Source of the DNA: an uncultured Roseburia sp.
Lineage (GTDB): Bacteria > Bacillota > Clostridia > Lachnospirales > Lachnospiraceae
DNA length: 64,000 nucleotides
Reading direction: 5' to 3'
Assembly: GCA_964408625.1 (NCBI GenBank)
Contig: CAYPAA010000001.1
Location: 63,860-127,859, forward strand
Shown: positions 1-64,000 of the stretch, piece after piece
Layout of the letters: every line of letters starts with the position of its first letter
How positions within the stretch are numbered: the stretch's first letter is position 1
Position numbers and translations under genes: made by a program
Notes under the pieces: model-generated
The model's database searches: none
Seen by the model: the letters and a program-made list of their open reading frames with translations, nothing else
Told to the model about the DNA's origin: nothing

Positions 1-8
1 TAAGATTA

Positions 9-38
9 TACGACTGTCGTACTACGCCTGTCGTAGTA
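9..38. promoter_or_regulatory. Tandem palindromic operator-like sites TACGACTGTCGTA (9-21) and TACGCCTGTCGTA (23-35)
   Basis: Two 13-bp imperfect palindromes with a 14-bp period, just downstream of a minus-strand promoter. Confidence 0.45.
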
Positions 39-67
39 AATATATAACAGGGAGATTTCTTTGTCAA
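39..67 (-). promoter_or_regulatory. Divergent sigma-A-type promoter for an out-of-window gene
   Basis: TTGACA (67-62), 17 nt, TATATT (44-39) on the minus strand. Confidence 0.5.
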
Positions 68-104
68 GTAATTTTCTGTTTTTTGACAAAAAGCTGAAAA
101 ACAC

Positions 105-133
105 TTGACTTTACGGTACTTAGATGCTAATAT
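105..133 (+). promoter_or_regulatory. sigma-A promoter of the rplU operon
   Basis: TTGACT, 17 nt, TAATAT with TG extended -10. Confidence 0.7.
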
Positions 134-138
134 ATCAA

Positions 139-217
139 GGTATGCCGCACAGCGAGGTTTTAAGTCGTGTATTTGCGACACCGTAGTTGGCGAGTAATGA
201 TAATAGGAGGTGCCATT
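139..217 (+). ncRNA. L21 ribosomal protein leader (cis-regulatory RNA)
   Basis: GC-rich leader (TATGCCGCAC...GGCGAG) between the promoter and the rplU RBS; position typical of the Firmicute L21 leader. Confidence 0.6.
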
Positions 218-526
218 ATGTACGCAATTATAGCAACAGGTGGTAAGCAGTACAAAGTATCTGAAGGCGATATCATTACCATTGAAAAGCTTGGTGTAGA
301 AGCTGGTGAAAAGGTTACTTTTGATCAGGTTTTAGCTGTCAGCGATAAGGGATTAAAGGTTGGTAATCCTACAGTTGAGGGCGCTACTGTAGAAGCTTCT
401 GTAGTAAAAGAGGGCAGAGGTAAAAAGGTAATCGTTTACAAGTACAAGAGAAAGACTGGCTATCACAAGAAGAACGGTCATAGACAGGCGTTCACTCAAG
501 TACAGATTAATAAGATTAATGGATAA
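218..526 (+). CDS. rplU: 50S ribosomal protein L21
   Basis: [14 protein letters not shown]...GHRQ; RBS AGGAGG before ATG 218. Confidence 0.98.
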
Positions 527-542
527 TCGATAGGAAATTGTT

Positions 543-911
543 ATGATTACAATAACGATTTTTCAAAACCAAGAGCAAAATGTAGGTCTGGAATCATTCG
601 GACATGCGCAGTTTGCAGAAGCGGGAAAAGACATTGTATGTGCGGCTGTTTCTATTCTTGTGATAAACACAATTAACAGTATTGAACAGTTCACAGAAGA
701 TGGCATGACGCTTGATGTGAAAAATCCGGATGCAACAGGAATTGTTTCAAAGCACTTCAAAAAACATAACAATAACTATATAAAATTTATGTTAACGGAA
801 GATGTTTCGAGAGAATCAAAAGTGTTGATGGATTCGTTGGTTTTGGGCTTGGAAGAAATTAATAAGCAATACGGTGATTCGTATCTTACACTAAATTTTA
901 GGGAGGTGTAA
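543..911 (+). CDS. prp: Ribosomal-processing cysteine protease Prp (YsxB)
   Basis: GHA...DIVCAAVS motif; lies between rplU and rpmA. Confidence 0.92.
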
Positions 912-913
912 CC

Positions 914-1204
914 ATGTTAAAGTTGAATCTTCAATTTTTCGCTCACAAGAAGGGTGTTGGTTCTACAAAGAACGGACGTGATTCTGAGTCTAAGAGATTA
1001 GGCGCTAAGAGAGCTGACGGACAATTTGTTAAGGCCGGAAACATCCTTTACAGACAGCGTGGCACAAAAATTCATCCTGGTACTAACGTAGGTATCGGTG
1101 GTGATGATACATTATATGCATTGACGGATGGTGTGCTTCGTTTTGAAAGAAAGGGTCGCGATAAGAAGCAGGCTAGTGTTTATCCGGTAGCAAGCGAAAA
1201 CTAG
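914..1204 (+). CDS. rpmA: 50S ribosomal protein L27 with Prp-cleaved N-terminal extension
   Basis: [24 protein letters not shown]. Confidence 0.98.
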
Positions 1205-1215
1205 GATATTTTTTT

Positions 1216-1252
1216 GTAGACTCGACTAAGTTGTTTAGCCGAGTCTACTTTT
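1216..1252 (+). terminator. Intrinsic terminator after rpmA
   Basis: GTAGACTCGACTAA...TTAGCCGAGTCTAC stem followed by TTTT. Confidence 0.7.
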
Positions 1253-1302
1253 ATATTTTCAAATAGTTTCTTAGACAGTTAAGAAACATTATGAGGTGTA
1301 TT

Positions 1303-2589
1303 ATGTTTGCAGATCGCGCAAAAATTATAATTAAATCAGGAAAAGGCGGCGACGGTCATGTGAGCTTTCGACGTGAAAAATATGTGCCAAACGGCGGGCC
1401 GGACGGTGGTGACGGTGGAAAAGGCGGCGATATCATTTTTCAGGTTGACGAAGGCTTAAATACCTTAACCGATTATCGACATAAAAGAAAATTTGCTGCT
1501 CGCCCGGGGGAAGAAGGTGGCAAGAAGAAATGCCATGGAAAAAATGGCGAGGATTTGGTTTTGAAAGTTCCGGAGGGAACCGTGATCAAGGATGCAGAAT
1601 CCGGTAAAGTGATTGCGGATATGTCCGGAGATAATAAGCGTCAAATTATATTACAAGGTGGCAAAGGTGGCCTTGGCAATCAACACTTTGCGACGTCAAC
1701 AATGCAGGCTCCGAAATACGCGCAGCCCGGGGGAGAGGCAATTGAGATCGAAGTTTTACTTGAACTGAAAGTGATTGCGGATGTTGGTCTTGTCGGCTTC
1801 CCGAATGTTGGAAAATCCACCTTTTTATCGAGAGTTACCAATGCACAGCCGAAAATCGCCAACTATCATTTTACAACATTAAATCCAAACCTCGGTGTGG
1901 TTGACTTTGAAGGTGCCAGCGGATTTGTGATTGCAGATATCCCGGGATTAATCGAAGGTGCCTCAGAAGGTGTTGGGCTTGGGCATGAGTTCCTTCGTCA
2001 TATCGAGAGAACTAAGGTCATTATTCATATGGTAGACGGCGCGTCCGTTGAAGGAAGGGACCCGCTTCAGGATATTCTTGCGATAAACAAGGAACTGGAG
2101 GCATATGATTCGGAGATTCTAAATAAACCACAGGTCATTGCGGCAAACAAGATGGATGTCTGTATGGAAGGGCAGGAGGAAATTGTTCAAAAGCTGCGAG
2201 AGTATTTTAAACCGCAAGGCATTGAGGTGTTTGCAATCTCTGCAGTGAGTGGACAAGGCGTACAAGAATTGTTAGGTCATGTCATGTCGCTTTTACAACA
2301 GTGTCCATCCGAAGTGAAGGTGTACGAGCCTGAATTTGACCCATCGCTGCAGATGTTTAGAGATGAACCATTTACCGTGGAGTATCATGCAGAGGACGAG
2401 GAATATGTGGTAGAGGGTCCAAGAATTGAAAAGATGCTCGGATATACCAATATCGATTCGGAAAAAGGATTCCTGTTTTTCCAACGTTTCCTGAAAGAGC
2501 AGGGGATTTTAGACCAATTAGAAGAGTTGGGAATCGAAGAAGGCGATTCTGTTCGCATGTATGGCCTTGTGTTCAATTATTATAAGTAG
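1303..2589 (+). CDS. obgE: GTPase ObgE/CgtA
   Basis: Gly-rich Obg fold GGPDGGDGG; G1 GFPNVGKS, DIPG, NKMD; C-terminal OCT domain. Confidence 0.97.
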   Translation: MFADRAKIIIKSGKGGDGHVSFRREKYVPNGGPDGGDGGKGGDIIFQVDEGLNTLTDYRHKRKFAARPGEEGGKKKCHGKNGEDLVLKVPEGTVIKDAESGKVIADMSGDNKRQIILQGGKGGLGNQHFATSTMQAPKYAQPGGEAIEIEVLLELKVIADVGLVGFPNVGKSTFLSRVTNAQPKIANYHFTTLNPNLGVVDFEGASGFVIADIPGLIEGASEGVGLGHEFLRHIERTKVIIHMVDGASVEGRDPLQDILAINKELEAYDSEILNKPQVIAANKMDVCMEGQEEIVQKLREYFKPQGIEVFAISAVSGQGVQELLGHVMSLLQQCPSEVKVYEPEFDPSLQMFRDEPFTVEYHAEDEEYVVEGPRIEKMLGYTNIDSEKGFLFFQRFLKEQGILDQLEELGIEEGDSVRMYGLVFNYYK

Positions 2590-2602
2590 GAGAGTAGTGA
2601 GT

Positions 2603-2890
2603 GTGAATAACAAACAGAGAGCATATTTGTCAGGACTGGCATCAAAAATGTCGCCCATTTTTCAGATCGGAAAGGCTTCACTTACACCTGAGATTATTCA
2701 AGCAGTAGATGAAGCTCTTGAGAAAAGAGAATTAATTAAGATTTCCGTATTAAAGAACTGTTTCGATGATCCTAAAGCGATAGCTGAAACCATGGCGGAA
2801 AGAACACATTCGGACATTGTTCGCGTGATCGGGAAAAAGATTATTCTTTATCGTCCGGCGAAAAAGTCGCAGATTGCATTGCCAAAGTAA
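2603..2890 (+). CDS. yhbY: Ribosome assembly RNA-binding protein YhbY (CRM domain)
   Basis: KQRAYL...FQIGK...RELIKISVL...VIGKKIILYR; GTG start after AGGAG. Confidence 0.92.
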   Translation: MNNKQRAYLSGLASKMSPIFQIGKASLTPEIIQAVDEALEKRELIKISVLKNCFDDPKAIAETMAERTHSDIVRVIGKKIILYRPAKKSQIALPK

Positions 2891-2902
2891 AGAGGTGATT
2901 TT

Positions 2903-4111
2903 TTGAGACGAGTTGGAATTCTTGGTGGTACCTTTAACCCGATTCACAATGCGCATTTATCGATTGCAAATGCTGCTTATGAACAATTTTCTTTGGATGA
3001 AGTATGGTTTATGCCGGCAGGCATACCTCCGCATAAAAATGTTTCGGAGCATGTGTCTGCGGAGCTTCGGATGGAAATGGTAGAAAAAGCAATCAAATCG
3101 TATCCTCAGTTTCAAGTATGCGATATTGAGGTGAAAAAGACAAAACCATGTTACTCGTGGGAAACATTGAAAGAATTACATCAGATTTATGGGAATGATG
3201 TAAAGTTTTATCTTATTATCGGTGCAGATTCTTTATATGGCTTTCACACGTGGAAAAAGCCACAGAAGATATGTAAATATGCAGATATCCTCGTTGCAAA
3301 ACGCCCCGGAGATAATGATGATATAACGGAGAGTTTTGTTGAGGAACTGCGTTCATGTGAAAATGAATTTGGCAATCATTTTGATGAGATTGTGTCAGAT
3401 GAAATCAATATTTCCTCTACTGCGTTGCGCGAATCAATCTATTGTGGAAAAGATGTCTCGAAGCAAATACCGGAGAGCGTACAAAAAATCATTAAAGAAC
3501 ATCACTTATATCAAAGGATCTACTTATTGAACGAACTATCAACAATGCAACTGCATTTAAAAGAAGAACTAAAAACTGATCGATACACGCATACCCTTGG
3601 TGTGATGTATACAGCAGCCAATTTGGCATTCCTATATGAATATCCATACGAAAATGCTATGGTAGCCGGTCTGTTACATGATTGCGCAAAATGTTTATCT
3701 GATGAAGAACGCATTCGGATTTGTAAGGAAAACAATATAAAGATGTCTGCGGTGGAAAAGGAACATCCGCATTTATTGCATGGCAAGGTTGGTGCCTATT
3801 TGGCAAGGGAACAGTACGGCGTGACAGATGAGGCAATCCAACATGCGATAACTGTTCATACAACAGGATGTGTTAGAATGTCTCTGTTGGATAAGATTAT
3901 TTTTGTTGCCGATTATATAGAGCCAAAGCGCAACAAGGCGCCAAGATTACATGAAATCCGAAGGATGGCATATATCGATTTGGACTATTGTGTATATATG
4001 ATTTTGGAAGACACCATGACATATCTGAACCTGAGTCCGGATGCTGTGGACCAAACGACAAAGGAAACGTTTGCGTACTATGAAAAGAAAATAAAAGAAA
4101 GAGAGAAATAA
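2903..4111 (+). CDS. nadD: Fused nicotinate-nucleotide adenylyltransferase NadD and HD-domain Ap4A hydrolase YqeK
   Basis: N-half GGTFNPIHNAH...ISSTALR; C-half RYTHTLGV...GLLHDCAK...LLHG...HTTG...FVADYIEP. Confidence 0.9.
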   Translation: MRRVGILGGTFNPIHNAHLSIANAAYEQFSLDEVWFMPAGIPPHKNVSEHVSAELRMEMVEKAIKSYPQFQVCDIEVKKTKPCYSWETLKELHQIYGNDVKFYLIIGADSLYGFHTWKKPQKICKYADILVAKRPGDNDDITESFVEELRSCENEFGNHFDEIVSDEINISSTALRESIYCGKDVSKQIPESVQKIIKEHHLYQRIYLLNELSTMQLHLKEELKTDRYTHTLGVMYTAANLAFLYEYPYENAMVAGLLHDCAKCLSDEERIRICKENNIKMSAVEKEHPHLLHGKVGAYLAREQYGVTDEAIQHAITVHTTGCVRMSLLDKIIFVADYIEPKRNKAPRLHEIRRMAYIDLDYCVYMILEDTMTYLNLSPDAVDQTTKETFAYYEKKIKEREK

Positions 4112-4112
4112 T

Positions 4113-4463
4113 ATGAAAGATATCAAAGAGATTGTTGCTTTAATATGTAAAGCATTAGATAACAAGAAAGCAGAAGATATCAAAGTGATTGATATTCATG
4201 GCGTTTCTGTTATGGCGGATTACTTTGTTGTAGCCAGTGCAGACAACCATAACAAGCTCGTTGCCATGCAAAATGAAGTTGATAAAGTACTTCATGAAAA
4301 TGGTATTCATGCAAAACAAGTCGAGGGAAACCGAAACTCAACTTGGATTTTGATGGATTATGAGGATGTCATCGTTCATTTGTTCTCCGCAGAAGATCGT
4401 TTATTCTATAATTTAGAAAGAATCTGGCAGGATGGATCAATTTTAGACCCTGCAGATTTCTAA
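4113..4463 (+). CDS. rsfS: Ribosome silencing factor RsfS (Iojap)
   Basis: KKAEDI...ADYFVVAS...WILMDYEDVIVHLF...FYNLERIW. Confidence 0.96.
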   Translation: MKDIKEIVALICKALDNKKAEDIKVIDIHGVSVMADYFVVASADNHNKLVAMQNEVDKVLHENGIHAKQVEGNRNSTWILMDYEDVIVHLFSAEDRLFYNLERIWQDGSILDPADF

Positions 4464-5525
4464 TCATTTATCCTTACGATAATTGACTGCATTTGCTGCC
4501 TGACGTTTGTGTTCATCCTCCATGGCAGCATAATATTCGATTGTGGTATTGATATTTTCGTGGCCAAGCACATCGGCCACGAGGCGAATATCACCTGTTT
4601 CGCGGTATAAAGCAGTTCCGTATGTACTCCTCAATTTGTGAGGAGTAATTTTTTTGTTTGGAACCACCATTTTTGCGTATTTTTTTACCAGGTTTTCTAT
4701 GGAATCCACACTGATACGTTTTCCCTGCAAGGAATAGAAGAGAGCATCCTCATGACCATCAATCGGGGTTATCAAAGCTCTCTCTGTGCAGATATAGTCA
4801 TCCAAAACGCGGTTGATTTCATCATTAAAATACAAAACATCCTGACCGCCACCTTTTCGTACAATAATCATAGAATTGCCACGGAAATCAATGTCTGTAA
4901 GATCCAAACCGGTACACTCCGACACACGAATCCCGGTTCCAAGCATCAATGTAAGAATAGCTAAGTCGCGTTTTTGTGTCTTCTGGCAGTATTTGCGTTG
5001 ACGTTCAGACATGGTTGCCGTACCGTTTTCAATGGCATCTAAAATGGCTTGAACCTCGTAATTTTCCATACGGACAATGTTTTTATCTTTTTTTAATTTT
5101 GGTAATTTGACGAGTATCATCGGATTATCATCAATCAGTTTTCGCTCATATAAATATAGGAAAAATCCTCGTAAAGGAGACATTTTACGAGCAATCGATT
5201 TTTTTCCGTTCTCATGCATTTCACCGTCCACATTAAGTTCTAAATAGCGTTGAAATTCAATAATGTCATCCGATTTGATTTGAGAAAATTCTTTTAGGGT
5301 TAAATCCTTGATTGCGGTGTCTTTTAAAGCAGGGTTCTGAGCCACCAAAAAACGGAAAAATGTCAATAAATCATAAGAATATGAAATTAAAGTGCTGGTT
5401 TGAACGCCCAGTTCCTTGCTGTAGATGTAATCTGCAGCATATCTTGGAAGTTCTGAAAGAAGCTGGCGCAGTTTCACTTTTTGTGTTTTTGATTTTTCTT
5501 TATAATACTGTGAATCTTTTCCCAT
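4464..5525 (-). CDS. Tyrosine recombinase, XerS-like
   Basis: Catalytic motifs GIRVSE, RKGG, HKLR, LGH, Y intact; 353 aa; N-terminal and pre-RD segments resemble streptococcal XerS as recalled. Confidence 0.88.
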   Translation of the reverse strand: MGKDSQYYKEKSKTQKVKLRQLLSELPRYAADYIYSKELGVQTSTLISYSYDLLTFFRFLVAQNPALKDTAIKDLTLKEFSQIKSDDIIEFQRYLELNVDGEMHENGKKSIARKMSPLRGFFLYLYERKLIDDNPMILVKLPKLKKDKNIVRMENYEVQAILDAIENGTATMSERQRKYCQKTQKRDLAILTLMLGTGIRVSECTGLDLTDIDFRGNSMIIVRKGGGQDVLYFNDEINRVLDDYICTERALITPIDGHEDALFYSLQGKRISVDSIENLVKKYAKMVVPNKKITPHKLRSTYGTALYRETGDIRLVADVLGHENINTTIEYYAAMEDEHKRQAANAVNYRKDK

Positions 5526-5666
5526 AATTTATACCTCAAATCATATAAAGACAGCGAACTGTTTATTGTATAAGAATTATATATATTATACCACGTCGAC
5601 TGACGTCTCCGTGCGGGCATTCGCCTTATAGAGTTCCCTGTGCATGCACAGAGTTCTGCAAGTCTC

Positions 5667-5695
5667 ATTATACCATATCTTGAACATTATTGCAA
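5667..5695 (-). promoter_or_regulatory. sigma-A promoter of the recombinase gene
   Basis: TTGCAA (5695-5690), 17 nt, TATAAT (5672-5667) with TG extended -10. Confidence 0.7.
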
Positions 5696-5706
5696 TAATG
5701 TTCGGA
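5679..5706. other. Candidate dif-like recombination site TCCGAACATTA-TTGCAA-TAATGTTCAAG (minus reading)
   Basis: Perfect 22-bp palindrome at 5682-5703; 11-6-11 layout; right arm matches the E. coli XerD arm TTATGTTAAAT at 8/11; next to the recombinase at the gene-strand switch. Confidence 0.55.
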
Positions 5707-5777
5707 AAAACAGATATTTAACCGATAGTTAAGTTTTAGATGATTACACTTCTATTGCTGTATATTGTTTTGATTGT

Positions 5778-5811
5778 AAAAAAGCACTTGATTTTTCCTA
5801 AGTGCTTTTTT
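5778..5811. terminator. Bidirectional intrinsic terminator-like hairpin
   Basis: AAAAAAGCACTT...AAGTGCTTTTTT. Confidence 0.65.
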
Positions 5812-5843
5812 AGTTTCACTGAAATGTCTCCTTAATATGATTT

Positions 5844-5877
5844 AAAAAAAACAGACTGATATTGATTTATCAGTCTG
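5844..5877 (-). terminator. Terminator of plsC
   Basis: CAGACTGATA-6-TATCAGTCTG stem followed by a T8 run on the minus strand. Confidence 0.7.
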
Positions 5878-6592
5878 CATCTACACCAAATTCCTTCATC
5901 TTATCGATGATTCTTTGACGAACCATAACCGCAATGTCAGGTGTTTTCATATCTTTATAATCATCATAAAAAATCGGTTCCAAAAAAACAACTTTTGTTG
6001 TAACTGGGCCAAGTGAAAAACTGTTAAAAGGCTTGTAGGAATCAATCAGGGCAACCGGCACAATTGGCGTTTGCGAACGAATAACACATTTAAAACTACC
6101 GGGCTTAAAGCGCTGTACTTTGTTACGATTTTTGTCATAACCACCTTCAGAGAATAAAATATATCTCTTCCCCTGCTTTACTTCTTCTGTAATTTCATTG
6201 ATAATCGTCAGATTCTGTCTGACATTATCAAGTTCAAGCCGCTTTGCACCAAGCATATCGACCAATTCTTTTACCAAAAAGGAATTGGATTTGGCCTTGT
6301 CCATAACAAAAGAACATGGTTGCTGATGGGCATATATTATGCCAAGAGCATCGTATTTGCCTTGATGATTTGGAAACATAACGTATCCGCCCTCTTTTGG
6401 TAAATTCTCATGTCCATATACTTCTGTCTTAATCTTGCCGGAGGCTTTCATATAGTTAATCAACTTTTGAGCAAATGTATATCGGACCTGTTCTGAGTAA
6501 CGTTCCGGATGCCGAAACATCTTACGCATTTTAGGAATAAGATATGGTGCTCGCTTCATATTGGCAATAATTACAAGTAAAAAACGAAACAT
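5870..6592 (-). CDS. plsC: 1-acyl-sn-glycerol-3-phosphate acyltransferase
   Basis: NHQGKYD (HX4D), FSEGG, FKPG, PIVPVAL; RBS before ATG 6592. Confidence 0.88.
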   Translation of the reverse strand: MFRFLLVIIANMKRAPYLIPKMRKMFRHPERYSEQVRYTFAQKLINYMKASGKIKTEVYGHENLPKEGGYVMFPNHQGKYDALGIIYAHQQPCSFVMDKAKSNSFLVKELVDMLGAKRLELDNVRQNLTIINEITEEVKQGKRYILFSEGGYDKNRNKVQRFKPGSFKCVIRSQTPIVPVALIDSYKPFNSFSLGPVTTKVVFLEPIFYDDYKDMKTPDIAVMVRQRIIDKMKEFGVDAD

Positions 6593-6669
6593 AACTGCTA
6601 CATCTCCCTTATTTGCTATATAAATTATAATAATTTTAGGGAGAAAAAACAACCTACTTGTCCTAAAAA

Positions 6670-7017
6670 CTACTTGATTTCTGCAGAGTAATATGGAATG
6701 GTAAGGTATTCTCCGGAGTGAATCTTCTCACCCTGAATATGGTTAATCTTTTTGACCTCAGATATGTATGTTTCTTTATTTGAATAATGACTACCATATT
6801 TCTCAGCAATTGCCCAAAGGGAATCTCCGTCCTGAATTTCAATACTTGTATAGTATTTGTACATTGCGTGATCTTCTTTTGCGTTTGATGTCACAACAAA
6901 AGCACAAGTAACAACAACTACCATTACAAACATCATCATTCCCAAAAACATATTTCTCTTTAAAAGCGCTACTCTTCTGCGGCTGTAATTCTTTTTTGAA
7001 TATCTTTTGTTCTTCAT
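6670..7017 (-). CDS. SOS-induced LysM membrane protein, YneA-like cell division suppressor
   Basis: Basic N-terminus, one TM segment, LysM (IQDGDSLWAIA...IHSGEYLTIP); divergent from lexA. Confidence 0.85.
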   Translation of the reverse strand: MKNKRYSKKNYSRRRVALLKRNMFLGMMMFVMVVVVTCAFVVTSNAKEDHAMYKYYTSIEIQDGDSLWAIAEKYGSHYSNKETYISEVKKINHIQGEKIHSGEYLTIPYYSAEIK

Positions 7018-7050
7018 AATATAATCTCTCTTTCTTAAAACAAACACAAT

Positions 7051-7135
7051 CGAACTTTTGTTCTGATACCATAATACAATGGGAACAAATGTTTGTCAAG
7101 TAATTTTTCGAACAAATTTTCGGAAAATATGTTTG
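7051..7135. promoter_or_regulatory. Cluster of four LexA (SOS/Cheo) boxes overlapping the divergent yneA-like/lexA promoters
   Basis: CGAACTTTTGTTCT 7051-7064, GGAACAAATGTTTG 7082-7095, CGAACAAATTTTCG 7109-7122, GGAAAATATGTTTG 7122-7135; minus-strand promoter TTGACA (7099-7094), 17 nt, TATTAT. Confidence 0.8.
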
Positions 7136-7186
7136 CTTTTTGTAAGATTATTTGATATAGTTAAGAAAAGAGAAAGGAGATGTGCT

Positions 7187-7801
7187 ATGGCATACGGTAG
7201 AATTTCGGATAAACAAAGAGAGATTTTAGAATATATGAAACAGGAGATTCTAAATAAAGGATATCCTCCTACAGTGCGTGAGTTATGTGATGCTGTTCAT
7301 CTGAAATCAACATCTTCTATCCATTCCCATTTGGAGACATTAGAAAAGAATGGTTACATTCGTCGAGATCCTTCAAAGCCTCGTGCCATTGAGATTGTCG
7401 ATGATAATTTCAATCTTACGCGCCGCGAGATGGTCAATGTGCCGATTGTCGGATCGATCGCTGCCGGTCAGCCTCTGCTGGCGATTCAAAATATCGACAA
7501 CTACTTCCCTATTCCGGCCGAGTATATGCCGAATCAAGATACTTTTATGCTTCGCGTAAAGGGAGAAAGTATGATCAATGCAGGTATTTTTGATGGAGAT
7601 GTGATTCTCATAAAGCAACAGTCGACCGCTCGCAACGGAGAGATGGTTGCGGCGCTCGTTGATGATTCTGCTACAGTTAAGACATTTTACAAAGAGGATG
7701 GTCATATCAGACTTCAGCCCGAAAATGACAATATGGACCCTATCATTGTTCCGGATTGTCAGATTCTAGGCGTTGTATTTGGTGTGTTCCGTTTCTTCTA
7801 A
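7187..7801 (+). CDS. lexA: SOS repressor LexA
   Basis: GYPPTVREL HTH, AAG cleavage site, GESM and TVK catalytic dyad; RBS AAGGAG. Confidence 0.97.
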   Translation: MAYGRISDKQREILEYMKQEILNKGYPPTVRELCDAVHLKSTSSIHSHLETLEKNGYIRRDPSKPRAIEIVDDNFNLTRREMVNVPIVGSIAAGQPLLAIQNIDNYFPIPAEYMPNQDTFMLRVKGESMINAGIFDGDVILIKQQSTARNGEMVAALVDDSATVKTFYKEDGHIRLQPENDNMDPIIVPDCQILGVVFGVFRFF

Positions 7802-8709
7802 ATTCTAGATAATGTTTTCAAAAGATGGTCGAAGTATTCCGGAAGGGGCGCTTCGACTTCTATATATTCTTTACTTCTTGGATGCACAAATCCTATGATT
7901 GCGGCGTGAAGTGTCTGTCCTTGCAATTTATAAGGGCACTTTTTAGGCCCATATACCTCATCGCCTAACAGCGGATGCCCAATACTGGACATATGCACAC
8001 GGATTTGGTGCGTTCTTCCCGTTTCAAGTTTAAATTCCATATACGTATAGTTACAAAATCGTTCCAGCACTTTGTAATGTGTGACGGCTTCTTTTCCGTT
8101 CTTTTCATTGATAGCCATCTTTTTTCGATCAATTGGGTGTCTTCCGATTGGCGCACTGATGGTATCGGAATCTTTTGAGACGTTACCAATCACGATTCCC
8201 CGGTAGATGCGATTGATGGTATGTTCTTTAATTTGCTCCGCAATATCAACATGAGAAATATCATTTTTACACACGATAAGTGAGCCTGTCGTATTGCGGT
8301 CGATGCGGTGGACGATGCCGGGGCGCAGTTTCCCATTGATGCCGGACAAGGAATCCTTGCAGTGAAACATGACAGCATTCACCAATGTGCCGGATGGATG
8401 TCCCGGTGCAGGATGAACCACCATCCCTTTCGGCTTATTTACAATAAGAACATCATCATCTTCATAAAGAATATCGAGTGGGATATCTTCCGCTTCTATT
8501 CTGGCCGTAACAGGAGCTATTTCCTGCAATAAAATTCGATCTCCCGTATTGACCTTATAATTTGCTTTTGAAGTGGAATCATTTACAAAAACAAGCCCGT
8601 CCTTTATGTATTTTTGGATGGAACTGCGTGTCAAAGAACTATGAAGTTGACTTAAATAAACATCGAGCCGAAACCCTTGCTGCTCCGACTCCACAATATA
8701 TTCTGCCAT
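7798..8709 (-). CDS. rluD: RluA/RluD-family pseudouridine synthase
   Basis: S4 domain, NKPKGMVVHP, HRIDRNTTG, GRTHQIRVH. Confidence 0.92.
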   Translation of the reverse strand: MAEYIVESEQQGFRLDVYLSQLHSSLTRSSIQKYIKDGLVFVNDSTSKANYKVNTGDRILLQEIAPVTARIEAEDIPLDILYEDDDVLIVNKPKGMVVHPAPGHPSGTLVNAVMFHCKDSLSGINGKLRPGIVHRIDRNTTGSLIVCKNDISHVDIAEQIKEHTINRIYRGIVIGNVSKDSDTISAPIGRHPIDRKKMAINEKNGKEAVTHYKVLERFCNYTYMEFKLETGRTHQIRVHMSSIGHPLLGDEVYGPKKCPYKLQGQTLHAAIIGFVHPRSKEYIEVEAPLPEYFDHLLKTLSRI

Positions 8710-8718
8710 AATACATAC

Positions 8719-9237
8719 CTATTTCTTTTTGAATTTAAATGCATCTGTAATCACAGTCAAATCTTCTTCCGTATACACAAAGAGTATTAAGATAAACAGT
8801 GCAATTACACTGCATGTCACATAAATGTCAGCCACATTAAACACCGGAAACCGAATCAATGAAACATAAATAAAATCAATCACACTCTGATACAGAATGC
8901 GATCAATAAAATTTCCAATCGCGCCGGCAAATACGAAAATCAAAATGAAACGAAACGATAGGAATCTCTTTGTGAATGGCAATACCACATATAAATATGC
9001 CATTATGATACAAAGAAGCGGCGTTAAAATATAGAATAACAGCATTTTATCTTCTAACAAAGAAAATGCAGCCCCGGTATTTCTAAGATAATGCAACTGC
9101 AAAACACCGGGAATAATATCGATGTCTTTGTGAGAAAGATAAGTAACGGTCAATTGTTTTGTCCATTGATCAAGAAAAACCAGAAGAAAAACAACCGGGA
9201 TGGCAACGATAATGGACTTTATTCTTTTACTATTCAT
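8719..9237 (-). CDS. lspA: Lipoprotein signal peptidase II
   Basis: DQWTK, NTGAAFS, GNFIDR, VIDF, FNVAD. Confidence 0.96.
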   Translation of the reverse strand: MNSKRIKSIIVAIPVVFLLVFLDQWTKQLTVTYLSHKDIDIIPGVLQLHYLRNTGAAFSLLEDKMLLFYILTPLLCIIMAYLYVVLPFTKRFLSFRFILIFVFAGAIGNFIDRILYQSVIDFIYVSLIRFPVFNVADIYVTCSVIALFILILFVYTEEDLTVITDAFKFKKK

Positions 9238-9250
9238 AACAAAAAATTTC

Positions 9251-10342
9251 CTACTCTATCATCATTGAAATAGCGTCTAACAGAGCCTCGTCTGTATATG
9301 TCTTATTGACGACGGCCTCACCGATGTGCTCCAATATAACAAATTTAATGTTCGCACCATCCATTTTTTTATCAGACTTTGTCGCTGCAAGGATTTCATC
9401 CGGAACATAATTTTGAATGGAGATTGGCAGACCAAAACTCTGTATTGTATTTAATATATCCTGATATTCATTTTGTGTAATTCCGTGATTTTTTAATGAC
9501 AAATATGCGGCTCCATGCATTCCAATCGCAACACACTCTCCGTGATATAAACTAAAATCAGATAGTTTTTCTATTGCATGTCCGAGCGTGTGTCCAAAGT
9601 TTAAGTGCACTCGAATGCTTTGCTCCTTTGGATCTTCTTCGACAACAGTTTTTTTAATCTTACAGCTTTCGAAAATCATCTCAGCAACCACATCCGGCTT
9701 CAAATCACAAATTTCATCATGATGTACCTTTAACCACTCGTAGTAGGCAGCATTCTTGATAAGACCATGCTTTATCACTTCACCCATTCCGGAAGAAAAC
9801 TGTTCCTTTGGTAGTGAACGAAGAACAGATGTATTGATATAGACCATTCGAGGCATATAAAATGCGCCAACCATATTCTTATATTGTAAAAAATCAACGC
9901 CTGTCTTACCCCCAATACTGCTATCAACCTGCGAAAGTAATGTTGTAGGCACTTGAATAAAATCAATTCCGCGCAAATATGTGGATGCTGTGAATCCTGT
10001 CAAATCACCTACAACTCCACCGCCCAGCGCAATAAGTAAATCCTTGCGATCAAAATGGCAATTAATTAATTTTTGATATAACTTTTCTACCGTCTCTAAA
10101 TTTTTAGAGGCTTCTCCATTCGGGAAAACAAACGATTCGACAACTTCAAAGCGTTCTTTACAAATATTTTCCATCTCATTTAAGTATATTTTTGCCACTT
10201 CCGAATCAGAAACAATGCAGACTTTGCGGTATGTGAGTCCTACAATTCCTTCCATATGGTGCAAAAACGATGCAAAATCATTTTCAATAAAAATGTGATA
10301 ACAAGGGTTCCCTTCATAATGAACTAAAAGTTGTTTCGACAT
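9251..10342 (-). CDS. aroB: 3-dehydroquinate synthase
   Basis: GGGVVGDLTGF, PTTLLSQVDSSIGGKTG, LNFGHTLGHAIE, HGE. Confidence 0.96.
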   Translation of the reverse strand: MSKQLLVHYEGNPCYHIFIENDFASFLHHMEGIVGLTYRKVCIVSDSEVAKIYLNEMENICKERFEVVESFVFPNGEASKNLETVEKLYQKLINCHFDRKDLLIALGGGVVGDLTGFTASTYLRGIDFIQVPTTLLSQVDSSIGGKTGVDFLQYKNMVGAFYMPRMVYINTSVLRSLPKEQFSSGMGEVIKHGLIKNAAYYEWLKVHHDEICDLKPDVVAEMIFESCKIKKTVVEEDPKEQSIRVHLNFGHTLGHAIEKLSDFSLYHGECVAIGMHGAAYLSLKNHGITQNEYQDILNTIQSFGLPISIQNYVPDEILAATKSDKKMDGANIKFVILEHIGEAVVNKTYTDEALLDAISMMIE

Positions 10343-10352
10343 AGGCTTGCCT

Positions 10353-11105
10353 TTATTGATACCACCGAAATGATACCTTGATTCTTCCTTTCTTGGTTTC
10401 ATCTCCGATTTCATCTATTCTTATTTTTCCAAAATTTCGCATGGAAACAATATCTCCGGGCGATAATTTTTGATTGTGATTTGAAATCAGTTTTCCATTA
10501 ATAAATAGGTTTTCACCCAAAATATATTCGGATGCTTTTGCTCTGGATAATTTACACGCAAGTGAAACAAAAGCATCTAACCGATTGGATGATATCACAC
10601 CGCGCTGTTCTACATAATGATGCTTCACAACAAAATCAGTCATATTCACTGTTTTGCCGGAAACTTGTGTGTGACGAATTTTATATAATTCCTGAATAAT
10701 AAAATCTTTGATTTTATCTACGCAAAAAAAATATACCTTGTCATCCTGTAATATAATATCGCCAATCGTAGAGCGCTCGAGTCCGAGATGCATCAAGGAA
10801 CCGAGTACATCTCGATGCGATAAATCTTCCGCAAATTTTTGGTGAACCGGCGTAAAGCAAATACAGGCAATGGGAAATTCCCAACTATAATAAAGAGCAT
10901 CAGGTTGGAATGCTGCCATCTGACGCTCTGCTTCATCATAACCCCCATACAAAGCAATTGTTGATGGCATTGCATCTTTGCATTTATATAGAAGATTTAT
11001 CTCATTCATATTTAAAAAATCGCTAAATAAAACAATTCCTTTTCTGTCAGCCTGATTTGAAAGATCAATAAAACGCTTTGTGACAGCATAATCATCTCTA
11101 TCCAT
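10353..11105 (-). CDS. ylmH: YlmH/Sll1252-family S4 RNA-binding protein
   Basis: SDFLN, GGYDEAER, HRDVLGSLMHLG, RLD S4 domain. Confidence 0.9.
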   Translation of the reverse strand: MDRDDYAVTKRFIDLSNQADRKGIVLFSDFLNMNEINLLYKCKDAMPSTIALYGGYDEAERQMAAFQPDALYYSWEFPIACICFTPVHQKFAEDLSHRDVLGSLMHLGLERSTIGDIILQDDKVYFFCVDKIKDFIIQELYKIRHTQVSGKTVNMTDFVVKHHYVEQRGVISSNRLDAFVSLACKLSRAKASEYILGENLFINGKLISNHNQKLSPGDIVSMRNFGKIRIDEIGDETKKGRIKVSFRWYQ

Positions 11106-11107
11106 GA

Positions 11108-11665
11108 TTAAAATCCGGTTTGGATTCCCGAAAAGTCGAATGCATCGACAATCCCCTGTAAGTCACCTGAAATATCAACAGATGCAGGCGTAATGATGAA
11201 TATGTAATTACTAACTTTTTGAAGATTTCCATCAATCGCATAACATGAGCCAGATGTAAAGTCAATGATTCTTTGAGCAAGTCCTAAATCAAGACCTTCC
11301 ATATTTAAAATCACCGTTCTGTCTGCCAATAATGTTTCGGAAATCTCTCTTGCATCTTCAAATGAGGATGGCTTAATAACGCATACTTCCATGTTAACAC
11401 TATTCCCCTTTCTACTGCCACGCATAGGTGTAATCTTTGGAGAAGCCTTTACAACAGGGCGTTCTCTAACAGGTATAGCTGCTTTTGAATGCGCTTCTGT
11501 TTCTTCTTCAACAGCTTTGCGTTTGCCAAAAACAGGGAAAAAGGATTTTGTATCCTCTTCATAATCATCATCATAATACTCTTCGTCGTACATTTCATCG
11601 TCATAATACTCTTCGTCGTCTTCTGGAAGCCTCATCACATCCAACATGCGGTCAAAAAATGCCAT
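11108..11665 (-). CDS. sepF: Cell division protein SepF
   Basis: N-terminal amphipathic helix; PSSFEDAREI...RIIDFTSGSCYAIDG. Confidence 0.93.
   Translation of the reverse strand: MAFFDRMLDVMRLPEDDEEYYDDEMYDEEYYDDDYEEDTKSFFPVFGKRKAVEEETEAHSKAAIPVRERPVVKASPKITPMRGSRKGNSVNMEVCVIKPSSFEDAREISETLLADRTVILNMEGLDLGLAQRIIDFTSGSCYAIDGNLQKVSNYIFIITPASVDISGDLQGIVDAFDFSGIQTGF
11571..11619. repeat. 19-bp direct repeat (30-bp period) in the SepF acidic linker
   Basis: TCATAATACTCTTCGTCGT at 11571 and 11601, encoding DEEYYDD twice. Confidence 0.8.
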
Positions 11666-11683
11666 GATATCTCTCCTTAGCCT

Positions 11684-12379
11684 TTATGAATTATGGTATA
11701 TTCGTTCACCGAAAATTCCGGTTCCAACACGAACCATCGTTGCCCCCTCTTCAATGGCAACTTCAAAATCTCCAGTCATACCCATGGATATAATATCCAT
11801 ACATACATTATCAATCTTTTCGTTCATTATGTCAACAGATAAATCCTTTATTTTGCGAAAATAAGGTCGATTTTCTTCAAAATCCACAACATATGGTGCT
11901 ATGGTCATTAGCCCCATGATGTGAACGGCGTCCAATGTTGAAACTTGTTTCACTAACTCAATCGCATCTTCTTTTGCGACTCCAAACTTAGATTCCTCGT
12001 CAGCAATGTTTACCTCGATAAGAATTGGAACGACAATCCCCTTCTTTTTTGCCTGAATGTTTATCTCTTCCGCCAGACGAAAACTGTCAACAGAGTGAAT
12101 GAGAGAAACTTTATCTATGATATATTTGACTTTGTTTCTCTGCAAATGCCCGATCATATGCCACTTTATGTCCTTTGGCATCTCTTCGATTTTACCACAT
12201 AATTCCTGAACTTTGTTCTCGCCAAAGTCACGAACCCCGGCATCATAAATCTCCTCAAGATCAGTTACCGGTTTTGTTTTGCTGACAGCAATCAATGTGA
12301 CCTCACTGCGGTCTCTGCCTGCTTTTTGGCATGCTGCTTCAATTTTCTTCTCTACTTCATTTAAATTTTCTTTTAACAC
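11684..12379 (-). CDS. yggS: PLP homeostasis protein YggS/YlmE
   Basis: LIAVSKT, FGENKVQE, WHMIGHLQRNK, SMGM, VRVGTGIFG. Confidence 0.95.
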   Translation of the reverse strand: MLKENLNEVEKKIEAACQKAGRDRSEVTLIAVSKTKPVTDLEEIYDAGVRDFGENKVQELCGKIEEMPKDIKWHMIGHLQRNKVKYIIDKVSLIHSVDSFRLAEEINIQAKKKGIVVPILIEVNIADEESKFGVAKEDAIELVKQVSTLDAVHIMGLMTIAPYVVDFEENRPYFRKIKDLSVDIMNEKIDNVCMDIISMGMTGDFEVAIEEGATMVRVGTGIFGERIYHNS

Positions 12380-12396
12380 ATTCGTTCTCCTTATCT

Positions 12397-13782
12397 CTAT
12401 TGGTTAATCAAGTCATTCTCTTTGATGGAATCACCTTGCAATGCAATATGATCATAATTGGCGATACCGTAGGATGTGCCTTTGTTTACAATTGCATAGT
12501 CCTCATTTTGATATAAAATCTCAATCTGTTTGAATATGGCATAACCCTTATTGATATTATAGACCCCTTTTAATTTTGCTGTTTTCGATCCAATACGGTA
12601 TGTGTCAGAAGCATCTGGTTTGATAATCACATCATCAGCAGATACTTTCTCGGAATCGATATAGTATGTTGAATCCGTCTCATAGTAGATTGTTGGTATC
12701 ACAAGTTCAGAACTTGAGCCCTTTTTCACCATCAAACCGGATTCATCCGAATCGTTCCCTTTAAAGAAATAATTCTTTGGAATTTCAAAAAACTCTTTTT
12801 CAACAATCGCTGTATTGGGAATCTTTAAACCAGATTGTTCATCAAGCAAAAGCGCTATATGCACAAACCTTGACAATGCATAACGCTCCACACTGTCATC
12901 CAAAGACAAAATCAAATAATAGGCATGATCACGTTTCTCGACCTTGCAGGATGTCCAAGTGGTCGCATTATCTTCCAAAAATCGAATTTGAATGTATTCG
13001 GTATTTTCTGACTGCAGTGTTTTTGCAAGTGATTTATCAATTTCCATCACAAGATTCCATTTGTCTGATGTAATCAGTTTATAGACAACCTGTCCTTCCT
13101 TTACCTTTTCCTGATTCTTCAAATTGGTAACGCTAAGTTTTTTTGCATCAAACGTATCTTTGTCAAAGGACGCAAGACTGACACCTTCCAACCCGTCTGT
13201 CTGATATACTACAACACCAACGCATGGTGGTTGAAAGAAGGAGAATTTGCCCTGCTGTTGAGCCTGTGCAATCTCTGATTCTAATTCCTGCATCATATTG
13301 CTGCTGTAATACTGCTGTAGGTCCGATGCCAGATCCGTTCGAAAATGATAAACTTTTTGAAAATCATCATCACTATAGTCGAAGGTAAATTCGCGAATGG
13401 AGTTTGTAAGTTTTGACAAGTCACTTTTTGAAATCACATCCAGATTGTGATTACTACCTCTGAGTTTATCGGTGATATTGCCGGAACTCTCGACGGAATA
13501 TATGTTTGTCTTTACGCCGACCTGATCCAGATTTGGGGCATAGTAAAAAATATTTCCGGCTGTTGTGGCCTGTACATTCTCTTCTTGACGAATTGCCAGT
13601 GCCTGATAGGTTGTATCTTTGGAAATTGTGCCTTCCGTCACTTCATATACCGTAATATTGTCAGAAGTAATAAAACTAAATACATGAAATAATACATAAA
13701 TAAATATAATTCCAAAAATGATAAGACCAATATTAATTTGAATTTGTTTGTGAAACTTTATCACACGCTTCTCTTTTTTCAC
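12397..13782 (-). CDS. Membrane-anchored HlyD/RND adaptor-like protein
   Basis: N-terminal TM, coiled coil, GVVVYQTDGLE lipoyl-like half, KLITSDKW; usual neighbour of yggS in clostridia. Confidence 0.65.
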   Translation of the reverse strand: MKKEKRVIKFHKQIQINIGLIIFGIIFIYVLFHVFSFITSDNITVYEVTEGTISKDTTYQALAIRQEENVQATTAGNIFYYAPNLDQVGVKTNIYSVESSGNITDKLRGSNHNLDVISKSDLSKLTNSIREFTFDYSDDDFQKVYHFRTDLASDLQQYYSSNMMQELESEIAQAQQQGKFSFFQPPCVGVVVYQTDGLEGVSLASFDKDTFDAKKLSVTNLKNQEKVKEGQVVYKLITSDKWNLVMEIDKSLAKTLQSENTEYIQIRFLEDNATTWTSCKVEKRDHAYYLILSLDDSVERYALSRFVHIALLLDEQSGLKIPNTAIVEKEFFEIPKNYFFKGNDSDESGLMVKKGSSSELVIPTIYYETDSTYYIDSEKVSADDVIIKPDASDTYRIGSKTAKLKGVYNINKGYAIFKQIEILYQNEDYAIVNKGTSYGIANYDHIALQGDSIKENDLINQ

Positions 13783-13825
13783 AAGTAAACTCCCTGAAAA
13801 ATGTTATTGTATATGAATTCTCGTT

Positions 13826-13855
13826 GTATAAAATGTCCTTTGATAACAAATACTA
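13826..13855 (+). promoter_or_regulatory. sigma-G-like forespore promoter
   Basis: GTATA, 18 nt, AATACTA upstream of the DUF378 gene. Confidence 0.5.
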
Positions 13856-13876
13856 CCTAAAAAGGAGGTACCTAAA

Positions 13877-14074
13877 ATGAAAGGCTTAGATTATACATTG
13901 CTTACCCTCGTGATTATTGGAGCTATCAACTGGGGGCTTATCGGTTTTTTCCAATTTGATTTAGTTGCTTTTATTTTTGGGAATATGTCTTGGCTTTCAA
14001 GAATCATATACGCCCTCGTTGGTTTGAGTGGATTATATATGATTAGCGCTTACGGACGTATTCGTTCTAATTGA
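13877..14074 (+). CDS. DUF378 small membrane protein (YuzA-like)
   Basis: LVIIGAINWGLIGFFQFDLVA...RIIYALVGLSG; RBS AAGGAGG. Confidence 0.9.
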   Translation: MKGLDYTLLTLVIIGAINWGLIGFFQFDLVAFIFGNMSWLSRIIYALVGLSGLYMISAYGRIRSN

Positions 14075-14100
14075 TAACTGAAAATTGAAGTTTTATGTAA

Positions 14101-14137
14101 ATATAAGGTGTTCCATTTTGGAGCACCTTATATTTTT
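14101..14137. terminator. Bidirectional terminator between the DUF378 gene and dac
   Basis: ATATAAGGTGTTCC...GGAGCACCTTATAT stem. Confidence 0.65.
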
Positions 14138-15114
14138 GCTTCGCCGTATGTATATAATAATTCATTCATCAAATAATACAAATTCAAACTACAGTCCGCA
14201 TTGTAAACAATGGATATGATAGGTTGCTCGTGATCATTTATGCTGTAAATAACAAGACAATACCCTGCCTCGTAAGTTGTACCCGTTTTTCCACCAACAA
14301 CAGTAAACCCGGCAGGTGCTTTTTCACTTCCCAACAGATATCGGTTGGTATTGGTCCAATCCTGCTCCTTTGCCTGTCCATCTGAACCTGTATAAGTCAC
14401 ATGATATTTGGGTGTACTTATGATTTCCATAAAAGTTTCATTTTTCAATGCTTCCTGGAAGATTAAATACATATCATAAATGGTTGTATAATGATTGTCA
14501 TCGTGCAATCCATGTGGTGTAACAAAATGGGAGTGTGTAGCACCAATCCTTTGCGCTCTCTCATTCATAAGTTTTGCAAAACCTTCTTCACTTCCGCCCA
14601 CACTCTCTGCAATCGCTAACGCTGCATCATTTCCGCTTCGCAGCATAAGACCATATAAAAGATCGCGTAAACGCATGGAATCGCCGGCAGAAAGATTTGC
14701 CACGGAAGAATCCGGTGTTTGGTCTGCAGCATATGTACTCACAGTAATCATCTGGTCCAAATCGCCCTGCTCAATAGCGACAAGACACGTCAGAATTTTT
14801 GTAGTGCTGGCCGGATACATCTGGCCGAAAATATTCTGTGCATAAGTGCATTCTCCCGTCGCAAGGTTAAATACGCCGCCACCTTTGGCAACCTGAGAGT
14901 CCACGGCTTCCAAACCAAAATTATCCTGATCTGTAACACATAAATCTGCAGAAAAGAAATCTGCACCGCACTGCGGCAATGCTTGTGTAATATGATATTG
15001 ATTTGATGACAGTTCTAAATCATATGTAGTTGTCGTAGTATCCTTACATCCGGTGGTCGTAAGAAGGAGTACGATAATCAACAAAACCGAACCTATTCTA
15101 TCGATACATTTCAC
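14128..15114 (-). CDS. D-alanyl-D-alanine carboxypeptidase (peptidase S11), lipoprotein
   Basis: Lipobox-like TTGC; STTK, SGN and KTG motifs. Confidence 0.9.
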   Translation of the reverse strand: MKCIDRIGSVLLIIVLLLTTTGCKDTTTTTYDLELSSNQYHITQALPQCGADFFSADLCVTDQDNFGLEAVDSQVAKGGGVFNLATGECTYAQNIFGQMYPASTTKILTCLVAIEQGDLDQMITVSTYAADQTPDSSVANLSAGDSMRLRDLLYGLMLRSGNDAALAIAESVGGSEEGFAKLMNERAQRIGATHSHFVTPHGLHDDNHYTTIYDMYLIFQEALKNETFMEIISTPKYHVTYTGSDGQAKEQDWTNTNRYLLGSEKAPAGFTVVGGKTGTTYEAGYCLVIYSINDHEQPIISIVYNADCSLNLYYLMNELLYTYGEAKI

Positions 15115-15493
15115 GCCACTCTAAATCTCCTCTATCTAAAGACTTGATTAGCAATTCAGCCGTCGCCAAATTTGTTGCTAATGGAATATTATTTGCATCA
15201 CAAATACGCACAATACTGTTGACATCCGGTTCATGGGATTTTACATTTAACGGGTCTCGAAGGAAAATCACAAGATCAATTTCATTGTGTTCAATCTGAG
15301 CCCCCAATTGCTGTGTGCCGCCCAAATGACCTGCGAGATACTTATGAACCGAAAGATTTGTAACTTCTTCAATCAATCTTCCTGTCGTGCCTGTTGCAAA
15401 CAATTCGTTTTTGCATAGGATTCCCCGATATGCAATACAAAAGTTTTGCATTAATTTTTTCTTTGAATCATGTGCTACTAACCCGATATTCAT
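15098..15493 (-). CDS. mgsA: Methylglyoxal synthase-like protein (catalytic Asp replaced)
   Basis: VAHDSKK, ATGTTG, FLRDP, HEPD, IPLATNLATAE; GGTQQ instead of GGDQQ. Confidence 0.85.
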   Translation of the reverse strand: MNIGLVAHDSKKKLMQNFCIAYRGILCKNELFATGTTGRLIEEVTNLSVHKYLAGHLGGTQQLGAQIEHNEIDLVIFLRDPLNVKSHEPDVNSIVRICDANNIPLATNLATAELLIKSLDRGDLEWREMYR

Positions 15494-16611
15494 GATAAAA
15501 AGCCTCCTCTATTGATAGTTTTCCCCTGTAGTCCGACATTTAAAACAAACCCCATTCCAAAATATAGGGTTACCAGAGAAGTCAATCCATAACTGACAAA
15601 TGGCAATGGCAGACCGGTATTCGGCATAAGACCTGTGACAACGCAAATATTAACAAAACTCTGAAAGCCTACCAGAGACGCCATCCCTGTACAAATCAGT
15701 TTGCCGGACAAATCTTTGGCAGCTTTTGCTGTTTGGAGACACTGATATGCAATGAATAACAATAATAACACAATGATAACAGCGCCAACAAAACCCATCT
15801 CCTCACCGGCAACAGCAAAAATAAAGTCAGTTTGTGGCTCAGGAATATAATTACCATTTTTAACAGAATCCACACTTGTATTATATAACCCTTTGCCCAG
15901 GAATTGGCCGGATCCGATTGCCATAATGGAATTCTGTTGTTGAAAAGCGTCACCAGGGTAATCCTCCGGTCTTAACCAGGCAAGAATACGTTTGCCCTGA
16001 TACGCCTCTAAAATGGTTGCTCCTTTGTGTAGAATTACCAAGATAACTGCAATAATACTCGGTACTGTGATGCCAAGTACAATACCAACAAGCTTATAAC
16101 TAATCCCTGTTACAAAAATCAACGATGCAATAATTAAAAAGGTTACAATGGTCGTTGACAAATCCGGTTCCTTAACAATCAGAAATAATGGAATTGCAGC
16201 GAGAATAGCTGTCTTGATGATAAATCGTTTTTCATTGATTTCATCTTCATATGCCATAAGATAATTGGAAAAAAACAATATCAAAAGTATTTTTCCAAGC
16301 TCCGAAGGCTGGAATCGGATACCGATGTCAAGCCAACGCGTCGCACCACCGGAGGAATCGCCAAAGAATAAAACAAGTAATAGCAATCCCACAACCGCAA
16401 TATAGTATAGTCTGGAAAATTGCAGTATAAAATCATAATCGATAAGCGCAACAATTCCCATGACGACAACACCGAGGATCATACCGATAATTTGTTTGGA
16501 CTGATATTCATAGTTTGCACTACCGATAACAAGAATCCCAATAATTGTCAATGCGACGATTCCAATAATCAATTTGTAGTTTAAATTTTTAAGTTTGTAA
16601 GCGTGTAACAT
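15490..16611 (-). CDS. rodA: SEDS peptidoglycan glycosyltransferase RodA
   Basis: GATRW, FQPSELGK, EPDLST, PEPQTDFIF, GLPLPFVSYG. Confidence 0.92.
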   Translation of the reverse strand: MLHAYKLKNLNYKLIIGIVALTIIGILVIGSANYEYQSKQIIGMILGVVVMGIVALIDYDFILQFSRLYYIAVVGLLLLVLFFGDSSGGATRWLDIGIRFQPSELGKILLILFFSNYLMAYEDEINEKRFIIKTAILAAIPLFLIVKEPDLSTTIVTFLIIASLIFVTGISYKLVGIVLGITVPSIIAVILVILHKGATILEAYQGKRILAWLRPEDYPGDAFQQQNSIMAIGSGQFLGKGLYNTSVDSVKNGNYIPEPQTDFIFAVAGEEMGFVGAVIIVLLLLFIAYQCLQTAKAAKDLSGKLICTGMASLVGFQSFVNICVVTGLMPNTGLPLPFVSYGLTSLVTLYFGMGFVLNVGLQGKTINRGGFLS

Positions 16612-16625
16612 ATAATCTCTCTTCT

Positions 16626-17300
16626 TTATATTTTTGTACAAATTTGACGTATTGATTTGATTGTTCTTTGTTTTCGATGCATTGTGATTTCTTTTTGAAA
16701 TGGTATGGTTCCAATATAATCACCATCAAAAAACTCAAAACAAATCTCTTCCGGATGTTTGTTCCAAAAAGCCGGAAGGTGCTTTGCGTGCTGTTCATTT
16801 AAGATGCAGCGGATGGGTTTGTCCATGCAATGCAATAGGCGGCTCATCGCAATTCCATCCGAGATAGATGCCTTATCCCATGTGGTGACAAGAATACTCT
16901 GTGACACACATGGCAACAAGCAACGATGCGTGTCTGTAATACCAGCCGGGGTATCTATCAATATATAATCAAATTGCTCATCTAAAATTGACAGGATAGG
17001 CAAAAGATTGTCAGTAGTTAAGCGAAAATCTGTATTCTTGGTACCCGGTATCAGATATAGGTTATTTGTAATTGCTAACAATGCCTGTTTTAAGGTACAG
17101 GTACCATGCAAAACATCTACAATATTGTATATTATCTTGTTTTCTAACGAAAACAGTATATCCAGGTTGCGAAGTCCAAAATCGGTATCAATCAGTACAA
17201 CCTTTTTATCCATCTGTGAAAGTTGTAACCCCATGAGTGCTGTTGTTGTCGTTTTTCCAACACCACCCTTTCCAGAGGTAATCATCACAATTTCACTCAA
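16626..17300 (-). CDS. minD: Septum site-determining ATPase MinD, divergent and C-terminally shortened
   Basis: SGKGGVGKTT, IDTDFGLRNLD, IDTPAG; only 224 aa. Confidence 0.8.
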   Translation of the reverse strand: MSEIVMITSGKGGVGKTTTTALMGLQLSQMDKKVVLIDTDFGLRNLDILFSLENKIIYNIVDVLHGTCTLKQALLAITNNLYLIPGTKNTDFRLTTDNLLPILSILDEQFDYILIDTPAGITDTHRCLLPCVSQSILVTTWDKASISDGIAMSRLLHCMDKPIRCILNEQHAKHLPAFWNKHPEEICFEFFDGDYIGTIPFQKEITMHRKQRTIKSIRQICTKI

Positions 17301-17313
17301 TCTTCTCTACTCC

Positions 17314-17985
17314 TTATATATGCTTTAATAATCCACTCTGTAGCGGTTCGCATAGGAGTTCATTTTCCCATACCACCACAGCCAAACTGTCATTTGTCTT
17401 TTTGGTACGCTGAAACCATTTCTTTTGCATTTGAACCTCGCCCGATACCATGCCAATGGAAACATCAGAAGCATTTATTTCATTTGCAATAATGTAGCAA
17501 TGGTTGTCGTTTGGATATCCGGCATGTACATCTCCTTCAATCGAGCCTATAACGATAACATTCCCAACTGCTTGCACATGGGCTTTTGCTTTGACATCCC
17601 CCAGAATAATAATACTGGAATCCGAGGTGATGGTGTCTTTGTTTGCTGCATTTCCTTTGATAATTTTAGCATTCTCATATGTTTTTTCATAGTAGAATCT
17701 GTCGATTTTATTCTTCATTTGGACATCTTTCAGTTCGTTTTTTTCTTCCAGTAGAAGAATCGATATGCTTGAATTAAGCTCAATAGCTTCGATAATAACA
17801 CTCGCTTCTTCCGCGGTAACATCTCTGCCCTCTATTGACAAAATCATGTTAGCGTCACCAAAAAAATCTTTTGATTTTGCAAACTTCGCACATATATCCC
17901 GAATTAATTGCTCGAAAGATACTTGGCGATCAAGCACAAGCGTCATGCCGTATGCGTTACTTTTGATTACAACAGATTCTTTCAT
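17314..17985 (-). CDS. minC: Septum site-determining protein MinC
   Basis: VVIKSNAYG...FFG; beta-helix IILGDV...GNVIVIGSIEGDVHAG. Confidence 0.85.
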   Translation of the reverse strand: MKESVVIKSNAYGMTLVLDRQVSFEQLIRDICAKFAKSKDFFGDANMILSIEGRDVTAEEASVIIEAIELNSSISILLLEEKNELKDVQMKNKIDRFYYEKTYENAKIIKGNAANKDTITSDSSIIILGDVKAKAHVQAVGNVIVIGSIEGDVHAGYPNDNHCYIIANEINASDVSIGMVSGEVQMQKKWFQRTKKTNDSLAVVVWENELLCEPLQSGLLKHI

Positions 17986-17998
17986 AATATCTCCTATA

Positions 17999-20857
17999 TT
18001 AATCCGTCACTGCATTGGTTGAGGTTGAGGTTGAAATCTCTCCTCCAAGCAGCGTTTCTAATGAAGTTTCACCAAAATAATATGACATAATATCTGCAGC
18101 TACAATAGATGCATTTCCTGAACTGTAACCGAAGGCAATACGGGTTGCCACCGCAATTTCAGGTGATGAATATGGTGCATATCCGATAAAAACAGCATGA
18201 TTTGGTCTTGTCGGATCCTGCTGAGCCGTTCCTGTTTTGCCGGCAGCTTGTACATTGAGATTCTTAAATGCCGCCAAATCCTCCACGACCATTCGAAGGC
18301 CTTGGGAAATGGATGACCACTCCTCCAAAGACAATACATCAATTTGATTGCGGACAGATGGTTTATATGTCTTGATAACATCGCCTGTTACGGCATCTTG
18401 GACATGATCAAGCAACGTCAAATCATATACCGTACCTTTGTTGGCCACTGCAGTTACATAGCGTGCCAAAGAGATTGTCGTAAAGTTATTGTCAGACTGT
18501 CCTATGGCTGCCATGACAGGGAATTCTGTGGCAATTGTTGGTTCTGCTTCCTCGATTTCAATACCTGTTTTCTGATCTAAGCCAAACATTTCAGCATATT
18601 TTCTTATCTTTTCAATACCCTGCTTGTCGCTATAAGCGTTGCCTCCTGCCAGTTCATATCCCACCTCATAGAAGAAGTAGTTACATGAAACGCGAAGAGC
18701 CTCTGCAACATTGATGGAACCATGATTGCTTGGAAATGCCCAACATTTTGGCTTGTTACTTACGCGTTCAAACTGACCTTCATCAACAATCTGCGTTGAC
18801 GTCGTAATTTTGTTCTCTGCCAATCCCGCTGTCGCAGTAATAATCTTAAAAGAAGAACCCGGCGCTGTTCTCTGCTGTGTCGCATAATTATACAATGGAT
18901 TTGACAAATTTGTGCTCAAATAATTGTAGTACTCGGCATCAACCGTGTTTGCCAGACGGTTATTATCATATCCCGGATAGGTAACACATGCGAGGAGATT
19001 TCCGGTTTTGGAATCAATCACAACGGCCGAACCGGAGCATGGATCCAGCGCCAACTGACCTGGGGTAATCTCCAGTTTTTTGATTTTGTCTGTAATAAAT
19101 TCATATGCGCTGAGGCTTCCTGACAACAAAGCATTCTTTGTCGCATCATCTTTTTTTAAGACCCCTTGTTCATAAAGAATGGCACAAAGTTGGTTCCCGG
19201 AAACAGTATCCTCCTGAATCAAATATTTGTATACTAATTTCTGAAAACCACGGTCTGTCTGTAAATAGGTCAATGTATAGGCAATCAACTGGTCATATAG
19301 TTCATCCGTATCCGCGTACTTCGATGTTTGCGAATATTTTGTGATATCAATCCAATTGTTTTCAATCGCATATGTCAAATATTCATTGACACTTAAGGAT
19401 TCGCTGGTCCATGCAATGTATTTTTCATCCGATACATCAATGGCATTTGCGTCAAAAATACCGAGTGATTTTAATGTTGTGACAATGTAGGTCGAATACT
19501 CCTGATATTCTTTTGGCAATTCCTTATATACTATTGGTGAACTTGCATGTAATTGCTCATTTAAAGTCGTTATTACACTGTCGGATTTCTTGTTATACGC
19601 ATGTAACACACTTTTTTCAACAGAGGAGGCGCTGTCCTTCTCAAAATCATCAATATTGATAAGATTATTGTTAATCAATGCAAAATAAACATCATAAATT
19701 GGAATCATGATGTCCGACTCATCGCTTGTCGGCTCATATGTTTTTATATTTGCAATTTTTGAATACAAAATACTTGCAATCTCTTTCTCGAGTGCCTTAT
19801 ATGTGGCAATTTGCAGGTTTTTGTCAATAGATAAATAGACATCGTTTCCCGGAACCGAATCCTTATGATCTGCAACCTGAAGCAGATTACCAACATGATC
19901 TACATAAACGGTTTCGGACCCTTTTTCGCCGGCAAGGTATGAATTCATGTACTGTTCAATGCCGGATTTACCCACAACATCCGTCATTTCAACCGTCTTG
20001 TCTTTTTTGTACGCTTGTTCATATTCTTCTGTAGAAATCGTTCCAACATATCCTACAATGTGTGCAAAATACTCACTGTCGACATAATGTCGAACGGAGG
20101 TTTCTTTGATATTTACCCCTGTCAATTCATTGATATTCTCTTTGATATATGCAACGGAAGCAGAACTGACATCACTCGCTATTGTGGTTGCAATGTATTT
20201 TTGATAACTGTTTTGTCCAATATTGTAACGAACAATACATATTTTGTAACGCAACTCCTCGTCGTATTCCGTTGATATATCATATCGTTTTTCGCCAGTC
20301 AGATAAGACATAATTTCATCCGGCGTCGCGTTTTCTTCATCAATTTTGAGTTTAGAATTGTAAGACAAATCATCAATGCTGGCGTGTCCAAAAATATCTG
20401 CACGAAATCTTTGTAAAGCCGTACCCGGCGAATTCGTAAATTCATATTTTCCTGCAGAACTGCGACTGATTCCAAAATTATTATCGATCTCATCGCCATT
20501 CTTCTCAATATGCTTGACGATAGCCGCAATCTCGGCATTCAGTTTTTTATTGCGGTCATCAGAACTCTCATAACTGCCGCTATCTTCTATTGTGATATCA
20601 TACGCCAACTTGTTATAAGCGAGCAACTCACCGTTTCGGTCATAAATGGAACCTCTTGCTGCATTCACAGATTCCGTTTTTTCCACTTTTAAATCATAAT
20701 TCGCTTGATATTGTTCGCCTTTGATAATCTGTAACACAAAAAGACGAATAATAAGAACACATGAAAAAACAATAAAAACACATGTCAGAACGCCGAGGCG
20801 GGAAGTCGATATTTTATTGATAAAATCTTTTATTTTTTCAAACAAGACTGCTTCCAC
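17999..20857 (-). CDS. Class B penicillin-binding protein (PBP2/MrdA-type)
   Basis: N-terminal TM, RGSIYDRNG, GKSGIE; transpeptidase motifs SSFK, SCN, KTG. Confidence 0.92.
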   Translation of the reverse strand: MEAVLFEKIKDFINKISTSRLGVLTCVFIVFSCVLIIRLFVLQIIKGEQYQANYDLKVEKTESVNAARGSIYDRNGELLAYNKLAYDITIEDSGSYESSDDRNKKLNAEIAAIVKHIEKNGDEIDNNFGISRSSAGKYEFTNSPGTALQRFRADIFGHASIDDLSYNSKLKIDEENATPDEIMSYLTGEKRYDISTEYDEELRYKICIVRYNIGQNSYQKYIATTIASDVSSASVAYIKENINELTGVNIKETSVRHYVDSEYFAHIVGYVGTISTEEYEQAYKKDKTVEMTDVVGKSGIEQYMNSYLAGEKGSETVYVDHVGNLLQVADHKDSVPGNDVYLSIDKNLQIATYKALEKEIASILYSKIANIKTYEPTSDESDIMIPIYDVYFALINNNLINIDDFEKDSASSVEKSVLHAYNKKSDSVITTLNEQLHASSPIVYKELPKEYQEYSTYIVTTLKSLGIFDANAIDVSDEKYIAWTSESLSVNEYLTYAIENNWIDITKYSQTSKYADTDELYDQLIAYTLTYLQTDRGFQKLVYKYLIQEDTVSGNQLCAILYEQGVLKKDDATKNALLSGSLSAYEFITDKIKKLEITPGQLALDPCSGSAVVIDSKTGNLLACVTYPGYDNNRLANTVDAEYYNYLSTNLSNPLYNYATQQRTAPGSSFKIITATAGLAENKITTSTQIVDEGQFERVSNKPKCWAFPSNHGSINVAEALRVSCNYFFYEVGYELAGGNAYSDKQGIEKIRKYAEMFGLDQKTGIEIEEAEPTIATEFPVMAAIGQSDNNFTTISLARYVTAVANKGTVYDLTLLDHVQDAVTGDVIKTYKPSVRNQIDVLSLEEWSSISQGLRMVVEDLAAFKNLNVQAAGKTGTAQQDPTRPNHAVFIGYAPYSSPEIAVATRIAFGYSSGNASIVAADIMSYYFGETSLETLLGGEISTSTSTNAVTD

Positions 20858-21374
20858 TCCTATTCTCGTCTTTTTCTATCCACTGATTTATTCTCAAAAT
20901 CACATAGTAGCATACAATGGAAACCAACACCGTATAAACGGCTTCCGGAATAATCACATTAAAGAAATAATACCCAAACGAAAACTGTTTACGAAATAAA
21001 AACATGATAAAATAAATGCTACATCCATAAATCAGATCACTTGCTCCGATGAGAAGCAACGGCAATTTGATATCTTCTCCATAGAAAAGTCGTTTGAATA
21101 AACCACTGATAAATCCTATATACAAAAAGATAAGAACATAGATACCCAAATATGTTCCACTAAAAAAATCAGAGATTAATCCGCAAGTAAAACCAACCGC
21201 CATGCCCTGCTTGGATCCATTAATCAATCCAAAGGACGCTGTGACAACAACAAGAAAATTGGGAACAACGCCGGCAAGTGCCAAATGCGGGAAAATGGTT
21301 GTCTGAAGAATGTAACTAATGAAAATTATAATAAATATAATACCAACGCGTTTTGCTATCGCTTTCAGTTCCAT
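20838..21374 (-). CDS. mreD: Rod shape-determining protein MreD
   Basis: Polytopic membrane protein with VVPN...GFTCGLISD; follows mreC. Confidence 0.9.
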   Translation of the reverse strand: MELKAIAKRVGIIFIIIFISYILQTTIFPHLALAGVVPNFLVVVTASFGLINGSKQGMAVGFTCGLISDFFSGTYLGIYVLIFLYIGFISGLFKRLFYGEDIKLPLLLIGASDLIYGCSIYFIMFLFRKQFSFGYYFFNVIIPEAVYTVLVSIVCYYVILRINQWIEKDENRSGSSLV

Positions 21375-22228
21375 TACTCACCAGTCTCCTTTAAATCTAA
21401 AATCACAAGTACATCCTGTAAGTGTTTAAAATCAGCAACGGGTGTCAATTTACCTGATTTTGTCAGTTTATTTGTATCGTTGGAAACTTCGGAAACATAT
21501 CCGATCAACAATCCCGGCAAATACTTATCGCTGATGTTTGAAGTCACAATGGAATCCCCGACCGTCACCTTATCATTCTGATCCTCCAATTCAGAGAAAA
21601 GAATCATATTGGAAGATGTCATATGTTTCAAACTTCCGGAAACAATACAGTTGTCATCTGTCGATAAAATCATTGCGCTAACATTGTTTGTATCATCAAT
21701 AATAGAACGGACAACAGCATGTTGTTTGCCGACATCTGTCACAATGCCGACCAGTCCGCTTCCTGCAATCACATTCATACCTTCTTTGATTCCATCGGAA
21801 GAACCTTTGTTGATTGTAAAGGTGTCAAACCAATTATTGCTGCCACGTCCGATAACACGTGCTGCAGTCTTTTTATAGTTTGAGTATTGCTTATCGAGTT
21901 CATATAACTTTTGCAATTTGTCTAATTCTGATTGCTCAAGACGAATGGTTGTGATTTCACTTGATAATTCATCCACCTTTTTTTGAAGTTTCTCATTTTC
22001 AGCAATCAATTGTTCTTTCGTCTTTGTATCATTGCTATTGATTGATACGATATCCCCGACATAATCCAGTCCTTTTTGCATTGGAACAAATATATAATTG
22101 CAAATGGAACGAACAGGTTCCCCGGAATATCCTGTCGCATAACTGGCAAACAGTAGCATGATACACACTAATGTCAAAAGTAATAAAACATATTTACTTG
22201 GTAAAGAGGATTTTCGCTTGCGATTCAT
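21374..22228 (-). CDS. mreC: Rod shape-determining protein MreC
   Basis: TM, coiled coil, INKGSSDGI, GLVG, GDSIVTS, PGLLIG. Confidence 0.93.
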   Translation of the reverse strand: MNRKRKSSLPSKYVLLLLTLVCIMLLFASYATGYSGEPVRSICNYIFVPMQKGLDYVGDIVSINSNDTKTKEQLIAENEKLQKKVDELSSEITTIRLEQSELDKLQKLYELDKQYSNYKKTAARVIGRGSNNWFDTFTINKGSSDGIKEGMNVIAGSGLVGIVTDVGKQHAVVRSIIDDTNNVSAMILSTDDNCIVSGSLKHMTSSNMILFSELEDQNDKVTVGDSIVTSNISDKYLPGLLIGYVSEVSNDTNKLTKSGKLTPVADFKHLQDVLVILDLKETGE

Positions 22229-22267
22229 ATAATACCGTCATATCCCTTTCTCAAAAACTATATCTAC

Positions 22268-23281
22268 TTATTTAAAAATGCGAGTCTTCATTTCATAACC
22301 AAATCGTTTATATTTTGCATCGGAAAGAACTTTGCTCAGTCCAAGTACAGATGTTTCTGTAGCGTGTTCACTAATGTTAACCTTGATATTGGTAACTTCT
22401 GTAAATAACTGACCAAGCTGTTGAATATTTGCACTTCCGCCAGTGAGATAGATTCCCGAATGAACGATGTCTTTCGCTAATTCCGGCGGAACTTTTTCCA
22501 GCGCAATTTTGATGGAATTACACAGATTGTTCAACTCGTTTTTTATACCGTCATAGACAATCGCACTTGTAATCTCCATCTCAATCGGAAGTCCACTGAC
22601 AACATCTCTGCCGACAACCGTCATCACTTCTGTTTTTCCTGGCATTGCACTACCGATAGTTTCTTTTAATTGACATGCGCTTTTTCGTCCAATCAAAAGA
22701 TTATATCGGCGCTTCATATGTGTAACAATGGCATCATCTAACTGATTGCCGCCAAAGGGGCAAAGCTCTGTCAACACAAGTCCACCAAGGGAAATCACAG
22801 AAATCTCTGTCGTATCCGCGCCGAAATCAACTACCATAACACCGGTCGGATCTGTGATATCAATGTCCATTCCGAGTGCATCCGCAAGCGGCTTTTCACA
22901 AAGCATAACACTGTGTGGATGTTGTTTTGATTTCGCAAACATATCAAAGAATGCTTTCTTTTCCACTTCTGTGATATCTGTCGGTACACATACCACGATG
23001 TCGGAACCCTTGATTTTAGCTTTTGCCTTTTTTTCCATCACTTCAAACAACATTGTCTGCATATTGTCAAAGTCGGCAATGACACCACTTGAAATCGGAA
23101 AAGATACCTCGATTGTCTCCGGTGTTTTCTCATACATAGAATATGCATCATCTCCATAGGCATACATCTGATCATTGTCAATGATGGCAATGGTATTTTT
23201 GACATTTGTCACATCTCCTGTATTGATGTTGTAAATCTTTAGGTTGTTTGTCCCCATATCTATTCCATAAGAATTATTCAT
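22268..23281 (-). CDS. mreB: MreB-family actin homologue with a divergent active site
   Basis: GIDMGT, GVIADFD, VPTDITEVEK, GRDVVSGLP, PPELAKDI, YLTGG. Confidence 0.88.
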   Translation of the reverse strand: MNNSYGIDMGTNNLKIYNINTGDVTNVKNTIAIIDNDQMYAYGDDAYSMYEKTPETIEVSFPISSGVIADFDNMQTMLFEVMEKKAKAKIKGSDIVVCVPTDITEVEKKAFFDMFAKSKQHPHSVMLCEKPLADALGMDIDITDPTGVMVVDFGADTTEISVISLGGLVLTELCPFGGNQLDDAIVTHMKRRYNLLIGRKSACQLKETIGSAMPGKTEVMTVVGRDVVSGLPIEMEITSAIVYDGIKNELNNLCNSIKIALEKVPPELAKDIVHSGIYLTGGSANIQQLGQLFTEVTNIKVNISEHATETSVLGLSKVLSDAKYKRFGYEMKTRIFK

Positions 23282-23331
23282 GGATTTATCCTCCGTTTTG
23301 GCTTATAATCGCACCTCCTATTGTAGCACAA

Positions 23332-24609
23332 TTACAAGCCCTTAACAAGTTTCCTGTCATAAAGTTTTTGTAATGATTTTAAGATTCCCAACTTTCCATG
23401 GTACCAGGTAAGTCCACCTTGAAAAAACGCAGTATATGGCTCTCGTAGCGGACCATCTGCACTGAGTTCGATGGAGGAACCTTGGACGAACGCTCCGGCG
23501 GCCATAATTACCTGACTGTCGTATCCCGGCATATCCCACGGTTCCGGTGTCACAAAACTATCAACAGGCGCTGCAGCCTGTATCCCTTCACAGAATGCAA
23601 TCAATCCTTCGGGTGTCCCGAATGTGATTGCCTGAATGATATCATATCTTGGTTCTGTAGCATTTGGTGCCACAGAAAAACCAAGTTTTTGATAAACATT
23701 TGCTGCAAAAATGGATGTTTTTAATGCACTGTTGACAACCGTAGGTGCCAAGAAGAAACCTTGATAAAACGCCTGCATCATTCCCAATGAGGCCCCCACC
23801 TCTTTTCCGAGTCCCGGTGACGTCAAGCGATATGCAGCATTTTCAACACATTCTTTTTTCCCAACAATGTATCCTCCAATTGGAGCAAGTCCGCCACCAA
23901 GGTTTTTGATCAGTGAGCCAACCATCATATCTGCCCCAACTTCAAGCGGTTCCCTCTTCTCCACAAATTCACCGTAACAGTTGTCAACCATGCAGATGAC
24001 ATCCGGCTTTATTTGTTTGATAAATGTAATCAGTTGACCAATGCGTTCGACGGATAATGTCGGTCTTGCATCGTATCCTTTCGAGCGTTGAATTGTCACA
24101 AGTTTTGTTTTATCGTTTATTGCATTTTTAATCCCATCAAAATCGAAGGAACCGTCCGGGAGAAGATCAACCTGCGCATAAGTCACACCATACTCTGCCA
24201 ATGAGCCTTTGGAGGGGCGAATGCCGATGACCTCCTCCAGTGTATCGTATGGCTTACCGACAGGAGACAAGATTTCATCTCCCGGTCTGACATTTGACAT
24301 CAGTGCAAGAGCCAGTGCATGTGTACCACAGGTAATCTGCGGACGGACCAGGGCGGCCTCACCGCAAAAACAAGCGGCATACACTTCTTCTAATGTGTCT
24401 CTGCCATAATCGTTATAGCCATATCCTGTCGTTGACTGAAAGCATTCCGCACTCACATGATGTTTTTGCATCGCGGCAATCACTTTCAACTGATTATATT
24501 CAGCAATCTCATCAAGAGCAGCAAACCGTTCTTTTAAATCCTGCTCAATCTGCTCTCCAAAATGAAATACAGCATCCGAAATACCGAGTTCATTGTATTG
24601 TTTCTTCAT
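23332..24609 (-). CDS. PLP-dependent methionine gamma-lyase family / aluminium-resistance protein (YnbB-like)
   Basis: GYGYND.GRD, VDNCYGEF, GSLIKNLGGG, ELSADGP. Confidence 0.9.
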   Translation of the reverse strand: MKKQYNELGISDAVFHFGEQIEQDLKERFAALDEIAEYNQLKVIAAMQKHHVSAECFQSTTGYGYNDYGRDTLEEVYAACFCGEAALVRPQITCGTHALALALMSNVRPGDEILSPVGKPYDTLEEVIGIRPSKGSLAEYGVTYAQVDLLPDGSFDFDGIKNAINDKTKLVTIQRSKGYDARPTLSVERIGQLITFIKQIKPDVICMVDNCYGEFVEKREPLEVGADMMVGSLIKNLGGGLAPIGGYIVGKKECVENAAYRLTSPGLGKEVGASLGMMQAFYQGFFLAPTVVNSALKTSIFAANVYQKLGFSVAPNATEPRYDIIQAITFGTPEGLIAFCEGIQAAAPVDSFVTPEPWDMPGYDSQVIMAAGAFVQGSSIELSADGPLREPYTAFFQGGLTWYHGKLGILKSLQKLYDRKLVKGL

Positions 24610-24614
24610 GTGTT

Positions 24615-25571
24615 CTATCCTTCCGTTATGATATTCTTCTCTATTAATATTTTTAGCATATATTGAAGCTGCGCATCCTCATCGTAACAAAAATCCGGTT
24701 TGTTAACCCAGGTAACCTCCGGTTTGCTCCGAAACCAGGTGAGCTGCCTCTTTGCAAAATGTCTGGTATCACGCTTGATTTTATAAACGGCTTCCTCCAA
24801 AGTGCAGTTACCGTCCAGATAATCAAGTAATTCTTTGTACCCAAGTCCTTGCATGGAAACAAACTCTTTTGTATACCCCATCTCATGTAAACGGCGCACC
24901 TCATCCAGCAATCCATTTGAAAGCATACCATCTACTCTTTTCTCAATCCCCGCATATAAGTTTTCCCTGTCATCATTTAAGACGAAATAACAGAACTGAT
25001 ATGGTGATTCTTTTTGTTTTTCTGTCTCATTGTGCTCAGAGATTTTTGTCCCGTGAATCCGATAATACTCAATTGCTCGTATTACTCTTTTTACATTATT
25101 CGGATGAATACGATCTGCTGAGACGGCATCAACCTCCCGTAACAACGCATGAAGGGTCATGGAGCCATGTTCCTTTTGATACATCTCCAGTTCTCGCCGG
25201 ATTGTTGTATTACCATCTTCCTCTGAAAAATCAGTATCATATAACAATGCCTGAATATAAAACCCAGTTCCGCCGACAGCAATCGGGATGTGGCCGTTTG
25301 CAACTATTTTTTTTATAGAATCTTTCGCCATGGAAAGAAAACGGGCAACATTGAATTCTTCTGACGGCAACAGCGCATCTACAAGATAATGTGGTATCCC
25401 ATCCATTTCTTCCGGGCGAATCTTGGCAGAGCCAATATCCATATACTTATAAACCTGCATCGAATCACAGGATATAATCTCGCCACCAATGGCTTTGGCA
25501 AGAGAAATAGATAATGTTGTCTTCCCAACCGCGGTTGGTCCTGCCAGAATTACAAGTGGTTGTCTTTGCAT
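24615..25571 (-). CDS. miaA: tRNA dimethylallyltransferase
   Basis: GPTAVGKT, DSMQVY, GGTGFY, AKRQLTWF. Confidence 0.97.
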   Translation of the reverse strand: MQRQPLVILAGPTAVGKTTLSISLAKAIGGEIISCDSMQVYKYMDIGSAKIRPEEMDGIPHYLVDALLPSEEFNVARFLSMAKDSIKKIVANGHIPIAVGGTGFYIQALLYDTDFSEEDGNTTIRRELEMYQKEHGSMTLHALLREVDAVSADRIHPNNVKRVIRAIEYYRIHGTKISEHNETEKQKESPYQFCYFVLNDDRENLYAGIEKRVDGMLSNGLLDEVRRLHEMGYTKEFVSMQGLGYKELLDYLDGNCTLEEAVYKIKRDTRHFAKRQLTWFRSKPEVTWVNKPDFCYDEDAQLQYMLKILIEKNIITEG

Positions 25572-25572
25572 A

Positions 25573-27438
25573 TTATACAATCCTCTTAAATTTCTTATCT
25601 AACTCATATTGCGTCAGGCAAATGATGGTTGGTCTTCCGTGGGGACAATGATATGGATTTTCAAGTGAAAGCAAATCCGATATCAACTGTTCGATTTCCG
25701 GCATACTCAACTGATGATTGCCTTTGACCGCGGCTTTACATGACATGGATGCCACCTTTTCTAAAATAAGTTCAGAATTTTGTGGGCGTTTGTTGTTATT
25801 ACATTCCTCCAACAAATCAATAAAGAGTTGCTTATAATTGACAGAAAACAGGTTTCCCGGCACTGCTGTCAAGGCGTATTCATTTCCGCCAAACGGTTCT
25901 AACGAAAATCCCACTTCTGTAAACATATCCATATACATTTCCAGCGTCTTTTGTTCAACCCGGCTCAGCGTAAGAATGGTTGGTGGACTGAGCAGTTGCG
26001 ATGTCATGGTTTTTTCCTGTAACTGCTTCATCATCTTCTCAAATAAAACTTTTTCGTGGGCTGCATGCTGATCAATGATGTATAATTTATTATCAAATTC
26101 TACAAGCCAATAAGTATCAAATACCTGTCCAATGACGCGATGTGATTTTTTTGCTTCTTCCGATAAAAACGAGGTTTGTTCGTATTTGGTTACATTCCCG
26201 CTTTCTTCGGGTAACGCTTCCTCATTTTTACCTTCCACTTTGGCATAAAAATCCCGATATTTGCGTTCGTATGGTGTATCTTTGTGAATTTCAGCCGTGA
26301 TACGTTCTTTTATCTGCATCATTTTCTTTTTCTCAAAGGGTTCGACTGATGTATTTGTTGCAGGTTCTTTTTTTACTATGGCATCCGCCTGCCTGTCCTG
26401 TTCCGTCATCTCAGGGGTATCGACCGTGACAGAAACAATATCCTCTCGATGCCATATCACTTCTTTCACAAGATTTGTAAATATGTTGGCGATTTGAATC
26501 TCATCATCAAAACGCACCTCCTGTTTCGTCGGATGAACATTCACATCGACAAGGGCTGCTTTTGTATGCAAATTTAAAACACAAAACGGATATTGATGTT
26601 GCATCAAATATCCGGCATAACCGTCTTCCACCGCTTTTGAGATCAGTGGACTTTTGATATATCTACCGTCGATAAAGAATGTTTCAAGCGAGCGGTTTCC
26701 TCTTGCAATCATGGCTTCTCCCAAAAATCCGGTGACATCATAGCTTTCATCTGAATAACTGACCGGACGCAAATTCGTGGAAATCTGCTTTCCATATACT
26801 TGGTAAATAGTATCTGCCAAACTTCCATTGCCTGCCGTATGTAGCTTCTCTTTTTTGTTCGAAAGAAAGCAAAAGGAAATATCCGGTCGTGATAACGAAA
26901 TCCGTTCCATCAGTTCGGCAACATAATTGCCTTCTGTCGCGTCAGATTTTAGAAACTTCTTTCGTGCAGGAGTGTTGAAAAATAACTGATAGACCATGAT
27001 TGTCGTCCCATCCGGTGCACCGACTTCATCGAATGCAACTTCCTGCGAACCCTCAACCACATAGCGACATCCCATCAATTGCTCTGCGGGTTTTGTAATC
27101 ATCTCCACCCGGGAAACTGCACCAATGCTCGAGAGAGCTTCCCCGCGGAATCCTAAGGAATGAATCTTTGTCAGTTCGCTTGCATCACGCAATTTCGATG
27201 TGGAATGTCTCAAAAATGCAACGGCGAGTTGGCTTTTGGGTATTCCACAACCATTATCCGTAACCCGTATCAATGATTTCCCACCATCTTGTATTTCGAC
27301 GGTAATCGCTGTGGCACCGGCATCTATCGCATTTTCCACCAATTCTTTGACAACAGAAACCGGTCGTTCCACAACCTCGCCGGCTGCAATTTGATCAATT
27401 GTCTCTTTACTTAATAATGTAATTTTCTGTGTTACCAT
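25573..27438 (-). CDS. mutL: DNA mismatch repair endonuclease MutL
   Basis: IAAGEVVERP, GFRGEAL, DQHAAHE, SCK, CPHGRP. Confidence 0.97.
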   Translation of the reverse strand: MVTQKITLLSKETIDQIAAGEVVERPVSVVKELVENAIDAGATAITVEIQDGGKSLIRVTDNGCGIPKSQLAVAFLRHSTSKLRDASELTKIHSLGFRGEALSSIGAVSRVEMITKPAEQLMGCRYVVEGSQEVAFDEVGAPDGTTIMVYQLFFNTPARKKFLKSDATEGNYVAELMERISLSRPDISFCFLSNKKEKLHTAGNGSLADTIYQVYGKQISTNLRPVSYSDESYDVTGFLGEAMIARGNRSLETFFIDGRYIKSPLISKAVEDGYAGYLMQHQYPFCVLNLHTKAALVDVNVHPTKQEVRFDDEIQIANIFTNLVKEVIWHREDIVSVTVDTPEMTEQDRQADAIVKKEPATNTSVEPFEKKKMMQIKERITAEIHKDTPYERKYRDFYAKVEGKNEEALPEESGNVTKYEQTSFLSEEAKKSHRVIGQVFDTYWLVEFDNKLYIIDQHAAHEKVLFEKMMKQLQEKTMTSQLLSPPTILTLSRVEQKTLEMYMDMFTEVGFSLEPFGGNEYALTAVPGNLFSVNYKQLFIDLLEECNNNKRPQNSELILEKVASMSCKAAVKGNHQLSMPEIEQLISDLLSLENPYHCPHGRPTIICLTQYELDKKFKRIV

Positions 27439-30104
27439 CGATTTCTAACCTTTACCTGTAATTCATTTAGTGCATTCATCGCTTCCAGCGGTGTCATTTG
27501 GCTGATATCCATCTTTCGTAATTCGTCAATGATATCATCATCATTTATCGTATCAAAAAACGACATTTGTGCTAAATCCACTTCATCTAATTGTTTTTGT
27601 TTGTGACCAGCCGAGACGGTTTGTCCCTCCACTGCAATGTTCTTTGCCAAATCGACAATATCATTTTCGCACAACTCCGTCACGATACGATTTGCGCGTT
27701 CAATGACCTCGTCCGGAAGTCCTGCCAGTTTTGCAACTGCAATTCCATAACTCTTGTCAGCACCACCCGGAATAATTTTTCGCAGGAAGACGATATCATC
27801 GCCATTTTCTTTTACTGCAATACAGTAATTATGTACACCTTCTAATTTGCCTTCCAGCTCCGTCAGTTCATGGTAATGGGTTGCAAATAATGTTTTCGCC
27901 CCCAAAACTTTGATGTTGCTGATATGTTCCACAACTGCCCAAGCAATGCTCAACCCGTCGAATGTGCTCGTTCCGCGGCCGATTTCATCCAGAATCAGGA
28001 GGGAATCCCTCGTAGCATTTCGCAGAATGTTTGCCACCTCGTTCATTTCAACCATAAATGTACTTTGTCCGGAAGCCAGATCATCTGAGGCTCCCACTCT
28101 CGTAAAGATACGATCCACAATTCCGATGTTTGCAGACTTCGCCGGAACGAAGCAACCGATTTGCGCCATCAACACAATCAATGCTGTCTGTCGCATATAG
28201 GTGGATTTCCCTGCCATATTTGGTCCTGTGATAATGGATACACGCTGTTTTTTGTTATCTAAATAGGTGTCGTTATCGATAAACAGCTTATTTTCCATCA
28301 TCTGCTCAACAACGGGGTGACGTCCACCTTTGATATCAATCACCCCTTTTGTGTTTATGTTTGGTCTGGAATAATGATTCTTTTCAGCCACATGGGCAAG
28401 TGATGCAAACACATCCAATCTCGCCACTGCTTTTGCAGTCGTTTGAATTCTAGCGACTTGAAGCGCAATCTCGTTGCGCAACTCTTTGAAGAATTCATAT
28501 TCGAGGGAAATCAATTTGTCCTCTGCACCGAGAATCGTATCTTCCAGTTCTTTTAGTCGCGGTGTAAAGTAGCGTTCTGCATTTGCAAGCGTCTGTTTTC
28601 TCTGGTAATCTTCCGGAACCAGATCCTTGTAAGAATTTGTTACTTCCAGATAATATCCAAACACTTTGTTGTATTTGATCTTTAAATTCTTAATGCCGGT
28701 TCGATTTCGTTCTTCCGCTTCCAATTCTGCAAGCCACTGTTTTCCTTCTGTTTTTGCCTTACGCAAACGATCAATCTCAGGATGGAATCCATCTTTTATA
28801 ACACCGCCGTCACGAGATGAAATCGGCGGTTCTTCACAAATCGCATCGTCAATCATTTGATAAATATCCTGCAAATCATCGATTTCATCACGAAGTTTAC
28901 AAATCTCATCTGCTGTAAAATCTGCAAGAACCGTTTTTATATATGGCAACATGCCAATCGAATTTTTAAAGGCTAACAAATCGCGCGGATTGGCTGTCTG
29001 ATACACAATCCTTGTATTCAAGCGCTCCAAATCGTAAATAGGATTTAAGTATTCACGCAATTCTTCGCGCTGCACCATATGCGCAAACAACTCATCCACT
29101 GCATTCAACCGACCTTGTATCATAGCAACATCCGTCAAAGGCTGCTCGATATCATTTCGCAGCATTCGGGCACCCATGGCGGTCTTTGTTTTGTCCAGAA
29201 CCCAGAGTAAAGATCCGCGCTTTTGCTTTTCACGCAGTGTCTCTACCAGTTCAAGATTGCGCCTCGTTGATGAATCCAAAAGCATATAATTGCCGTTTAA
29301 ATAGGACTTAATGCTATGAATCTGGGACAAACTGTTCTTCTGCATTTCATACAGGTATTTTAAAAGAGCACCTGCCGAGATACTTCCTATCGGGAACTCT
29401 TCCAGCCCCAAACCTGAAAGGCGGCTTGTGTGAAAATGCTCCAGCAACAGCGGAACCGCAAGCTTCTCATCAAAATAATGTGCATCCAACTTGGAAAAAG
29501 AAATGTGCATTCGTTCCTTTAAGTCCTCTATATCAATACCGCTGATTGCGAAATTCTCATTGCAAACAATTTCAGAAGGATGGTATTTATTGATTTCATC
29601 CAGACAGGTACGATGAGAATCCACTTCCGTCACAAAGAAATCAGCTGTTGTAACATCTGCAATGGAAAGCCCATATCGGTCGCCATCATAAAAAATACCC
29701 ATAATATAATTGTTTTTGGATTCATCCAGCGACATTGCGTCCATATTTGTACCGGGTGTAACAATACGCGTAACTTCACGCCGCACAATACCTTTTGCTT
29801 CCTTTGGGTCCTCTACCTGTTCACAGACTGCGACTTTAAACCCTTTATTGATTAGCCGCGTCAGATATGTCTCGGCAGCATGGTGCGGAACACCACACAT
29901 AGGTGCCCTTTCTTCCAATCCGCAGCTTTTTTTTGTGAGTGTCAATTCCAGTTCTTTGGATACAACTTCCGCATCTTCAAAAAACATTTCGTAGAAGTCG
30001 CCAAGTCGATAAAACAATATATAATTGGGATATTCCGCCTTTGTCTGCAAATAATGTTGCATCATTGGGGTTAATTTTTCAAAATCTACACTTTTACTAT
30101 TCAT
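27432..30104 (-). CDS. mutS: DNA mismatch repair protein MutS
   Basis: TPMMQ, GDFYEMF, GPNMAGKS, STFMVEM, DEIGRGTS. Confidence 0.98.
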   Translation of the reverse strand: MNSKSVDFEKLTPMMQHYLQTKAEYPNYILFYRLGDFYEMFFEDAEVVSKELELTLTKKSCGLEERAPMCGVPHHAAETYLTRLINKGFKVAVCEQVEDPKEAKGIVRREVTRIVTPGTNMDAMSLDESKNNYIMGIFYDGDRYGLSIADVTTADFFVTEVDSHRTCLDEINKYHPSEIVCNENFAISGIDIEDLKERMHISFSKLDAHYFDEKLAVPLLLEHFHTSRLSGLGLEEFPIGSISAGALLKYLYEMQKNSLSQIHSIKSYLNGNYMLLDSSTRRNLELVETLREKQKRGSLLWVLDKTKTAMGARMLRNDIEQPLTDVAMIQGRLNAVDELFAHMVQREELREYLNPIYDLERLNTRIVYQTANPRDLLAFKNSIGMLPYIKTVLADFTADEICKLRDEIDDLQDIYQMIDDAICEEPPISSRDGGVIKDGFHPEIDRLRKAKTEGKQWLAELEAEERNRTGIKNLKIKYNKVFGYYLEVTNSYKDLVPEDYQRKQTLANAERYFTPRLKELEDTILGAEDKLISLEYEFFKELRNEIALQVARIQTTAKAVARLDVFASLAHVAEKNHYSRPNINTKGVIDIKGGRHPVVEQMMENKLFIDNDTYLDNKKQRVSIITGPNMAGKSTYMRQTALIVLMAQIGCFVPAKSANIGIVDRIFTRVGASDDLASGQSTFMVEMNEVANILRNATRDSLLILDEIGRGTSTFDGLSIAWAVVEHISNIKVLGAKTLFATHYHELTELEGKLEGVHNYCIAVKENGDDIVFLRKIIPGGADKSYGIAVAKLAGLPDEVIERANRIVTELCENDIVDLAKNIAVEGQTVSAGHKQKQLDEVDLAQMSFFDTINDDDIIDELRKMDISQMTPLEAMNALNELQVKVRNRW

Positions 30105-31695
30105 AATCTACCTGATACTTCTTTATAATCTCTTCTGCTACTTTCATGCCATCCATCGCAGCTGACATGATTCCACCGGCATATCCCGCTCCCTCTCCAC
30201 ATGGATAGAGTCCTTTGATATTACTTTCAAACGTGTCATCCCGGTGAATTCGGATTGGTGAGGAGGTTCTGCTTTCGATACCGGATAAAATGGCGTCTTT
30301 TCGATCAAACCCTTTGATTTTATGACCAAACAGTGCCATTCCCTCCAAGAACGAAGCGCGTATGTCCTGTGTAAACAATGGATTCAAATCAGAAAATGCT
30401 GTTTTCCCTTTTGTCTCCGACGAAAAACCACCATATGCACTGGATGAAATATTCTGAACAAAATCACCAAACAGTTGTTGTGGTATTTTCCCGTCACCAA
30501 GTGTAAATGCTTTCCTCTCGAGCGCTTCTTGAAATGCAATCGCACTCATCGGATGATGCATATCGTATTCCTTTCCACCAACAGAAACAACAATTGCACT
30601 ATTCGCATTGCAAGCATCGCGTCCGGAGTAACTCATTCCGTTTACAACCAACTGATTTGATACAGAGGACGCATTAACCACATAACCGCCCGGACACATG
30701 CAAAAGGAATAAACACCTCGTCCATTCTCAAGTTTTGTAGCCAGTTTATATGGTGCGGCAGGCAAATGGCTGTGATTCCCTTCACCGTACTGCGAGAGAT
30801 TCATCATTTCCTGTGGATGTTCTATGCGAAATCCAACTGCGAACTCTTTTGCAGACATTTGAACCTGCCGCTGATACAATGTGCGAAAGGTATCTCTGGC
30901 ACTATGCCCGATTGCCAAAACACAAATTTGTGTATCAATGGTATCCTGCACTGTTCTAAGACCTGACATTTTGTCTTTTTCGATGATAAAATCACATACT
31001 TTCGTTTCGAACAAAAACGATCCGCCCAATCGTTCAATTGCAAGGCGCATATTCTTTATGACAGTAACAAGAATATCTGTTCCGATATGGGGTTTTGCAT
31101 CCCAAAGAATGCTCTCCGGCGCACCAAATTTCACAAAGGTTTGCAACACATAAGCATTTTTTCCTATTTTATCTTTGACCAACGTGTTCAACTTTCCATC
31201 CGAAAATGTCCCGGCACCACCTTCTCCAAATTGAACATTGGAGTCCGGCACTAACATTCCTGTCTGCCAAAAGGAAAGAACGTCATTCGTTCGTTTTTCG
31301 ACGGAAGGCCCACGCTCCAATATCAATGGGCAAAAACCTGCCTGTGCCAATAAATAAGCACAGAATAATCCTGACGGTCCTGCACCAATAACAACCGGTC
31401 TCTTTTGAAGCAGACAATTTCCGGAAGCCGGCAATTGATAGTTCTGTTCTTTATATACAGAGATACGGCTGTTCTTATGCTGTTTTCTTAAAATGGAAGA
31501 TTCAAATGAACCCACAGAAACTGCCACAGAAAAAACATAAAAAATTTCCGGTTTTTTTCTGGCATCAATCGAACGTTTTAAAATACGATAACTATGTATA
31601 TTGGAAGCATCCATTCGCAAATATTGGGCAATATATAATTTAAAATCCTCTTCCCTGTATGTTGATGGTAGTTTTAACTGATTGATTTGTATCAT
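30097..31695 (-). CDS. FAD/NAD(P)-dependent oxidoreductase of unknown function
   Basis: GAGPSG, FGEGGAGTFSDGKL, SFCMCPGG, GEGAGYAGGI. Confidence 0.85.
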   Translation of the reverse strand: MIQINQLKLPSTYREEDFKLYIAQYLRMDASNIHSYRILKRSIDARKKPEIFYVFSVAVSVGSFESSILRKQHKNSRISVYKEQNYQLPASGNCLLQKRPVVIGAGPSGLFCAYLLAQAGFCPLILERGPSVEKRTNDVLSFWQTGMLVPDSNVQFGEGGAGTFSDGKLNTLVKDKIGKNAYVLQTFVKFGAPESILWDAKPHIGTDILVTVIKNMRLAIERLGGSFLFETKVCDFIIEKDKMSGLRTVQDTIDTQICVLAIGHSARDTFRTLYQRQVQMSAKEFAVGFRIEHPQEMMNLSQYGEGNHSHLPAAPYKLATKLENGRGVYSFCMCPGGYVVNASSVSNQLVVNGMSYSGRDACNANSAIVVSVGGKEYDMHHPMSAIAFQEALERKAFTLGDGKIPQQLFGDFVQNISSSAYGGFSSETKGKTAFSDLNPLFTQDIRASFLEGMALFGHKIKGFDRKDAILSGIESRTSSPIRIHRDDTFESNIKGLYPCGEGAGYAGGIMSAAMDGMKVAEEIIKKYQVDYE

Positions 31696-32942
31696 AATAA
31701 TCCTTTTACTGCATTTTTGCCGGATATGGCACCACTAGACCAGGCCCACTGCAGATTATAGCCGCCACAGATGCCGTCCACATCGACAATCTCGCCCGCA
31801 AAAAACAAACCGGACACGATGTTTGATTCCATCGTATGCGGATCAATTTCTGTTGTATCAATTCCACCTGCCGTGACCTGAGCACTTTTAAAACCATGTG
31901 TATCCGTTACGTTTACAGAAAATGCTTTTATGCAATGTAACAATGTTTCTATTTTTTCATCCGAACAGTCTCTCGCTTTTTCATTGGGATGAATGTCAGT
32001 GACAATAAGCAAAGCGTTCACCAGCTTATCATGAAACAACCCAATGAGAACATCTTTCGCCAAAGCTGTCACATCCGCCCTCATAAATCTTGCAATGAGA
32101 ATATCTTTACACTCTGCATATGTCTTTTCGGGCAGAAAATCAATTTTGACACATACCTGTTTTTGTTCGCTCAGTGCATAGGCAGCAATACGACTCAATT
32201 GAAAAACAACAATACCGGAAATGCCATGCTGTGTAAGTTGAAGTTCTCCAGTCTCTGTTCTCTGTGGATCCCCATCCACGAAAAGGGTAACTGCAGCTTG
32301 ACATCGAACGCCGGAAAGTGATGTGATGATAGCATCATTGACGTGTAGCTGCACCAGAGCAGGCATAATCGGTATGATGGTATGTCCCAAATTATTTGCA
32401 TAGTAATAGCCATCTCCATTACTTCCTTTGATATCAGAGGCCTTTCCTCCCATTGCCACAATCACACGCTGTGTTACAAACAAAGCATTTGGTGTTTTGA
32501 TTTCAAATCCCGGTCTCATCCTGCGAATTCCGGACACTTTAGAATGAAGGAATACATCGACCTGTAATCTTCTGATTTCACGCGTCAGAACCTCTAAGAC
32601 GGCGCTTGCCTGCATACTTCTCGGATACAGTAAACCTGCCTTTCTGTAAGGTTCAATACCAAGTTCCTCGAAAAATGCAACGGTTTCTTCCGTTGAAAAT
32701 TCTGTGAATACAGTCTTGAGAAAGTCAGGATTTGCACCATAGTAACAGGAATCATTCATAGTTTCATTTGCATAATTGCATTTTCCATTACCTGTTGCAA
32801 GTATTTTTTTGCCAAGAGAATCATTTACTTCGATAATCACAACGGAAGCACCGAGTCTCGCTGCCTGAATTGCCGCCATCATCCCCGCGGCTCCTCCGCC
32901 AAGAACTGCAACATCATATATCTTGTTTTTTGTTTTATTCAT
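31692..32942 (-). CDS. HI0933/YhiN/BaiN-family flavoprotein
   Basis: GGGAAG, KILATGNGKCN, GDGY, QVTAGG, GEIVDVDG.CGGYNLQWAW. Confidence 0.9.
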   Translation of the reverse strand: MNKTKNKIYDVAVLGGGAAGMMAAIQAARLGASVVIIEVNDSLGKKILATGNGKCNYANETMNDSCYYGANPDFLKTVFTEFSTEETVAFFEELGIEPYRKAGLLYPRSMQASAVLEVLTREIRRLQVDVFLHSKVSGIRRMRPGFEIKTPNALFVTQRVIVAMGGKASDIKGSNGDGYYYANNLGHTIIPIMPALVQLHVNDAIITSLSGVRCQAAVTLFVDGDPQRTETGELQLTQHGISGIVVFQLSRIAAYALSEQKQVCVKIDFLPEKTYAECKDILIARFMRADVTALAKDVLIGLFHDKLVNALLIVTDIHPNEKARDCSDEKIETLLHCIKAFSVNVTDTHGFKSAQVTAGGIDTTEIDPHTMESNIVSGLFFAGEIVDVDGICGGYNLQWAWSSGAISGKNAVKGLL

Positions 32943-33002
32943 AGTCTTCACCACAAGATATTGTATCACAATGTATGTTGATTCTCAAGAAAATACCGTG
33001 TC

Positions 33003-33353
33003 TTAACTACTATAATTTTCCAAAAAGTCGTACAGAGACTTTTCGTCATAAAAATGAATTCCTTCCACTACCTTTTCCTGTAAATCCTTCGGAAGATTCG
33101 ATACCGATATGTCGGTTGAAAGATATTTGATATGATCTTTTACATAGTATACTGTCAGCGTATCGGCCTCCTCCACCACAACATATTTATACTGCTTCGT
33201 CACATTACTTGGAACTGCCTTTTTAGGCTCTTCTTTTTGGACTATAGGTTCTATTGTATTGTCTTTGTATATTTCTACCGACAATGCTCCCATCGTCACA
33301 ATACATAATAGTCCATACAAAAAAATACAAATACGATTAGCCTTCTTCATCAT
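33003..33353 (-). CDS. BofC C-terminal-domain protein (sporulation-associated)
   Basis: Signal/TM segment then TDISVSNLP..LQE...GI...LYDFLENYSS. Confidence 0.7.
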   Translation of the reverse strand: MMKKANRICIFLYGLLCIVTMGALSVEIYKDNTIEPIVQKEEPKKAVPSNVTKQYKYVVVEEADTLTVYYVKDHIKYLSTDISVSNLPKDLQEKVVEGIHFYDEKSLYDFLENYSS

Positions 33354-33410
33354 TTCTCCTATCTTTATAAGAAAATCATTTGAAACACTAAAAGTATTTG
33401 TATTTTGTAA

Positions 33411-35072
33411 TTAATTATGCAATAAGTGAAATTTCTTTCCAAATTTCACAAGTAAATGACCTTTGGGAAAACGATTTAACTCATCTTCCGTCAAACCCTT
33501 CATCAGTAGTAAAACCACAAAATAGACAGCCATTCCCACGCAGATGCTCACGAGTACTGCAAGGGAATTGGAACCTACAAAGTGATTGATTGCTTCATAG
33601 AGAGCAAAGACAATCATCCCCATGACAACGGATGCAAACAATGGAATAAAATAGGTCTTACTCGGATTAATGTAAGCACCGCTATATCGTTTTAATGCCA
33701 AATCATTTAATATACAGACAGATAAGCCGTAAACATTGTTTGCAATGACAACTGCATAAATATTGAGGTCAAAGAATTCCATGAGTGCAAACAACACCAA
33801 CACATGTAAGAGAAGTGAAATCACCGCATTAATAACAGGCGTTCGCATATGATCAATCCCCTGCAACAACCCATTTGTCAAAGTTGACAGGCCAAACAAT
33901 ACGATGGACAATGAGCCCAACAGCATAATCATCATCGTTGTTTTATCATTATCTTGGAATAAGAGTATATTTAATGGTCTTCCCAAAATTGACATACCTA
34001 CCGCAGACGGGATGGCAATAATCATAATAAACCGTGTCGCCAGTGAAATCTGTTTGTTTACTTTATCAAAGTCTTTCGCATGAAAGGCTGTTGATAAACT
34101 TGGAACACTGGATGCAGCAAGCGACGATGCAATGGAGATTGGAACATTGGTCAGAACAATAAACTGACCGGAATACACGCCCCACCATTCACTGATTTGT
34201 TTTGCGCTATACCCCTGATGAATTGCTATATTTTTAAATACACCCTGATCGATAATCGTACTCACACTATATACTGTCGTGCTGAGCAGAATCGGCAGTA
34301 TTGTCAAAAGCAAAATATGCATAATGTCGCCATAACTTTCAACTCCGCGATGGTGATCTCTCCGCAATCTCTTTTTGAAACGTTTTCGATATGCAAAATA
34401 TACAAAAAGCATAAATAAAAACGCTAACAATGCGCCGGAAGCTGTTCCTATGGTACCGCCTGCAGCACCATAGGCGGCTGCATAATTATCGGCATCTCCA
34501 ATCATCTCCCCAATATTTTTTCCATACGAATAAAGCACATAAGCCGCAACAATACTGACAATGGCATTTAAAATTTGCTCTGCAACCTGCGAGAATGCGC
34601 TTGGAATCATCGTGTTCAACCCTTGGAAGAAACCACGAAATACTCCCAAAAGCGCTACCACAAACAATGTTGGGGCAAGTATCTTCAACGCAATCGCACT
34701 TAGCGGTGTCTTAAGTAGTGTTCCGGTAAAGAATTCTGCGCCAAAATATAAAATCAATGCGCCGGCGCCACCGCTGGCGATAGCAAAAAACAGTGCTCCC
34801 TTAAAAACGCGGAATGCATCCTTTACATGTCCTTTTCCCATGCGGGCAGCCACAAGCTTTGAGACAGCCAATGGTATGCTATATGAAGATATAATCAATA
34901 TAATATTGTAAACGCTAAAGGCTGTTCCGTAATAATCGTTACCTACTTTACCAATAATCGCCTTTAAAGGCATTCGGTATAACAAACCAACAATTCGACT
35001 GATAAAGGAAGCAACGGCAAGTATTGAACCTTGTAGCAGAAAACTTGCATCACTATTTTTGTTTTTGCTCAA
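33411..35072 (-). CDS. MOP-superfamily flippase (MurJ/YtgP/SpoVB-like)
   Basis: SRIVGLLYRMP, IPLAVSKLVA, RGFFQG, SQVAEQ; many TM segments. Confidence 0.88.
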   Translation of the reverse strand: MSKNKNSDASFLLQGSILAVASFISRIVGLLYRMPLKAIIGKVGNDYYGTAFSVYNIILIISSYSIPLAVSKLVAARMGKGHVKDAFRVFKGALFFAIASGGAGALILYFGAEFFTGTLLKTPLSAIALKILAPTLFVVALLGVFRGFFQGLNTMIPSAFSQVAEQILNAIVSIVAAYVLYSYGKNIGEMIGDADNYAAAYGAAGGTIGTASGALLAFLFMLFVYFAYRKRFKKRLRRDHHRGVESYGDIMHILLLTILPILLSTTVYSVSTIIDQGVFKNIAIHQGYSAKQISEWWGVYSGQFIVLTNVPISIASSLAASSVPSLSTAFHAKDFDKVNKQISLATRFIMIIAIPSAVGMSILGRPLNILLFQDNDKTTMMIMLLGSLSIVLFGLSTLTNGLLQGIDHMRTPVINAVISLLLHVLVLFALMEFFDLNIYAVVIANNVYGLSVCILNDLALKRYSGAYINPSKTYFIPLFASVVMGMIVFALYEAINHFVGSNSLAVLVSICVGMAVYFVVLLLMKGLTEDELNRFPKGHLLVKFGKKFHLLHN

Positions 35073-35100
35073 TGATTATCCTCAACGACTGATTTACTAC

Positions 35101-36159
35101 TTATTCTTCTGAAAACTTGCATTTGTCGGCATATTCTTTTTGAATAATGCAAACCCATGTTTTTCCGGGGTTTAACTTGATTTCTTCTCCATCTTCATCA
35201 TAGTAACGCGTGATGCCATCCTCTTCCTTTTCCCATATGACATCAATCATCTTACCATTTGTAAAGAATTTACCTTCTCCTGAGCCATCCACATCAATTT
35301 TTAAATATGGCGTGCCTTCATAGATTGCACTGTCAACATTCTGGAAAATGATGTTGGATACTGCAATCTGTTTTCCATCGACAGCATCGATTTGTTCGTC
35401 ACCAAACTCGAATCTCTGATATAACTTTGTCTTCTCATCATATACAAAACTTGCGCTATTCTGAATATAGTACAACTCAATTTTCTTACAATCACTACCA
35501 TCTTTTAATTTGTTTCTCTCGTCAGGAGCAACAAATGTATAATGGCTTTTTGCCGATGCATCATAGTTTCGCTGGTATCCTTTTACCTCAATACCATTTT
35601 CGATGCCTTCAGCACTCGTGTAGGCATTGTGTGGTGCAGGATGTTCATCTGTGCGGAAAAATGTAGCATTCACCGAACCGTCCAAACCATTTAAGTTATT
35701 TACATACCCGGAATTTAACAAATCCTCGGCATGCATACTTTGACCGAAATGAACATAAATCGCGTCAAACTCTTTTGCAAAATACGCGTAATATGGACGA
35801 CAGCTACGCACATTTCCCATCTGTGTCAACTTACTAAAGTCTTCATAGATTGCCATCAATCTTGTAATCCCGCCTTCTACCGGTGCTTCATAGATGACAC
35901 CTGCAGAATTGAGACCATATTGCGGCATGTTCTCTCTTGTGTTTTCTGTCATAACAGCAACCGGCCGTTTACTAGCAGTTTCTTTTGAAACCCACTCACC
36001 TGTCAACAGACTAACCGTATCGTTCTCATGTCCAGAACCGTCTTCTGCCACTTCCGTCAAGTTTTCTGATGGTTTTTGGATAACAAAAAATACGATACCA
36101 CCGATTGCAATAATCGCAATGATTACACTGACAATTGCAATGATTTGTTTCTTAGACAT
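35101..36159 (-). CDS. DUF3048 (YerB-like) membrane-anchored protein
   Basis: RPVAVMTEN, YEAPVEGGITR, VRSCR, APHN, LNPGKTW. Confidence 0.85.
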   Translation of the reverse strand: MSKKQIIAIVSVIIAIIAIGGIVFFVIQKPSENLTEVAEDGSGHENDTVSLLTGEWVSKETASKRPVAVMTENTRENMPQYGLNSAGVIYEAPVEGGITRLMAIYEDFSKLTQMGNVRSCRPYYAYFAKEFDAIYVHFGQSMHAEDLLNSGYVNNLNGLDGSVNATFFRTDEHPAPHNAYTSAEGIENGIEVKGYQRNYDASAKSHYTFVAPDERNKLKDGSDCKKIELYYIQNSASFVYDEKTKLYQRFEFGDEQIDAVDGKQIAVSNIIFQNVDSAIYEGTPYLKIDVDGSGEGKFFTNGKMIDVIWEKEEDGITRYYDEDGEEIKLNPGKTWVCIIQKEYADKCKFSEE

Positions 36160-36162
36160 TTT

Positions 36163-36663
36163 TTATTCCTCCCTCGTTATGTTTAGTTTATCTAAGATTG
36201 TAGATTGTTTTTCTTCCATGAGTGATGCCTCTGCATTTTCAATATGATCATATCCCATCAAATGCAACATACTATGTGCTATGAGAAATGCAAACTCTCT
36301 TTTTTCCGAATGACCATATTCCTTGGCCTGCGCCAAAACATGTTCCGTAGAAATCATAATGTCCCCCAACATCACCTCTCCGGTTTCCGGGTGAAAGATG
36401 TCTTCCATATCCTCTAAATAACGGAAATCTCCTGCTTTTTTATATTCAACCATCGGAAATGACAATACATCTGTTGCACAATCAATCTCACGGAATTCCT
36501 GATTCACTTGTTGAATCGTGTCATCATCTGTTAAGGTTAGACCAATTTCAACTTCATATGGAAATCCTTCTTCCGATAGAGATTCTTCAATAACATCCTT
36601 TGCTATTTGCCTGTAATCAAATGCAAATGGGACAGCTACCTCTTCTTCAAATAACAATGTCAT
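36163..36663 (-). CDS. ybeY: rRNA maturation endoribonuclease YbeY
   Basis: TDVLSFP, LGDI, HSMLHLMGYDH. Confidence 0.96.
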   Translation of the reverse strand: MTLLFEEEVAVPFAFDYRQIAKDVIEESLSEEGFPYEVEIGLTLTDDDTIQQVNQEFREIDCATDVLSFPMVEYKKAGDFRYLEDMEDIFHPETGEVMLGDIMISTEHVLAQAKEYGHSEKREFAFLIAHSMLHLMGYDHIENAEASLMEEKQSTILDKLNITREE

Positions 36664-37859
36664 AGCAACGAATCCTCCTGTACCAGTTTTTCTCTTATTT
36701 TCAAAAATTGATTTATGCTCATCTTTGATTCGTCATAGAATCCTTTTTGCGATAAATCGTTAAGTGTTTGATAAATCACCATATCCTGATTCCAAGTGCT
36801 CGACATCGTATCCTGGTCCAACAACTCTATCTTTGTAACCAAAGTATCAACCATATGTACAATAGCAGATTCCGGCGTTTGAGGCAACCGGAGAATACCA
36901 CCGTATTCTTCCATGACATCCATGACATCGGTTGGAAAGCAGTGATTGTTTGCAAGTTTTAGCGCATTGTCAATCTCCGGTTCCCCCTCCATCTTGCCAA
37001 GCCTGTAGTAAAAGCCTGCACAGGCTGCACACTCCTCGTTCGCACCAATCTCTCTGGCACAAAATGCAGCAAGTTTCGATACTCTCTTCGCGTGATTGTA
37101 TTCCGCCATCGAAAAATTCCGTATATCCCGCACCAAAGGATAGTTTTCTTCGATTAGTTTAAGATAATTTAGGTTCCTTTCCTCTTTTGACATGCGATAT
37201 AGCGGCAGATAGAGTGCCATAATCACGAGACAATTAATCAAACCACATAGAACCGCATATAGAAACACATTCCTTTCCATCTCAAGAAATGCAATATAGT
37301 AAAAAACGATTGGTATTATAATGTTTAGCAGGAAATATATGATATATACATAGAATACTTCCAGCCGTACCTTATCCTTTAAAAATGCGCTCAAGAGCAC
37401 ACCTAAAATAGCAAGAATGCAATAACAATAAAATACATTGACACTCAATCCGCAAGTGACACACTGCATAATGATGAAATACAAACCAATCGATAGCGAC
37501 AGGACATCATCTAAGACGGTTGTCAACAATACGCTCACAATCATTATCGGTGCAAAATAATCCGGACAGAACGAAAACGCAATCGTTGCACACCAACACC
37601 CCAACAGCGTGAGAAATAGTTTTTTATAACTTATGGACTGTCCGCCCGGCAGACGATTCTGTATCCTTTTTTTCATCAATGATAAAACAAATGCTATCAA
37701 AAAAACAATATTTACAGATATCAGACACAACAATTCATCCAATAACAACTCTGATCGATATGCCATGACCGCAATGCCGGCAATAAATGTGATAACAATC
37801 AATATAATATATCCAACTCTTCGCGTGGAAGCTTTAGCTTCGTTTCGTTCCTTTGGCAT
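36660..37859 (-). CDS. 7TM plus degenerate HD-domain protein (PgpH/YqfF-like)
   Basis: About 7-8 TM segments, then YNHAKRV...GFYYRLGK...PQTPESAIVHMVD; lies between phoH and ybeY. Confidence 0.75.
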   Translation of the reverse strand: MPKERNEAKASTRRVGYIILIVITFIAGIAVMAYRSELLLDELLCLISVNIVFLIAFVLSLMKKRIQNRLPGGQSISYKKLFLTLLGCWCATIAFSFCPDYFAPIMIVSVLLTTVLDDVLSLSIGLYFIIMQCVTCGLSVNVFYCYCILAILGVLLSAFLKDKVRLEVFYVYIIYFLLNIIIPIVFYYIAFLEMERNVFLYAVLCGLINCLVIMALYLPLYRMSKEERNLNYLKLIEENYPLVRDIRNFSMAEYNHAKRVSKLAAFCAREIGANEECAACAGFYYRLGKMEGEPEIDNALKLANNHCFPTDVMDVMEEYGGILRLPQTPESAIVHMVDTLVTKIELLDQDTMSSTWNQDMVIYQTLNDLSQKGFYDESKMSINQFLKIREKLVQEDSLL

Positions 37860-38850
37860 TCTTCTTTCCAACCTTTTTTGTATCTTTTTGTGTCTCATTC
37901 TTTTCGTACACCTCATATGCATGTACAATCTTTTGAACCAATGGGTGTCTGACGACATCCTTTCCACTCAACTGACATATGGATATTTCCGAAACATTCT
38001 TCAAAACATCAATCGCCACATCCAATCCCGATTTTGCATTTGGTGGCAGATCTTTTTGTGTTGCATCCCCTGTGATAACCGCCTTCGAGCCAAAACCGAT
38101 ACGTGTCAAAAACATCTTCATCTGTGCAGGTGTTGTGTTTTGCGCTTCATCCAGGATAATAAACGCATTGTCAAGGGTTCTGCCACGCATGTAGGCAAGC
38201 GGAGCAACCTCGATCAAACCCTTTTCCATATTCCTTGCAAAACTCTCTCCTCCCATAATTTGATAGAGTGCATCATATAACGGACGCAGGTATGGGTCCA
38301 CCTTACTCTGCATATCGCCAGGCAAAAACCCAAGCTTTTCCCCCGCTTCAATCGCCGGTCTTGTAAGGATAATCCTGCTCACTTCTTCCCGCTGAAAAGC
38401 TGTAATCGCCATTGCCATCGCCAAATATGTCTTGCCGGTACCAGCCGGTCCAATACCAAAGGTAATCATTTGACTGCGTATAGCATCGACATATTGCTTT
38501 TGTCCAATTGTCTTGGGCTTGATAGGCTTTCCGCTTGTCGTGTGCGCAATACAATCGTCTGCTAATTCTGCCACAACATGATTGGCAAGTTCCTGCTCCT
38601 TTAAACCCAATAAATAATTGACATCCTGTTGCGTAATCGTAGTCCCCTTTTTTGAAAGTTCATATAATTCGTTCATCACAACAGAGGCACTCTTAATCTG
38701 CTTTTCTGCTCCGATGATTTTGATGGAATCATCCCGAACTACAAAAGTAACATTAAGAGTGCGCTCAATCAACTGAATATTGGTATCAAATTGTCCAAAA
38801 ATGTTTTCTAAATGTTCAACTGGAATATTTATTGTAATTTCTTCATTCAT
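37834..38850 (-). CDS. phoH: PhoH-family ATPase
   Basis: GPAGTGKT, LGFLPG, MRGRTL, DEAQN, VVRHPLV. Confidence 0.95.
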   Translation of the reverse strand: MNEEITINIPVEHLENIFGQFDTNIQLIERTLNVTFVVRDDSIKIIGAEKQIKSASVVMNELYELSKKGTTITQQDVNYLLGLKEQELANHVVAELADDCIAHTTSGKPIKPKTIGQKQYVDAIRSQMITFGIGPAGTGKTYLAMAMAITAFQREEVSRIILTRPAIEAGEKLGFLPGDMQSKVDPYLRPLYDALYQIMGGESFARNMEKGLIEVAPLAYMRGRTLDNAFIILDEAQNTTPAQMKMFLTRIGFGSKAVITGDATQKDLPPNAKSGLDVAIDVLKNVSEISICQLSGKDVVRHPLVQKIVHAYEVYEKNETQKDTKKVGKKNAKGTKRS

Positions 38851-40082
38851 AAACTATCGTTTCCTATATTTTCAATCATTGGAATCGTGGACGGTGCATG
38901 CGATGTTGCCGGACATAAGCCGATAACGCAGCCTCTCATCTCACATGTTCGATTCCCATAAGATATCATAACATTTTTATCTATTATTTGGATACCTTTT
39001 TCCTCTAAGTTTTTGATATAATTGTTACAATTCTTTTGCTGCATTCCTGACAATTGCGGTTTGGTATATGTTTGCGTTACAAATGAGAATTCTTTTTCCA
39101 ATACCCGATTCCAATATAGGGGTAATTCAATAGTATTCATGATTTTCACCTGTTTCGTTTGTCGCAAGGTAGTGTGTTGCATTTTGCCATACAGAATCGG
39201 TATGATGTTATAATTTCCGCTGTTGCTCCCAAAAAAGAAATAACTTCTTTTTTTTCCCGTATACATATGCTTTTGATAACTTGTGGGAATTTCAAATCGG
39301 ACCGGAAATTTGCCCTTCACCATCACATCCGCATCTGCCACCCCTTCATTGACGGCAATCATTTGCGTGTTGCTTTGATCCATAATCGGCACCCAGCCGT
39401 ACACTAAAATGTCGCCCTTCTTTACCTTATCCCCAATCGCCACAGCGGCTGTACCATTGCGAACAAAGATACGTTCTACCGTACCATCTATCGGGGAAAG
39501 CAAATCCTCACTCTTTGCCGTTTGTTTTTTAGTAACATCATTTTGAATTTGTTCCTTGATAGAAATATGCATTGTCGTACCGTGAATTGAGACAGAATTC
39601 CATATGATCTCCGGAAAATCCTTTAACATCATTTTTTCCATTTTTTCCGGATTTATTCTATGAATCGAACTCCCGATACCACAGCGCTTTTGTTCAAGAT
39701 AATTCTGAATCCTTTCATCGCTAAGGTATGAGTTGCCGATAATTTCAACACGCCATATAAATCCTGATAAAAAATACAATGCAAACAGCATTCCGAAAAT
39801 ACATACCGCATAAATCGATTTTCTTTGATAACGAAAAACGAAAAATGGGAAGCCATATTTTTTGTCTATCGAAAAACGGCTTTTTGTCTTTCGCAAAGCA
39901 TCTTTTGAACGAAGTAAATCCGACGCGCGCATTTTCAGTTGTACATGATTCCATTTGACAAAACTAATATCCCAAACCAGCAACCCTTTGTTACTGCACA
40001 AGCGCAGGAAACGGGGCAATTCATTTCCAACGAGTGTTATTTGCACAAATCCATAAAACCATTTGAAAAGTTTCACGTACAA
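38847..40082 (-). CDS. yqfD: Sporulation protein YqfD (SpoIV-like)
   Basis: RFLRLC, KYGFPF, IWRVEIIGN, GDKVKKGDILV; upstream of phoH. Confidence 0.88.
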   Translation of the reverse strand: MYVKLFKWFYGFVQITLVGNELPRFLRLCSNKGLLVWDISFVKWNHVQLKMRASDLLRSKDALRKTKSRFSIDKKYGFPFFVFRYQRKSIYAVCIFGMLFALYFLSGFIWRVEIIGNSYLSDERIQNYLEQKRCGIGSSIHRINPEKMEKMMLKDFPEIIWNSVSIHGTTMHISIKEQIQNDVTKKQTAKSEDLLSPIDGTVERIFVRNGTAAVAIGDKVKKGDILVYGWVPIMDQSNTQMIAVNEGVADADVMVKGKFPVRFEIPTSYQKHMYTGKKRSYFFFGSNSGNYNIIPILYGKMQHTTLRQTKQVKIMNTIELPLYWNRVLEKEFSFVTQTYTKPQLSGMQQKNCNNYIKNLEEKGIQIIDKNVMISYGNRTCEMRGCVIGLCPATSHAPSTIPMIENIGNDSL

Positions 40083-40360
40083 TAATCCTTCACTTCTATT
40101 TTATTAATATTTCCAGAAACCTTCATCTCGTCCTTCGTATAGTATGCAATACAAAGTTTACTGCCATGTAAGGTGACATGTTCCTTTTTTGATTGAATTA
40201 CAATTATCGTATCGTTGTATTCTATTAATCCTTTGAAATTCTCAATTAACACGCTTTTGCTTCCCGTTAGTGTCAGCCGGATTGTCCCCAGCAACAAAGG
40301 ACTCTCTGTCATTTCATCTGAAAGATAAAAATCATTTATTGCAAATCGTTTTCTATCCAT
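40073..40360 (-). CDS. yqfC: Sporulation protein YqfC (YabP/YqfC family)
   Basis: LTLTG...IENFKGLIEY...G..L.I.Y....M.V.G.I. Confidence 0.85.
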   Translation of the reverse strand: MDRKRFAINDFYLSDEMTESPLLLGTIRLTLTGSKSVLIENFKGLIEYNDTIIVIQSKKEHVTLHGSKLCIAYYTKDEMKVSGNINKIEVKDYCT

Positions 40361-40365
40361 ACTAC

Positions 40366-40393
40366 ACTATATGAAGCAGTTTTTTCACTAGAC
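40366..40393 (-). promoter_or_regulatory. sigma-E-like promoter of yqfCD
   Basis: GTCTAGT, 13 nt, CATATAGT (-10 fits CATAnnnT); ATG 5 nt downstream. Confidence 0.45.
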
Positions 40394-40405
40394 CAAGAAA
40401 CATGC

Positions 40406-40888
40406 TTATTTATGATATGGTTCATTGTTCATAATCCGATAACTTCGATAGAGTTGCTCGAGCAAAATGACGCGCATCAATTGGTGCGGAAATGTCATGG
40501 GCGAAAAACTAAGTGCAAAATCACTTCGATGCAATACCGTCTTATCTAAACCGATAGAACCACCAATGACAAAGACCAGACTACTGTGCCCTTGTAACCC
40601 GAGTGTTCCAATTTTTTCGGAAAGCGCAGCGGAATCTAATGCTTTTCCCTTTATTTCGAGCGTGATACAATAATCAGTATCTTTTATGTGTTTTAGAATA
40701 CGATCTCCTTCCTTATGTCGTATCACATCCATTTCAGTTTCAGATGCATTTTCCTTTGTTTTTTCATCTGCTACTTCAATGATATTTAGCTTTGCATAGC
40801 GGGATAACCGTTTCTGATACTCTGCAATTGCATCCCGATAAAAGGCTTCCTTGATTTGTCCAACGCATAAGACTGTAATATTCATCAT
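40406..40888 (-). CDS. rlmH: 23S rRNA pseudouridine-1915 N3-methyltransferase
   Basis: FVIGGSIG, MTFPHQLMRVILLEQLYR...YHK. Confidence 0.96.
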   Translation of the reverse strand: MMNITVLCVGQIKEAFYRDAIAEYQKRLSRYAKLNIIEVADEKTKENASETEMDVIRHKEGDRILKHIKDTDYCITLEIKGKALDSAALSEKIGTLGLQGHSSLVFVIGGSIGLDKTVLHRSDFALSFSPMTFPHQLMRVILLEQLYRSYRIMNNEPYHK

Positions 40889-40900
40889 ATTGATTTCTCC

Positions 40901-40944
40901 AAAAAGAAACAGGCACACGAATATTTGTCATGCCTGTTTTTATT
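40901..40944. terminator. Terminator-like hairpin after the TPR gene
   Basis: AAACAGGCA...TGCCTGTTT with flanking A/T runs. Confidence 0.55.
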
Positions 40945-42066
40945 TTATTGCGGAATATATTTAAACTTGTATTGTGCTACATCACTGTATCTTCCATGCT
41001 TATCAACCATCATAACAGAAAGGATATTATTTCCTACCGGTATTTCAATCGGTCCGGCATACGAAGTCGATTCCTTTGTCGGCGTTGTCCCATCCCATGT
41101 GAAATATACAACACTTCCTTCCGGTACCGTAATATTGATTGCTGTCGGTGTTGTAAACGTTCCCCCCGCCGGATCGATTTGCGGCTTGTCCGGATTTTTA
41201 TAAGATATATTGTATTTTTGAACGATCACCTGACTCCACTCACCATTTTCATTTTTGCATGTAGCCTTTATATTTGTTTTTCCCTCTGTGATGGTAATCG
41301 GTTCGCGATATCGTATGCCATGGTTGCCTTTTGACGGATCGGAACCATCATCCGTATAATAAATCTCAAATCCATCCTCCGATGTGAGTTCTAACACGAC
41401 ATCATCATTAAATTTCCCACCTTCTTCCGAAAAAACAGGCGGAACAACCAGATTATCCGCAAAAAGCTTTAACACTTTTTTATTTGTAACACCTTCTTGC
41501 AACTGCCCGATTGCATCATAATCATCCAAAACCAGATAAAGGGATAGCAAACCCTTATATGCCTCAAGATTATTGTTATCGCACTGCAATGCTGCCATGT
41601 ACAGTTCCTCTGCACGGTCATACTCTTCTATCCGGAGATAATCATTTGCAGCCAGCACTTTTGCTGTTACCTTTGTGTCATCTTTTTTTATTGCTTTTTC
41701 ATAATATGTAATCGCATCTGCATATTTTTCTTTTTTATCAAGTGCTAGTCCTTTGTTGACATAGTGACCATAGGATGTGCCAAATACAATCAGAAAAACA
41801 ATCAGTGCAACTACAGCAACGGACCCGATTCCCAGCCAAATCTTGAACTTTTTGCTCATCACAGGTTTATTCTTGTTGTCCGTATTTTTTGTTTTTTCCT
41901 CCTGAATCCTTTTGGTTTCCTTCTCTTTTTTCTTTTCATCTAAAATAGTCACCAAAAAATCATCTTCTAAAATATTATAATCCGGAACAATCTGTGCAGG
42001 TTCCCCGCAATTTTCACAATATACACTGCCAACGCGAATCTCTGCAGAACATTTACTACATTTCAT
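40945..42066 (-). CDS. Zinc-ribbon, TM, TPR and two Fn3-associated/chitobiase C-terminal domains
   Basis: CxxC...CxxC; TM; TPR-like helices; IYYTDDGSDP and YFTWDGTTP repeats. Confidence 0.8.
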   Translation of the reverse strand: MKCSKCSAEIRVGSVYCENCGEPAQIVPDYNILEDDFLVTILDEKKKEKETKRIQEEKTKNTDNKNKPVMSKKFKIWLGIGSVAVVALIVFLIVFGTSYGHYVNKGLALDKKEKYADAITYYEKAIKKDDTKVTAKVLAANDYLRIEEYDRAEELYMAALQCDNNNLEAYKGLLSLYLVLDDYDAIGQLQEGVTNKKVLKLFADNLVVPPVFSEEGGKFNDDVVLELTSEDGFEIYYTDDGSDPSKGNHGIRYREPITITEGKTNIKATCKNENGEWSQVIVQKYNISYKNPDKPQIDPAGGTFTTPTAINITVPEGSVVYFTWDGTTPTKESTSYAGPIEIPVGNNILSVMMVDKHGRYSDVAQYKFKYIPQ

Positions 42067-42079
42067 ATGCAACCCTCTA

Positions 42080-42922
42080 TCAATTCATAGTAACAGACGC
42101 AACACAATTGTACATAAGCATTGCGATTGTCATTGGACCAACGCCACCCGGAACAGGTGTAATAGCGGAACACTTTGGTGCGACATCATCAAAATCCACA
42201 TCTCCACAAAGTTTGTTATTTTCATCACGGTGCATTCCGACATCAATAACGACAGCGCCGTCTTTCACATATTCTGACGTAATAAACTGCTTCTTTCCGA
42301 TGGCAACAATCAAAATATCCGCATCTTGCGTAACGGACGGCAAATCAACCGTTTTCGAATGCGTTATCGTAACAGTGGCATTTTCGCGAAGCATCAAAAG
42401 TGCCATCGGCTTGCCAACAATATTGCTTCTGCCGACAATCACACACTTCTTTCCTTCCGTCTCAATATGACTTCTCTTCAGCAACTGAATGATACCCGCC
42501 GGAGTACAAGAGACAAACCCCGGTAAACCTATGGATAATGCCCCGACACTCTGCGGGTGGAAGCCATCCACATCCTTCTTTGGATCAATTGCCTTAATCA
42601 CTTTGTCTTCATCCATGTGTTTTGGCAATGGCAATTGCACCAGGATGCCGCTTACAGATTCCTTTTTATTCAGTTCGTCAATCAGCGCCAGCAATTCCTC
42701 TTCTGATGTTGTCTCAGGCAACTCATAAGACAACGATGTGATACCGATATATTCACATGCTTTTTTCTTATTGCGTACATAAACACAGGATGCCGGGTCT
42801 TCCCCGACTAAAATAACGGCAAGTGAAGCGGTCTTTCCACCTTCTGCCAACTTTGCAACTTTTTCTTTTAACTCATCTTTGATATCTTGTGCAATCTTTT
42901 TACCATCAATTAATGTTGTCAT
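42080..42922 (-). CDS. folD: Methylene-THF dehydrogenase/cyclohydrolase
   Basis: YVRNK, LVQLPLP, KDVDG, GRSNIVGKP, PGGVGPMT. Confidence 0.97.
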   Translation of the reverse strand: MTTLIDGKKIAQDIKDELKEKVAKLAEGGKTASLAVILVGEDPASCVYVRNKKKACEYIGITSLSYELPETTSEEELLALIDELNKKESVSGILVQLPLPKHMDEDKVIKAIDPKKDVDGFHPQSVGALSIGLPGFVSCTPAGIIQLLKRSHIETEGKKCVIVGRSNIVGKPMALLMLRENATVTITHSKTVDLPSVTQDADILIVAIGKKQFITSEYVKDGAVVIDVGMHRDENNKLCGDVDFDDVAPKCSAITPVPGGVGPMTIAMLMYNCVASVTMN

Positions 42923-42933
42923 ACTATCTCCTT

Positions 42934-44604
42934 TTAAAACAGTCCTGTAATCACACCATTATCGCTAACATCAATGCCATACGCTGCCGGTTGTTTTGGA
43001 AGACCCGGCATTGTCATAATCGCTCCCGTCACAGCAACAACAAATCCTGCGCCGGCAGAAACATAGACTTCACGAACATTGATTGTAAAGTCTGTTGGAC
43101 GACCTAATTTCGTAGCATCATCCGAAAGAGAGTACTGTGTTTTCGCCATACATACAGGAAAATCTCCCATTCCAAGCGAAGTGATTCGTTCCAACTCTTT
43201 CTTTGCTGCCGGTGAATAAGTCACGTCAGCCGCCCCATAGATTTCTTTTGCTATGATTTCAATCTTTTCTGTCAATGGAATGTCATCCGGATAAATCGGT
43301 GCAAAGTTGCTCTCCTTGTTTTCCAAAACATCAAGGACAGCGTTGGCCAACTCAATGCCACCGTCGCCACCTTTTTCCCAAACTTCGGATAAGGCGAAAC
43401 TACAGCCTCTGTTTTCACAGAACTCGCGCACAAATGCTTTCTCAGCCTCTGTGTCTGACACAAAAGAATTCAATGTAACAACAACCGGAACACCATATTT
43501 TTGTAAGTTCTCAATATGTTTTTCAAGGTTAACAATACCCTTTTTCAGTGCATCTAAATTCTCTTTTGTCAAGTCTGTCTTTGCAACACCACCGTTATAT
43601 TTCAAAGCTCGGATTGTCGCAACGAGAACAATGGCATCCGGCGACAAACCTGCCTTACGACATTTGATATCAAGGAATTTTTCAGCACCTAAATCAGCAC
43701 CGAAACCTGCCTCTGTCACAACAATATCAGCAAGTTTCAACGCCATCTTTGTAGCACGCACACTGTTACATCCATGCGCAATATTGGCAAAAGGACCACC
43801 GTGAATCAAAGCCGGTGTATGTTCCAGCGTTTGAATCAGGTTTGGTTTTAGCGCATCCTTCAACAATGCTGCCATTGCGCCCGTTGCCTGTAAATCATCC
43901 GCTGTAACAGGTTGTCCGGCAAAATTGTAGGCGACAATGATACGTCCCAATCTTTTCTTTAAGTCAGCCATATCATCAGCAAGACATAGGATTGCCATAA
44001 TCTCCGAAGCGACTGTGATAACAAAATGATCTTCACGAACCATGCCGTCCATCTTATTTCCAAGGCCGACAACGACGTTTCTGAGAACGCGGTCATTCAT
44101 GTCGAGACATCTTTTCCACACAACCTGTCTCGGATCGATTCCGAGTTCGTTGCCCTGCTGAATATGATTATCTAAAATCGCAGCCAGTAAGTTGTTTGCA
44201 GATGTGATTGCGTGAAAGTCCCCCGTAAAATGAAGATTCAAATCTTCCATAGGAACAACCTGTGCATAACCACCACCTGCAGCACCACCTTTAATACCAA
44301 AACATGGACCTAAAGAAGGTTCTCGAAGTGCCAATATCGCTTTCTTGTTCAACTTGCCGAAGGCTTGTCCCAAGCCAACACTTGTAGTCGTTTTTCCTTC
44401 GCCTGCAGGGGTAGGATTGATTGCTGTTACAAGAACTAATTTACCGTCTTTTTCCTTTGAAAGACGAGTCATACACGCATCGGATAATTTTGCCTTATAC
44501 TTGCCGTATAGTTCTAAGTCATCACCCGTCAAATCAATCTTTGCTGCAACCTCAGTGATTGGTAACATGTTTGCCTCTTGTGCGATTTGAATATCTGTTT
44601 TCAT
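42934..44604 (-). CDS. fhs: Formate-tetrahydrofolate ligase
   Basis: [33 protein letters not shown]; RBS AAGGAG. Confidence 0.97.
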
Positions 44605-44617
44605 TTTGTACTCCTTT

Positions 44618-47233
44618 TTATTTATTTTCGTTATCTGAATGCGTTTCCTCTGATTCTGAACCGTAGTTGGGATCCAAATACTGTTCAAATTCTGTTTCTG
44701 TCATCAAAACACTTCTTGGCTTCGTTCCCACGTCCGGTCCGACAACTCCAGCTTCCTCCAACTGGTCAATGATTCGCGCAGCGCGATTAAAACCAACCTT
44801 GAAATATCGTTGAAGCATGCCGATGGATGCTTTTTCCTTGCCAATAATCAGCCGGCCGGCTTCCGCAAAGTAGGAATCCACCGTGTCGTCAAAGCCGCTT
44901 CCTCCACCTATCGTCGTTGCATTGGACGCCGTCTCACTACCCGAATCAATCAAACGTGTGACATTGTCATCATAGACAACATTTTCATTATTTCCTTTTA
45001 TGAAATCTACAACATTTTGCACTTCCTGATCGGATACAAATGCACCTTGCACACGGAGGGGCTTTGTATATCCTTGCGGATAATAAAGCATATCACCATT
45101 TCCGAGTAATTTTTCTGCTCCAAACATATCCAGAATCGTTCGTGAATCCACACCACTGTTGACTGAAAATGCAATTCTTGAAGGCATATTTGCTTTAATC
45201 AAACCGGTGACAACATCTACAGAAGGCCTCTGCGTTGCAAGGATTAAATAAATACCCGCGGCTCTGGCCTTTTGTGCCAGACGACAAATGGATTCTTCAA
45301 CCTCCTTCGCCGCTACCATCATCAAATCTGCCAATTCGTCAACAATGACAACCATCTCCGGCATCTTTTCAAATTCGCCCAACTCGCCGTTTGAATTTAT
45401 CGGCATCTTGTAGTTGTTCACAACAAGTTTTTGATTATAGGATTTAATATCTCTCACGCCTGCATCCGCAAATTTCTGATATCTGTCATCCATTTCCATC
45501 ACCGCCCAATGCAGTGCCCCCGCCGCTTTCTTTGGCTCGGTAACCACCGGTATCAGAAGATGTGGAATACCATTGTAGATGCTAAGTTCCACCACTTTGG
45601 GATCAATCATGATAAACTTGACTTCGTCCGGTGATGCCTTGTATAGAATACTCATAATAATGGTATTGATACATACCGATTTACCAGAACCCGTCGTACC
45701 TGCAATCAACAGATGCGGCATCCTTGCAATATTTGCGGTAATAACATTGCCGGAAATATCACGACCTGCACAAAATGTCACTTTTGATTCGCTGCCTTTA
45801 AACTCTTTTGAAACTGCCAGTTCCTCAAAAGACACCATCACTTTATTCTTGTTCGGAATCTCAATACCAACGGCTGCCTTGCCGGGAATCGGCGCTTCTA
45901 TTCGTATATCTGTAACTGCAAGATTTAATTTGATATCATCTGCAAGATTCGTAATTCGATTGACGCGAACCCCAACCTCAGGAAGCAGTTCATATCGTGT
46001 AACGGTCGGACCACATGTCACATCCGTCACCTCGACATTGATGCCAAAATTTTTAAGCGTCTGCTCCAGTTTATCGGCCGTGCTCTCCAGTTCTTCTTTA
46101 GAATTTTGATTAGATCCGCCAGACTTCTTAGTCAAGAGAGATAACGGCGGAAATTTGTATTTGCCATTCGATGCTGTCCTTGTGCTTGCAATCGTATTTG
46201 CCACTTCATTTGCGTTCTCCACCATCTCCTGTGTACTGGCAACCGTCTTTCGAGGACGCTTTCTCTCCTCACCAAATGATTCTGTATGCGATTCGTTTAC
46301 CGGATCCGACACCGTCTCATTCGGTTTATGAATCAACGATTTTGAACCCGATTTTTTTGATGAAAGCGATACCCGATTTACTTCCTTGACATCCATCTTC
46401 TCATCCGGAGACATATGTAACTCGTTCACTTCATCCGACGACAATTCTTTTGCGGTTGCATTTGTCGTCATTGTCGTATCGAACGCAACGCCGGAGATCC
46501 TACGATTGCGTCTGGGACCATCACTCATTGCAGCGGCTTGCATCTGCTGTTCTTTATCATTTCTAATGTGTTTTAACCGGCTGTCCCGACTCTCATTCGG
46601 GTCTGTATGACGGTGCTTGCTACGTCTTGTCCTACTGGGAGCATTCAAAAGTGATTTCTCGGTAATGAGAATAAAACATATAATCAGAAGTACGATTGTA
46701 ATGACATATGCGCTGATAATCCCAAATCCCTGCACAAGTGCCTGTGCAAAGAAGGCTCCGATAAAGCCGCCTCCGGCTTTATTCTCAGAGCCATTATAAT
46801 AGCCTTGCATTGCACCACATGTATTAGAACCATGCGCAACCAATTCAATCATAACGCTCAATAAAATAACAAAAATGATGCCGACGATCAGTTTTACAAT
46901 CGCAATGCGATTTCCTGAATTTGAGATTGTAAAAAAAACGCCTATCAGAAGTAGAATCGGAAACAAATATGCCACAATTCCGAATATTCCAAAGAAAAAG
47001 CTGCTCACGGCATTTCCTACAACACCACCAATACCAAGATTACTAATAAATAGTAAAATACAGACGGCAAGCATAACCCACAGGATGATTTCTTTGATAA
47101 ATTCTACTCGCGCAACATCTATCACTTCAGCCTCTACTGTAACATTTTTTGTCTTTGCAGCAGGCTTTTTTGCTTTGGAACCAGATGAAGTTGTTTTCTT
47201 TGAAGAAGACTTCTTCTTTTCAGCCATTTCCAT
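44618..47233 (-). CDS. ftsK: DNA translocase FtsK/SpoIIIE
   Basis: N-terminal TMs, [27 protein letters not shown]; gamma domain [14 protein letters not shown]. Confidence 0.96.
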
Positions 47234-47315
47234 ACCTCAGTTTCAAATTTTTATATTTATCTGCAACTTAGATATTTTACCATATTTTCATAAGTGTGTC
47301 ATTATTACATTTACA

Positions 47316-47954
47316 CTATCCGGCAATTAATTTTTTCAATTTATCCATCGCTTTACCCAAACCGCCTACCTCATCAATAATACCAACGGTGACTGCATCC
47401 TTACCAACCAGAATGGTACCCAAATCCCTTGCCATTGTGTCCTTTGCCATCATAAGCTCTTCCAACTGATCTTTCTTCACATTTGACTGTTTGCAGATAA
47501 AAGAAACGATTCGTTCCTGCATCTGATTGAATTGATAATATGTCTGTGGTGCACCCAGCACAGTTCCGGTCATGCGAACAGGGTGTGCAAGCATGGTTGC
47601 TGATTCAGCAATAAAGGAATAGTCTGTAGAGACAGCCAAGGGAATCCCGATGGAATGACTTCCTCCAATCACCAGCGATACCGTCGGTTTTCGGAGCGAT
47701 GTGATTAACTCTGCAATTGCAAGTCCGCATTCCACATCACCTCCAATTGTATTTAACACAAAGAGAACACCCTCAATGTTTTTATTGCAATCAACTTCAA
47801 TGAGTTTCGGAATAATGTGCTCATATTTCGTTGCCTTTGTGTTTCCGGAAAGTAAGTCATGTCCTTCAATTTCACCAATAATGGTAATCACTTGTATTTT
47901 ATTTCCTTCTTCCGTATCAACCACTCTTTGACCATATTCTTTTATCTCATCCAT
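47316..47954 (-). CDS. tepA: ClpP-like translocation-enhancing protein TepA
   Basis: IGEIEGH, TKYEH, NTIGGDVE.GLAIAE, GGSHSIG; upstream of ftsK. Confidence 0.85.
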   Translation of the reverse strand: MDEIKEYGQRVVDTEEGNKIQVITIIGEIEGHDLLSGNTKATKYEHIIPKLIEVDCNKNIEGVLFVLNTIGGDVECGLAIAELITSLRKPTVSLVIGGSHSIGIPLAVSTDYSFIAESATMLAHPVRMTGTVLGAPQTYYQFNQMQERIVSFICKQSNVKKDQLEELMMAKDTMARDLGTILVGKDAVTVGIIDEVGGLGKAMDKLKKLIAG

Positions 47955-48031
47955 TTTCCACCTCATTTTGACAAAAATAATAGAGCCTCCAATAAAGGAA
48001 ACTCTATATATTCTGTGAAAAACTGTTAAAT

Positions 48032-49483
48032 TTATTCGCCCAACAGATATTTGTACATACCCTCATAATGCGATTTTGAATTTGTCCACGAATAGTCTTT
48101 TTGCATACCGCGGTCAACCATCTTGTTCCAATCAGCTTTCTTATCGAAGAAAATATGTTTTGAATAGTTGACGGTATTTAGTAATTCATCTCCATTATAA
48201 TTTGCAAAGGAAAAACCATCGCCGGTGTGCTCATATTCATTGAAAGGAATAACCGTATCTTTCAATCCACCTGTTTCGCGCACAATCGGAACGGTTCCGT
48301 AACGAAAGGAAATCAACTGCGTCAAACCACATGGTTCAAAGCGAGATGGCATCAGGAATGCATCTGCAGCAGCATATAACTTATGTGCCAAATCTTCCGA
48401 ATAACATATATTTGCAGATATCTTATCCGGGTATTTCCATGCGAAATGGCGGAACATATTCTCATATTGTGACTCGCCGGTACCGATGACAACCAACTGT
48501 GTATGATTATCTACTAAGCGTTCAATGCAATAATTAACAAGGTCTAATCCTTTTTGGTCTGTCAGTCGAGAAATTAATCCAATCATATATTTCTTTTTGT
48601 CCACTGTGAGACCAAGCATCTCCTGTAGCTTCTCTTTGTTGATCTTTTTGTTGGTTCGGAAATTTGAGACATTGTAATTCTTAAAAATCAACTCATCTGT
48701 ATCCGGATCATACATGTTGTAATCAATTCCATTGATAATACCGCGTATGTCAAAATGACGGGCAGAAAGCAATCCGTTCAGCCCTTCTCCGTAATAGAAT
48801 GACTGAATCTCATTTGCGTATGTCTCACTCACAGTTGTGATGTAGTCTGCATAAACAAGACCACCCTTTAACATATTGGCACCCTTTTGGAACTCCAACT
48901 TATCCGGTGTAAATACCTCCATCGGTAATCCTGAAACACCCTGAATTGTCTCAATGTCCCATACACCTTGGAATTTCAGATTGTGGATTGTAACCACCGT
49001 CTTCATGCTGGAGAAAAATGGATTGTTTGCAAATTCCGTTTTCAGGTATACAGGAATCAAACCGGTCTGCCAGTCATGGCAATGGATAATATCCGGCTGA
49101 AAACCGATAACCGGCAGCATAGAAAGTACTGCTTTATCAAAAAATGTGTATTTTTCAATATCATATCGCGCATCGGAATACGGATAAAAACACTCAAAAT
49201 ATTCAAGGTTATCAACGAAATAATATGTAATACCTTGATACTTGTACTGTAGAATACCTACATATTTTTCTCCCACATAATGACCTAATCCCATCTGAAA
49301 ATGACATACATATTCAAACTGGTCGCGATATTGTGGTGGAATACAAGTGTAATCAGGAATCACTACACGCACATCCCATTCTTCCGGATCAAACTCTTTG
49401 GGAAGTGCTCCAACAACATCTGCCAATCCGCCTGTCTTAACAAAAGGTACACACTCACTTGATGCAAAAAGTACTTTTCTCAT
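48032..49483 (-). CDS. glgA: Glycogen synthase
   Basis: KTGGLADV, HCHDWQ, SRLTDQKG, PSRFEPCGL. Confidence 0.96.
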   Translation of the reverse strand: MRKVLFASSECVPFVKTGGLADVVGALPKEFDPEEWDVRVVIPDYTCIPPQYRDQFEYVCHFQMGLGHYVGEKYVGILQYKYQGITYYFVDNLEYFECFYPYSDARYDIEKYTFFDKAVLSMLPVIGFQPDIIHCHDWQTGLIPVYLKTEFANNPFFSSMKTVVTIHNLKFQGVWDIETIQGVSGLPMEVFTPDKLEFQKGANMLKGGLVYADYITTVSETYANEIQSFYYGEGLNGLLSARHFDIRGIINGIDYNMYDPDTDELIFKNYNVSNFRTNKKINKEKLQEMLGLTVDKKKYMIGLISRLTDQKGLDLVNYCIERLVDNHTQLVVIGTGESQYENMFRHFAWKYPDKISANICYSEDLAHKLYAAADAFLMPSRFEPCGLTQLISFRYGTVPIVRETGGLKDTVIPFNEYEHTGDGFSFANYNGDELLNTVNYSKHIFFDKKADWNKMVDRGMQKDYSWTNSKSHYEGMYKYLLGE

Positions 49484-49494
49484 ATCATAGCCTC

Positions 49495-50223
49495 CTACTC
49501 ATCCCAGTTGTGATAAACTTCCTGGACATCATCATCCTCGTCTAATAAAGTTAAAATCTTATTGATATTATATAAATCCTGTTCATCTGACAATGTAACA
49601 TATGTCTGTGGAATCATAGTGACTTGTGCGTCAGCCATAACCACACCTTCTTTTTCCAATGCCTCACGAACAGTTGAAAAATCATCTGGATTGGTGATCA
49701 CTTCAAAGCTGTCTTCTTCTTCCGAAAAATCTTCTGCGCCGGCATCAAGAGCAAGCATCATCAAGTCGTCTGTATCCATATCACAGTCTTCTTTTGCAAT
49801 TAATATCTGTCCTTTTTTATCGAACATATAAGAAACACAACCTTGTGTACCAATGCTTCCTTTTCCTTTTGTAAAAGCACTTCTGACATTGGCCGCCGTA
49901 CGGTTCTTGTTGTCTGTAAGTGCATCTACTATAATCGCTGTCCCGTTAGGACCATATCCCTCATATGTAACAGATTCGTAATTAACAGAATTGGCATCTC
50001 CTGCCGCTTTTTTGATTCCTCTTTCTATCGTGTCGTTTGGCATATTGTTTGCTTTTGCTTTCGCAATCACATCACGCAACTTACTATTATTTTCCGGATC
50101 CGGACCGCCTTCTTTTACCGCAACAGCAATCTCTCTTCCGATGATGGTAAATATTTTGCCTTTTGCCGCATCATTTTTTTCTTTTTTATGCTTGATGTTG
50201 GCAAATTTTGAATGTCCTGACAT
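49495..50223 (-). CDS. yebC: YebC/PmpR-family protein
   Basis: [36 protein letters not shown]. Confidence 0.95.
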
Positions 50224-50301
50224 TTCTACTTCCTCTTTTCTATCGTATTCAAATGTATTCTATCATTTTTCATCTGTTCTTTCAAGAAATCTAAATAGGA
50301 T

Positions 50302-51135
50302 TTATACGGTAGACACCTGTACTTGTTGAATCATTTTCCCTTCAACATCCAACACGTGAAAACAGTATGTTCCATAGACAACATCAAAGGATTCATGTTC
50401 ATTTGGAATTCTCCCCAGCAATGAAACCAAAAATCCATTTAAGGTATCAAATTCTTCTGGGAAGGACACACCTAATACTTCGCTTGCATTTTCTAATGTT
50501 GTAGTGCCATCCATGACAAAACAATCTGTCGACACACGCGCGATAGAATCTGTCTCATCATCATGTTCATCCTGAATATTTCCTACAATCTCTTCGAGAA
50601 TATCTTCCATTGATATCAATCCGCTGGTTTGTCCGTACTCATCAACAACAAGCATCATATGACATTTTTTTGACTGCATCTTTGCAAATAACGTATTCAA
50701 TCCATGTGTCTCCGGCACAAACTCTACCGTCTGCAATAATTCATCAAAATCTCGCAGTTTGCGGCCATACAATTGTTGATTTCGGGCATAGGAAAGCGTG
50801 TCCTTAATATGTAATACACCAATAATATGATCATAATCCTGTAAATAAACCGGATATCTGGAAAAAGTTGTATCACATATACAATCCAATGCCTCTGAAA
50901 ATGTCATATCTCCATCAAGGCACACCATCTGTTTTCTATGTACCATGATATCTTTTGCATCTTTATCCCCAAATTCAAATATATTTTGAATCATTGTGGC
51001 TTCACTGGCCAACAAAACGCCCTGTTCGTGGCCCTCATTCACCATTGAGATAATTTCATCTTCAAATTCATCTTCCAGTTCATCCTTCGATCTCGAACCA
51101 AATAATTTTTGAAACCTTTTTGATATGTCGTTCAC
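50302..51135 (-). CDS. CBS-pair and CorC/HlyC domain protein without the CNNM membrane domain
   Basis: FSRYPVY, VDEYGQTSGLISMEDILEEIVG, DTLNGF; no hydrophobic segment. Confidence 0.85.
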   Translation of the reverse strand: MNDISKRFQKLFGSRSKDELEDEFEDEIISMVNEGHEQGVLLASEATMIQNIFEFGDKDAKDIMVHRKQMVCLDGDMTFSEALDCICDTTFSRYPVYLQDYDHIIGVLHIKDTLSYARNQQLYGRKLRDFDELLQTVEFVPETHGLNTLFAKMQSKKCHMMLVVDEYGQTSGLISMEDILEEIVGNIQDEHDDETDSIARVSTDCFVMDGTTTLENASEVLGVSFPEEFDTLNGFLVSLLGRIPNEHESFDVVYGTYCFHVLDVEGKMIQQVQVSTV

Positions 51136-51178
51136 TTTTTACTCCTCTATTGTCAACTTCATCAGAACGGTTATCCTG

Positions 51179-51526
51179 TTATGTAAGAAGCTCTAAGCTA
51201 ATTTCCAATGCTTTGTCAACTTCAAACAACACCTGATGATCAAGATGACATATTTTTTCTTTTAAACGTTTCTTATCAATTGTTCTGAGCTGTTCCAATA
51301 AAACAACAGAATCCTTTACCAAATCATATTTCTCACTATCTAATGAAACATGCGTCGGCAATTTTGCCTTGTTTAATTTGGATGTAATAGCCGCACAAAT
51401 CACAGTGGGAGAGTGTACATTTCCCACATCGTTTTGTATGATTAATACGGGTCTTATCCCACCCTGTTCAGAACCAACAACCGGTCTTAAATCTGCATAA
51501 TAAATATCGCCTCGTCGAATTGTCAT
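51179..51526 (-). CDS. mazF: PemK/MazF (EndoA-like) mRNA endoribonuclease
   Basis: [50 protein letters not shown]. Confidence 0.95.
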
Positions 51527-51555
51527 AATACACACTCCAAAATTGAATTTATCAA

Positions 51556-51584
51556 TAGTATTTCCACAATTTTGAAAGCTATTC
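51556..51584 (-). promoter_or_regulatory. sigma-F/sigma-G-like promoter upstream of mazF
   Basis: GAATA, 14 nt, GGAAATACTA (17 nt to AATACTA). Confidence 0.4.
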
Positions 51585-51592
51585 ACTTTATA

Positions 51593-52756
51593 TTATGCAA
51601 AAAAGTCTAATTTGCCTATCAGATTCATTTTGTAATAATAGAATCTTGGAATTCGATTTCCCAAATCGCAGGCAAGTTCATAATTGAAACGACCGGACAA
51701 TTCACCCAGTTGTTCCATCGTAATCTCCTCTTCTCCACTCTTTCCAATCAAAACAACTTCGTCCATCAATTCCGCATCCGGAATTTCTGTGACATCCACC
51801 ATGAATTGATCCATACACACGCGTCCAAGAATGGGTGCTTTTTTTCCTCTTATCAAAACATAGCCTTTATTTGATAACGCCCTTGGATATCCATCTCCAT
51901 ATCCAACCGGAATGGTGGCAATCCTTTGTGCCCTATCTGTAACGTATGTTCCACCATAACTTATGCTTGTACCAGGTTCTACATCCTTAATATGCACGAT
52001 GTGGCTGTATAATGACAAAACCGGATGTAACTGGTATTGTGGACCCTCCTCATCGGATGGGCAAAGTCCATACAGCGTTATGCCTGCTCTGACCATATCC
52101 ATATGACATTCCGGCATACTGAGTATTGCGGCACTGTTCGCGCAATGTTTTATTTTGAATGTTACACCACGCTGCTCAACATCCGCTATCATATCCTGAA
52201 AAACTTGATATTGGGAATATGCAACCTGTTTATCTCTTTCGTCTGCACGCGCAAAGTGAGTGAATATGCCTTCCATACAAATTCGATCCAACTTTGAAAT
52301 TTCAATAATTTCATCAACAGATGTCTGGTTTGGCAAAAAACCGATACGTCCCATTCCGGTATCTACCTTGATGTGAACATAGGCATCCTTGCCGATCTTT
52401 TGCGCACTCTTTGAAATTGCATTTGCCATATCCATTCGAAATACACAGAATCGAATTTCTTTTTGAATCAGTTGCACATAATCCTGTTCAAAAACATAAC
52501 CAAGAATCAAAACCATTTTCTTAATCCCGGCATTCCGAAGTTCCATTGCTTCCTCCGCCGTTGCAACGGCAAAACCACAAATATGTCGATTTTTTTCCAA
52601 AACCTTCGCAATCGCCACTGCACCATGTCCGTATCCATTTGTTTTGATTACCGCCATAATCGGCACATCCGCTTTTTGGTATTTTTTCATCTCTGAAATG
52701 TTTTCTTCCACAGAATCCAAGTCTACATTTGCATAAATCCTCATAAATGTATTCAA
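51593..52756 (-). CDS. alr: Alanine racemase
   Basis: AVIKTNGYGHG, KVDTGMGRIG, FTHF, SYG, GYGDG, GRVCMDQ. Confidence 0.96.
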   Translation of the reverse strand: MNTFMRIYANVDLDSVEENISEMKKYQKADVPIMAVIKTNGYGHGAVAIAKVLEKNRHICGFAVATAEEAMELRNAGIKKMVLILGYVFEQDYVQLIQKEIRFCVFRMDMANAISKSAQKIGKDAYVHIKVDTGMGRIGFLPNQTSVDEIIEISKLDRICMEGIFTHFARADERDKQVAYSQYQVFQDMIADVEQRGVTFKIKHCANSAAILSMPECHMDMVRAGITLYGLCPSDEEGPQYQLHPVLSLYSHIVHIKDVEPGTSISYGGTYVTDRAQRIATIPVGYGDGYPRALSNKGYVLIRGKKAPILGRVCMDQFMVDVTEIPDAELMDEVVLIGKSGEEEITMEQLGELSGRFNYELACDLGNRIPRFYYYKMNLIGKLDFFA

Positions 52757-52758
52757 TT

Positions 52759-54252
52759 TTAAAGACCTCTTTCTTTAAATACTATTCTGATACCCTCTAC
52801 AATATCTGATGCCAGCATGCCATGCACACTTTTTTGTTCTGCGGCAATCTCCCCCGCCAGACCATGCAAATACACACCAATGGGAGCAGCCTTTGACGGT
52901 GCCATCCCCTGCGCAATCAGTGATACCAAAACACCGGTCAACACATCTCCGCTGCCCGCTGTCGCCATGCCCTCCGTGCCGGACTCATTGATATAGCCGC
53001 CTTCGTAGGGAACGGCAATCAATGTTGCAGCATCTTTCAAAACACAGATTACCTGATTGTCATTTGCATAATCCTGACACAACGCAAGTTTATGATCCAC
53101 AACATACAAATTCGGATTGTTTGTAAGACGTGCCATCTCACCGATGTGAGGCGTAACAATCACTTCTGTATGCGGTTGCTTCAAAAAACCCGGATATCTC
53201 GAAATAATATTAAGTGCATCCGCATCAATCACGAGCGGAACGGATGCATTCTTTGTGGTTTGCAAAACCAGTTGCTCCGCGGTTTTGGATTGACCCAGAC
53301 CCGGACCAATTGCTATCGCATCTGCCCATTGCATCAAATCCAACAATTCTTTTTCGTCATATTTATCATAACAGACAACAATGGCTTCCGGTATTTTTGT
53401 TAATAGGATATCACGATTCTTTTCTGATGTGTATACTTTTAGTAATCCACAGCCTGTACTTAGTGCACTATACGCAGCCAAACATGCCGCACCTGCCATC
53501 ACATCGGAGCCTGCAATCAGCAACACCTTGCCCACAGACCCTTTGTTTGCATCCACTTGCGCCTTGGGCAAATCCGTCAAATCATCTTTTGTCATACAGT
53601 GAAGTACAGCTCTATTTTCCGTCAGACTATGCGACGAAATACCGATGTCAACCGTCACCGTCTGTCCACAATATCGTTTGCCCGGATATAGTTTTTGACC
53701 TATTTTTTCAAATCCAAAGGTAATTGTGTAGTCTGCTTCAAAACCAACGCCAAGCACATTTCCATCATCTGCTGAAATTCCGGACGGCATATCAATGGCA
53801 ATTTTTCTTGCATCGATCGTATTTAAAAACGTTATCATTTCAAAATATGTTCCTAAAATCTCACGCGACAAACCAATTCCAAAGATGGCATCCATAATCA
53901 TGTCGCAATCACACAACTGATTACTATCTGTTGCATATGAAATCTGATAGTTTTCACAGATTCGCTTTTGTTTCAGACAATCTTCGGTACATTTTTCTTC
54001 TTCACCCGCAAAAAAGAGAATCACATCATATCCCTTTAGAAAAAGCAGTCTGGCGATGGCAAATCCATCTCCCCCATTATTACCACAGCCACACACAACA
54101 CCAATCCGTCCATATGCGTCATCGAAGGATTCCAGAAACGATACAACACCTAGTGCGGCGCGCTCCATCAGAACCATAGACGGAATCCCAAAATGCTCTA
54201 TTGTTTTTCTATCAGCTTGTTTCATCTCACGACTGCTCAAAAGAGTTTTCAT
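52759..54252 (-). CDS. nnr: Bifunctional NAD(P)HX epimerase/dehydratase
   Basis: GNNGGDG, DAIFGIG, IDMPSG; GPGLG, DADAL, TPH.GE, GSGDVLTG. Confidence 0.95.
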   Translation of the reverse strand: MKTLLSSREMKQADRKTIEHFGIPSMVLMERAALGVVSFLESFDDAYGRIGVVCGCGNNGGDGFAIARLLFLKGYDVILFFAGEEEKCTEDCLKQKRICENYQISYATDSNQLCDCDMIMDAIFGIGLSREILGTYFEMITFLNTIDARKIAIDMPSGISADDGNVLGVGFEADYTITFGFEKIGQKLYPGKRYCGQTVTVDIGISSHSLTENRAVLHCMTKDDLTDLPKAQVDANKGSVGKVLLIAGSDVMAGAACLAAYSALSTGCGLLKVYTSEKNRDILLTKIPEAIVVCYDKYDEKELLDLMQWADAIAIGPGLGQSKTAEQLVLQTTKNASVPLVIDADALNIISRYPGFLKQPHTEVIVTPHIGEMARLTNNPNLYVVDHKLALCQDYANDNQVICVLKDAATLIAVPYEGGYINESGTEGMATAGSGDVLTGVLVSLIAQGMAPSKAAPIGVYLHGLAGEIAAEQKSVHGMLASDIVEGIRIVFKERGL

Positions 54253-54283
54253 ATTTGTCACCTCATACAATAAATATACAACA

Positions 54284-54308
54284 AAGAGTTTCGCAGCGCG
54301 AAACTCTT
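54284..54308 (-). terminator. Hairpin between the hypothetical gene and nnr
   Basis: AAGAGTTTCGC-AGC-GCGAAACTCTT perfect 11-bp stem; weak U tail. Confidence 0.5.
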
Positions 54309-54969
54309 ATTTTTCCGATAATTGTTGGGAATCTGATGTATCTCCTTCCGGACGATCTTCACCGGTGATAAGATCAACATCATCATTTTTCACATCAAAA
54401 AGGTTGATGATGTCCTTTCCAAAAATATCATGCATATACGCATAGATTTCTTTATTGTTGATTTCCCGGTTTTGTTTTCGGATAATGTTTTTCTTCAATT
54501 CAACACGAATCTGTTTAATCCAATCAGAAATCTCCTCTGCTTCCTTATAGTTCGTGCGCAATCTGTCATAGCAGAATTCCATGGTTTCCATCATCAATGC
54601 ATCATTATATGTAGTAATCTGTTTTGGAATATCCAGCAGTTCACTTTCATTTGCATCAATCTTTTCATTCACTTCAACAATCAAACGCTTTGCTTCTAAT
54701 TGTTTCGATTTTGTTGTTTCGGAAGAATTTTCTGTCCCTTCCATATTCGCCACAATATCTTGCATCAAAGAATGTTTTAATTTTTTTAAGTCTTTTAACT
54801 CCTGGGTCAATTTTCCTTGGCGAGCAAGCGTGTCTGATAAGGCGTTTTCCAGCTCTTTGACATCATCCGACTTGCCTTCTAACGCAAATAATCGATGCCA
54901 TTTCTGATCCAAAACCAAAACAGGTATTTTCACTTTTTTTAATGCTTCTGTAAATGCTTGTTTTTCCAA
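54307..54969 (-). CDS. Hypothetical coiled-coil protein
   Basis: 220-aa ORF co-oriented with rex; KIPVLVLDQKWH...IYAYMHDIFG. Confidence 0.75.
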   Translation of the reverse strand: MEKQAFTEALKKVKIPVLVLDQKWHRLFALEGKSDDVKELENALSDTLARQGKLTQELKDLKKLKHSLMQDIVANMEGTENSSETTKSKQLEAKRLIVEVNEKIDANESELLDIPKQITTYNDALMMETMEFCYDRLRTNYKEAEEISDWIKQIRVELKKNIIRKQNREINNKEIYAYMHDIFGKDIINLFDVKNDDVDLITGEDRPEGDTSDSQQLSEK

Positions 54970-54979
54970 AGAATCACCT

Positions 54980-55615
54980 TCATTTATTCTCTTTGCTATT
55001 TGCGATACTGTATGATAATTGCATTAAACTATCTGACAGATGAACATTCTCAACAACCATATCATCTACATTGTCCAAATCAACATGTGCAAAGTTCCAA
55101 ATAGCATGTACACCCAGCGAAGATAACATCAACGCTGTCGTCTCCGCATTTTCCTTTGGTAATGTCAGTGCAGCAATGTCTATTTTTGTTGTTTTTGCAA
55201 ACTCCGGCAAATCACTCATCATTTGAACCGGCAATCCCCGGACTTCTTTGCCTTCTAATGCCGGATTGGTATCAAACAAACCAACAATGCGAAATCCAAA
55301 TTTGTCAAACTTGACATAGTTTGCAATTGCCTGTCCCAGATTACCAATGCCTATCACTATCATATTATGGGTTTCATTTAATCCGAGAATATTTCCGATT
55401 TCATCATATAAGTACGGAACATTATATCCGTAGCCCTGCTGTCCAAACCCGCCAAAATTATTCAAATCCTGCCGGATTTGCGATGCAGTAACGTGCATTC
55501 GAGAACTCAATTCATTGGATGATATCCGCTCTACCCCAGCATCAAGAAGTTCTCCTAAATATCGATAATATCTAGGCATTCGACGAATCACAGCTTGGGA
55601 AATATCTTTATCCAC
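54980..55615 (-). CDS. rex: Redox-sensing transcriptional repressor Rex
   Basis: RRMPRYYRYL, SQIRQDL..FG.FGQQGYGY, GIGNLG, IWNFA. Confidence 0.96.
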   Translation of the reverse strand: MDKDISQAVIRRMPRYYRYLGELLDAGVERISSNELSSRMHVTASQIRQDLNNFGGFGQQGYGYNVPYLYDEIGNILGLNETHNMIVIGIGNLGQAIANYVKFDKFGFRIVGLFDTNPALEGKEVRGLPVQMMSDLPEFAKTTKIDIAALTLPKENAETTALMLSSLGVHAIWNFAHVDLDNVDDMVVENVHLSDSLMQLSYSIANSKENK

Positions 55616-55648
55616 ACTGTTGCCCCCTTATTTTAAAATTATACTAAA

Positions 55649-55677
55649 ATTATAGTAATTTCGTTTCAGGTTGTCAA
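55649..55677 (-). promoter_or_regulatory. Consensus sigma-A promoter of rex
   Basis: TTGACA, 17 nt, TATAAT (perfect match). Confidence 0.8.
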
Positions 55678-55681
55678 TGTG

Positions 55682-57604
55682 TCAAAAATTTAACAACCCG
55701 TTTTCCGACAACTGCTCCCACTCCTGAAATAAAAGGTCCAATTGCTCCTGATATGTTTGCTGGGATGTTGTAATCTCATTCAGCTTTGCAGAATTGGTTG
55801 CAACTTCTTCTTTTCCGATTTCTGCATCCAGTTCTGCCAGCTTATTTTCAAGTTCAGCAATCTCTTCCTCGATTTTCTTTATCCGGTTTTCAATTTTTCG
55901 TTTTTTGCTCTGCAGTTTTTTTTGTTCGACCCAATCCATTTTTCCTTGTGAATCCTCCTCCACTACCGGAACAAAAGAATCCATCGTATTCGTCGCTTGT
56001 TGTAATTTCTTTTCAAGATAATACTCATAATTTCCAAAGTAATTCTCAAAGTGCTGTTGTTCTAATTCCAAAATACGATGTGCTGTCTTGTTAATAAAGT
56101 ATCGGTCATGCGACACATAAAGGAGTGTTCCCGTATATGCGCATAGCGCATTCTCTAAGATTTCTTTTGACTCCATGTCTAAGTGGTTTGTAGGCTCATC
56201 CAGAATCAAGAAATTAGCGCCTGACAACATGAGTTTTGCCAGAGAAATGCGTCCTCTCTCTCCACCGCTCAAATCCCCAATTCGCTTATAACAATCATCT
56301 CCCAGAAACATAAACGCTGCCAATACATTTCTGATTTTTGTCTGCGTAAGATTGGGATAGGTATCGCTCATCTCTTCAAATAACGTTTTCTCATCATGCA
56401 ACTCCTGCTGCTCCTGATCATAATATCCAATGGAGACATTTGCACCAAGCCGAATGGTTCCTCCGTCCGCATCAACCATTCCGTTGATAATCTTCAAAAG
56501 CGTCGTTTTTCCTGTACCATTATCGCCGATAATTGCAATATGCTCACCTCTGCGAATCAATTCACTTGTCGCCTGAAACAGAACATGTCCATCGTATGAT
56601 TTTGTAATATCCGTAAGTTCTAAAACATCATTTCCGCTGACAAAATCCGGCTCCAGAGACAGATGCATCGTCATATTCTGAGAGATTGGCATTTCCATCA
56701 CTTCCATTTTGTCCAAAGCCTTTTGACGGCTTTCTGCTCGTTTCACTGACTTCTCACGATTAAACTGTTTTAGTTTATCAATCACTTCCTGTTGATGTGC
56801 AATCATCTCCTGTTGTTTTTCGTACTCACGAAGTCTCGATAACATGATTTCATCTTTTTGTTTCGCATATGACGTATAATTGCCCTTATATAAATATGCC
56901 AAATGATTGCTGATATCCAGTACATTTGTCACAATACGATCCAGAAAGAACCGATCATGCGCCACCAAAATAACCGTGCCCTTATAATTCATCAAATAAT
57001 TTTCAAGCCACTGAATGGATGACAAATCCAAATGATTAATTGGCTCATCGAGCAGCAGAATATCCGGTTTTTTCACAAGAAGCTTTCCAAGTGATATTCT
57101 GGTTTTTTGCCCACCGGAAAGCATTGTCATTGTCTTGGAAAAATCATCTTCGGTAAAACCCAGACCATGCAGAACGCCGTTTACTTCCGATTCATATGCA
57201 TTACCACCCAGATGATTAAAGCGGTCGTTTAACTCATGATACTTATTTAAAAGTTTTTCCAGCGCTTCCCCTTCCAAATGTTTCATATCGGATTCCATTT
57301 GATGTAACTCATCTTCCATCTGAATCATTTCACCACATGAGGAACGGACAATTTCATAGACGGTCCCGGATGCTTCCACTTCCTGATATTGGGCTAAATA
57401 ACCAACAGTGGTGTTCTTAGCAAACACCACTGTCCCTTCATCCGCTTCCATCTCATCAGTTATTATTTTAAGTAAAGTAGATTTTCCTGCCCCATTGTTC
57501 CCGACAATAGCAAGTTTATCTCCCTCATTTACCTGAAAAGATATCTTTTTTAATATGTCATCGCTACCAAACGCTTTGGAAATGTTTTGGCAAGATAATA
57601 TCAT
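55682..57604 (-). CDS. ABC-F family ATPase (YdiF-like)
   Basis: Two ABC domains (GNNGAGKS, LSGG, DEP; GDNGTGKT, LSGG, DEPTNHLD), no TM, C-terminal coiled coil. Confidence 0.93.
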   Translation of the reverse strand: MILSCQNISKAFGSDDILKKISFQVNEGDKLAIVGNNGAGKSTLLKIITDEMEADEGTVVFAKNTTVGYLAQYQEVEASGTVYEIVRSSCGEMIQMEDELHQMESDMKHLEGEALEKLLNKYHELNDRFNHLGGNAYESEVNGVLHGLGFTEDDFSKTMTMLSGGQKTRISLGKLLVKKPDILLLDEPINHLDLSSIQWLENYLMNYKGTVILVAHDRFFLDRIVTNVLDISNHLAYLYKGNYTSYAKQKDEIMLSRLREYEKQQEMIAHQQEVIDKLKQFNREKSVKRAESRQKALDKMEVMEMPISQNMTMHLSLEPDFVSGNDVLELTDITKSYDGHVLFQATSELIRRGEHIAIIGDNGTGKTTLLKIINGMVDADGGTIRLGANVSIGYYDQEQQELHDEKTLFEEMSDTYPNLTQTKIRNVLAAFMFLGDDCYKRIGDLSGGERGRISLAKLMLSGANFLILDEPTNHLDMESKEILENALCAYTGTLLYVSHDRYFINKTAHRILELEQQHFENYFGNYEYYLEKKLQQATNTMDSFVPVVEEDSQGKMDWVEQKKLQSKKRKIENRIKKIEEEIAELENKLAELDAEIGKEEVATNSAKLNEITTSQQTYQEQLDLLFQEWEQLSENGLLNF

Positions 57605-57613
57605 GACTTCCTC

Positions 57614-58822
57614 CTAAAGCATACCCTCTAATGTCGCTCTGATTGCCTTGATAAAGTCCTGACTGTTCAACACGGTTGGATGCTCTATTGTTGTAATCAA
57701 AGCGAGATCCTTTGTCATTTTTCCTTCTTCTATCGTTTGAATACATGCGCTTTCTAATTTGTCTGCAAAATCACAGAGTTCCGGAGTGTGGTCCAATTCA
57801 CCTCTCTTGCGGAGCGCGCCTGTCCATGCAAAGATGGTCGCAACAGAATTTGTCGAGGTTTCCTCTCCGTTTAAATGCTTATAGTAATGGCGTTGTACTG
57901 TTCCATGTGCCGCCTCATATTCATAAACTCCCTGCGGAGAGACAAGGACAGATGTCATCATTGCAAGGGAACCAAACGCAGATGACACCATATCACTCAT
58001 GACATCCCCATCGTAATTCTTACATGCCCAAATATAACCACCCTCTGACTTCATGACACGAGCAACTGCATCATCAATCAATGTATAGAAATAGGTGATA
58101 CCTGTTGCCTCAAATCGCTCCTTATACTCAGCGTCAAAGATTTCCTGAAAGATATCTTTGAACGTATGGTCATACTTTTTAGAAATGGTATCCTTTGTCG
58201 CAAACCATAAATCCTGCTTTGTGTCTAATGCATAGTTAAAACAACTCTTTGCAAAACTTTCAATGGAATCATTCAGATTGTGCTGTCCCTGCACAACGCC
58301 GGCACCTGCAAAATTATGTACGACTTCTCTTGTCTGTGTCCCATCCTCCGCTGTGTAGACAAGTTCTACCTTGCCGGGACTCGGGATTACCATCTCAGCA
58401 TTTTTGTATACATCACCGTACGCATGTCTGGCGATTGTAATCGGTTTCTTCCAATTGCGCACGCATGGCTCGATGCCTTTTACAATAATAGGTGCGCGGA
58501 AAACCGTACCATCCAATATCGCACGAATCGTTCCGTTTGGGCTTTTCCACATCTCTTTCAAATCATATTCTGTCATACGAGCGGCATTTGGTGTGATGGT
58601 TGCACACTTTACGGCAACTCCGTATTTTTGGGTAGCTTCTGCAGAATCGATTGTAACATGGTCATCTGTTTCATTACGATGCTCAAGTCCTAAATCATAA
58701 TATTCTGTTTTCAAATCTATAAATGGTGTCAACAATTCATCTTTGATCATCTGCCAAAGAATTCTTGTCATCTCATCTCCGTCCATCTCAACAAGTGGTG
58801 TCTTCATTATAATCTTACTCAT
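57614..58822 (-). CDS. icd: NADP-dependent isocitrate dehydrogenase (type II)
   Basis: DGDEMTR, KCATITP, SPNGTIR, NYDGDV.SD, EAAHGTV. Confidence 0.96.
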
Positions 58823-58909
58823 TCTCATGTCCTCCAAATTTTTTTACCGCTTTCTAGTATAACAAAACATTTCTCTCTGGTAAAGATAACAAAGAAAATG
58901 ATTTTTGTA

Positions 58910-58935
58910 ACACATCTTATCTTTTGACATAAGAT
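58910..58935 (+). promoter_or_regulatory. sigma-K-like late mother-cell promoter
   Basis: AC, 16 nt, CATAAGAT. Confidence 0.55.
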
Positions 58936-58964
58936 ACATTGTAAATAGTTTTTGGAGGTTTCTT

Positions 58965-59183
58965 ATGAGTGACCTAGTAGCAACAAATTGTGGATGCGGA
59001 AATGACAACAATAGCTGTTGTAGTTCCCTGATCTGGATTATCTTGATTCTTGCATTGTGCAACAACGGCGGAAGCACATTTGGAAATGACGGCTGCTGTG
59101 GCGGTGGCAATGACTGTATCTGGATTATTTTATTGTTACTCTTCTGTGGCGGTGGCTGCGGATGCGGTAACGGCATCTTCTAA
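58965..59183 (+). CDS. Small Cys/Gly-rich repeat protein, probable spore coat/exosporium component
   Basis: RBS GGAGG; two CC...IWIIL.L..C.GG units; sigma-K-like promoter. Confidence 0.8.
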   Translation: MSDLVATNCGCGNDNNSCCSSLIWIILILALCNNGGSTFGNDGCCGGGNDCIWIILLLLFCGGGCGCGNGIF

Positions 59184-59199
59184 ATTTCATATTGTTTTT

Positions 59200-59222
59200 G
59201 GCGCCAACATGGCGCCTTTTTT
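59200..59222 (+). terminator. Intrinsic terminator
   Basis: GGCGCC-AACAT-GGCGCC-TTTTTT. Confidence 0.7.
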
Positions 59223-59352
59223 ATTTTCTTCGTCTTTTTTGTTGTATTGTTTTATGCTCCCTTGTTTCGCATTTTTGTCCCTTTTCCTTCTTTTTCATAC
59301 ATTCCAAGTCAACCTCATAGCATTCATTATTTCTAAGAATCAATCGTTTCAT
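59221..59352 (-). CDS. Small basic hypothetical protein, 43 aa (below the ORF-track cutoff)
   Basis: MKRLILRNNECYEVDLECMKKKEKGQKCETREHKTIQQKRRRK*; RBS AAAGGA 7 nt upstream. Confidence 0.55.
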   Translation of the reverse strand: MKRLILRNNECYEVDLECMKKKEKGQKCETREHKTIQQKRRRK

Positions 59353-59424
59353 ATCATAATCCTTTTTTCTTAGTATATGTACTTCTACATTTTATTTTTA
59401 CACATAGAATAAATAAAAAACGCT

Positions 59425-59760
59425 ATGGAAAACGAATCTGTATCTTTATATGAAAACCGTCTTCAAAGCAAGGAAATCGATATCATGAAAACGATTCTTC
59501 CTTACTTGAATCCCACATCACAGAAAAATGTATCTATGCTAATATCTTACATGCAGTTGCAAAAGACAATGGAATTTTTTGAAAATCCAGAAAATACAAT
59601 GCAAATCGGAGCGATGGAGAGAAAAGATAACACAACAGAAATCCTAAACGCCATAAAATCTCATTGCAATCCGGTGGAGCAACAGAAAATCGATCAAATG
59701 TTGAGTGCATTACAAATGATATCAACTTATGAAATATTATTTAACGGAGGTCAAGAATAG
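59425..59760 (+). CDS. Hypothetical protein, possibly sporulation-linked
   Basis: 111-aa ORF; CATAGAAT -10-like element upstream. Confidence 0.7.
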   Translation: MENESVSLYENRLQSKEIDIMKTILPYLNPTSQKNVSMLISYMQLQKTMEFFENPENTMQIGAMERKDNTTEILNAIKSHCNPVEQQKIDQMLSALQMISTYEILFNGGQE

Positions 59761-60039
59761 ATGGACTCATCTTTTATGAATAATCCGGCATTTCAATCAA
59801 TCCCACCGGAAAAACAAGAATTCTTGAAGAATTTTGCGGCGCAACAGCCAAGTGGCAATGCAAATGATTTAGCAAAACAATTGTCAAGCGCAGCTTTTGA
59901 CGCAAAACAGAAAGGACTCAGTTTTTCCAATATGGAAACAACACTATTGATCAATATGTTGAAACAGAATATGTCTATGGAAGAGCAGCAAAAAGCGGAC
60001 CGCATTATTCAACTTATGAATACATTTCGTCCGCGGTAA
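59761..60039 (+). CDS. Hypothetical protein, translationally coupled to the previous gene
   Basis: RBS GGAGG; MNNPAFQSIPPEKQEFL. Confidence 0.75.
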   Translation: MDSSFMNNPAFQSIPPEKQEFLKNFAAQQPSGNANDLAKQLSSAAFDAKQKGLSFSNMETTLLINMLKQNMSMEEQQKADRIIQLMNTFRPR

Positions 60040-60044
60040 AAAAT

Positions 60045-60086
60045 AAGCCTGCCGCGTTGCACCAAAACAGGCAACGTAGCAGGCTT
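60045..60086. terminator. Bidirectional terminator between the hypothetical gene and leuS
   Basis: AAGCCTGCCGCGTTGC...GCAACGTAGCAGGCTT. Confidence 0.7.
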
Positions 60087-60096
60087 CATATTTTGT

Positions 60097-62523
60097 TTAT
60101 TTTGCAACGATATTGATAATTCTACCCGGAACATAGATTTCTTTGATAATATTTCCGGAAAGCTTATCTCCCAATGCTTTCTTTCCGGCAGCAATCGCAT
60201 CATCCTTTGCAATATCTTTTGCCAGAGAAACCACCGCTTTTGTCTTACCATTGATCTGAACGGCGATCTCAATCTCGTCATCTTCCATCGCTTTCTCATC
60301 ATAAGTCGGCCATTCTGCAGTAAACACAGACTTGTCATTGCCAAGTTCATGATAGAGTTCTTCACTGATATGCGGAGCAAACGGCGCAAGAAGAACAACA
60401 AATGTCTCCAAGGTCTTCTTATCTACCTGTTTGTTCTTTGCCATATCGCACAAATTATTGTTGTGCTCCATAAATGCAGAGATAACGGTATTTAAACTAA
60501 AACTCTCCAAACGTGTCGTGACATCATATACAAGACGATGGCGCTCTTTGATAACCTCCTTTGTCTCAGGTGCATTGTCATCCTTGTGGTCCATCACAAG
60601 GTTCCAGAATCTGGTGAGGAAACGGTAGATACCGTCCATTCCTCTGTCATCCCAAATAGAATCAAGTTCAGGCGGTCCGATAAAGAGTTCATATAATCGT
60701 AAGGAATCACACCCATAATCACGCACAATATCATCCGGTGATACAATGTTTCCGAGAGACTTACTCATCTTTGTCGCTGCTCCGGTCTCCTTGTCACGTC
60801 CGCAAACCATACCCTGATTGAATAACTTCTTAAAAGGCTCATCAAAATCTACAACACCGATGTCGTGTAAGAATTTTGTATAAAATCTGGAATACAAAAG
60901 ATGTAAAACAGCATGCTCAACACCACCGATGTACATATCGACCGGCAGATATTTTTCAGCTTTTTCTTTTGAAACAAGCGCCTCGTCATTCTTGCTATCA
61001 ACATAGCGCAGGAAGTACCATGAAGAGCCCGCCCACTGTGGCATTGTGTTTGTCTCACGCTTTGCAGGCTTTCCACAACACGGACAAGTCGTATTCACCC
61101 ATTCTGTGATGTCGGCAAGAGGCGATTCTCCTGTACCGGTTGGTTGGTACGACTCAACCTCAGGCAATAAAAGCGGAAGCTGCTCTTCCGGAACCGGCAC
61201 AGCACCACAGTCCGGACAATGAATAATCGGAATCGGCTCGCCCCAGTATCGCTGTCTTGAGAATACCCAATCACGAAGCTTGTAATTTGTCGTTTTTTTA
61301 CCAAAGCCCATCTTCTCAATCATTGCAGGCGCTTCTTTTTTTAGAACGGCTGATTCCATACCATCCCAATCGCCGGAATTGATCATCGTACCGGAAGCAT
61401 CTGTATATGCCTCTGTCATGTTTTCGATTTCTTTTCCGTCCCTTGCAATTACCTGAATAATCGGGATATCAAACTTCCTGGCAAATTCAAAGTCGCGGTC
61501 ATCATGCGCAGGTACGCACATAATTGCCCCCGTACCATAATCAGCTAAAACATAATCGGATAACCAAATTGGTGTCTTCGCGCCATTTAAAGGATTGATT
61601 GCATAACTTCCTGTAAACACACCTGTTTTTTCTTTGTCCTGCATTCTATCTACAGATGAGCGAAGTGATGTCTGATAAATATAATCTTCCACCGCTTTTG
61701 CCTGTTCCGGCGTAGCAAGCTTCTTTGCAAGTTCATGCTCAGGAGCCAAAACCATAAACGTTGCACCATATAAGGTATCCGGTCTTGTCGTATAGACGGT
61801 AATCTCTTCTTCCATTCCGTCGACCTTAAAGTTGACTTCGGCACCGTAGCTCTTTCCGATCCACTCCGTCTGCATCTTTTTCACTTTTTCAGGCCAGTCT
61901 AATGTATCAAGATCATCGAGCAAACGATCTGCATACGCTGTAATCTTCAGCATCCACTGCTTTAAGTTTTTCTTCGTAACATCCGCGCCACAGCGCTCAC
62001 ACTTGCCGTTTACGACTTCTTCATTTGCAAGACCTGTCTTGCAGGACGGGCACCAGTTAATCGGCATCTCTTTTTCATATGCCAACCCATTTTTGAACAT
62101 CTGAACAAAAATCCATTGTGTCCATTTATAGTAATTCGGGTCTGTCGTATTGACTTCCATGTCCCAATCATAAATTGCTGAAATTTCATTGATTTGGCGC
62201 TTTATATTTTTCACATTTTCCGCTGTAGAAATAGATGGATGAACCCCATTTTTAATCGCATAATTTTCAGCCGGAAGACCAAACGCATCCCATCCCATCG
62301 GATGAATCACATAATAATTATGCATTACCTTATAACGACTCCAAACATCTGAGATTACATATCCGCGCCAATGTCCGACGTGCAACCCATTTCCGGATGG
62401 ATATGGAAACATATCAAGACAATAATACTTTTCCTTTTTTCCATCGTTGACATTGATCGGGTTCTTTTCCCACTCTTGTCTCCATTTTTTCTCAATCGCT
62501 CTATGATTGTATGGTACTGCCAT
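60097..62523 (-). CDS. leuS: Leucine--tRNA ligase
   Basis: [36 protein letters not shown]; RBS GGAGG. Confidence 0.98.
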
Positions 62524-62579
62524 TTCTTTATCCTCCACTTCTAACAGCATCTTTTTTATCTTTTAAACACACTGTAAAA

Positions 62580-62607
62580 ATTTTATCACACGGGTAAGAT
62601 TTGTCAA
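62580..62607 (-). promoter_or_regulatory. sigma-A promoter of leuS
   Basis: TTGACA, 16 nt, TAAAAT with TG extension. Confidence 0.5.
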
Positions 62608-62630
62608 GAAAAGGACGGCAAAGAATGGAT

Positions 62631-63848
62631 TTAATCATATTGAATACTCTCACAATTAATCATCAAAATTCGGTCAATTGGGTATTTACATGTCCCATTG
62701 CCATCGCTGCCCTCATAGTATTTATAGCTGGCAGTTTCAAAAACAACATAGCAAATGCGATCTTCAATGGAAATTGCTTCCGAACCCGGTGGCAGTTCAA
62801 TGGACAGATTCGGTACAAGGAACTCCTTTTTCAGATGTTCCAAACTTTGAAAACAAAGAAGATGCGATGACTGATTTCGCCCATATGATTGGCTTATCCA
62901 TACACTCCCGTTATCATCAATAAAGATTCCTTGCACTTTCGACGGAATAAGGCATTTTCCCTTCAATTGCATTGAATTATCTTTCAATTCATAACAATAC
63001 AGCACCCCGGGCGAGTAGATTCGATGTGTTGCAACATATAATTTACCATCCTTACAGGTGATACAAGATGGCACATTTTTCACTTTATACTTAAAAAAAC
63101 AATTTGAGATATCCACAAAATTCTGGTTGCTAACCTCAGCAATTTGTTTTATAAACTCATACGAGATACACTCAATTTCTTTCGTATTGGAATGGCATAT
63201 CCAGATATTCTCACCGTCAAAAGCAACACCGCCAAGATGACTTGACGCCTCCATACCAAGTGAAACAACATATTGTCCCGTCATTCTATCATAAAGTGTC
63301 AACGCACCTAATCGATTGTTTTCCAGTGCATAAGAGGATACGATATAATACTCCGGTGTAATGCAAAGTCCTTGCGGACATTGGTATTCTGACGCGAATT
63401 TATCTTCCAATAAATCATCCACCCTCGTCTTTGGATTCCCCGGCGTGTCCAACGCGTACAAAAAATCATATTGCAGTTCCTTTAATATGATATCGGATCC
63501 ATTATTTTCATAGGGATAATCCTGCACATTTTGATTTGCATTGATATCCAAATTCCACTTTGCATAAATAATACGCTGATGCAGGGAATCAATTTGATAA
63601 ATCCGCTGTTTAAAACTTTCATCCAAATACCACCCCGCAAAACTGTACCCTTTTCTTCTCGGATTCTGTAATGTGATTGGCAACTTATCCTCAGAGATTT
63701 GCTGCGGGTTCAAAATGGAATTGTAACCGCCACCAAGTTCGTAATTTAATTCTATTATATAAGAATCTACCTCTTCCGCTGTCGTCCTTGCTGAAAAAAA
63801 CAAGCAACATGCCATTAAAATAAAAAATGATATCCATACCTTTTTCAT
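62631..63848 (-). CDS. Secreted protein with an InlB B-repeat (Flg_new) and a probable beta-propeller
   Basis: Signal peptide; P.RKGYSFAGWY...IYAKW; PQGLCIT, HLGGVAFDG, VQGI and SEAISI blade-like motifs. Confidence 0.75.
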   Translation of the reverse strand: MKKVWISFFILMACCLFFSARTTAEEVDSYIIELNYELGGGYNSILNPQQISEDKLPITLQNPRRKGYSFAGWYLDESFKQRIYQIDSLHQRIIYAKWNLDINANQNVQDYPYENNGSDIILKELQYDFLYALDTPGNPKTRVDDLLEDKFASEYQCPQGLCITPEYYIVSSYALENNRLGALTLYDRMTGQYVVSLGMEASSHLGGVAFDGENIWICHSNTKEIECISYEFIKQIAEVSNQNFVDISNCFFKYKVKNVPSCITCKDGKLYVATHRIYSPGVLYCYELKDNSMQLKGKCLIPSKVQGIFIDDNGSVWISQSYGRNQSSHLLCFQSLEHLKKEFLVPNLSIELPPGSEAISIEDRICYVVFETASYKYYEGSDGNGTCKYPIDRILMINCESIQYD

Positions 63849-63893
63849 AAAATTATTGTATCCACATATAAAGATTTTATCGGGAAAACGGCG

Positions 63894-63936
63894 AACACTT
63901 TAAAGTGTTGACATTAGTCGGTAGAATCGTTACTAT
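63894..63936 (+). promoter_or_regulatory. sigma-A promoter with an overlapping 16-bp palindrome
   Basis: TTGACA (63908), 17 nt, TACTAT; AACACTTTAAAGTGTT at 63894-63909. Confidence 0.7.
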
Positions 63937-63976
63937 TGAAGAGGTCGAAACATTATAGATAAGAGAGGATATTATC

Positions 63977-64000
63977 ATGATTTTGGTTATGAAGGCGCAC
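63977..64000 (+). CDS. 5' fragment of a gene, possibly DAHP synthase (AroF-type)
   Basis: RBS GAGG; MILVMKAH resembles clostridial DAHP synthase N-termini; only 8 codons visible. Confidence 0.4.

Follow-up and report, generated by a model that had tools for sequence, protein, structure and literature searches.

A probable single-recombinase chromosome dimer resolution module related to XerS at the replication terminus of an uncultured Roseburia

Which DNA site does a lone tyrosine recombinase act on, and to what end, when it is encoded among housekeeping genes and preceded by a conspicuous palindrome? This question was raised by a stretch of 64,000 nucleotides from an uncultured Roseburia sp. 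(GenBank assembly GCA_964408625.1, contig CAYPAA010000001.1, positions 63,860 to 127,859), hereafter referred to as the window and used for the numbering of all features in Table 1. The original prediction, made from the sequence alone, described a clostridial single-recombinase Xer/dif module in which the palindrome was the site of recombination. We found support for the module in the position of the locus at the replication terminus, the failure to find XerC/XerD-grade proteins in 13 genus genomes and the presence of an FtsK with a gamma domain, but not for the palindrome as its site. The locus is very probably a chromosome dimer resolution module with a single recombinase, related to XerS, that would act on a distinct 28-bp site at the terminus.

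Table 1. Features of the recombinase locus and its surroundings in the window.
Feature	Position	Strand	Basis
Tyrosine recombinase gene, XerS-related ('LX' clade), 353 aa	4464..5525	minus	ORF, family models
GC-skew switch from + to - (cumulative maximum) with converging gene orientations: replication terminus	4000..5750		skew, ORF strands
Recombinase gene promoter: -35 TTGCAA (5690-5695), 17-nt spacer, extended -10 TGGTATAAT (hexamer 5667-5672)	5667..5695	minus	
Perfect 22-bp palindrome GAACATTATTGCAATAATGTTC, species-specific	5682..5703		absent from relatives examined
Dif-like core site, 28 bp, 11-6-11	5700..5727	minus	conservation, single copy, PWM
Proximal arm TTTTTCCGAAC	5700-5710	gene strand	
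Centre TATCTG, asymmetric	5711-5716	gene strand	
Distal arm TATCGGTTAAA	5717-5727	gene strand	
Terminator-like hairpin, 13-bp arms, A-run on one side and T-run on the other; bounds the site-bearing spacer	5777..5812		
Second terminator-like hairpin, after the upstream acyltransferase gene	5851-5878		
FtsK/SpoIIIE translocase gene, 871 aa, 4TM + alpha + motor + gamma	44618..47233	minus	FtsK_gamma 86 bits

The gene encodes, as originally proposed, a tyrosine recombinase with an intact R-K-H-R-H-Y set. Pfam models matched both Phage_integrase (112.6 bits) and an N-terminal SAM-like domain, and the six catalytic residues (R200, K224, H296, R299, H322 and Y332) line up with those of E. coli XerD (PDB 1a0p) and are invariant among the 15 orthologues compared. 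The top NCBIfam model was XerS (NF003462, 193.4 bits, model positions 4-357 of 360), with the XerC, XerD and XerA models behind it at 154-162 bits, although the XerS score falls below the equivalog cut-off of 267 bits. Other members of the clade score 171-211 bits on the same model, versus 531-562 bits for true XerS proteins (356 aa), the genes of which were taken from metagenome contigs bearing difSL. Alignment with true XerS covered both domains at ~31% identity over 339 residues. All three XerS-like peptides pointed out in the original prediction are present and lie inside the stretches that align with real XerS, and an insertion ahead of the first catalytic arginine is common to the 353-aa protein and XerS and absent from XerD.

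The relationship was also recovered by phylogeny. In a maximum-likelihood tree of 48 proteins, the clostridial clade grouped with XerS against Lachnospiraceae XerD, a group of ~310-aa Xer-like proteins and the outgroup, and the uniting branch received an ultrafast bootstrap of 100 and an SH-aLRT of 97. Monophyly of the clade apart from XerS was more weakly supported (82/96). In a larger tree computed before, which still contained long-branch rows, the grouping of the clade with XerS had a support of 80. The phylogenetic comparison called for at the outset was borne out for XerS against XerD, in a tree whose sampling comprised these groups but no XerH, XerA or XerL. Against solved structures, the clade profile scored 115 bits for XerD, 105 for XerA and 56 for XerH (PDB 5jjv); the 353-aa protein is not closer to XerH than to other Xer proteins.

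Turning to the DNA upstream of the gene, the perfect 22-bp palindrome does exist, 157 bp from the ATG, and no other match to its sequence was found when up to 3 mismatches were allowed in the window or up to 4 in the 2.01-Mb assembly (91 contigs, 86% complete). Perfect palindromes of at least 22 bp without a spacer number 8 in the genome versus ~0.6 expected from a composition model, so that this one is a non-random feature, albeit one of several of its kind. Parsed as 11-6-11 around TTGCAA, it was proposed to be the dif site acted on by the recombinase, and its perfection, single copy, length beyond compositional expectation, proximity to the gene and location at the skew switch are all in line with this idea. 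However, the palindrome is absent from 11/11 other loci of the same genus (76-80% protein identity) and also from the more distant loci examined; conservation at 0/11 genus loci is the very observation that the original prediction had named as contradicting it. The spacer is colinear with that of the genus loci without indels, and hence the palindrome arose through point changes in one species. Furthermore, its centre coincides with the -35 hexamer of the recombinase gene promoter (TTGCAA-17-TGnTATAAT, 10/12 consensus positions with the TG present), of which both hexamers and the 17-nt spacing are retained in genus relatives. The palindrome spans the -35 box, part of the promoter spacer and the outer 4 bp of the proximal arm of the adjacent 28-bp site; these 4 bp are the entire overlap with that site, which is conserved across the family. 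Finally, complete symmetry, the centre included, would leave a recombinase without directionality. Judging from these comparisons, the palindrome is a species-specific feature over the promoter and not the crossover site, and we see scarcely any chance that it serves as dif. The 8/11 agreement of its right arm with the E. coli XerD arm can be disregarded, there being no XerD in the genus.

Two further readings of the palindrome were considered and ruled out. A XerD docking site fails on the lack of XerD in the genus. A LexA (Cheo) box has the form GAAC-N4-GTTC, and the palindrome reads GAAC-N14-GTTC. The 5' leader of the gene (5526-5666) contains ~90 nt without counterpart in genus relatives, among them another copy of TGGTATAAT and a GC-rich segment. 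A search of positions 5300-6000 against Rfam gave no match near threshold.

A dif-like target just upstream of the gene was nonetheless correctly anticipated, and the motif search proposed for the upstream regions of orthologues did uncover a conserved single-copy element; this element is the 28-bp site and not the palindrome. Just upstream of the -35 box, all 12/12 genus loci share a block with the core CGG(A/T)TAAATATCTGTTT(T/A)TC(C/A)G, which parses into two 11-bp inverted arms and a 6-bp asymmetric centre (genus consensus TATCGGATAAA-TATCTG-TTTTTCCGAAA). The end coordinate of the original prediction, 5712, cuts across this site. Exactly one copy of the 22-nt core was found in 12/13 genus genomes, each time beside the recombinase gene; the remaining genome, which is 81% complete, is without the gene as well. 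The window offers a clear case of an eye-catching palindrome as a decoy beside what is probably the real site.

The search was extended with a PWM built by iterating on sites upstream of orthologues. A site was located at most 500 bp upstream in 80/108 loci, and no good site was found within this distance by the PWM in the other 28. Orientation relative to the gene was identical in 75 of these 80 sites, and the median distance to the start codon was 76 bp; in the window, 175 bp separate the site from the ATG. In its own genome the window site ranks top with a score of 28.8, the next best reaching 17.3. Information per position amounted to 1.25-1.37 bits in the arms and 0.75 bits in the centre, and 21 different centre sequences were counted among 50 distinct sites. 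Conserved arms flanking a free centre are the pattern expected of the core site of a tyrosine recombinase.

A second arm variant (e.g. TATACGACAAA-CACATG-TTTTTCAAATA) occurs beside orthologues in Blautia, Dorea, Mediterraneibacter and others. Of the 39 family genomes in which it was found, 37 have a single copy. The double found in genome G291 consists of one exact match and one match with two mismatches on another contig. That of genome G306 was considered as an integrated element and rejected, the copies being overlapping contig ends. In genus loci L002-L011, dyad symmetry reaches past the 28-bp core to ~16-6-16 (GTATCTATCGGATAAA / ATATCTTTCGGAAAAA); the window site has lost this outer symmetry on the side where the 22-bp palindrome formed. 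One relative (G015; locus L247, G015:C2:98000-114000) harbors two paralogues of the XerS-like gene 3 kb apart, for which only one site was found, TATTCGCGAAA-GAACAG-TTTAACGAATA, located 3.6 kb upstream of the first paralogue. Use of the site by phages was considered and rejected: no viral contigs with the genus-type site were detected, and phage BLAST matches remained at chance level. A site of the second arm variant lies 91 bp from the end of one IMG/VR contig, but its neighbors, IS21 and methylase genes, say little about phage use.

Since the 28-bp element abuts the -35 box and operators are expected to be conserved beside a promoter, it might be a mere operator of the recombinase gene, bound by the recombinase or by another regulator, with the crossover site elsewhere or nonexistent. 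We consider this improbable on several grounds. Arms that stay constant around a 6-bp centre free to vary, here in 21 variants, point to the core site of a recombinase and not to an operator. The form of the site is also kept in those lineages in which it is found downstream of the gene or at a distance of 0.6-3.6 kb. Moreover, the site resembles the experimentally proven difSL, and its position at the terminus is conserved.

The terminus assignment is based on several lines of evidence. The cumulative GC skew of the 129-kb contig peaks at the recombinase gene and its site (~+0.2 to the left, ~-0.15 to the right), and gene orientations converge at the same switch, with the + strand to the left and the - strand to the right. 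Among orthologous loci for which both flanks were available, the skew changes from + to - in 62/88 and in the reverse direction in 4/88. In four large assemblies, two of them single-contig, the distance between the orthologue and dnaA is 44-48% of genome length (genome sizes rounded). The solitary XerS-related recombinase of the original prediction is thereby placed at the replication terminus. The neighboring genes encode housekeeping functions (L27, Obg, YhbY, NadD-HD, RsfS, acyltransferase, LysM, LexA and RluD); the LexA gene lies at 7079-7798, 1.4 kb from the 28-bp site.

These surroundings also bear on whether the recombinase is instead the integrase of a mobile element or a DNA invertase that lies at the terminus incidentally. 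The Pfam match to phage integrases would agree with such an origin, as would the other tyrosine recombinases of the same assembly, which are found on small contigs and some of them in runs of three. As had been noted from the sequence, however, there is no phage or ICE cargo among the neighbors of the gene, and neither an att duplication nor a second inverted site was found in site searches of the assembly and the genus genomes. In addition, one conserved orthologue is present in 40/41 relatives across the order, with 76-80% identity within the genus and 40-52% outside, and the terminus position is conserved. We therefore find a mobile-element or invertase function very hard to reconcile with the locus. 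Contigs C74 (631-3438) and C80 (129-2876) of the assembly each carry three consecutive tyrosine recombinase open reading frames that look like recombinase-in-trio mobile elements.

Does the recombinase act alone? Among 13 genus genomes, three of which are 92-99% complete, no match of XerC or XerD grade was found, the best reaching 159 bits versus a cut-off of 330. The best matches to the arms of the canonical Firmicute dif (taken from the Kono supplement) in the own genome had 4-5 mismatches and no dyad, and a degenerate canonical-dif pattern occurred in 61 family genomes as often as its reversed-pattern control. The Kono 2011 supplement lists no Lachnospiraceae, and hence offers no earlier dif prediction for comparison. 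The lack of a partner recombinase noted in the original prediction was therefore confirmed within the genus, and a XerCD/dif pair elsewhere, which would have argued against the proposed module, did not turn up (13 genus genomes; own genome for dif).

Outside the genus the picture differs. In about 30/60 Lachnospiraceae genomes the XerS-like protein is accompanied by a XerD that scores close to the family cut-off or reaches it, which means that the clade does not act alone everywhere; 'solitary' applies to the genus, not to the whole clade. Relatives in which the two coexist include G014, G046, G071, G080, G083 and others. Many Lachnospiraceae also carry a second Xer-like protein of ~310 aa that scores 210-245 bits on the XerD model. 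The co-occurrence with XerD, together with the consistent difference between the two arms of the site, could mean that the recombinase requires a second, unrecognized recombinase or an accessory protein (e.g. XerD where present) and does not form a true one-enzyme system. We judge such a dependence to be unlikely, given that the 13 genus genomes, including the three with a completeness of 92% or more, yielded no XerC/XerD-grade protein, and that arm asymmetry is also a property of difSL, which is served by XerS alone.

Having weighed these alternatives, we return to dimer resolution by a single XerS-related recombinase. The analysis established the anatomy, conservation and single copy of the site, its position at the terminus, the relationship of the recombinase to XerS and that no XerC or XerD was found in the genus; binding and cleavage by the recombinase, FtsK dependence and autoregulation are inferred. 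By analogy with XerS/difSL, two recombinase monomers would bind the two slightly different 11-bp arms of the site. FtsK would bring the two sites of a dimeric chromosome together at the septum, where four monomers would swap strands at the edges of the asymmetric TATCTG centre and convert the dimer into monomers. The FtsK/SpoIIIE protein encoded 40 kb away is the presumed activator. With 4 bp between the end of the proximal arm and the -35 box, recombinase on the site could also reduce the transcription of its own gene.

We then considered how widespread the system may be. Loci of the clade amount to at least 594 at the species level in the genome collection, and in a library of 1.84 billion proteins clustered at 50% identity, 730 clusters matched with E of 1e-30 or better. 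Among 201 sampled Clostridia genomes, 29 harbor a member (E of 1e-50 or better), distributed over ~14 families. In one Clostridia family with genomes of 0.8-1.0 Mb (f56: G133, G164, G191, G218 and G244), an orthologue is retained in 5/5 (E 1e-75 to 1e-82), which fits a core function. Public records label the protein merely 'tyrosine-type recombinase/integrase' or 'XerD'. Reviews and recent papers (including PMC5357621) place single-recombinase Xer systems only in streptococci and lactococci, epsilon-proteobacteria, archaea and Legionellales, and a paper from 2022 recognizes XerS and XerH as the only bacterial ones besides its new XerL. Our literature search returned no paper joining XerS with Lachnospiraceae and no published description of a Xer system of this kind in Clostridia. 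Le Bourgeois et al. (PMC1914069) speculated that Streptococcaceae gained XerS around their split from other firmicutes, the source being unnamed.

On balance, we lean slightly toward a broader proposal, namely that the clade and its own 28-bp dif constitute a one-enzyme dimer resolvase of Lachnospiraceae and several other Clostridia families, undescribed in the literature searched and coexisting with XerD in about half of Lachnospiraceae, and that XerS/difSL may be a rapidly evolving branch of the clostridial lineage that streptococci acquired by transfer. If true, the role of XerD in about half of Lachnospiraceae, which are among the most abundant human gut bacteria, would need re-examination. 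A defined site and enzyme would furthermore mark the terminus in fragmented gut genomes, offer a target for integrative tools and make the origin of XerS testable.

Among known systems, the closest counterpart is XerS/difSL of Streptococcus and Lactococcus (Le Bourgeois 2007, PMC1914069; Nolivos 2010, PMC2965235). The original prediction had noticed that the flank TTTTTCCGAA recalls difSL, and this turned out to be a correct lead, the 28-bp site resembling lactococcal difSL. The minimal L. lactis difSL used in experiments (sequence from PMC2965235 Methods) agrees with the genus consensus at 22/31 positions (14/15 in the left half), yet plain identity of 19-22/31 also arises by chance in AT-rich DNA, a chance 22/31 match occurring within 20 kb of the window. 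Plain identity being prone to chance, it was replaced by a PWM test in a fixed register: L. lactis difSL scored 10.1 in the 11-6-11 register, with eight registers tried, and among random 28-mers drawn from the own genome a fraction of 7.5e-6 scored as high. The difSL arms have been given as TTTCCGAAAA and TTTTCTTGAAA (PMC5357621). The reverse complement of the genus proximal arm, TTTCGGAAAAA, matches the difSL left arm TTTCCGAAAAA at 10/11 positions; that of the window's own proximal arm reads GTTCGGAAAAA.

A related observation was made on Lactococcus lactis plasmid pLd8 (NZ_MF150536.1, 18698-18737; L249:1501-1540), which carries an intergenic perfect palindrome, TTTCGGAAAAA / TTTTTCCGAAA, with the 6-bp centre CAAAAA. 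Its arms equal the genus consensus proximal arm and are close to the difSL left arm, the window arm being one base off. This palindrome could be a plasmid-borne target for XerS.

The Roseburia module and XerS/difSL share one long Xer-type recombinase (~355 aa), alignable over its full length, and a single-copy terminus site that closely precedes the recombinase gene, with FtsK present. In both sites the arms are unequal, the centre is faced by an A-run and a T-run, and the half-site TTTC(C/G)GAAAAA occurs. The proteins group together in the tree and carry the same insertion before the first catalytic arginine. They differ in that the clostridial protein has only ~31% identity to XerS and the clade scores 170-210 bits in round numbers on the XerS model versus 530-560 for true XerS. 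The site is a regular 28-bp 11-6-11 with arms of equal length, whereas difSL spans 31 bp, its arms differ in length by one base, and cleavage has been reported at a spacing of 11 bp (PMC5357621). The arm most similar to the strong difSL arm is proximal to the gene here and distal in streptococci, and the hosts are Clostridia rather than Bacilli. Similarly to XerH/difH of Helicobacter and Campylobacter, a single recombinase of comparable length is linked to its site, and the arms end in a GAAAA-type sequence; in contrast, the clade profile scores XerH low (56 bits) and the phylum is different. With XerCD/dif of E. coli and CodV-RipX/dif of B. subtilis the locus shares a 28-bp 11-6-11 site at the terminus, the catalytic residues and presumed control by FtsK. 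Unlike these, it would rely on one enzyme in place of two, has no canonical dif arms and belongs to a genus in which no XerC or XerD was found. Finally, while the xer genes of XerCD/dif systems lie apart from dif (PMC1914069), the recombinase gene described here abuts its site.
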